A stretch of DNA of 38,196 nucleotides from Eledone cirrhosa (lineage: Eukaryota). The notes beneath the pieces were generated by a model. It saw only the letters and a program-made list of their open reading frames with translations. It was not told where the DNA came from and searched no databases. The stretch lies in assembly GCA_964016885.1 (NCBI GenBank), contig CAXHJY010000066.1:1-38196 (forward strand). The letters run 5' to 3'. Shown here piece after piece: positions 1-38,196 of the stretch; position 1 is the stretch's first letter; each line of letters begins with the position of its first letter. The position numbers were made by a program, and so were the translations under genes.

Positions 1-283
1 TTGAATGAATGGATTCGAATGGAGAGAAGAATCGAGAAAAATATTTGAACGTTACTTTATACCGATGGAACAGCCATCCCAGAAATAGCGAGTTGGCGAT
101 TTTGATTAATTTTGGTAGGGTTTATCTTACATGTATAGAGAGGGAGGGGGGGGGGGGCAGGAACCAGCATGATGTATGGGTAGGGGGTAGTAGATGGGAT
201 GGAGCATAGAGGTTAAGAGTTTAAATAGGCACTCGAAGTTTTGCGTAAAACTTAGCAAGTTTAACAAAATATATTTAAAGGAA

Positions 284-350
284 TATTATATATATATATT
301 ATATATATATATATTATATATATATATATATTATATATATATATTATATA

Positions 351-393
<43 letters not shown>

Positions 394-525
394 ATTATAT
401 ATATATATATTATATATATATATTATATATATATATTATATATTATATATATATATTATATATTATATATATATATTATATATTATATATATATTTTATA
501 TATATATATATTATATATATATATC

Positions 526-561
<36 letters not shown>

Positions 562-930
562 ATATATATTATATATATATATATATTATATATATTATAT
601 ATATATTATATATATATATTATATATATATATATTATATATATAATATTATTATATTACGGCTCTGTCCTCAGACATTGAGCTAACCTCATACTGCCTGC
701 TGGATAAGTGGAGTGTTATCCTTTCCCTAGCATACTATATTATATATATATATTATATATATATATTATAAATATTATATATATATATTATATATATATA
801 TATATTATATATATATATTATAAATATTATATATATATATTATATATATATATATTATATATATATATTATATATATATATATATTATATATATATATTA
901 TATATATATATATTATATATATATATATAT

Positions 931-985
<55 letters not shown>

Positions 986-1109
986 TATATATATATATAT
1001 ATATTATATATATTTTATATTATATATTATATATATTATATATTATATATATTATATATTATATATATTATATATATTATATATATATATATTATATATA
1101 TATATATAT

Positions 1110-1140
<31 letters not shown>

Positions 1141-1260
1141 ATATAAATATATTATATATATATATATTATATATATATATTATATATATATATTATATAT
1201 ATATATTATATATATATATTATATATATATATTATATATTATATATATATTTTATATATA

Positions 1261-1330
<70 letters not shown>

Positions 1331-1926
1331 TATATATATTATATATATATTATATATATATATTATATATATATATATTATATATATATATTATATATAT
1401 ATATTATATATATTATATATATATATTATATATATATATATTATATATATATATTATATATATATATATATTATATATATATATTATATATATATATTAT
1501 ATATATATATATATATTATATATATATATATTATATATATATATATATTATATATATATTTTATATATATATATATATATATTATATATATTTTATATTA
1601 TATATTATATATATTATATATATTATATATTATATATATTATATATATTATATATATATATATTATATATATATATATATTATATATATATATATATTAT
1701 ATATATATTATATATATATATTATATATATATATATATTATATATATATATTATATATATATATTATATATATATGTTAAATATATATATTATATATATA
1801 TATTATATATTATATATATATATATTATATATATATATATTATATATATATATATTATATATATATAAATATTTCATATATATATATTATATATATATAT
1901 ATATTATGGCTGAAACAGGTAAAAGA

Positions 1927-1994
<68 letters not shown>

Positions 1995-2074
1995 ATATAT
2001 ATTATATATATATAAATATTTCATATATATATATTATATATATATATATATTATGGCTGAAACAGGTAAAAGAG

Positions 2075-2143
<69 letters not shown>

Positions 2144-2171
2144 ATATACTCTTGTACCTGTTTCAGCCATA

Positions 2172-2202
<31 letters not shown>

Positions 2203-2213
2203 ATGAAATATTT

Positions 2214-2304
<91 letters not shown>

Positions 2305-2364
2305 AAATATATATATATATAAATATATATATATATTATATATATATATATTATATATATATAT
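284..2364. repeat. Interrupted (TA)n microsatellite tract with an 80-bp unique island at 656-735 and 24-bp LINE tail remnants at 1906-2170
   Basis: Direct reading: TA dinucleotides interrupted mostly by extra T (TATTATA). All Y/I-rich ORFs in the track derive from such tracts. Confidence 0.98.
1906..2170. repeat. Three 24-bp copies of the 3' terminus of the CR1-like LINE family at 34201 (two +, one -)
   Basis: ATGGCTGAAACAGGTAAAAGA(A/G)TA at 1906 and 2053, inverted at 2147-2170; matches the reverse complement of 34207-34230. Confidence 0.85.
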
Positions 2365-3250
<886 letters not shown>

Positions 3251-3357
3251 AATAATAATAAAATTGAAGACTAAAATCCAAAGAGGGCTCGATAAGGAAA
3301 ATATATATCAAATATATAAAAACCGTAGAGCAAATATTTATTAAAATAACAGATTAA

Positions 3358-3408
3358 AGTTTAAGCAAAGAATCGCTGCTTTCACCCTTAACGGGATCTT
3401 CTGAAACT
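3358..3408 (-). ncRNA. Type I hammerhead-like motif with CAGAAGA core (U4A)
   Basis: Minus: agttt CAGAAGA t-ccc-gttaa-ggg-t GAA agca-gcgattctt-tgct T aaact. All three stems pair; identical copy at 33548-33598. Confidence 0.6.
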
Positions 3409-4331
3409 AACAAAGTCAATCTGTAAACGCAGAACTGGATATTTCAAAAAACGTTGCAACCGGAGGAAGACAGGAAGACGATACTTTGGTTCGTGGTGAC
3501 GTTCGCTGGCAAAGAACGGGAAAAAACAAATAATACGTCATTAATAGAAGCGGTGAAAAACAATTACGCGCAAAGACAGAACCACGTTCATGGTATAAAA
3601 GAGGTCGTAGACTAATGTTCTCTTAGGTGGTGCATAGAGACGTTCTCTGGCAATGAACGAAAAAACGAAGATAATAAGTCATATGTGGAGCGTGGAGAAC
3701 AATAGCACGCGAAGACAAAACCACGTAAATGGTATAGCAGAAATCGTAGACTAAAATACTAACTAGGAGACCGAATGAATCTCCGCTACAGAGTTAAGAA
3801 CAAAGTAAATAAATACAATACAGAAGTAATAAAAACAAATAAATACATACACGCCAGCAGATACGTACATACACAAGCATCCGCAAAACCTTACCATAGG
3901 TATACGAAGCCACGCACATATAAATATGTGTGTGTGTGTATGCTTGTGTACATATAAATAAATAATTATATAAACGTATATAAGTAAATAAATACGTATA
4001 TAACAAGCGCACGCACATACCTACAGATAAATACACGAATGTTCGGAGACGTAAGTCAACTAAAACAAGAAGTACACATATACACACACCCACCATACGT
4101 ACGGACCTCTATACTCACGCAGACGCAAAACTCCCGTATACACATAGCCAAACCCTAAATACCAGAATATGTAAAAATTATACACCATAACAGTCAAATA
4201 TACGTACGAGAAGGTATACATACCTTCACAAAACATACGGGTAATATATACTTACCTATGCAAATAAGTAAAGGAATAAACATATACTTAGCTCCCGCAT
4301 CAAGACGTAAAATATCCACGTATAGATCGTG

Positions 4332-5267
4332 CTATCCGTTGGGGTATATCGTGGGGCTGTAATACAGGAAAGTTTTGTGCAATTTATGTTTACAAGCCGA
4401 AATTGCCTCGGATTTTTTGTTTAAGATGCGGTCTGTGGCGTAGAGTATTTCCAGGGCCTCAGCGGCACAGAGGTCACATGGTCTTTTATTTCCGTAATAC
4501 GATCTAGCCCTAGCTAGGATCTCCCAGTGTAACTTATATTGGGTGTGGTTGTCTTTTAGACTCCAGATATAAGCTGAAAGTGACGTCATATTCCTTCTTA
4601 GAGGGTAACGAAAAGAATGGGTATGCATGTAAAGGCGCTGCTTGAAACTATTGGCGGTTAACCCTATGTAGGCCCTACGGGACGTGGGTGTTACAACCTT
4701 ACATTTGTAGACAATGTTACTAGATAGGCATTTCCCGGATAGGGGGCAATCAGCCCGATTCCTACAATTACAGTTAGTACTAACTACAGGGTTGCACGTG
4801 TTCCTACGGCTAGGTAGTTTAGCTAAATTTGAAGCTGTGATGTTATGTGCAAGGTTAGGAGTCGTAGAGTAAGAAATTTTAATAGTATTTCTATTAAAAA
4901 TTTTACTATATTTATGTGTAGGGGGAAAATGCTTCGTAATAAGGGAAAGGAAGATCTTAGCTAATGGTGTGGCCACCTCCATATTATATGGTGGGTTAAA
5001 CCAACAAATGCGACGGGATCTATTTCTTCTAGGTCTATTTTCGTACTCTGTATAAGCTACTTTATCGACAAATCCACTTCGAGCAAGAGCTTCATTGTAA
5101 TAAGTGGAATGGTCGTTGAAAATGCGCTCGTTGGTGGAAAGACAGGAAAGCCTCAACGAAACGTTTTTTACCAGGTTCTTGGTTATGCTGGCAGGATGGT
5201 TGGAATGCTTACTTATGTAATTAAGCGTATCATTCGGCTTTCTATACGGGTAATACAACCCATTCAA
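4332..5267 (-). pseudogene. C-terminal part of PLE protein (RT thumb, Cys-rich linker, GIY-YIG endonuclease), Naiad-like
   Basis: Motifs (LDVTLNL)..PYRKP, WFNPPY, KHFP..H..KIFNRNTIKISYS, CNC..CPLSGKC, IVY..YIGLT..FKQR..H, CDLC..E, LNKKSE..CKH. The frame continues to about 5290, where the element is truncated. Confidence 0.9.
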
Positions 5268-5335
5268 TAAATTGAGGGTAACGTCGAGGGAATTCTAAAG
5301 CTGGCCAGTCGAATATATATATATATAATATATAT

Positions 5336-5347
<12 letters not shown>

Positions 5348-5369
<22 letters not shown>

Positions 5370-5574
5370 ATAGGAACCAGTAAGACCCCGACAGCTGAGC
5401 TCAAGCCGTTTCGACGGCTAATTCTGGACTAATTCAATCCAGAATTAGCCGTCGAAACGGCTTGAGCTCAGCTGTCGGGGTCTTACTGGTTCCTATTACC
5501 CACTCTACTACCTCAAGTATTGAGTACTTTGGTGCGTTATGGTCCACCTGGTTCCTTACCACATTTCCTTCGTT
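5348..5574 (+). mobile_element. Palindromic PLE-type terminal fragment, family C, containing the 3' half of an HHR
   Basis: ~60-bp inverted arms around 5420 plus a ~76-nt tail. ...gaattagccgtc GAAA cggct-tgagctc-agctg TC ggggt gives stem II 3' side, stem III and a GUC site. Confidence 0.75.
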
Positions 5575-5625
5575 ATATATATAATATATATATATATATA
5601 TAATATATATATATATAATATATAT

Positions 5626-5691
<66 letters not shown>

Positions 5692-5730
5692 ATATATATA
5701 TTATATATATATATATATTATATATATATT

Positions 5731-5894
5731 CTGGACTAATTCTGGACTAATTCAGTCCAGAATTAGCCGTCGAAACGGCTTGAGCTCAGCTGTCGGGGTC
5801 TTACTGGTTCCTATTACCCACTCTACTACCTCAAGTATTGAGTACTTTGGTGCGTTATGGTCCACCTGGTTCCTTACCACATTTCCTTCGTTAT
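5731..5894 (+). mobile_element. Tandem duplicate of the family C long arm, duplicated together with its downstream TA tract
   Basis: 5745-5894 is near-identical to 5425-5574. The interruption pattern of TA tract 5575-5728 is repeated at 5895-6048. Confidence 0.85.
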
Positions 5895-5945
5895 ATATAT
5901 ATAATATATATATATATATATAATATATATATATATAATATATAT

Positions 5946-6011
<66 letters not shown>

Positions 6012-6057
6012 ATATATATATTATATATATATATATATTATATATATATATATATAT

Positions 6058-6089
<32 letters not shown>

Positions 6090-6095
6090 ATATAT

Positions 6096-6152
<57 letters not shown>

Positions 6153-6173
6153 ATATATATTATATATATATAT

Positions 6174-6572
6174 ATTCGACTGGCCAGCTTTAGAATTCCC
6201 TTTTTGTTATATTAATCTGCGAGAATCCTGGTTATCGAGTTGAGCTCTGCTGATGATGAATTCCAACCGTGACCATCTCCGCTGAAAGTTTTCATGAAAT
6301 AGTCTTACGACTATACAGAGCATTTGAAGTTTTTCCAAATTGAAAGATAGGTATCTTGAACTTTATTTTATCATGAGTTAAGGCTCTATTGATTTTTCCC
6401 TGGATTTCACTAAATTCTGTGGATGAATTTATATCCTGATTCTCTTTAAGATGAGTTTAAATTATTTTTCCCACATCTTACGTTAACTATTTTTCCCATT
6501 TTGACGCTATAGTCACTTATATACTATGGAATGCTGTTCGCTTTTCGCTGCAGTGTTTTCTATACCTTTCAT
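6174..6572 (+). mobile_element. HHR-bearing PLE-type terminal fragment, family G
   Basis: Unique island between TA tracts with a complete HHR; no ORF recognised. Confidence 0.55.
6244..6321 (+). ncRNA. Type I hammerhead ribozyme with full stem III
   Basis: gctctg CTGATGA tgaa...ttca-t GAA atagtc-ttac-gactat A cagagc. 6-bp stem I, 6-bp stem III, AUA cleavage triplet. Confidence 0.85.
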
Positions 6573-6710
6573 TTATATATTATATATATATTATATATAT
6601 ATATTATATATATATATTATATATATATATTATATATATATATATTATATATATATATATTATATATATATATATTATATATATATATATTATATATATA
6701 TATATTATAT
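6573..6710. repeat. (TA)n tract with near-regular 11-13-nt TATT periodicity
   Basis: Direct reading. Confidence 0.95.
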
Positions 6711-7302
6711 AAATTAAAATATGATACACACTTACGTGTTTTTGTTGTAATTGACAATAAAATAGCTAGAATGAAATATCTTAATTCAAATACATATAGT
6801 CTGCCTGTGTCGATCTAAAAAATAATAAATAAATACTCACAAACACATATCGGCAAAAGGCCTTGGTACCTAGACACGTTTAAATTTCAAAATACAAACT
6901 TTTTCCGCAGATCAGTCCGAACTTCAAAATTTAAACATGTTTCACAAAAGATGGTATAATAGTGAAATAATTAATTAATTAGTAGTGAGATAATTAATTT
7001 TCTGTGTTTATCAATAGGTACCCAGATAAATTAAGTAACTTCACCTCGGAAAAATATCTAAGGTCTAGTTAACGTAGCGAAAATACACAAGGTTTTGCAC
7101 ACGAATTATTCCAGTCCTCTAGCCTCCCATACTCATAGTGCTAGAAATAACAGCCGTTTATATGGGATTACAAATTCAGCTCAACTGAGGGAGCAGTAAT
7201 ATAATATAATTTAGAGTTTACACTCAATGGGGTCATTTACAATTATTTTAGCTCTAAGAATCACTTCTGAGCAGTATAAATTAATATATGATACACACTT
7301 AC

Positions 7303-8735
7303 ATGAGTTGCGATTTGGATTTTTGTTTGGGACGGATAGCACGGGGCCCAAGCCTTGGGTGTATTTTGACGGTGATGCCAACATCATTTGGGCAGTGCTA
7401 ATGAAACATTTTCCACATCATGCAGATAATATAACACTCACGGCGACGTTGGAGTGAGTAAAGTTTCAGCTTTTCTAGTCGACCCCAGTAGTCAAGGTCT
7501 GACATGCCATCTATCTTTTTCGTGATTGCCCTACGGGGAGCTTCAAGTTTCATGATACTTTGTTTCGTGTGGGGAGACCACAGTGGACAACAGTATTCAA
7601 GGTGTGGTCGGGCGAAAGTGGAGAAGAGAAGGATAATGGTGTGGGAATCTCTCGACTGAAATGGATGAAACCCTTTATGCTGTTGAGGCATTCCTTGAAG
7701 CATGGTAGAGGCGTTTGGGGTGGCCTATAGAGCCCAACTACTATTAGGTTGTTGGTTTGACTGAATACAGTGACTGCTTCGCAGTATCCATTAGTGAATA
7801 TGTTCATAGCCTCTGTTGAGAAAGAATTATGGACATAAATGGCAGTCCCACCCTTTCTTCTGCCAGCGCGATCAGCACGGATGGCTTTGAAATTTTTCAC
7901 TTTCACCTCGGCTTCCAAGTGGAGGTTACTGAGATGGGTTTCAGTGAGGACCAAGAAAGTGATGTGGTTTGGATGGACATCAACCCAGTCCTCCAGGAAT
8001 TTGATCTTCCATTTTTGAGTATTGGTGGAAGGGCTGATGCCTTGGGCGTTAAGCAAAAAATGTTGAGGTGAGAGTGGATGGTTTTAATTGTTTTGGTGTG
8101 TTGTTAATTTGTTTGTTTGTTTGTTAATGGCAGCAATGGGAGTTTGTGCAGTGGGGTGATAGTGGAGGGTGGTGCTGGGTGATAGCTCGTATGTTTTTTT
8201 CCATTTCTTTTGCCAGATTCATTATGGCTAAAAAAGAGGAAGAAGTTTCCTGTTTAGGAGACTGTTGGTGACTGTGGTAGTGGTTATTTTTATGTAGGTT
8301 ATGGTTTTTGTTTTTGCTTTTATTTTTATTTTTATTTTCATTTGTCCGACGGGTCCCCGGGAGATGGGTAAAGGGACAATCCCGGTGTAAACACAATCTG
8401 TCTCACAGGGAAAAGCAGTAGATTTGTGGATTCCTTGTTTGAGTTATTGGTGGTTGTGTTGGTGTTAAATTAGGGTATGTATTATGGTGGTGGCTGTTTG
8501 TGGGGATAGACCGTTTTGTCCTAGGTAAATGGATGAATTTGCAGCCACTATCCGTACATATTCTATAGCGGAGAGAGTAAGCGGCAAATGATGGGGTTTC
8601 GAGTGGGTGTGTATGTGTGTGTGTTGTGAGAGGTGTGTTGTGAGTAGGTTTTGACGACCTTTGTGGGCTGTAGGAGGGAGAGTTCTTGTATTGGGTATAG
8701 AAGGTAAATTCCTTGAGATAGCAGTAGGCAAAGAT

Positions 8736-8805
<70 letters not shown>

Positions 8806-8973
8806 GCAGAGGACATGTTGGCAGAGGTGATGATTGGACTGCTGGGGCAGAGAAAGGAAGAGGCGTTTCCTGCTGTGAGACAGTGACTACTGGGAGGTCA
8901 ATAGTTTCATTTAGTAGATCGGCCATTGTTGATGGACCAAGGAGTGGTTCACACTGTTGTTGTTGTCGTTGTA

Positions 8974-8975
<2 letters not shown>
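7303..8975 (-). mobile_element. Internally deleted, degenerate CR1-group LINE
   Basis: ORF1 from ATG 8926 with an (ACT)n poly-Thr tract and two CxxxxCxFxH fingers. The ORF2 APE N-terminus (LNAQG, LTETHL, RADR..GG, YRPP) is joined near 7662 directly to the ORF2 C-terminus (RPHLEYCCPLWSP, LYSLQRRRE). Confidence 0.85.
8736..8804. repeat. (TAG)n microsatellite inside LINE ORF1
   Basis: Direct reading. Confidence 0.95.
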
Positions 8976-9009
<34 letters not shown>

Positions 9010-9130
9010 GGAGGTGAGTTTTATTGTAGTACAATAAAGCAATGCAGATATCGGATAAGAAGCACTCTACAGTTTGTGGGACTGGAGTATGCATAATATA
9101 AGATCAAAAGATGGTTAAAGGAGTTCCATA

Positions 9131-9202
9131 TATTTTATTATGCGCATTTCAAAAACAAACATCATCAAAACAATAATATTTGTGTTTTCATCAGATAAAA
9201 CA
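9131..9202 (-). ncRNA. Minimal type I HHR, family D
   Basis: Mirror image of 9303-9373. Confidence 0.8.
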
Positions 9203-9302
9203 GGAGAACATGATATGAAGGCTAAAAAACACTTGTTGATAGTGCAGTTGATTTAAAACTGCACTATCAACAAGTGTTTTTAGCCTTCATATCATGTTCT
9301 CC

Positions 9303-9373
9303 TGTTTTATCTGATGAAAAACACAAATATATTGTTTGATGATGTTTGTTTTTGAAATGCGCATAATAAAATA
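9303..9373 (+). ncRNA. Minimal type I HHR, family D
   Basis: tgttttat CTGATGA [aaaac-acaaatat...atgtttgt-tttt] GAAA tgcgca TA ataaaata; palindromic helix III ATGCGCAT. Confidence 0.85.
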
Positions 9374-9402
9374 TATGGCACTCTTTAACCATCTTTTGAT
9401 CT

Positions 9403-10018
<616 letters not shown>

Positions 10019-10356
10019 CATCATCATCATCATCATCATCAACGTTTAACGTCCGTGTTCCACGCTTGCATGGGTTTGGACGGGGGTAGTCCCACTTGAG
10101 GCAAGAGTGATTGTCTTGCTCGCATAGGACTGTCTGGCAGGTTTTCTACAGTTGGATGCCCTTCCTAACACCAACCACATTTACAGTGTGGGTCTGGGAG
10201 GTTTTTACCGTGTTGCCTACACGGCCACATTACAGCGTGGACTGTGTGGTTTTTTTGTCGTGACACCTACACGATCTCATTTGTTTCGGCCTCGATGGCG
10301 CGGCACCAACATAACTTACATAGAACGGGGTGGTGTGGATGGGGTGGGGGTGGTGA
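10019..10356 (-). mobile_element. RTE-derived non-autonomous/SINE-like element (or the 3' end of a truncated RTE)
   Basis: (TGA)n tail preceded by CGGACGTTAAACG. Internal GGTGTTAGGAAGGGCATCC motif shared with the 5' UTR of the RTE at 27019-27040 and with 16835-16853. Confidence 0.8.
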
Positions 10357-10566
10357 TATATATATATATATTATATTATATATATATATATTATATGTAT
10401 ATATATTATATTATATGTATATATATTATATTATATATATATATTATATTATATTATATATATATATATTATATATATATATATTATATATGTATATATA
10501 ATATATATATATATATATATTATATTATAGTATTATAGTATATATATTATATATATATATGTATAT

Positions 10567-10616
<50 letters not shown>

Positions 10617-10986
10617 TATATATATATATATATATTATATATATATATATATTATATATATATATATATATATTATATTATATATATATATATATTATAT
10701 TATATATATATATATATATATAATATATATAATATATTATATATATATTATATATATTATATATATATATATATATATATTATATTATATATATATATAT
10801 ATATATAACGAAGGAAATGTGGTAAGGAACCAGGTGGAACATAACGCCCCAAAGTACTCAATACTTAGGGCAGTAGAGTGGGTAATAGGAACCAGTAGGA
10901 CCCCGACGGCTGAGCTCAAGCCGTTTCGACGGCTAATTCTGGACAGAATTAGCCGTCCAGAATTAGCCGTCGGGGTCCTACTCGTT

Positions 10987-11034
<48 letters not shown>

Positions 11035-11046
11035 ATATTATATATA

Positions 11047-11121
<75 letters not shown>

Positions 11122-11137
11122 ATATATATATATATAT

Positions 11138-11174
<37 letters not shown>

Positions 11175-11246
11175 TATATATATATATATATTATATTATA
11201 TATATATTTATATATATATATTATATTATATATATATATATATAAA

Positions 11247-11301
<55 letters not shown>

Positions 11302-11422
11302 ATATATATTATATATATATATTATATATATATATATATTATATATATATATTATATATATATATATATTATATATATATATATATTTGTTTACATGTAA
11401 TAAAATATATATATATATATAT
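10357..11422. repeat. Interrupted (TA)n tract split by the family C insertion
   Basis: Direct reading. Confidence 0.95.
10806..10990 (-). mobile_element. Independent family C palindromic insertion
   Basis: Diverged reverse-complement copy of 5348-5574 with the same two outer ends. The short arm has a duplicated CAGAATTAGCCGTC and lacks stem III. Confidence 0.85.
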
Positions 11423-11570
11423 TTGTTTACATGTAATGTAATTCAGACTTTTCTGTACACACACAACATTTAGGAAAACGGAAACAAAATACACAAAAAA
11501 CAGACATTTTATTTCTATCGTAATCAAGTGCGCTAAACCTATATTGTTTACATTCTGTGTTTTTCTACGG

Positions 11571-12881
11571 ATGGGTAGAAATAACAAAATTGCCATGGTG
11601 ATATCCATCGATGAAATATGCGACAAAACCGGCCGATGTCCCAAAATAGAACATTGCCCAGAAAATCACATCTGCCATATCTGTGCGGAACCCGAAAACT
11701 CGTTCCGTAATCGCTGGGTCGAATGTGGAACCTGTCGCATCTCTGTCTGCCTTCAATGCGCCACAGGCTTCCGGAGGATCCCAGGCCAAAAAAAGAAACA
11801 TCATAATGCTATGATGGATGGAATATGGGAGATGGTCCAGCTAAAATCCTGGTCCTTTCAGTGTCTGGCCTGTGTGCCTGCCTCCACGAATGTTATTAAT
11901 GTTATTGAAAAACAACAACAACAACAACAACAACAAAAAGCAATGATTGTGTCTTCCTCTACCATTGTTACTGAACAACGGCAAAAACCTATGACACTGG
12001 CTTCTACTGTTATTCCTGTGGGAGAACATCAGAAACAACAACAACCCATGTCTTCCACTCCCAGTACATCTCGACACCAACAACTGGTGACTGTGTCTTC
12101 CCCTATCATTCCCGTGGAGGAACATCATCATCACCAACAACAACAACAGCAACAACCTGCGACTGTGTCCTCCCCTGCCATTCCCGTGGAGGAGCATCAT
12201 CATCACCAACAACGACAGCAGCAGCAGCAACAACAACAACAACAACAACCGACCAGTACAGATTTTGTGGAACTGCAACTAATGATTTCTGCTCTGAGAA
12301 GGGAAGTTGCAGGAATAGAGGCAAGCATTCGGGTAGGACCCCACAATGAGGGGTCTTATCGGAATGCCTTGCTAAAGAATCTCCCTGTACCTCTTGCTGA
12401 AAAGACTGAAAAGACTGCGGAATCTGCTACCCATGAAGTGATTGCCATTGGGGTACCAGAGGACAAGGCTGATCTTCAGGCATTTGCTGCCAGCTCAGCC
12501 AAAGACCTAGGCTGTGTTCCCCCAAAGGGTGCCCTCCGCCTTGGTCGACCTGGTCCAAAACCCAGACTCATCAGGCTGTCTTTCTCGGACCCCGCAGAGG
12601 CAACCTCATATCATCTGGCCTCTGCTAAAGCTGGGCGTGAAAATCGGATTACCTTCCGAACACGCCCAGGCCTACTACCCCATATACGTCCAAAACTACG
12701 TGCTGCAGCTTCCTTGAATCGGAACTCAGCACAAGATGAAAGTTTCAGTCTGCGTGATGATGGGCAGATCTGGAGGTTTGTCAAGGCTGGTGAAACGTGG
12801 AAGAGAGATACCAGCTGGTCTGAGTGTGATCTACCCACAATAACTGGCGATGTAAAAACTGCTACAACTCTGGGAAATTAA
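11571..12881 (+). CDS. LINE ORF1 with N-terminal PHD-like Cys finger and polyQ/H linker
   Basis: CHIC..WVECGTC...CLQC...FQCLAC; C-terminal IAIGVPE...RLGRPGPKPRLIRL typical of CR1-group ORF1. First in-frame ATG at 11571. Confidence 0.85.
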   Translation: MGRNNKIAMVISIDEICDKTGRCPKIEHCPENHICHICAEPENSFRNRWVECGTCRISVCLQCATGFRRIPGQKKKHHNAMMDGIWEMVQLKSWSFQCLACVPASTNVINVIEKQQQQQQQQKAMIVSSSTIVTEQRQKPMTLASTVIPVGEHQKQQQPMSSTPSTSRHQQLVTVSSPIIPVEEHHHHQQQQQQQPATVSSPAIPVEEHHHHQQRQQQQQQQQQQQPTSTDFVELQLMISALRREVAGIEASIRVGPHNEGSYRNALLKNLPVPLAEKTEKTAESATHEVIAIGVPEDKADLQAFAASSAKDLGCVPPKGALRLGRPGPKPRLIRLSFSDPAEATSYHLASAKAGRENRITFRTRPGLLPHIRPKLRAAASLNRNSAQDESFSLRDDGQIWRFVKAGETWKRDTSWSECDLPTITGDVKTATTLGN

Positions 12882-15676
12882 ACCAGAACAACCTGCCACC
12901 CTCTACACACCATCATAAACTGAGAGCAGGGTACAAATTGTTGTCCTTAAATGCTCGCAGTTTATGCAACAAGATACATCTGTTCGAATCCTACGTCAGA
13001 AGCATCGACCCTGACTTCATCACAGTCATGGAAACATGGGCACATTCCTTAATCTGTGATGGGGTTTTCACCATTACTGGGTACAACCTTTTCCGCAAGG
13101 ACCGCATTAACCGCCGTGGTGGTGGTGTGATGGTCTACGTTCGTTCAAACTTTTCGGTAATTCCTTGCGTTGATTTGAACGAATCACAGGAAGAAGTTTT
13201 TTTCTGTGACATATGTATGACCATGTCAACACTTCTGCTTGGTGTTGTTTATCGCCCCCCAAACTACCATCAGGACACACAGCTTTGCGATATCCTCAGA
13301 GTTGCTGCCAAGATGACTTCAATCATCCTGAGATCGATTGGGAAACCTTTCGTTGGCCACAGGGTGCAAACGATTTCCTTGAACTAGTGCTGGACTCAAA
13401 CTGGTCACAAGTAGTCACCTCTCCAACGAGAGGTGACAACACTTTGGACCTGATCTTCACCACTACTCCTGAAGTGGTTATCAGTTGTACTACTGAGGAA
13501 CCTCTAGGCGACTCTGATCATGCTATGATCATTGCCAATCTGGCACTTGAGGGCAGCAACAAAAACCAGAGCCATCTCCAATCTGCTTGCTTTGATTGGA
13601 AGAGGGCGGATTGGAACTTGTACTGCACTGAGCTACAGCGCCCAAACTGGCATGAGATGTATAACTCTGGAGATGTGAACTCTATACTCCAGAGCATCCT
13701 GGACTCAATATGGATAGCGTGTGCAGCATCAGTGCCACGGAAGCGGAAAAATAACCACTCCAAAAGTGCAATCTGGGAAACTTCAGCGGTCCGACTTGCC
13801 AGGAAAGAACGTCGGAACGCTGAACGGGAATATAAACTGCATAGATCAGATGCCAACAGAAAAAAGCGGAATAAATCTTCTAACCATCTCAAGCAAGTGA
13901 CAAAGAAGGCAGTGCTTGAATTTGAACAGTGCATCACAACCAATCCTGACAGTAAGGTGTTCTGGAAATATGTTCATTCAAAGCAGAGACATCACTCTCC
14001 AGTTGGTCCTCTTCGCAATCCCCACACAAGCCAGATCACTGACGATCCCAAGGAATGCGCAGAACTCATTGCTGAGTGCTATGCAAGTATTTTTACGGTT
14101 GAAAACCAGAATGTACCATCTCCACCATCTCTAACATCAAATTCCATAACAACTATGGAATTTACACCTGCAATGTTGCGACGTCACCTTAAGAATAAGC
14201 GCAACTATGCCTCCCCTGGTCTTGATGGTGTGACATACCTGCTTCTCAAACGTGGCAGGGATTTCCTTTTGCGCCAGCTTTCTTTTTTCTTTCAATACTG
14301 TCTCAGCAATGGTGCTACTCCGGAGCAGTGGAAAACTGCCAGTGTCATTCCCCTGTTCAAAAAGGGCAACCGCATGTCACCTGTCAACTATCGTCCAGTC
14401 AGTCTTACTAGCTGTATGGCCAAACTGATGGAATCCTGTTTTCAGAGAAACACTTTGGAACTTCTGGAGCTCTCACAGCCTCATCCGGCCCTCACAGTTT
14501 GGATTTATCCCTAACTCCAGCTGCTGTGATCAGCTTATCGAGTTCCTTGAGGACATCACCCGGATCACTGACAATGGCTCATGGGTGGATGTTGTTTACC
14601 TTGACTTTGCTAAGGCTTTTAATTCTGTGCCACACAAAAGACTTATGGCAAAACTCTCTGCAATGGGTGTGAGGGATGATCTTTTCGACTGGCTGAAATC
14701 CTTCATTCTCAGCCGAAAGGAAGTAGTCACGGTTCTAGGACAGCATTCTTCACCATATGAGATGTCATCTGGTGTACCACAGGGATCTGTTCTTGGTCCT
14801 CTTTTGTTTGTGGCATATATTAATGACATAGATGCCAACTTACAGTATGCCACGGTACTAAAATATGCAGATGACATCAAGCTGTACCTTGAAATCAAAA
14901 GGACTGATCCTGAAATTTACAACTCTTTCCTACAGTCAGACCTGGACACAATGCAGCAATGGATCACAGACTGTCAACTGAAGCTGGTTGTGGACAAGTG
15001 TACCACCATGCATTTTGGAAGGAAAAATCCAGCGTCCACATACTCCCTCCACAACACTGACATCAAAAAGTCCTCTTGTGAACGTGACATGGGCATTACT
15101 GTCAGCAACGATTTGCGTTGGACAAAGCATGTCTCTAAGATTGTCAAGAAGGCCAAGGGTGTCTTGGCATCACTCAGCAAGACCTTTGTTAGCCGCTCTC
15201 CAGCCATCTATTTGAAACTGTATACAGCTATGGTGCGACCACACTTGGAATTCGCATCATCAGTCTGGAACCCCTATCTTGCTCGGAACATTGACCTCCT
15301 GGAAACTGTTCAGAGACGTGCAACCAAGCGCATACCCTCCATCAGACACCTACCATACTCTGAACGCCTTGCTTCCCTGGGCATGGATTCATTGAAGCTC
15401 CGACGCCTGGCAATGGACTTGGTGAATACCCACAAAGTTTTTAACCATCTCGCCAACTGCAACCCTGAGCGCCTCTTTGATCTCCATGTGTCTAACACAC
15501 GTGGACATGCCTACAAGATAAGAAAACAGCACAGCTCCCATGACTTTCGCAGACATGTTTTCACGCTCAGAGTTGCTGAAGCATGGAACAAACTGCCTGC
15601 GTCAATTGTTAGCTGCCAAGACACTGCATCCTTTAAGACACTCATGCTTCCCGAAATACGCCAAAACTACACCTGA
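12872..15676 (+). pseudogene. LINE ORF2 (APE endonuclease + reverse transcriptase), two frameshifts
   Basis: LNARS, ETW, YRPP, DFN, SDH; NYRPVSLTS, YLDFAKAF, GVPQGSVLGPLLF, YADD, TRGH. Frame breaks near 13310 (deletion) and 14440. Confidence 0.93.
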
Positions 15677-15907
15677 TGTACCCCTTCCATACACATGCAC
15701 ACATGTGTGTATCATGACTCGTGCACTGTTCATTTTACTGATGTTTGTGCATTGCCCTATGTACTGTACATGCACTTTTTTGATGAGTTGTGGTGCACCT
15801 GGGCACTGTACACAATATTTCATTATTGTTATTGTTATTATATCATGACTCATACACTGTTCATTTTCCTGACATTATTCTATGTACTATACATGCACCT
15901 TTGATGA

Positions 15908-16996
15908 GTATGTAGGAAAGGTGTAGGTAGGAACTCCATTCTCTGCCCCAAATGCAAACAATGGGTACACAAGAGATGTAGCAGGATCTCAGGAAGCTTA
16001 ATTAAGAATGTAGGATTCACATGCAGCAGCTGTGCTGAAACAGCAAGCAAACAGCCACAGGAAACAAGTACCACCAATCTCTGGGAGGGCCCTGTAGAAA
16101 CAGTAGACAACTTCTGCTACCTAGGTGACCGAATTAGCAACGGAGGTGGGTGCTCAGAAAGTACAATAACTAGGGTAAGAACGGGATGGAAGAAGTTTAG
16201 GGAACTACTACCACTGCTAGCTGCAAAAGGCTTCTCCCTCAGAATGAAAGGCAGACTGTATGATGCGTGTATCCGAACAGCGATGTTGCATGGTAGTGAG
16301 ACCTGGGCGCTGAAGGTGGAGGACTTAAGTAGATTAGAGAGAAACGAAGCCTGCATGCTCCGATGGATGTGTAACAGTAATATACGTGAACGACAAAGCA
16401 TAAAGGAATTGAGAGAGAGACTGAGCATAAGAGGAATCAAATGCTGCGTGCAGGAGAGGCGGTTACGTTGGTATGGACATGTGATGCGTATGAAGGATGA
16501 CAGTTGCATAAAAAGGTGCAGAGCACTAGAAGTTGATGGAAACCGCGGAGTGGGGAGACCCAAGATGACTTGGGATGAGGTGATAAAAGCCGACCTTACC
16601 CAACTATACCTCTCAAAGACAATGACACACGACCGTGACTTCTGGCGTCACGCAGTAATACAGGGTACTCGACCTCCCATGGGTACGTGCTGAAGCATAT
16701 AAACAATATGCCCCCACTCCCCCCACCGCAAGGTGGTCGTGGAGGTGCCACGGCAAAAAAGCACCCAGCCCACACTGTAAAGTGGACGTGTAGGCGCCAC
16801 GAAAAAGCACCCAGCACTCACTGTAAATGAGGTTGGTGTTAGGAAGGGCATCCAGCTGTAGAAATCAAGCCAGATCAGTTCCTGTATGAGCAAGGCATGG
16901 TCAGCCGACCAGACACTACCCACAACAGGACAACCCGTCTAACCCATGCTAGCGTGGAAGAACGGACGTAAAACGGTGATGATGATGGTGATGATG

Positions 16997-16997
<1 letters not shown>
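15908..16997 (+). mobile_element. 5'-truncated RTE LINE with extended 3' region and (TGA)n tail
   Basis: Open frame 15908-16693 (CRKGVGRNSI, WVHKRC, FCYLGD, LRWYGHV, GRPKMTW) homologous to the ORF at 23893-26961. Confidence 0.92.
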
Positions 16998-17038
<41 letters not shown>

Positions 17039-17302
17039 ATGTTATATATATATATATATATTATATTATATATATATATATATATATATTATATTATATA
17101 TATATATTATATTATATATATATTTATATATATATATTATTGTTATACTTTGGGAGGGTCATGTTGCCAATAAGAAACACACGCACCGGTTGCTTTCACT
17201 TCAATTTATTATATATTTATAAATTTATAAATTTACAAATCTACAAACTTATAAATTTCTGGTTGGTTGGTTGGTTCCACAACCAGATAGTTGTTTATAT
17301 AT

Positions 17303-17347
17303 AGTCATAGTCCTTTCGTCACACACTCTGTGACCTCTTCAGTGACT
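17303..17347 (-). ncRNA. Minimal type I HHR, family F (inverted arm)
   Basis: Reverse complement of the motif at 19105-19149. Confidence 0.85.
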
Positions 17348-17554
17348 GGGGATTCCTTCTTTGTTTCTGTGCCTTTCCTTTCTTCTGTCCTACGCCATTT
17401 TGTTTCTGTGTGTGTGTTGTGTGCTCAGTTTGCGCATGCGCCACATCCGGGTGTCTGTGTGTGTTTGTGTTCATTTATCTATTTGTTTATTTATTTATTT
17501 ATTTATTGTTGGTTGGTTGTTTGTTCTATGTGTGTGTGTGTTTTCATTTTGTCC

Positions 17555-19045
17555 TTAATTGTAAGTTGTGATGTTGCTGTTCCACTCATATTTTCTATTT
17601 AATTTTGGTTGTAATTCTTTTATGCTTACTGCCTCTGTAATTTGCCTAAACATTGCATCTTTTCTGTGTGTGGATTCTATTTTTATTTCTATGTTCTCTA
17701 ATTTACCCCTGTGTTCTATCTTAGCAAGTTGGTAGAGCGCAGATGATTCTTTATTATCTTGAAGGTCTCGCCAGTGTTCATTTATTCGTTCCCCTATACT
17801 ACGAGCTGTCTCACCTATGTACACTATATTTTTGTTTCTACATTGTCCTTCAGTACATCTTATGCTATACACTACATTTCTAGTTTTACAGTTAATATGG
17901 GGGCTTATTTTACAGGTTATACATTTCTTATCTATACATGAGGGTCTTTGGAACGGGTATGTCTTGCTAATAAGTGTTTTTACGGAGGTACCTGGTCTTT
18001 CTACTATCTTAATATTGAGTTTATGTTTATTTAGGGCCCTTCTAAATTTGTAGGCTAGTTCGCCTCTAGGGGTTGTATTGATGAACATTACACTCTGGTA
18101 TTTATTGCTATCATACCATGAGTTTATTCTATTGGCCTTGTTCCTAGTTCTTTCTATTCTATTCCAAAATTTGCTCCTATACAAGGGGCAGGTCCCATTT
18201 ATGTCATTATTTACCATTTTTTCCCATTTGGTTCTGGCTCCTCTATACACTCTGATTCTATCTCTCTGATTGTAGCCAGAGAACTGCATACGGTGGATGA
18301 AGTGTTGTATGTGTCTCTCTAGTTCTTCGGGGTTGCACATGCGGGACACATTTCTCATCACCCGTACCAAATCCGCAATCAGTATGTTGATTTTGGTATG
18401 GTCCGAAATGGCCGAGTTTCGGTGGATCAGATGTTTGGAAGTCATGGGTTTGGCATAATGGGAATGGAGGATTTGTTTTTGGTTGTTAATGGTATCTAAC
18501 CAGAGCTCTGTGTCTAGTACAGGTAATCGATGGTTGGGGTGTCTACTTGGGTAGTCTATAGTAACTCTAATGCTCTGGTGGATGGAGTTTGCTATTTGCT
18601 GGATGCTTTCCATTGTGTTTTTCTCTAGTTCCTGACTGTTCTTTAGTGGGGGTGTCTTAACTACGATGTTTTTATCATCTACGTAGCGGGAGTACATTAT
18701 CAGGGTTAAGCTGTCTTCTAATTGTTCTTTAAGTTTTTGTTTAAGTCTACTGTCCCACCATACCATGAATAAGTTAGCTATGTCGCCTGCAATGCTAACA
18801 CCAATGGCTGCTCCTTCCTCTTGGGCATATGTTTTACCATTAAATTTGAACATATGTTCCTTAAGGGTTAATTTTATGCTGGCCCCTACCGCATGTGCAA
18901 TCATTTTCTTCAGTTCATCGTGGTTTTCGGGTGTCCGTATGGCTCTGGTCCACCCGTTCCATCTATCTGTGTGGGTTTTCTTGGCCATTGAGGTAATGGT
19001 AGGTGGTCTGCCTCTTGCTGGTCTTGTAGGGCACAGGTTGCTAAG
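17555..19045 (-). pseudogene. Inverted 5'-truncated copy of the PLE ORF (RT C-terminal half + GIY-YIG)
   Basis: Near-identical to ORF 21544-22977; the N-terminus given in the ORF track is a junction artefact. Confidence 0.93.
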
Positions 19046-19104
19046 AAACAAAATGGCGTAGGACAGAAGAAAGGAAAGGGACAGAAACAAAGAAAGGAAT
19101 CCCC

Positions 19105-19149
19105 AGTCACTGAAGAGGTCACAGAGTGTGTGACGAAAGGACTATGACT
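19105..19149 (+). ncRNA. Minimal type I HHR, family F (upstream pLTR)
   Basis: agtca CTGAAGA g-gtcaca-gagtg-tgtgac GAAA ggac TA tgact. Confidence 0.88.
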
Positions 19150-19289
19150 ATATATAAACAACTATCTGGTTGTGGAACCAACCAACCAACCAGAAATTTA
19201 TAAGTTTGTAGATTTGTAAATTTATAAATTTATAAATATATAATAAATTGAAGTGAAAGCAACTGGTGCGTGTGTTTCTTATTGGCAAC

Positions 19290-22200
19290 ATGACCCTCCC
19301 AAAGTATAACAATATCGGTTTCAACACACGATTTCAGATAAAGAATCTTGCTAAACAAATTCAGAAACGAAATATCGTAAGCCTTAGCCAGGCTAACAAG
19401 ATACTGAAAACCACCATGTTCTGTTGTCTACGAAAAACCATAACATCTCGACAACTATCCTTCATAAAGCTGTGCGCCACTTCCAAAATCTACACCAACA
19501 CCATCAATACCGACGTTAGAAGATTACAACTCACCAAAAAACAAGCAGATAGGCTAAAACGAACTTTAATTCTAAACATAAAAAAGAAGATCTATAGAGA
19601 ATTAAGTCATCAAGAAAAACAAAAGCGTAACCTAATACAAGAATTAGCTAGAATCACCACACCAAGAGAGAAACTAATATTTATAAGCCTTATACGCCCC
19701 GAAGAACAGTACATTACTCAAGAATGTGATAAGCACTTTAACAGGAAACTAAAGTGGCTTAAAGAGGCAAAGCTAAATCGGGATACTATAGAGTATACCA
19801 ATAGATATCCCGACAAAATTGACGGTATCAACATGGCCGACACCTCATTATCAGAAGAGTTCAACAACAAAAACACCAACATTTATGGGAACGCAAAAAT
19901 AGATAATGATGAAATGTCTGTGTTATGTCTGCCGCCCAAATTTGCGACATTCAAGAAGGTAAATATGATTAGTTGTCTGTCAGAAATAGAAAAATCATTT
20001 ACAAAACTACGCTGGAGCATCAAAAACAAAAGCAACAATATACGCACACACATATACAACACACATCCCAACAACAACAGACACACAGACACAAACAACA
20101 ATAACAACAACACACACATCAACAATAACAACAATAGCAACATACCCAGAAACAACAACAACAGACACGCAGACACAAACAACAATAACAACACACACAA
20201 CAACGATAACACACACGGAGACAACAACAACACACGTCAATAACAGCACACATCAACCACAACAACACACACGCATTCAATGCCTCTCACCACCACCACA
20301 ATCTTAACAAACACACAGACACAGAAAACAAGTAATGACAGTAGCACAGAAATCAGAGAAATAAGGGAAAGTAATAAGATTAAAAGGAAAAGGAGATGGG
20401 AGACTAAGGACAAAGAGAATAACCAAGACGAACACACAGACACACAAAATAGGGTAGATAACAACATTGAGCCAGTGGAAAGAGACAGGAGTAATTATGA
20501 GAGACATAGAAACAACCATGAGGCTGTCGGTGGAAATAGAAATAGAAACAACACAACTAACAATAACAATAGCACTAGTACACATAAAGCAGCAGCCTGG
20601 AACTCTCCGTTTTATAATCCCTCCGATAAATCATTCGACCTGCGACGAGTCCACGCCACGACTTTACCATTTAACAAACGCACGCAGTTGCCGTCGCAGG
20701 TCGATGAACAAACAGAAGCACAATTTAGTATAGCTAAATCCGAACTTAGAAATATTATAGAACAGTATAGCAAGAAGCATAATAGAATAGAGGCCCAGCA
20801 ACTGGGAGAAAAATCTGCAAATGGTTTGCGTAAGCTCATGCAGCGCTCACGTAATGGAGAGATAGCATGCTTTCCAACAGACAAGTCTGGCAGAATGTCG
20901 GTTGACAGCCTGCCAAACTACATCCAGGCAATGCAACCCACATCACTAACACAAGAGAGGTAACACCACAGGAGCATGAGGATAGAGAAAAAGCCCTCAA
21001 TGCCCATATGGTGATGTGGACGAATATAATGCAGCCCAACAAAAGGACTGCCAACAACTTCCAGGCCTGGAACAATGACGTGCCGGCGTTGTATGGGCTT
21101 CGAAAAGACCATAAAACGGGCTGTGACCCTGTCGCGGGTCCACCAACACGCCCAGTCTGTGGAGCTAACATTGCTAGTAACTACAGACTGTCCTACTTCC
21201 TCTCCCTGATCATACGCCCCATCATTGAGATGTCCCCAGATGTATGTGACAGCACGGAGGACCTCCTCAGCAGAATCGGCGCGAGTAACCGATCTGGGGA
21301 CCTAACAAACTGCATAATAGGCAGTATGGATGTTGTGTCCCTGTATCCATCTATTGACGTGGATTTTGCTGTGGAGAAATGCGTAGAAATGATCAGCGAG
21401 AGCAAGGTTGAGTTCCGTGGGATACCAGTGAGCTGGGACTTCTACTTAAGCTTACCCATAGTAATAGTTACCTAGACACTTATGACCTTAGCAACCTGTG
21501 CCCTACAAGACCAGCAAGAGGCAGACCACCTACCATTACCTCAATGGCCAAGAAAACCCACACAGATAGATGGAACGGGTGGACCAGAGCCATACGGACA
21601 CCCGAAAACCACGATGAACTGAAGAAAATGATTGCACATGCGGTAGGGGCCAGCATAAAATTAACCCTTAAGGAACATATGTTCAAATTTAATGGTAAAA
21701 CATATGCCCAAGAGGAAGGAGCAGCCATTGGTGTTAGCATTGCAGGCGACATAGCTAACTTATTCATGGTATGGTGGGACAGTAGACTTAAACAAAAACT
21801 TAAAGAACAATTAGAAGACAGCTTAACCCTGATAATGTACTCCCGCTACGTAGATGATATAAACATCGTAGTTAAGACACCCCCACTAAAGAACAGTCAG
21901 GAACTAGAGAAAAACACAATGGAAAGCATCCAGCAAATAGCAAACTCCATCCACCAGAGCATTAGAGTTACTATAGACTACCTAAGTAGACACCCCAACC
22001 ATCGATTACCTGTACTAGACACAGAGCTCTGGTTAGATACCATTAACAACCAAAAACAAATCCTCCATTCCCATTATGCCAAACCCATGACTTCCAAACA
22101 TCTGATCCACCGAAACTCGGCCATTTCGGACCATACCAAAATCAACATACTGATTGCGGATTTGGTACGGGTGATGAGAAATGTGTCCCGCATGTGCAAC

Positions 22201-22977
22201 CCCGAAGAACTAGAGAGACACATACAACACTTCATCCACCGTATGCAGTTCTCTGGCTACAATCAGAGAGATAGAATCAGAGTGTATAGAGGAGCCAGAA
22301 CCAAATGGGAAAAAATGGTAAATAATGACATAAATGGGACCTGCCCCTTGTATAGGAGCAAATTTTGGAATAGAATAGAAAGAACTAGGAACAAGGCCAA
22401 TAGAATAAACTCATGGTATGATAGCAATAAATACCAGAGTGTAATGTTCATCAATACAACCCCTAGAGGCGAACTAGCCTACAAATTTAGAAGGGCCCTA
22501 AATAAACATAAACTCAATATTAAGATAGTAGAAAGACCAGGTACCTCCGTAAAAACACTTATTAGCAAGACATACCCGTTCCAAAGACCCTCATGTATAG
22601 ATAAGAAATGTATAACCTGTAAAATAAGCCCCCATATTAACTGTAAAACTAGAAATGTAGTGTATAGCATAAGATGTACTGAAGGACAATGTAGAAACAA
22701 AAATATAGTGTACATAGGTGAGACAGCTCGTAGTATAGGGGAACGAATAAATGAACACTGGCGAGACCTTCAAGATAATAAAGAATCATCTGTGCTCTAC
22801 CAACATGCTAAGATAGAACACAGGGGTAAATTAGAGAACATAGAAATAAAAATAGAATCCACACACAGAAAAGATGCAATGTTTAGGCAAATTACAGAGG
22901 CAGTAAGCATAAAAGAATTACAACCAAAATTAAATAGAAAATATGAGTGGAACCGCAACATCACAACTTACAATTAA
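19290..22977 (+). pseudogene. PLE polyprotein (RT + Cys linker + GIY-YIG), disrupted by a stop at 20241 and frameshifts near 20938 and 21420
   Basis: LPPKFA, PTDKSGR, LYGLRKDHK..PTRPV, SMDVVSLYPSI, QEEGAAIG..IANLFM, RYVDD, LPVLD, C-x4-C-x2-C, VVYSIRC..YIGETARSIGERINEH. Confidence 0.93.
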
Positions 22978-23185
22978 GGACAAAATGAAAACACACACAC
23001 ACATAGAACAAACAACCAACCAACAATAAATAAATAAATAAATAAACAAATGGATAAATGAACAGAAACACACACAGACACCCGGAAGTGGCGCATGCGC
23101 AAACTGAGCACACAACACACACACAGAAACAAAATGGCGTAGGACAGAAGAAAGGAAAGGCACAGAAACAAAGAAAGGAATCCCC

Positions 23186-23230
23186 AGTCACTGAAGAGGT
23201 CACATAGTGTGTGACGAAAGGACTATGACT
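23186..23230 (+). ncRNA. Minimal type I HHR, family F (3' pLTR)
   Basis: agtca CTGAAGA g-gtcaca-tagtg-tgtgac GAAA ggac TA tgact. Confidence 0.88.
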
Positions 23231-23456
23231 ATATATAAACAACTATCTGGTTGTGGAACCAACCAACCAACCAGAAATTTATAAGTTTGTAGATTTGTAA
23301 ATTTATAAATTTATAAATATATAATAAATTGAAGTGAAAGCAACTGGTGCGTGTGTTTCTTATTGGCAACATGACCCTCCCAAAGTATAACAATATCGGT
23401 TTCAACACACGATTTCAGATAAAGAATCTTGCTAAACAAATTCAGAAACGAAATAT

Positions 23457-23870
<414 letters not shown>

Positions 23871-26800
23871 CATCATCATCATCATCATCATTTTACGTCC
23901 GCTTTTCCCTGCTTGCAAGGGTGGGACGGGTCTTATTCAGCACAGCATCTCTCCACTCGTCACGGTCCCTCGTCATCTCCACCGTGAGCTTCAATGATCT
24001 GAGGTCTGTTCTCACCACCTCCGCCCATGTTTTTCGTGGTCTACCTCTACCACGTCTTCCTTCAACTGGCATTTCCTGGCACTTCTTCACCCATCGGTCA
24101 TCCTCCATGCGCATCACATGTCCATACCACCTCAGTCTCCTCTCCCGTACACTACATTCTATCCCTCTCAGACACAGTTTCTCTCTCAACACATTTATGC
24201 TGGGTCGTTCACGCACATTTACACTGCACATCCAACGGAGCATGCTTGCCTCATTTCTCTCCAGCCGTCGCATATCTTCTGCGGTTGCTGCCCATGTCTC
24301 ACTACCATGCAGCATCGCGCTCCTCACACAGGCATCATACAACCGGCCTTTCGTACGCAGGGAGAAACCCTTCTTCGTCAACAGAGGAAGCAGCTCCCTA
24401 AACTTCTTCCAACCCGTCCTTATTCTAGATACTATGGCCTCGGAACACCCTCCTCCCATGCTAATCTGATCTCCTAGGTACCGGAAGCTATCCACCACTT
24501 CTATAGCGCCCTCTCGCATTTGAAAAATGTGTCTATCAGTGCGACTTCTACTGTCTAATTTCCCTGTACATCTACTGCATACATATTTCTCCCTACCTGT
24601 TAGTTTGCCTGCTATCCCGCTACATCTCTTGTGTACCCAGGACCTACATTGTGTGCATTTTATAGAATTTATGCCAGTTCCTTTTCTGCATATCGAACAT
24701 GGCCATTTCCCTGACGGAATCAGGGTTTTGTCCTCTTTTCTACTCATCAACACTTTTGTCTTAGCTAGATTTACTCTCAGTCCTCTTGCTTCCAACTGCT
24801 GTTTCCATAGCCGGAATTTATTCTCTAGCTCCTCTACTGATTCTGCCATAAGAGCCAGATCGTCAGCATAGAGAAGTTCCCATGGACAGCCAGTCTTAAA
24901 CTCCTCTGTTATGGCTTGGAGGACTATAATGAACAAGAGCGGGCTGAGGACCGAACCCTGATGTACTCCTACTTGTATCTGGAATTCCTCACTAAACTCC
25001 ATTCCTACCCTGACTTTACTGAGAGTACCTCTGTACAAAGTTTGCACTGTCCTCACAAGCCATTCCTCAACACCCAGCTTCCTTAAGGACCACCAGATGA
25101 CAGATCGGGGTACCCTATCAAAGGCCTTCTCTAGGTCAACAAAGGCTAAGTATAGTGGCTTATTCTTCTCTAAGAACCTCTCTTGCATTTGTCTCACCAA
25201 GAAGAGTGCATCTGTTGTACTCTTCCCAGGCACAAAACCAAACTGCATCTCATCTAGTTTGACCCTTTCTCTAATTAGTTGTGCTAAAATCCTTTCTGCC
25301 ACTTTCATAACCTGATCTATCAGTTTTATACCCCTATAATTGCTCCTCTCCAAAGCATCCCTTTTACCTTTGTAGCAATTTATGAGAATACTGCTGCACC
25401 AGTCTTTGGGTATGACACCACCATATATAGCCTGATTGATGATGCGTGCAACCAGTTTAGTGCCTACGTCCCCTGATGCCTTCAGCATCTCAGCAACTAT
25501 TCCCGATGGTCCGGCCGCCTTACCATTTTTCATTTCCCTAATCGCCTCTTGGACCCTATATTCGTCAATCTCAATAGCTGGTCCCTCTGTCGGATCTACC
25601 AAGGGTAATTTCTTTCTCTCCCATTCGTTCTCCACATTCATCAGTCTCTCATAATGACATTTCCAGGCCTCCTTTTTCTGGTCATTCGTGACACTAAGTA
25701 CACCGGCATCATCCCGGACACATTTATCACCAACAACATCCTGATTTGCATTGACACACTGCCTTGCAATGTGGAACACCGCACGCCTCTGATCTTCCCG
25801 TCGCAGAACATTGGCAAACCTCCTACTCTCTGCCTCCCTGCGTGCTAAGTACACCTGACGTCTAGCTTCTCTCTTAGTGGCTGTATATTCTTCCCTACTC
25901 CCACCCTTTTTCCAAGCGTTCCATGCTAGTCTTTTGTCTCTAATAGCCTTATCTACTGTGTTGTTCCACCACCAGGTCACTCTCTGTCTGGTTGGAGCTC
26001 TGCTCCAGCCACAGGTTTCATCAGTTGCCTTGAGCAAGTTGTCACGTAAGAACTTCCAGTTATTATTTATGTCATACGTCTCTAAATCGTCTTCTTTTTC
26101 GTCATATACATCTTGAAGGGCTTTCCTAAATTTGAATTTTAGTGAAAGGTCTTTTAGCTTCCAGACCTTTCTTCTCCACACCTTCCTATATGTCTCATTC
26201 CATCTCTTGCTTACTGAGATATCACTAACAACTAACCTATGCTGTGGGGTACATTCTTCCCCAGGGTATGCCTTGGTATTAGACACTATCTGCCTGTCCC
26301 GCTGCCTAACTAGCAGGAAGTCAATCTGGCTTATGTGCTCACCAGATTTGTAGGTTATTAGGTGATTGGCAGGTTTCTGGAAGTTTGTGTTGCAAATAGT
26401 CAATGTACTTGCATCACAAAATTCAAGAAGTCTCACTCCTTCTTCATTTCTTGAACCGTAACCGTGCCCACCATGTACCCCAGTGTAACCATCCTGGAGC
26501 TGTCCAACATGACCATTGAAGTCTCCTGCTAGCATAACGATGTCTCCGTCCTCTGTCATTGTGGTTGTTTGCAAAAGTTGCTCATAAAAGCAGTCTTTCT
26601 CATCTTTGCCTAGGCCTGCTTGGGGAGCATAGACCGAGATGATTGTCAGTAGTCTCCTACCTACAACTAATCTAAGCTTAATTATTCGATTACTAACTCG
26701 AACTACCTCTATTGTCTTATTGATCCATTTCTCAGCCAGGAAAATGCCTACTCCCCCTAACCCATCATCCTTACCTACCCAGAATAGCTTATAGCTAAGA

Positions 26801-27280
26801 CGCTTGCCTACGACTAGTCTCGCAGAGGCACCTCTCCATCTCACCTCTTGCACGCAGCACACATCCACCTGCCTTCTCTCCAGCATCTCCGCTATTTCAG
26901 CAGATCTACCTCTGAGAGTGCCAACATTAAGTGTTGCAACTCTGAGATGCGACGTCTTCATATTCTTCTATGCTGTTTTGTTGCTGTGCTGATAAGCTTT
27001 TTGGCATTGATACACTGGTTGGATGCCCTTCCTAACACCAGCACCACTTTACAGCATGGACTGGGTGCTTTTATTTGTGCCACCAGCACTAGAGAGGATG
27101 TCTTACTAGACTCAAGGGCCCTCTCTACCCCTCCATTTTACAGCATGGTCATTAAAAAAAAAACAAAAAAAAAAAAAACTTATTGACACGACTCACACAC
27201 TAATACTCATGCATACAAACCACAACCACACATACCAACACTCATTCATGCATACAATCACACACACCACTCACAAACAT
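23871..27280 (-). mobile_element. Apparently full-length RTE LINE
   Basis: 5' UTR with GGTGTTAGGAAGGGCATCC, a single ORF, and a (TGA)n tail directly after the stop. The 5' boundary is approximate. Confidence 0.93.
23893..26961 (-). CDS. RTE ORF: APE endonuclease + reverse transcriptase with a PHD-like finger insertion; intact 1022 aa
   Basis: ATLNVGTL, QEVRW, SVYAPQ, GDFNGHVG, NYRGIKL, FVDLEKAFDRV, GVHQGSVLSPLLF, YADDL, CSIC..CTQC..WVHKRC..CSRC, LRWYGHV. Confidence 0.97.
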   Translation of the reverse strand: MKTSHLRVATLNVGTLRGRSAEIAEMLERRQVDVCCVQEVRWRGASARLVVGKRLSYKLFWVGKDDGLGGVGIFLAEKWINKTIEVVRVSNRIIKLRLVVGRRLLTIISVYAPQAGLGKDEKDCFYEQLLQTTTMTEDGDIVMLAGDFNGHVGQLQDGYTGVHGGHGYGSRNEEGVRLLEFCDASTLTICNTNFQKPANHLITYKSGEHISQIDFLLVRQRDRQIVSNTKAYPGEECTPQHRLVVSDISVSKRWNETYRKVWRRKVWKLKDLSLKFKFRKALQDVYDEKEDDLETYDINNNWKFLRDNLLKATDETCGWSRAPTRQRVTWWWNNTVDKAIRDKRLAWNAWKKGGSREEYTATKREARRQVYLARREAESRRFANVLRREDQRRAVFHIARQCVNANQDVVGDKCVRDDAGVLSVTNDQKKEAWKCHYERLMNVENEWERKKLPLVDPTEGPAIEIDEYRVQEAIREMKNGKAAGPSGIVAEMLKASGDVGTKLVARIINQAIYGGVIPKDWCSSILINCYKGKRDALERSNYRGIKLIDQVMKVAERILAQLIRERVKLDEMQFGFVPGKSTTDALFLVRQMQERFLEKNKPLYLAFVDLEKAFDRVPRSVIWWSLRKLGVEEWLVRTVQTLYRGTLSKVRVGMEFSEEFQIQVGVHQGSVLSPLLFIIVLQAITEEFKTGCPWELLYADDLALMAESVEELENKFRLWKQQLEARGLRVNLAKTKVLMSRKEDKTLIPSGKWPCSICRKGTGINSIKCTQCRSWVHKRCSGIAGKLTGREKYVCSRCTGKLDSRSRTDRHIFQMREGAIEVVDSFRYLGDQISMGGGCSEAIVSRIRTGWKKFRELLPLLTKKGFSLRTKGRLYDACVRSAMLHGSETWAATAEDMRRLERNEASMLRWMCSVNVRERPSINVLREKLCLRGIECSVRERRLRWYGHVMRMEDDRWVKKCQEMPVEGRRGRGRPRKTWAEVVRTDLRSLKLTVEMTRDRDEWRDAVLNKTRPTLASREKRT

Positions 27281-27399
27281 ATATATATATACATATATTA
27301 CCGACAGTACTGATACAAAATCAAAATCAAAGTCAAAATCGTCAAAATCACTATCATGTCAACTGTTGACCTTTCCCAGTCCAGTTCGGCTTGTATATA

Positions 27400-27930
27400 A
27401 TAACAATAACAATAATAATTGTTTGCTTTACGCTGGTAATGGCGGTGGTGGATAGTGTCAGTGTGGTGGTGGTGGTGGATGGTATCAGCGTGGTGGTGGT
27501 GGATGGTCAGTGATGATGGTGGCAGTTGTTGGTGCTGTAGTTGTTATTGTAGTTGTTACTGTTGTTGTTGTCCTTCATTTCACTGCTGCTGTTGCTGCAG
27601 ACAATGGTGTTGATGCTGTTATTGCTGTCGCATATATACAAATACATACACACACACACACATTCAATACAGACGATGGTGTTGTTGCTGTTGTTGTTGT
27701 TGTTGGTGTTGCTGCTGTTGTTGTTGTAGTTGTTGCTGTGTTGAAATCTGGTCGCATCCACTGAGATATACATATACACACACATACACATATGTATATA
27801 CACATACATACATCAAAAGAGAGTCAGCAGTATGTCAACAGGGGACAGGACAGCGACCTTAGAGTAATGTGGTGATGGTGGGGAGCGAGTGTAGGCGTTA
27901 TTGTTATTGTGGTGACGGGGGGGGGGGGTC
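27400..27930. repeat. Mixed degenerate microsatellites (GGT, GTT, CA)
   Basis: Direct reading. Confidence 0.85.
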
Positions 27931-28070
27931 AGTGAGATGTTACAAGTTCATAGATCACTTCTCTCTTTTCCTCTCTCTTCAAAATTTTGAATTTATGGCC
28001 TTTTGCAATGGCGGACAAGTATATATAATATATATATATGAAGCAAAGAAAAGAAAATTTTCACTGATAT

Positions 28071-28381
28071 GAAAGATTTCCTGGTAGAAGTTCAGGTGTA
28101 TTCAGTGATTGGTATCCAGTTTCGGGGTATCCAATTAGAAAATCCAACGAATCTTTAAGAGGGGTCCACGCAACCATTGATATATATATATCTATATATG
28201 TAAAATGCAAGCAGAAATAACAACGAAAGATTTCCTGGTAGAAGTTCAGGTGTATTCAGTGTTGGTATCCAGTGTTGGGGTATCCAATTAGAAAATCCAA
28301 CGAATTTTTGAGAGGGGTCCACGCAAGCATATATATAGATATATATATGTATATATGCAAAATGCAAGCAGAAATAACAAC
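28071..28381. repeat. Two-copy ~154-bp tandem repeat
   Basis: GAAAGATTTCCTGGTAGAAGTTCAGG...GCAGAAATAACAAC at 28071 and 28225. Confidence 0.9.
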
Positions 28382-28585
28382 ACATATACTAATGAACATA
28401 CATTAAACACAGAGGGACTGTAAATGATAATAGCAATATCTAGATATAAATATATAAATGTACATATCTCTATTGGTCTCATAAATTTTAAATTTTCTCT
28501 TTCCTCTTGTGTGTGTGTAGCAACACGTGGTGTGTGTTGCTGCTGACTCTAGCAGAGCCCAAGAAAACACGTCTATATATATATC

Positions 28586-28761
28586 AATTTTATGTCCCAA
28601 ATGCAAAGTATGGGTACATAAAAGATGTAGTGGGATCACAGGTAAACTATCTAAGAATATAGATTTTATGTGTCCGGTGCTCTGGTGCAATAAGTAGCAG
28701 CAAGTGCCCACGAATACTAACTCGTTCCATTACACAGGTGGTTCTATAGAAATAGTGGACA
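28586..28761 (+). pseudogene. Internal RTE fragment (PHD-like finger region)
   Basis: LCPKCKVWVHKRCSGITGKL...GGSIEIVD. Confidence 0.85.
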
Positions 28762-28927
28762 TATATATATAATATATATATATATATTAGATATATGTAA
28801 AGTTATATTCAAAATTGTTGGGTTACAACTAGTAAATATTTATAACTGATATAAAAGCACTCGACAAATACTTGGAGTATATTTACAATATTAAATAAAT
28901 GGAAAACTATATTTATAAAACCATATC

Positions 28928-28993
28928 TATTTCATTATATATATTTCGGGGATATCATATTAACAATATGCTATGCCTTCATCAGACAAAATA
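28928..28993 (-). ncRNA. Minimal type I HHR, family E
   Basis: Mirror of 29148-29213. Confidence 0.75.
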
Positions 28994-29147
28994 CAATATA
29001 AACAGTTTTATAGATAAATATATTCGACATACCGTAATAAACATCAACTTCATTTGAAGAGGTTCACTCTAGAGTGAACCTCTTCAAATGAAGTTGATGT
29101 TTATTACGGTATGTCGAATATATTTATCTATAAAACTGTTTATGTTG

Positions 29148-29213
29148 TATTTTGTCTGATGAAGGCATAGCATATTGTTAATATGATATCCCCGAAATAT
29201 ATATAATGAAATA
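29148..29213 (+). ncRNA. Minimal type I HHR, family E
   Basis: tattttgt CTGATGA [aggcatagcatatt-gtt-aatatgatatcccc] GAAA tatata TA atgaaata; helix III is the palindrome ATATATAT. Confidence 0.78.
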
Positions 29214-29256
29214 GATATGGTTTTATAAATATAGTTTTCCATTTATTTAATATTGT

Positions 29257-29855
29257 ATATATTAGATATATATATTATATATATATATTATATATTATAT
29301 ATATATATTATATATATATTATCTATTATATATTATATATATATATTATATATTATATATATATATTATATATATATATTATATATATATATATATATTA
29401 TATATTATATATATATATTATATATATATATTATATATATATTATATATTATATATATATATATTATATATATATATATTATTTATATATTATATATATA
29501 TATTATATATATATATATTATATATATATATATATATTATATATATATATTATATATATATGTATATATATTATATATTTATATATTATATATTTATATA
29601 TTATATATATATTATATATATATATTATATATTTATATATATATATATATATTATATATTATATATTTATATATATATATATTATATATTATATATTTAT
29701 ATATATATATATATATTATATATTTATATATATATATATATTATATATTATATATTTATATATTATATATATTATATATTATATATTTATATATATATAT
29801 ATTATATATTATATATTTATATATTATATATATTATATATTATATATTTATATAT

Positions 29856-29889
<34 letters not shown>

Positions 29890-29946
29890 ATTATATATTA
29901 TATATTTATATATTATATATATTATATATATTATATATTTATATAT

Positions 29947-29980
<34 letters not shown>

Positions 29981-29981
29981 A

Positions 29982-30038
<57 letters not shown>

Positions 30039-30050
30039 ATATATTATATA
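29257..30050. repeat. Interrupted (TA)n tract
   Basis: Direct reading. Confidence 0.98.
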
Positions 30051-30087
30051 TAATATAAGATCAAAAGATGGTTAAAGGAGTTCCATG

Positions 30088-30158
30088 TATTTTATTATGC
30101 GCATTTCAAAAACAAACATCATCATGCAATAATATTTGTGTTTTCATCAGATAAGACA
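30088..30158 (-). ncRNA. Minimal type I HHR, family D
   Basis: Mirror of 32240-32310. Confidence 0.8.
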
Positions 30159-31148
30159 GGAGAACATGATATGAAGACTAAAAAACACTTGTGGATAGTG
30201 CAGTTTTAAATCAACATATGAAAAGTGGTTTTAGATTGATGTGTGATATTGGGAAAAAATATTTTATTTAGAGAGGGGGGGGGGTGGAAAGGATGAAAAG
30301 GGAAGGAGATGAGAGGGAGAGATGGGTGATAGAGAGAAAGAGATAGTTTTTATAACTGAGAGGAGATATATTTTTTACATAGAGAGGTTGAAAACCGTTG
30401 GAAGATACTGTATAAATCAAAAATTTTGAAAATTAACGAAGGGAGGATATGTGCGAGGAAAAAATATTTTATTTAGGGAGGGGGGGATGAAAAAAAGGGG
30501 GAGGAGATGAGAGTGAAGGTGGAGAGGGAGAGATGGGTGATAGAGAGAAAGAGATAGTTTTTATAACTGAGAAAAAGATATATTGTTTTAACATAGAGAG
30601 GTTGGGAACCGTTGGAAGATAATGTATAAATTAAAGGAATTTGAAAATTAACGAAGGGAAATTATGTATGAAGATAGAGAGAAAAAAATAATAATTGTGG
30701 ATGAATATTCTAACGTCAAAAAAAGAAATGTATATATTGTGGCAATTTCAAAATTAACGAAGAGAAAAATTATTAAGGTTTGTGTGTAGAAGGATTTGAG
30801 AAAAATAATGTGAAGTTAAAGTTTGTATATTGGTTGAATTGATAATATATGCGAATAAAGAGTTAATATGTATTAATAATGAGTTCGTTGATGGGGAGAA
30901 AAAAATAATAAATTAAGGATGAAATTGAGATTAAAAAGATTTATGATAGAGAGAAAAAATAATAATGATTGCGGATGAATATTGTATATGTTATGATTTT
31001 ACAAGGTGAAGATAGAATGAGGGTAATGAGTAAACAAGTATTATAGAGTGTATAATGCCCTTTAAAGTAAGGTAGATGGGTATATTTTAAAGAGGTGTAT
31101 GTATATGTGCCTTTGAGAAAAGATTCTAAATTGATAAAGAATTGAATA

Positions 31149-31262
31149 TTAACTGTATACTTTGTGAAAAGTTCTATGGAATTTATGCAGGCAGATAGAA
31201 AACAAATCTGTGCGTCTATTTATTATAGAATCTAGGTTAGAGATAATGGTAAATTTTTCATT
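31149..31262 (-). pseudogene. Last 37 codons of a Naiad-like PLE ORF (below the ORF-track cutoff)
   Basis: NEKFTIISNLDSIINRRTDLFSICLHKFHRTFHKVYS* aligns by eye with AEALEILYATDRILNKKSEAISACKHKLHKTFLYYS of ORF 4332-5267. Confidence 0.8.
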
Positions 31263-32239
31263 TCATCAATTTAGAATCTTTTCTCAAAGGCACATATACA
31301 TACACCTCTTTAAAATATACCCATCTACCTTACTTTAAAGGGCATTATACACTCTATAATACTTGTTTACTCATTACCCTCATTCTATCTTCACCTTGTA
31401 AAATCATAACATATACAATATTCATCCGCAATCATTATTATTTTTTCTCTCTATCATAAATCTTTTTAATCTCAATTTCATCCTTAATTTATTATTTTTT
31501 TCTCCCCATCAACGAACTCATTATTAATACATATTAACTCTTTATTCGCATATATTATCAATTCAACCAATATACAAACTTTAACTTCACATTATTTTTC
31601 TCAAATCCTTCTACACACAAACCTTAATAATTTTTCTCTTCGTTAATTTTGAAATTGCCACAATATATACATTTCTTTTTTTGACGTTAGAATATTCATC
31701 CACAATTATTATTTTTTTCTCTCTATCTTCATACATAATTTCCCTTCGTTAATTTTCAAATTCCTTTAATTTATACATTATCTTCCAACGGTTCCCAACC
31801 TCTCTATGTTAAAACAATATATCTTTTTCTCAGTTATAAAAACTATCTCTTTCTCTCTATCACCCATCTCTCCCTCTCCACCTTCACTCTCATCTCCTCC
31901 CCCTTTCTTTCATCCCCCCCTCCCTAAATAAAATATTTTTTCCTCGCACATATCCTCCCTTCGTTAATTTTCAAAATTTTTAATTTATACAGTATCTTCC
32001 AACGGTTTTCAACCTTTCTATGTAAAAAATATATCTCCTCTCAGTTATAAAAACTATCTCTTTCTCTCTATCACCCATCTCTCCCTCTCATCTCCTTCCC
32101 TTTTCATCCTTTCCACCCCCCCCTCTCTAAATAAAATATTTTTTCCCAATATCACACATCAATCTAAAACCACTTTTCATATGTTGATTTAAAACTGCAC
32201 TATCCACAAGTGTTTTTTAGTCTTCATATCATGTTCTCC

Positions 32240-32310
32240 TGTCTTATCTGATGAAAACACAAATATTATTGCATGATGATGTTTGTTTTTGAAATGCGCA
32301 TAATAAAATA
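32240..32310 (+). ncRNA. Minimal type I HHR, family D
   Basis: tgtcttat CTGATGA ... GAAA tgcgca TA ataaaata. Confidence 0.82.
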
Positions 32311-32435
32311 CATGGAACTCCTTTAACCATCTTTTGATCTTATATTATGCATACTCCAGTCCTACAAACTGTAGAGTGCTTCTTATCCGATATCTGCATT
32401 GCTTTATTGTACTACAATAAAACTCACCTCCTACA

Positions 32436-33036
<601 letters not shown>

Positions 33037-33073
33037 ATTAAATAAATGGAAACTATATTTATAAAACCATATT

Positions 33074-33139
33074 TATTTCATTATATATATTTCAGGGATA
33101 TCATATTAACAATATGCTATGCCTTCCTCAGACAAAATA
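33074..33139 (-). ncRNA. Minimal type I HHR, family E
   Basis: Mirror of 33284-33349. Confidence 0.72.
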
Positions 33140-33283
33140 CAATATAAACAGTTTTATAGATAAATAGATTCGACATACCGTAACAACATCGACTTGTATT
33201 TGAAAAGGTTGATTTGATTTCAAATACAAGTCGATGTTGTTACGGTATGTCGAATCTATTTATCTATAAAACTGTTTATATTG

Positions 33284-33349
33284 TATTTTGTCTGAGGAAG
33301 GCATAGCATATTGTTAATATGATATCCCTGAAATATATATAATGAAATA
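33284..33349 (+). ncRNA. Minimal type I HHR, family E (CTGAGGA core)
   Basis: tattttgt CTGAGGA ... GAAA tatata TA atgaaata. The core change relative to the 29148 copy is at the variable position 7. Confidence 0.75.
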
Positions 33350-33476
33350 AATATGGTTTTATAAATATAGTTTCCATTTATTTAATATTGTAAATATACT
33401 CCAAATATTTGTCGAGTGCTTTTATATCAGTTATAAATATTTACTAGTTGTAACCCAACAATTTAAATATAACTTT

Positions 33477-33523
<47 letters not shown>

Positions 33524-33529
<6 letters not shown>

Positions 33530-34104
33530 ATTAAAATAACAGATTAAAGTTTAAGCAAAGAATCGCTGCTTTCACCCTTAACGGGATCTTCTGAAACTAA
33601 CAAAGTCAATCTGTAAGTCAATCTGTAAACGCAGAACTGGATATTTCAAAAAACGTTGCAACCGGAGGAAGACAGGAAGACGATACTTTGGTTCATGGTG
33701 ACGTTCGCTGGCAAAGAACGGGAAAAAACGAATAATACGTCATCAATAGGAGCGGTGAAAAACAATTACGTGCAAGGACAGAACCACGTTTATGGTATAA
33801 AAGAGGTCGTAGACTAATGTTCTCTAAGTGGTGCATAGAGACGTTCTCTGGCAATGAACGAAAAAACGAAGATAATAAGTCATATGTGGAGCGTGGAGAA
33901 CAATAGCGTGCAAAGACAAAACCACGTAAATGGTATAGCAGAAGTCGTAGACTAAAATTCTAACTAGGAGACCGAATGAATCTCCGCTACAGAGTTAAGA
34001 ACAAAGTAAATAAATACAATACAGAAGTAATAGGAACAAATAAATACATACACGCAAACAGATACGTACATACACAAGCATACGCAAAACCTTACCATAG
34101 GTAT
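33524..34104 (-). mobile_element. Family A PLE 3' UTR fragment without tail
   Basis: High identity to 3334-3903. Confidence 0.92.
33548..33598 (-). ncRNA. Hammerhead-like motif with CAGAAGA core, family A
   Basis: Identical to 3358-3408. Confidence 0.6.
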
Positions 34105-34116
34105 TTATTATTATTA

Positions 34117-34156
<40 letters not shown>

Positions 34157-34361
34157 TTATATATATATATATTATATATATATTATATATTATATATATA
34201 CTCTTTTACTCTTTTACCTGTTTCAGCCATCCGGCTGAGGCCATGCTGGGGCACCGCCCTTGTTGCTACACATTTTATCTCCAGCCTGTATAGGTTGGCC
34301 ACTGGTGTAAGAGGGAGTTTGTTGCTGCTGCCCTTAGGTTTCCCTTGTGTCTTGCTGTGGG

Positions 34362-37300
34362 CTAATCCGGCGGGATCCTGGATAACAAGGTGTCGAGATG
34401 TTTCTTGAAGACATCCACCTCCACGTCATGCAAATCTCTCAGATCCCTCGGCAGCTTGTTGAAGAGTTGAGGGCCCTTGAATCCCAGGCTATTGCAATAC
34501 CTGCTCCTTATTCTAGATGTGGAAGACAGGACCTTTGGCGCCACACACTGACGTCCTGTTCGACGGTTGGTCCAGCTCCCAATGCCAAAGTTTGGTACTA
34601 GTTCCTCCAGGATTTTCGACATGTAGATCACTGCATATCTCTCCCGTCTTCGCTCCAAGGAGTAGAGGTTCAGTTCCTTTAGCCTCTCCCAGTAGCTTGT
34701 CTCCCTCATCTTGGCAATCCTCTTGGTGTAGCTTCGCTGGATTGCCTCAAGCTCCGTGGTTAGTTTGACACTATGGGGTGACCACAACTGGGAGCAGTAG
34801 TCCAGGTGGCTTAGGACAAATGTCCTCCATAGTGTCAACATGGTGTCTCGATCTCTTGTCCGGAAAGTCCTCAAGATCCAGCCAGCGAGTGGTCTGCACA
34901 TTGTCACCACTTTCATGATGTGTGAAGAAAAAGATGCATCATCGCTCATGTCTATGCCCAGGTCTCGTATCGATTTCGACACGGGGATATCGGTCCCTCC
35001 TGGTCCTGTGTAGTTGTGTTCCACTATATTTGTGTTTGCAGGTTTCTTTGGAGGTTTATATTGTAGGGCTTGGAATTTGCCAGCATTAAACTGCATGTTG
35101 TTTTCTTCCGCCCATTTGTATATGGCATCCAGATCCTGCTGTAAAAGGGCAGCGTCAGCCGGGTTTTTGATTGCCTGTGCTACCTTAGTGTCATCAGCAT
35201 AGCTAGTGAGGGATGTTGTTGTATGTACTACAGAGAGCATGTCTGAGAGAGCCACCAAAAACAGTAGTGGTCCCAGGACTGTCCCCTGGGGCACCCCACT
35301 TGTTATTGGTGTTTCCTTTGAGAGGGCCCCATTTGCTGCGACTGCCTGGCTTCTGTCCCTTAGGAAGCCATGCAGCCACTCACCTACTTTTCCAGTTATG
35401 CCGAGTCCGTGTAGTTTGTGACATATCATTCCGTGGTCGACCTTGTCAAAGGTCTTCGCAAAGTCAAGATATATCACGTCCACATGTGAGCTGTCTAGTA
35501 GTTGTCTCAGTACCCAGTCGTAGTGATGTAGCAGCTGTGTAAGGCAGCTTCTTCCTGGGCGGAAGCCATGTTGCGTGCTAGTCAGGCGGTCATTTTCCTC
35601 GAGGAAAGTGATCAGTTTCTTTCTGACGACTCACTCCATGACCTTACTGATATGTGACGTCAGGGAGACTGGCCTATAGTTTTTGGCCTCCGCTCTGCTA
35701 CCTCCTTTATGGATAGGGCATATTGTGCCTTCTTTCAGCTCCCTGGGTAGTACACCGCTAGCCAAGGAGCTTCTGAAGAGCATCTTCAGTGGAGTTGCTA
35801 AGGCCCGCTTACATATTTTTAAGAGAACTGCTGGGAATCCATCAGGTCCAGCAGCCGAGTCTGTTCTAATTTCATCAATGGCGTACACCACATCCTCCTC
35901 CGTTATGTCTATGTGGTTGATGGTTGCCATTTCTTCATGTAGTGTTGTGGCATCAAAGAACTCCTCTGGCTTCGTTATTTGCATGTGCCTCAGTGGACAT
36001 GTGAACACACTTTTGTACTGTTCGTTCAGTATTTCACATATCTCTTGGGGGTTTTCGGTTAATGAACCGTCTGTATGGAAGAGTGGCCCAATCTTGCAGT
36101 GTACTGAAGCAGTTTCTTTTGCAAATTTAAAGAGGGCCTTAGGGTTTGTTTTAATGTATGGCCCTATTCTCTTTCTTTGCCCTCTCATTCTCATGGGAAA
36201 GCTTGAGTGCAATCTCGGTGCCAAGTAATGCACATTTCAAATAGGATTCCTTCTTGTTTTTGTTTTGTTGACTATTCAACTGGTTTGAGAGTTTGGTTCT
36301 ACGTCTCATAAGGATTTTCCTATCTCTGGGAATAAGATTTTTGTGTCTGTTTGCCTCTTTCTCCGGGACAAACTTTTTGCATATAGTGTGTATCGTTGTC
36401 ATGAAGTGTTGAAATTGTGTGTTAGTGTCTTGTGTGGCGGTGTTTTCACTCCATGTTTGCTTCTGGATTTCTCTCTTAATCTTTTTCCAGTTAGCCTTGT
36501 AGAAGTTAAGGCTGGATAGCGTCCCGGAGCTTCTTGGTGGTTTTGTCTCTGTTGGTTCTCTTGGACCATATATCATTAGCTCTACTAAGTTATGATCCGA
36601 GAGAATTGTTGGTGTCATCTTTACATTGTGGATGAGCACTTCGTTGTTTGTAAAACAGAGGTCCAGGACATTTTCGCCTCTTGTTGGGAGGAGTATTGCT
36701 TGCTCCATGAACAGCCTGTGTGTGAAGGCCAGCAGGGATTCCGTCTGTCTCTGTTCTATTGACATCATTCCAGGGAGGAGGTGGCCCTCAGGCCATTTGA
36801 CCTTTGGTAGGTTGAAGTCTCCCAGCAGTAGAATGTTGAGACCCTGGTCCAGTTTGTCAAGGACTTCTTCTATCCTACTTAGGCTATCCTCAAATTTACC
36901 CTCATGACTGGGGGCATCGGGCGGCCGATATGTGACACATATTACTGTCTGTAGTTGCTTCATATGTACTATCAGTGTGTCACAGACTGAGTTTGAATGT
37001 GTCAACAGTACAATTGGTGTGACATCTTCACGGATATACAGAGCAACCCCACCATGAGTTCTCTCCTTCCTGTCCGAACGAAATACAGTATATTTCGGTA
37101 TATGTATTTCTGCATCTGCTATATTGCTTGTCAGGTGCGTTTCGGTTAGTGCCATGCATAGTGCTTGATTGCTTATGGCTAAGTCTCCCAGGTAGAAAAT
37201 TTTACTCATGTTACTGAGTTTCACCAGGCCTCTGACATTCAGCAGCAGCATTGGTGTGACTTTTGGGGTGCCAGTAATGGCTGTCGGTATGACACCTGGT

Positions 37301-37431
37301 CTGGTGTCAGTGGCGGCCACTCTGGGTCCTTTAACTGTGGTGGTCTCGAGTGCTGGTGTGGATGACCCTGGCTCTGGAGATGATGCAGCCAGGTCAGCTG
37401 TCCCACAATCTTCTCTGCCATCACTAAAAAA
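34362..37431 (-). pseudogene. LINE ORF2 (APE + RT) with a frameshift near 36160 and an in-frame TGA at 35631
   Basis: LNVRG, LTETHL, YRPP, GDFNLP, SDH; GPDG, NYRPVSLTS, YLDFAKTFD, GVPQGTVLGPLLF, YADD, LYSLERRRER. Confidence 0.93.
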
Positions 37432-38196
37432 TTTTTCTGCTCTGCTGCTGCCATCTGTATCACGTCGGCATGTGCGTGCCTTCTCCTTGTTGGTGCGGCA
37501 CGCGCGACATCAGCATACTTCTGGAGCGGCTTATTTCGGCTTTGGCTGGGGCATGTTGCGCGAGTAGGATGGGCATAGTTCGTTTGAGACCTAGGGTGGG
37601 CGAATCTGCAGCCCATCCCTGTCTCTCCATGCCAGCATGTCCCGTTCTTGAAAAACTTGCACATTACTTGGGTTTTTTGCTCCCAGTGTCTCGGTGCTTT
37701 CTGTTCTTCCTTTGAACAGTTGTCTACTGGTCCCTCTGCGCTTGGTTCTCTTTCAGAAGGTGATTTCGCTTTTCACCTTTGCCCTTTGCTTGTTGGTTGC
37801 CCGGCCTGCCCTCCCTGACTGTGGCAGAGGGTATCTCATTTTCTTTCAGGTCCGTGCTTGTGCTCTCCTCCTTTTCTTTTTCTCTCTCTTTCTCCTCATC
37901 TCTCTCTTCGGTTTTCTCCTCCCTGAGGACACGGCTTAGCATCGTCATATGTGGCGCTATGAGGACATACACCTTCTCAATTTCTTTTCTCTTTCTCTCT
38001 ATCTGTGCCAGGGTCCTCAGAAACCCATGGCTTTTCAGATTCTCCGCCATCTTTTTGCTTGGTGGAGACCCATCAACCATGGTCCACCCGTTGATCAAAA
38101 ACGCTAGTTCCATCTTTGACCAGTTTCGCTGACTTCTAATTTCACCTTTTTCCTGTATGCAGTCCATTTCGCTGTGGAGGGGAGAAAGAGAGATAG
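37239..38196 (-). pseudogene. LINE ORF1 (partial, disrupted near 37724) with CCCH zinc finger
   Basis: CKFFKNGTCWHGETGMGCRFAHP; charged coiled-coil-like region upstream. Confidence 0.75.

Follow-up and report, generated by a model that had tools for sequence, protein, structure and literature searches.

The locus described here raises the question of what kind of RNA template could yield a retrotransposon copy longer than one unit of its element. In the window, i.e. the whole stretch of 38 196 nt of Eledone cirrhosa DNA that was analyzed, an endonuclease-positive Penelope-like retrotransposon (PLE) is inserted into a (TA)n array; its forward arm covers 4413/4081 = 1.081 units of 4081 nt. We consider it probable (roughly 0.6) that this arm arose by run-off copying of an uncut linear transcript with terminal redundancy, a reading drawn from the DNA of one copy.

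Structure of the insertion

16994-17137, left flank: (TA)n-rich target array
17138-19045, minus strand: inverted 5′-truncated arm, reverse complement of 21487-23395
19044-19045: head-to-head junction, a 2-nt overlap (AG) common to both arms
19044-23456, plus strand: forward arm
19044-19375, plus strand: 5′ copy of the 332-nt end repeat (pLTR and ORF start), by alignment
23125-23456, plus strand: 3′ copy of the 332-nt end repeat, by alignment
23396-23456, plus strand: 61-nt ‘tail’ between the short and long 3′-ends, by alignment and motif count
23457-23873, right flank: (TA)n-rich target array

A period scan of 200 offsets gave 347/420 matches at offset 4081 versus 149 at the next best offset, and the two copies of the end repeat are identical at 330 of 332 bases, gap-free. 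The 3′-end of the forward arm lies at 23456, within codon 29 of the repeated ORF start (base 86 counted from the ATG at 23371); the 5′-end lies 61 nt upstream of stem I (19105) of a putative hammerhead ribozyme and 101 nt upstream of its predicted cut. These values agree with the original prediction of about 1.08 rounds of a 4081-nt unit, with a 3′-end inside the first ~29 ORF codons and a reach of ~60 nt beyond the second hammerhead. Its claims that the forward arm crosses the ribozyme site twice (the motif is in both 332-nt repeats) and that the inverted arm crosses it too (17138-19045 spans the motif) were also borne out.

It is the inverted arm that has the short 3′-end, which falls on base 25 of the ORF. 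Each of the two ends, short and long, is located within an AATATCG word, and the unit has only two such words; at both ends 3-4 bases match the (TA)n target. Folding around these two RT start sites showed nothing unusual (z −1.34). Chance alone would produce the 2-nt complementarity of the junction in 5.7% of site pairs, and no extra cap-derived base was seen there. The (TA)n flanks mask any target-site duplication.

The arms differ by 10 substitutions and one indel. All five coding differences (5/5) change an amino acid, and the residues affected, which are conserved in relatives, include some on either arm; thus, the arms were alike at birth. Divergence of the repeats (2/332) is no more than that of the arms (10/1909). 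Non-coding differences are slightly in excess (6/11 substitutions, against a share of 24.5% of the length, P = 0.03), with three of them packed within 36 nt; this excess could reflect more than one template.

Across the window, we saw that all seven two-armed insertions (7/7) paired a short 3′-end with a long one, and that six further insertions of three other families carried a one-sided tail as in the focal copy. The arm reaching further at the junction did not track the tailed arm (focal copy and D1 versus B1 and C2, 2:2, by eye), so that twin priming and fold-back fit equally well. In the four other hammerhead-bearing insertions, 6 of 8 arms start 55-86 nt upstream of the hammerhead core, with 66 nt in the focal copy; short arms of other families could be ordinary early truncations or hairpin stops. 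Neighbouring RTE-like copies are 72-81% alike, and the outer flanks do not mirror each other.

Coding region and relatives

19290-22977, plus strand: Penelope-type ORF in pieces, broken by an in-frame stop and by two frame changes

It had been claimed that the entire ORF was copied; its span is indeed crossed, but the reading frame is not open as assembled, with a stop at 20241-20243 and frame changes near 20939 and 21421-21463. The ORF encodes, in order, an N-terminal domain, an Asn/Thr/His-rich insert (about 20040-20610), an RT with DKSG and YVDD, a C-X4-C-X2-C linker and a GIY-YIG nuclease with CCHH residues. Thirteen relatives (912-1394 aa) cover the ORF pieces in order. Residues Y409, C413, Y425, G427, H456 and H461 are invariant in 11 sequences; of the two cysteines between the GIY and YIG halves, the second is also present in the window protein, its spacing varying among relatives. 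Linker residues C386, C391 and C394 are also invariant and fit the C-X2-5-C-x-x-C pattern of the Neptune/Nematis clade, and a DKG-type motif, PTDKSG, precedes the RT core in piece 20244-20963 (TDKSG is nearly invariant in 10 relatives).

Pfam matches to RVT_1 and GIY-YIG (both E = 1.9e-4) fall short of curated cut-offs, and in 4/4 full-length relatives Pfam found no domain. The predicted model of the nuclease domain aligned with I-TevI (VIA-align: Z 9.7, rmsd 2.1, 87 aligned). For the partial RT model, of low confidence (pLDDT 62, pTM 0.31), the best 50 VIA-align matches included no telomerase; Foldseek gave no fold match at E ≤ 0.001. The RT sequence profile had weak matches, only to bacterial RTs. 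Nine weak bacterial RT matches came up among candidate related loci and are unconnected with the template question. Related loci were two short metagenome contigs, of which only L001 extends beyond the ORF; none was found among 175 viral candidates. In a run search with 21500-23000, 20 of the 24 runs listed contain all or part of the stretch, and no RNA run was among the matches listed.

By its features, the element resembles endonuclease-positive PLEs of the Neptune/Nematis type (PMC8557442, PMC3846280). The shared features are RT followed by GIY-YIG with CCHH, the C-X4-C-X2-C linker, an Asn-rich ORF insert, a partial tandem (pLTR-ORF-pLTR) with an adjacent inverted 5′-truncated copy, a tail on one side and an AT-rich target. 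Unlike in those elements, the Asn-rich insert precedes the RT here, and the tail is 61 nt versus 30-40 nt published.

Hammerhead motifs

19105-19149, plus strand: minimal type I hammerhead motif, putative (core and stems; features as in PMC4209133)
23186-23230, plus strand: hammerhead motif, 3′ repeat copy
17303-17347, minus strand: third, inverted-arm copy, mapped from 23186-23230 by alignment

The motif consists of stem I (AGUCA/UGACU), the core CUGAAGA plus one extra base, a 6-bp stem II, GAAA, and a helix III of 2 bp with a 2-nt loop; the predicted cut is after 19144. Its identity as a hammerhead is suggested by core, stems and conservation in a relative: L001 (41% identical) has the same build 3′ of its ORF. 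Self-cleavage is putative. None of the 11 Rfam matches at E ≤ 1 was to a hammerhead family, a core scan disallowing the extra base had no match at the focal motif, and the folding energy was not unusual (z −0.33).

With the minimal PLE hammerheads (PMC4209133) the motif shares a short helix I, a long helix II, the extra base after position 9, a one-unit spacing between tandem copies and a helix III predicted to form in a dimer only: the monomer loop is disallowed, while the AGGACU self-duplex has −1.7 kcal/mol. Unlike in the published hammerheads, helix III here is self-complementary only via two G-A pairs.

Predicted promoter and transcription start

23082-89, plus strand: ETS-type motif CCGGAAGT, by motif scan
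23091-100, plus strand: NRF1-type motif GCGCATGCGC, by motif scan
19050-19057, plus strand: YY1-type motif AAAATGGC, 6 nt past the 5′-end of the arm
23131-38, 23186-23230 and 23371: YY1-type motif, hammerhead and ORF start in the 3′ repeat
17394-17450, minus strand: ETS-type (GGAT variant), NRF1-type and YY1-type motifs of the inverted arm, by alignment and motif scan

The consensus strings and factor names for the NRF1- and YY1-type motifs are those which we take to apply to these factors. The unit has one motif of each of the three types, and all three together occurred in 0 of 2000 dinucleotide shuffles; the trio was not found in other families of the window. The ETS- and NRF1-type motifs precede, by 43 to 25 nt, the position equal to the 5′-end of the arm and are absent from the 5′ repeat. 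The 5′-end itself falls between the NRF1-type and YY1-type motifs, in a gap of 30 nt that makes up 0.7% of 4081 nt and was noticed after the fact. In human cells, according to two reports, NRF1 and ETS sites lie upstream of starts and YY1 sites just downstream (PMC11269187, PMC11160661). We therefore predict position 19044 (23125 in the 3′ repeat) as a transcription start, by motif rules of human cells that may not be those of the host. The placement of the 5′-end in this gap is new: the literature covered, mostly open-access, contained no mapping of PLE 5′-ends to such promoter motifs.

Template of the forward arm

A linear transcript could account for the arm as follows. The ETS/NRF1/YY1-type promoter at the 19044/23125-equivalent position would drive transcription of a parent locus, and the resulting RNA would carry the 332-nt stretch at each end. 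The RT-nuclease, judging by the published biochemistry of a relative, would nick AT-rich DNA and start copying inside the RNA, in the downstream repeat at ORF base 86 or 25. Both hammerhead motifs are passed without a stop, as seen in the DNA. Copying would stop at the RNA 5′-end, hence the 1.08-unit length. The second arm might be primed on the other DNA strand from the other start site, or might arise when the first cDNA folds back, the arms being joined via the two shared bases.

Known systems offer parallels. The Drosophila virilis Penelope transcript (2947 nt) starts in the upstream repeat and exceeds one unit (PMC2377424); thus, over-unit length needs no circle. Its start in the upstream pLTR is ~120 nt before the hammerhead (summed from PMC2377424 and PMC4209133), and this order of start and hammerhead, like the terminally redundant transcript, would be common to both elements. 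In Anolis carolinensis Poseidon (PMC11167929) RT starts 111-118 nt inside the ORF, both strands are extended, hammerhead cleavage is unnecessary and the template in vitro is mainly unprocessed RNA. Two internal RT starts within the ORF start that set the tail, AT-rich cleavage and, on the run-off reading, an uncut RNA template are common to Poseidon and the element described here. However, the Poseidon start has no homology to the cut DNA, in contrast to the matching bases at AATATCG, and its hammerhead overlies the ATG, whereas the one here is 141 nt upstream of it.

The original prediction was that the template was uncut or rejoined, and that over-unit length pointed to a circle or rolling copying. 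The former part is supported, as none of the 10 arms in the window's five hammerhead-bearing insertions ends at the predicted cut; the latter is not supported, with the 5′-end located at the predicted start of a linear transcript. The circular-template hypothesis itself is not new, having been in print since 2014 (Cervera and De la Pena, PMC4209133). Paired hammerheads would cut out a 4081-nt monomer, the RNA would be ligated, and RT would circle more than once. Two motifs exactly one unit apart, with a helix III that needs both, suit such a scheme, and a circle would likewise make the repeats alike at birth, as they are here. Circles are formed by related non-coding retrozymes, although those described (PMC7229834) come from retrozymes of 170-400 nt rather than from coding PLE units. 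On the other hand, the overshoot is only 101 nt and ends at the predicted transcription start; at −22.3 kcal/mol, the swapped dimer gains nothing over two copies folded separately at minimum energy (about −12 each); minimal PLE hammerheads cleave weakly in vitro (PMC4209133); and Anolis RNA reads neither begin nor end at the cut (PMC11167929). The mostly open-access literature covered contained no demonstration of circular full-length PLE RNA. We regard the circle as improbable, and it is equally doubtful that a hammerhead-made circle coding for the RT-nuclease, copied past its junction, rebuilds the promoter part upstream of the start.

Somewhat less unlikely is a longer uncut read-through or multimeric RNA of a tandem parent, which RT happened to leave at 19044. 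For Anolis Poseidon, both tandem loci and multi-copy mRNA were proposed (PMC11167929), and in D. virilis tandems make up 30% of copies, their upstream members being truncated to varying extents (PMC2377424). The upstream promoter motifs would be renewed too; such an RNA, however, leaves the 5′-end in the NRF1-type/YY1-type gap without a reason. A template jump, invoked for PLEs in the literature, would bring the upstream repeat from a second RNA, or from the other end of the same RNA, via the shared repeat. The 332-nt redundancy permits a scar-free jump and the non-coding excess is in its favor, but no scar or register change is seen across 19044-19375 and the focal copy makes a jump unnecessary; we give it a slim chance. 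Recombination between copies at the DNA level, or a fold-back chimeric read or assembly artefact, seems very improbable: one-base frame changes in the ORF and AT-rich flanks are typical of error-prone assembly, yet the arms end at two distinct motif-matched sites, the outer flanks lack mirror symmetry, and the one-sided tail recurs in the six insertions of other families.

Regeneration of the pLTR

The locus bears on pLTR regeneration and on the role of the hammerhead, questions posed in the literature, and does not settle either. Regeneration of an upstream pLTR, as had been claimed, holds in part: the ETS- and NRF1-type motifs upstream of the 5′-end are not renewed. As a copy whose 5′-end is at the start site lacks these motifs, run-off alone would not renew the whole promoter. 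The D. virilis Penelope promoter is internal (Inr/DPE type, PMC2377424), unlike here, where two of three candidate motifs precede the predicted start and would not survive run-off copying. The 5′-ends of over-unit copies relative to the transcription start offer a discriminator. Should run-off cost a copy these upstream motifs, the majority of full-length daughters would make weak parents, and the family would be carried by longer, less frequent copies.

Layout of the insertion and the encoded protein

We saw the Penelope-like insertion at 17138-23456 resolve into two arms, with 2 bases common to both at their junction:

19044-23456, plus strand, forward arm, 1.081 units of 4081 nt
17138-19045, minus strand, inverted arm, equal to 21487-23395 read on the opposite strand apart from 10 substitutions and 1 indel

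At offset 4081 the two ends of the forward arm repeat a 332-nt stretch, identical at 330/332 positions; in a period scan this offset gave 347/420 matching positions, the next best 149. Counted along the repeated ORF start, the 3′-end is at base 86 for the forward arm and at base 25 for the inverted arm, which leaves a one-sided tail of 61 nt. All coordinates of the original prediction agreed with the offset scan and with the arm and repeat alignments. A partial tandem, an adjoining inverted truncated copy and a tail on one side make up the typical Penelope-like layout as described in PMC3846280, PMC8557442 and PMC2377424, and the insertion shares it.

The word AATATCG occurs just twice in the unit (0.16 expected), and the two 3′-ends fall in these occurrences, the chance of a shared 7-mer between site pairs being 2-4%; this hints at short pairing with an AT-rich target at a preferred word. 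(TA)n arrays adjoin both outer ends. An open 1024-aa APE-RT LINE with a PHD finger lies at 23893-26967 (minus strand) and a truncated relative at 15908-16990 (plus strand), both of which we take to be RTE-like; each carries a (GAT)n tail, and one 3′-end borders each side of the (TA)n array around the focal element, which marks this array as a hotspot for insertions.

Between 19308 and 22959 the ORF is covered in four pieces, in order, by thirteen matches among longer proteins (912-1394 aa). An in-frame stop at 20241-20243, within an Asn/Thr/His-rich insert, interrupts it, and the frame shifts near 20939 and 21421-21463. DKSG, YVDD, a C-X4-C-X2-C linker and GIY-YIG/CCHH residues are present; the last domain aligns with the I-TevI structure (Z 9.7, rmsd 2.1, 87 aligned), and look-alikes of the relative P0002 are eukaryotic proteins with RT and GIY-YIG. 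Judged against the feature list of PMC8557442, the insertion belongs to the canonical endonuclease-positive Penelope-like elements and has the Neptune/Nematis build. No telomerase kinship of the RT was seen in a sequence-profile search or among the matches listed in a fold comparison of a partial, low-confidence RT model.

Hammerhead motif

19105-19149, plus strand, minimal hammerhead motif read from the sequence: stem I, CUGAAGA, one extra base, 6-bp stem II, GAAA, G-GA-C-UA, stem I

This build is the one described for minimal hammerheads of Penelope-like elements in PMC4209133, and it recurs directly after the ORF of L001, a related locus on a short metagenome contig (protein identity 41%). 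Its core, its stems and its recurrence in L001 make 19105-19149 a predicted hammerhead. An Rfam search gave no match for it, and by folding energy its fold was not unusually stable. As computed, helix III does not close in a single copy; AGGACU pairing allows two copies to form it (-1.7 kcal/mol), the swapped dimer (-22.3 versus about -12 for each of two separate folds) bringing no gain. Copying passed the three hammerhead copies of the insertion without interruption.

Promoter motifs and predicted start

23082, plus strand, CCGGAAGT, ETS-type, one per unit (shuffled units average 0.034)
23091, plus strand, GCGCATGCGC, NRF1-type, one per unit (shuffled units average 0.0)
23131, plus strand, AAAATGGC, YY1-type, one per unit (shuffled units average 0.26)

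The three motifs, found together in 0/2000 shuffled units, are read as candidate ETS, NRF1 and YY1 sites; the strings behind the last two labels are presumably the NRF1 and YY1 consensus. In L1 elements a YY1 site reportedly fixes the transcription start. The ETS string is printed in human promoter literature (PMC11269187/PMC11160661), which reports that in human cells NRF1 and ETS sites precede the transcription start and YY1 sites directly follow it. The first base of the forward arm is the equivalent of 23125, on a CA step, within the 30-nt gap (0.7% of the unit) between the NRF1-type and YY1-type motifs. As this coincidence was noticed post hoc and the positional rules are human, from another animal group than the host, we put the probability of a transcription start at that base at roughly two in three.

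A two-codon upstream ORF (ATG GCG TAG, 19053-19061) lies inside the YY1-type motif, ahead of the hammerhead. L001 has four TGACGT/ACGTCA matches 46-113 nt before the hammerhead core; within its 1570-1790, where these CRE-like TGACGT words precede the hammerhead, an ATG at 1752 is followed by about six codons and then by a (TA)n run.

Differences between the arms

All five coding differences change an amino acid, among them, on the inverted arm, an invariant His and, on the forward arm, a Pro that 10/10 relatives retain. Such a pattern has P 0.32 under decay after insertion and P 0.002-0.05 under two working parents with dN/dS 0.1-0.3; it is as expected from post-insertion decay, not from two working parents. 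Repeats (0.60%) and arms (0.52%) diverge similarly, thus all copies were alike at birth. Non-coding differences are slightly in excess (6/11, P = 0.03), three within 36 nt. These three, of ten arm differences (23052-23087 versus 17445-17480), lie just upstream of the predicted start; through one of them the ETS-type motif reads GGAT instead of GGAA.

Other insertions in the window

Six further two-armed insertions (B1, B2, C1, C2, D1, D2), of three other families, lie in (TA)n arrays; the CUGANGA core is present in the B and C copies and absent from D1 and D2.

9003-9410 and 30050-32438, family B, arms head to head, in (TA)n, hammerhead core, palindromic helix III (UGCGCA)
28793-29257 and 33031-33482, family C, short palindromic insertions bearing a hammerhead
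5370-5576, 5736-5894 and 10805-10991, family D, one-sided-tail layout, hairpin-rich, without CUGANGA core
3249-5294 and 33541-34104, minus strand, family E, GIY-YIG ORF fragment, C-x-C-X5-C linker, no CCHH

With the focal one included, 7/7 two-armed insertions combine a short with a long 3′-end, at sites fixed per family (0.5^7 = 0.008 for an independent and even choice by the arms); the three single-armed pieces, D3 plus two from family E, are outside this count. In the five core-bearing insertions 10/10 arms cross the predicted cut and 0 stop there. Six of the eight B and C arms start 55-86 nt before the core (focal arm, 66), and both B2 arms reach ~1.1 kb; these starts are not to be leaned on, since the short B and C arms may be plain truncations and the motif trio is absent from the other insertion families in the window.

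Short and long 3′-ends are identical in both family B copies; the 1.1-kb arms of 30050-32438 hold no long ORF, making it either non-autonomous or captured DNA. The palindrome centre of 28793-29257, at 29070, is perfect, without spacer; the centres of the two family C copies are within ~10 nt of each other, and each copy has its own variants common to both arms. In family D, 5736-5894 shares 99% identity with 5418-5571 and could be a duplicate made by the assembly. Family E, Hydra-like by the description in PMC8557442, also has long and short 3′-ends, and downstream of both copies a hammerhead-like motif with CAGAAGA replacing CUGANGA. A 27-28-nt inverted repeat (5287-5313 and 6173-6200), possibly a small inverted-repeat element, brackets the family D (TA)n array and cuts off the GIY-YIG ORF.

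Linear or circular template

The original prediction had as template either an uncleaved concatemer or a hammerhead-cut, ligated circular monomer copied past its junction; the circle is an already published hypothesis (PMC4209133), unproven; circular RNA has been demonstrated for small non-coding retrozymes (in PMC7229834 and bioRxiv 10.64898/2026.07.22.740005). Excess over unit length alone cannot separate a circle from linear RNA, because a transcript that begins within the upstream repeat has terminal redundancy from the outset, as PMC2377424 describes. The point where copying stopped can tell them apart. A circle gives the RT no reason to stop at the predicted transcription start, where the 5′-end falls, and the focal copy does not favour it; the likeness of all copies at birth is equally compatible with a circle and with a young linear parent. 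We consider a circular template improbable, a longer read-through RNA somewhat less so though still unlikely, a template jump more doubtful than either, and an origin at DNA level or an artefact very improbable.

In the Anolis element (PMC11167929) no RNA reads end at the cut, cleavage is not needed and unprocessed RNA is the main substrate; the RT starts internally, at two sites that lie 111-118 nt inside the ORF, and both strands are extended. In the focal element, transcription from the predicted promoter would start in the upstream repeat, the RT would run off at the 5′-end of the RNA, and the second arm would arise by twin priming or fold-back. If the start at the 23125-equivalent base is right, the forward arm was copied by run-off from a linear transcript that had not been cut, an explanation to which we assign a probability of about 0.6.
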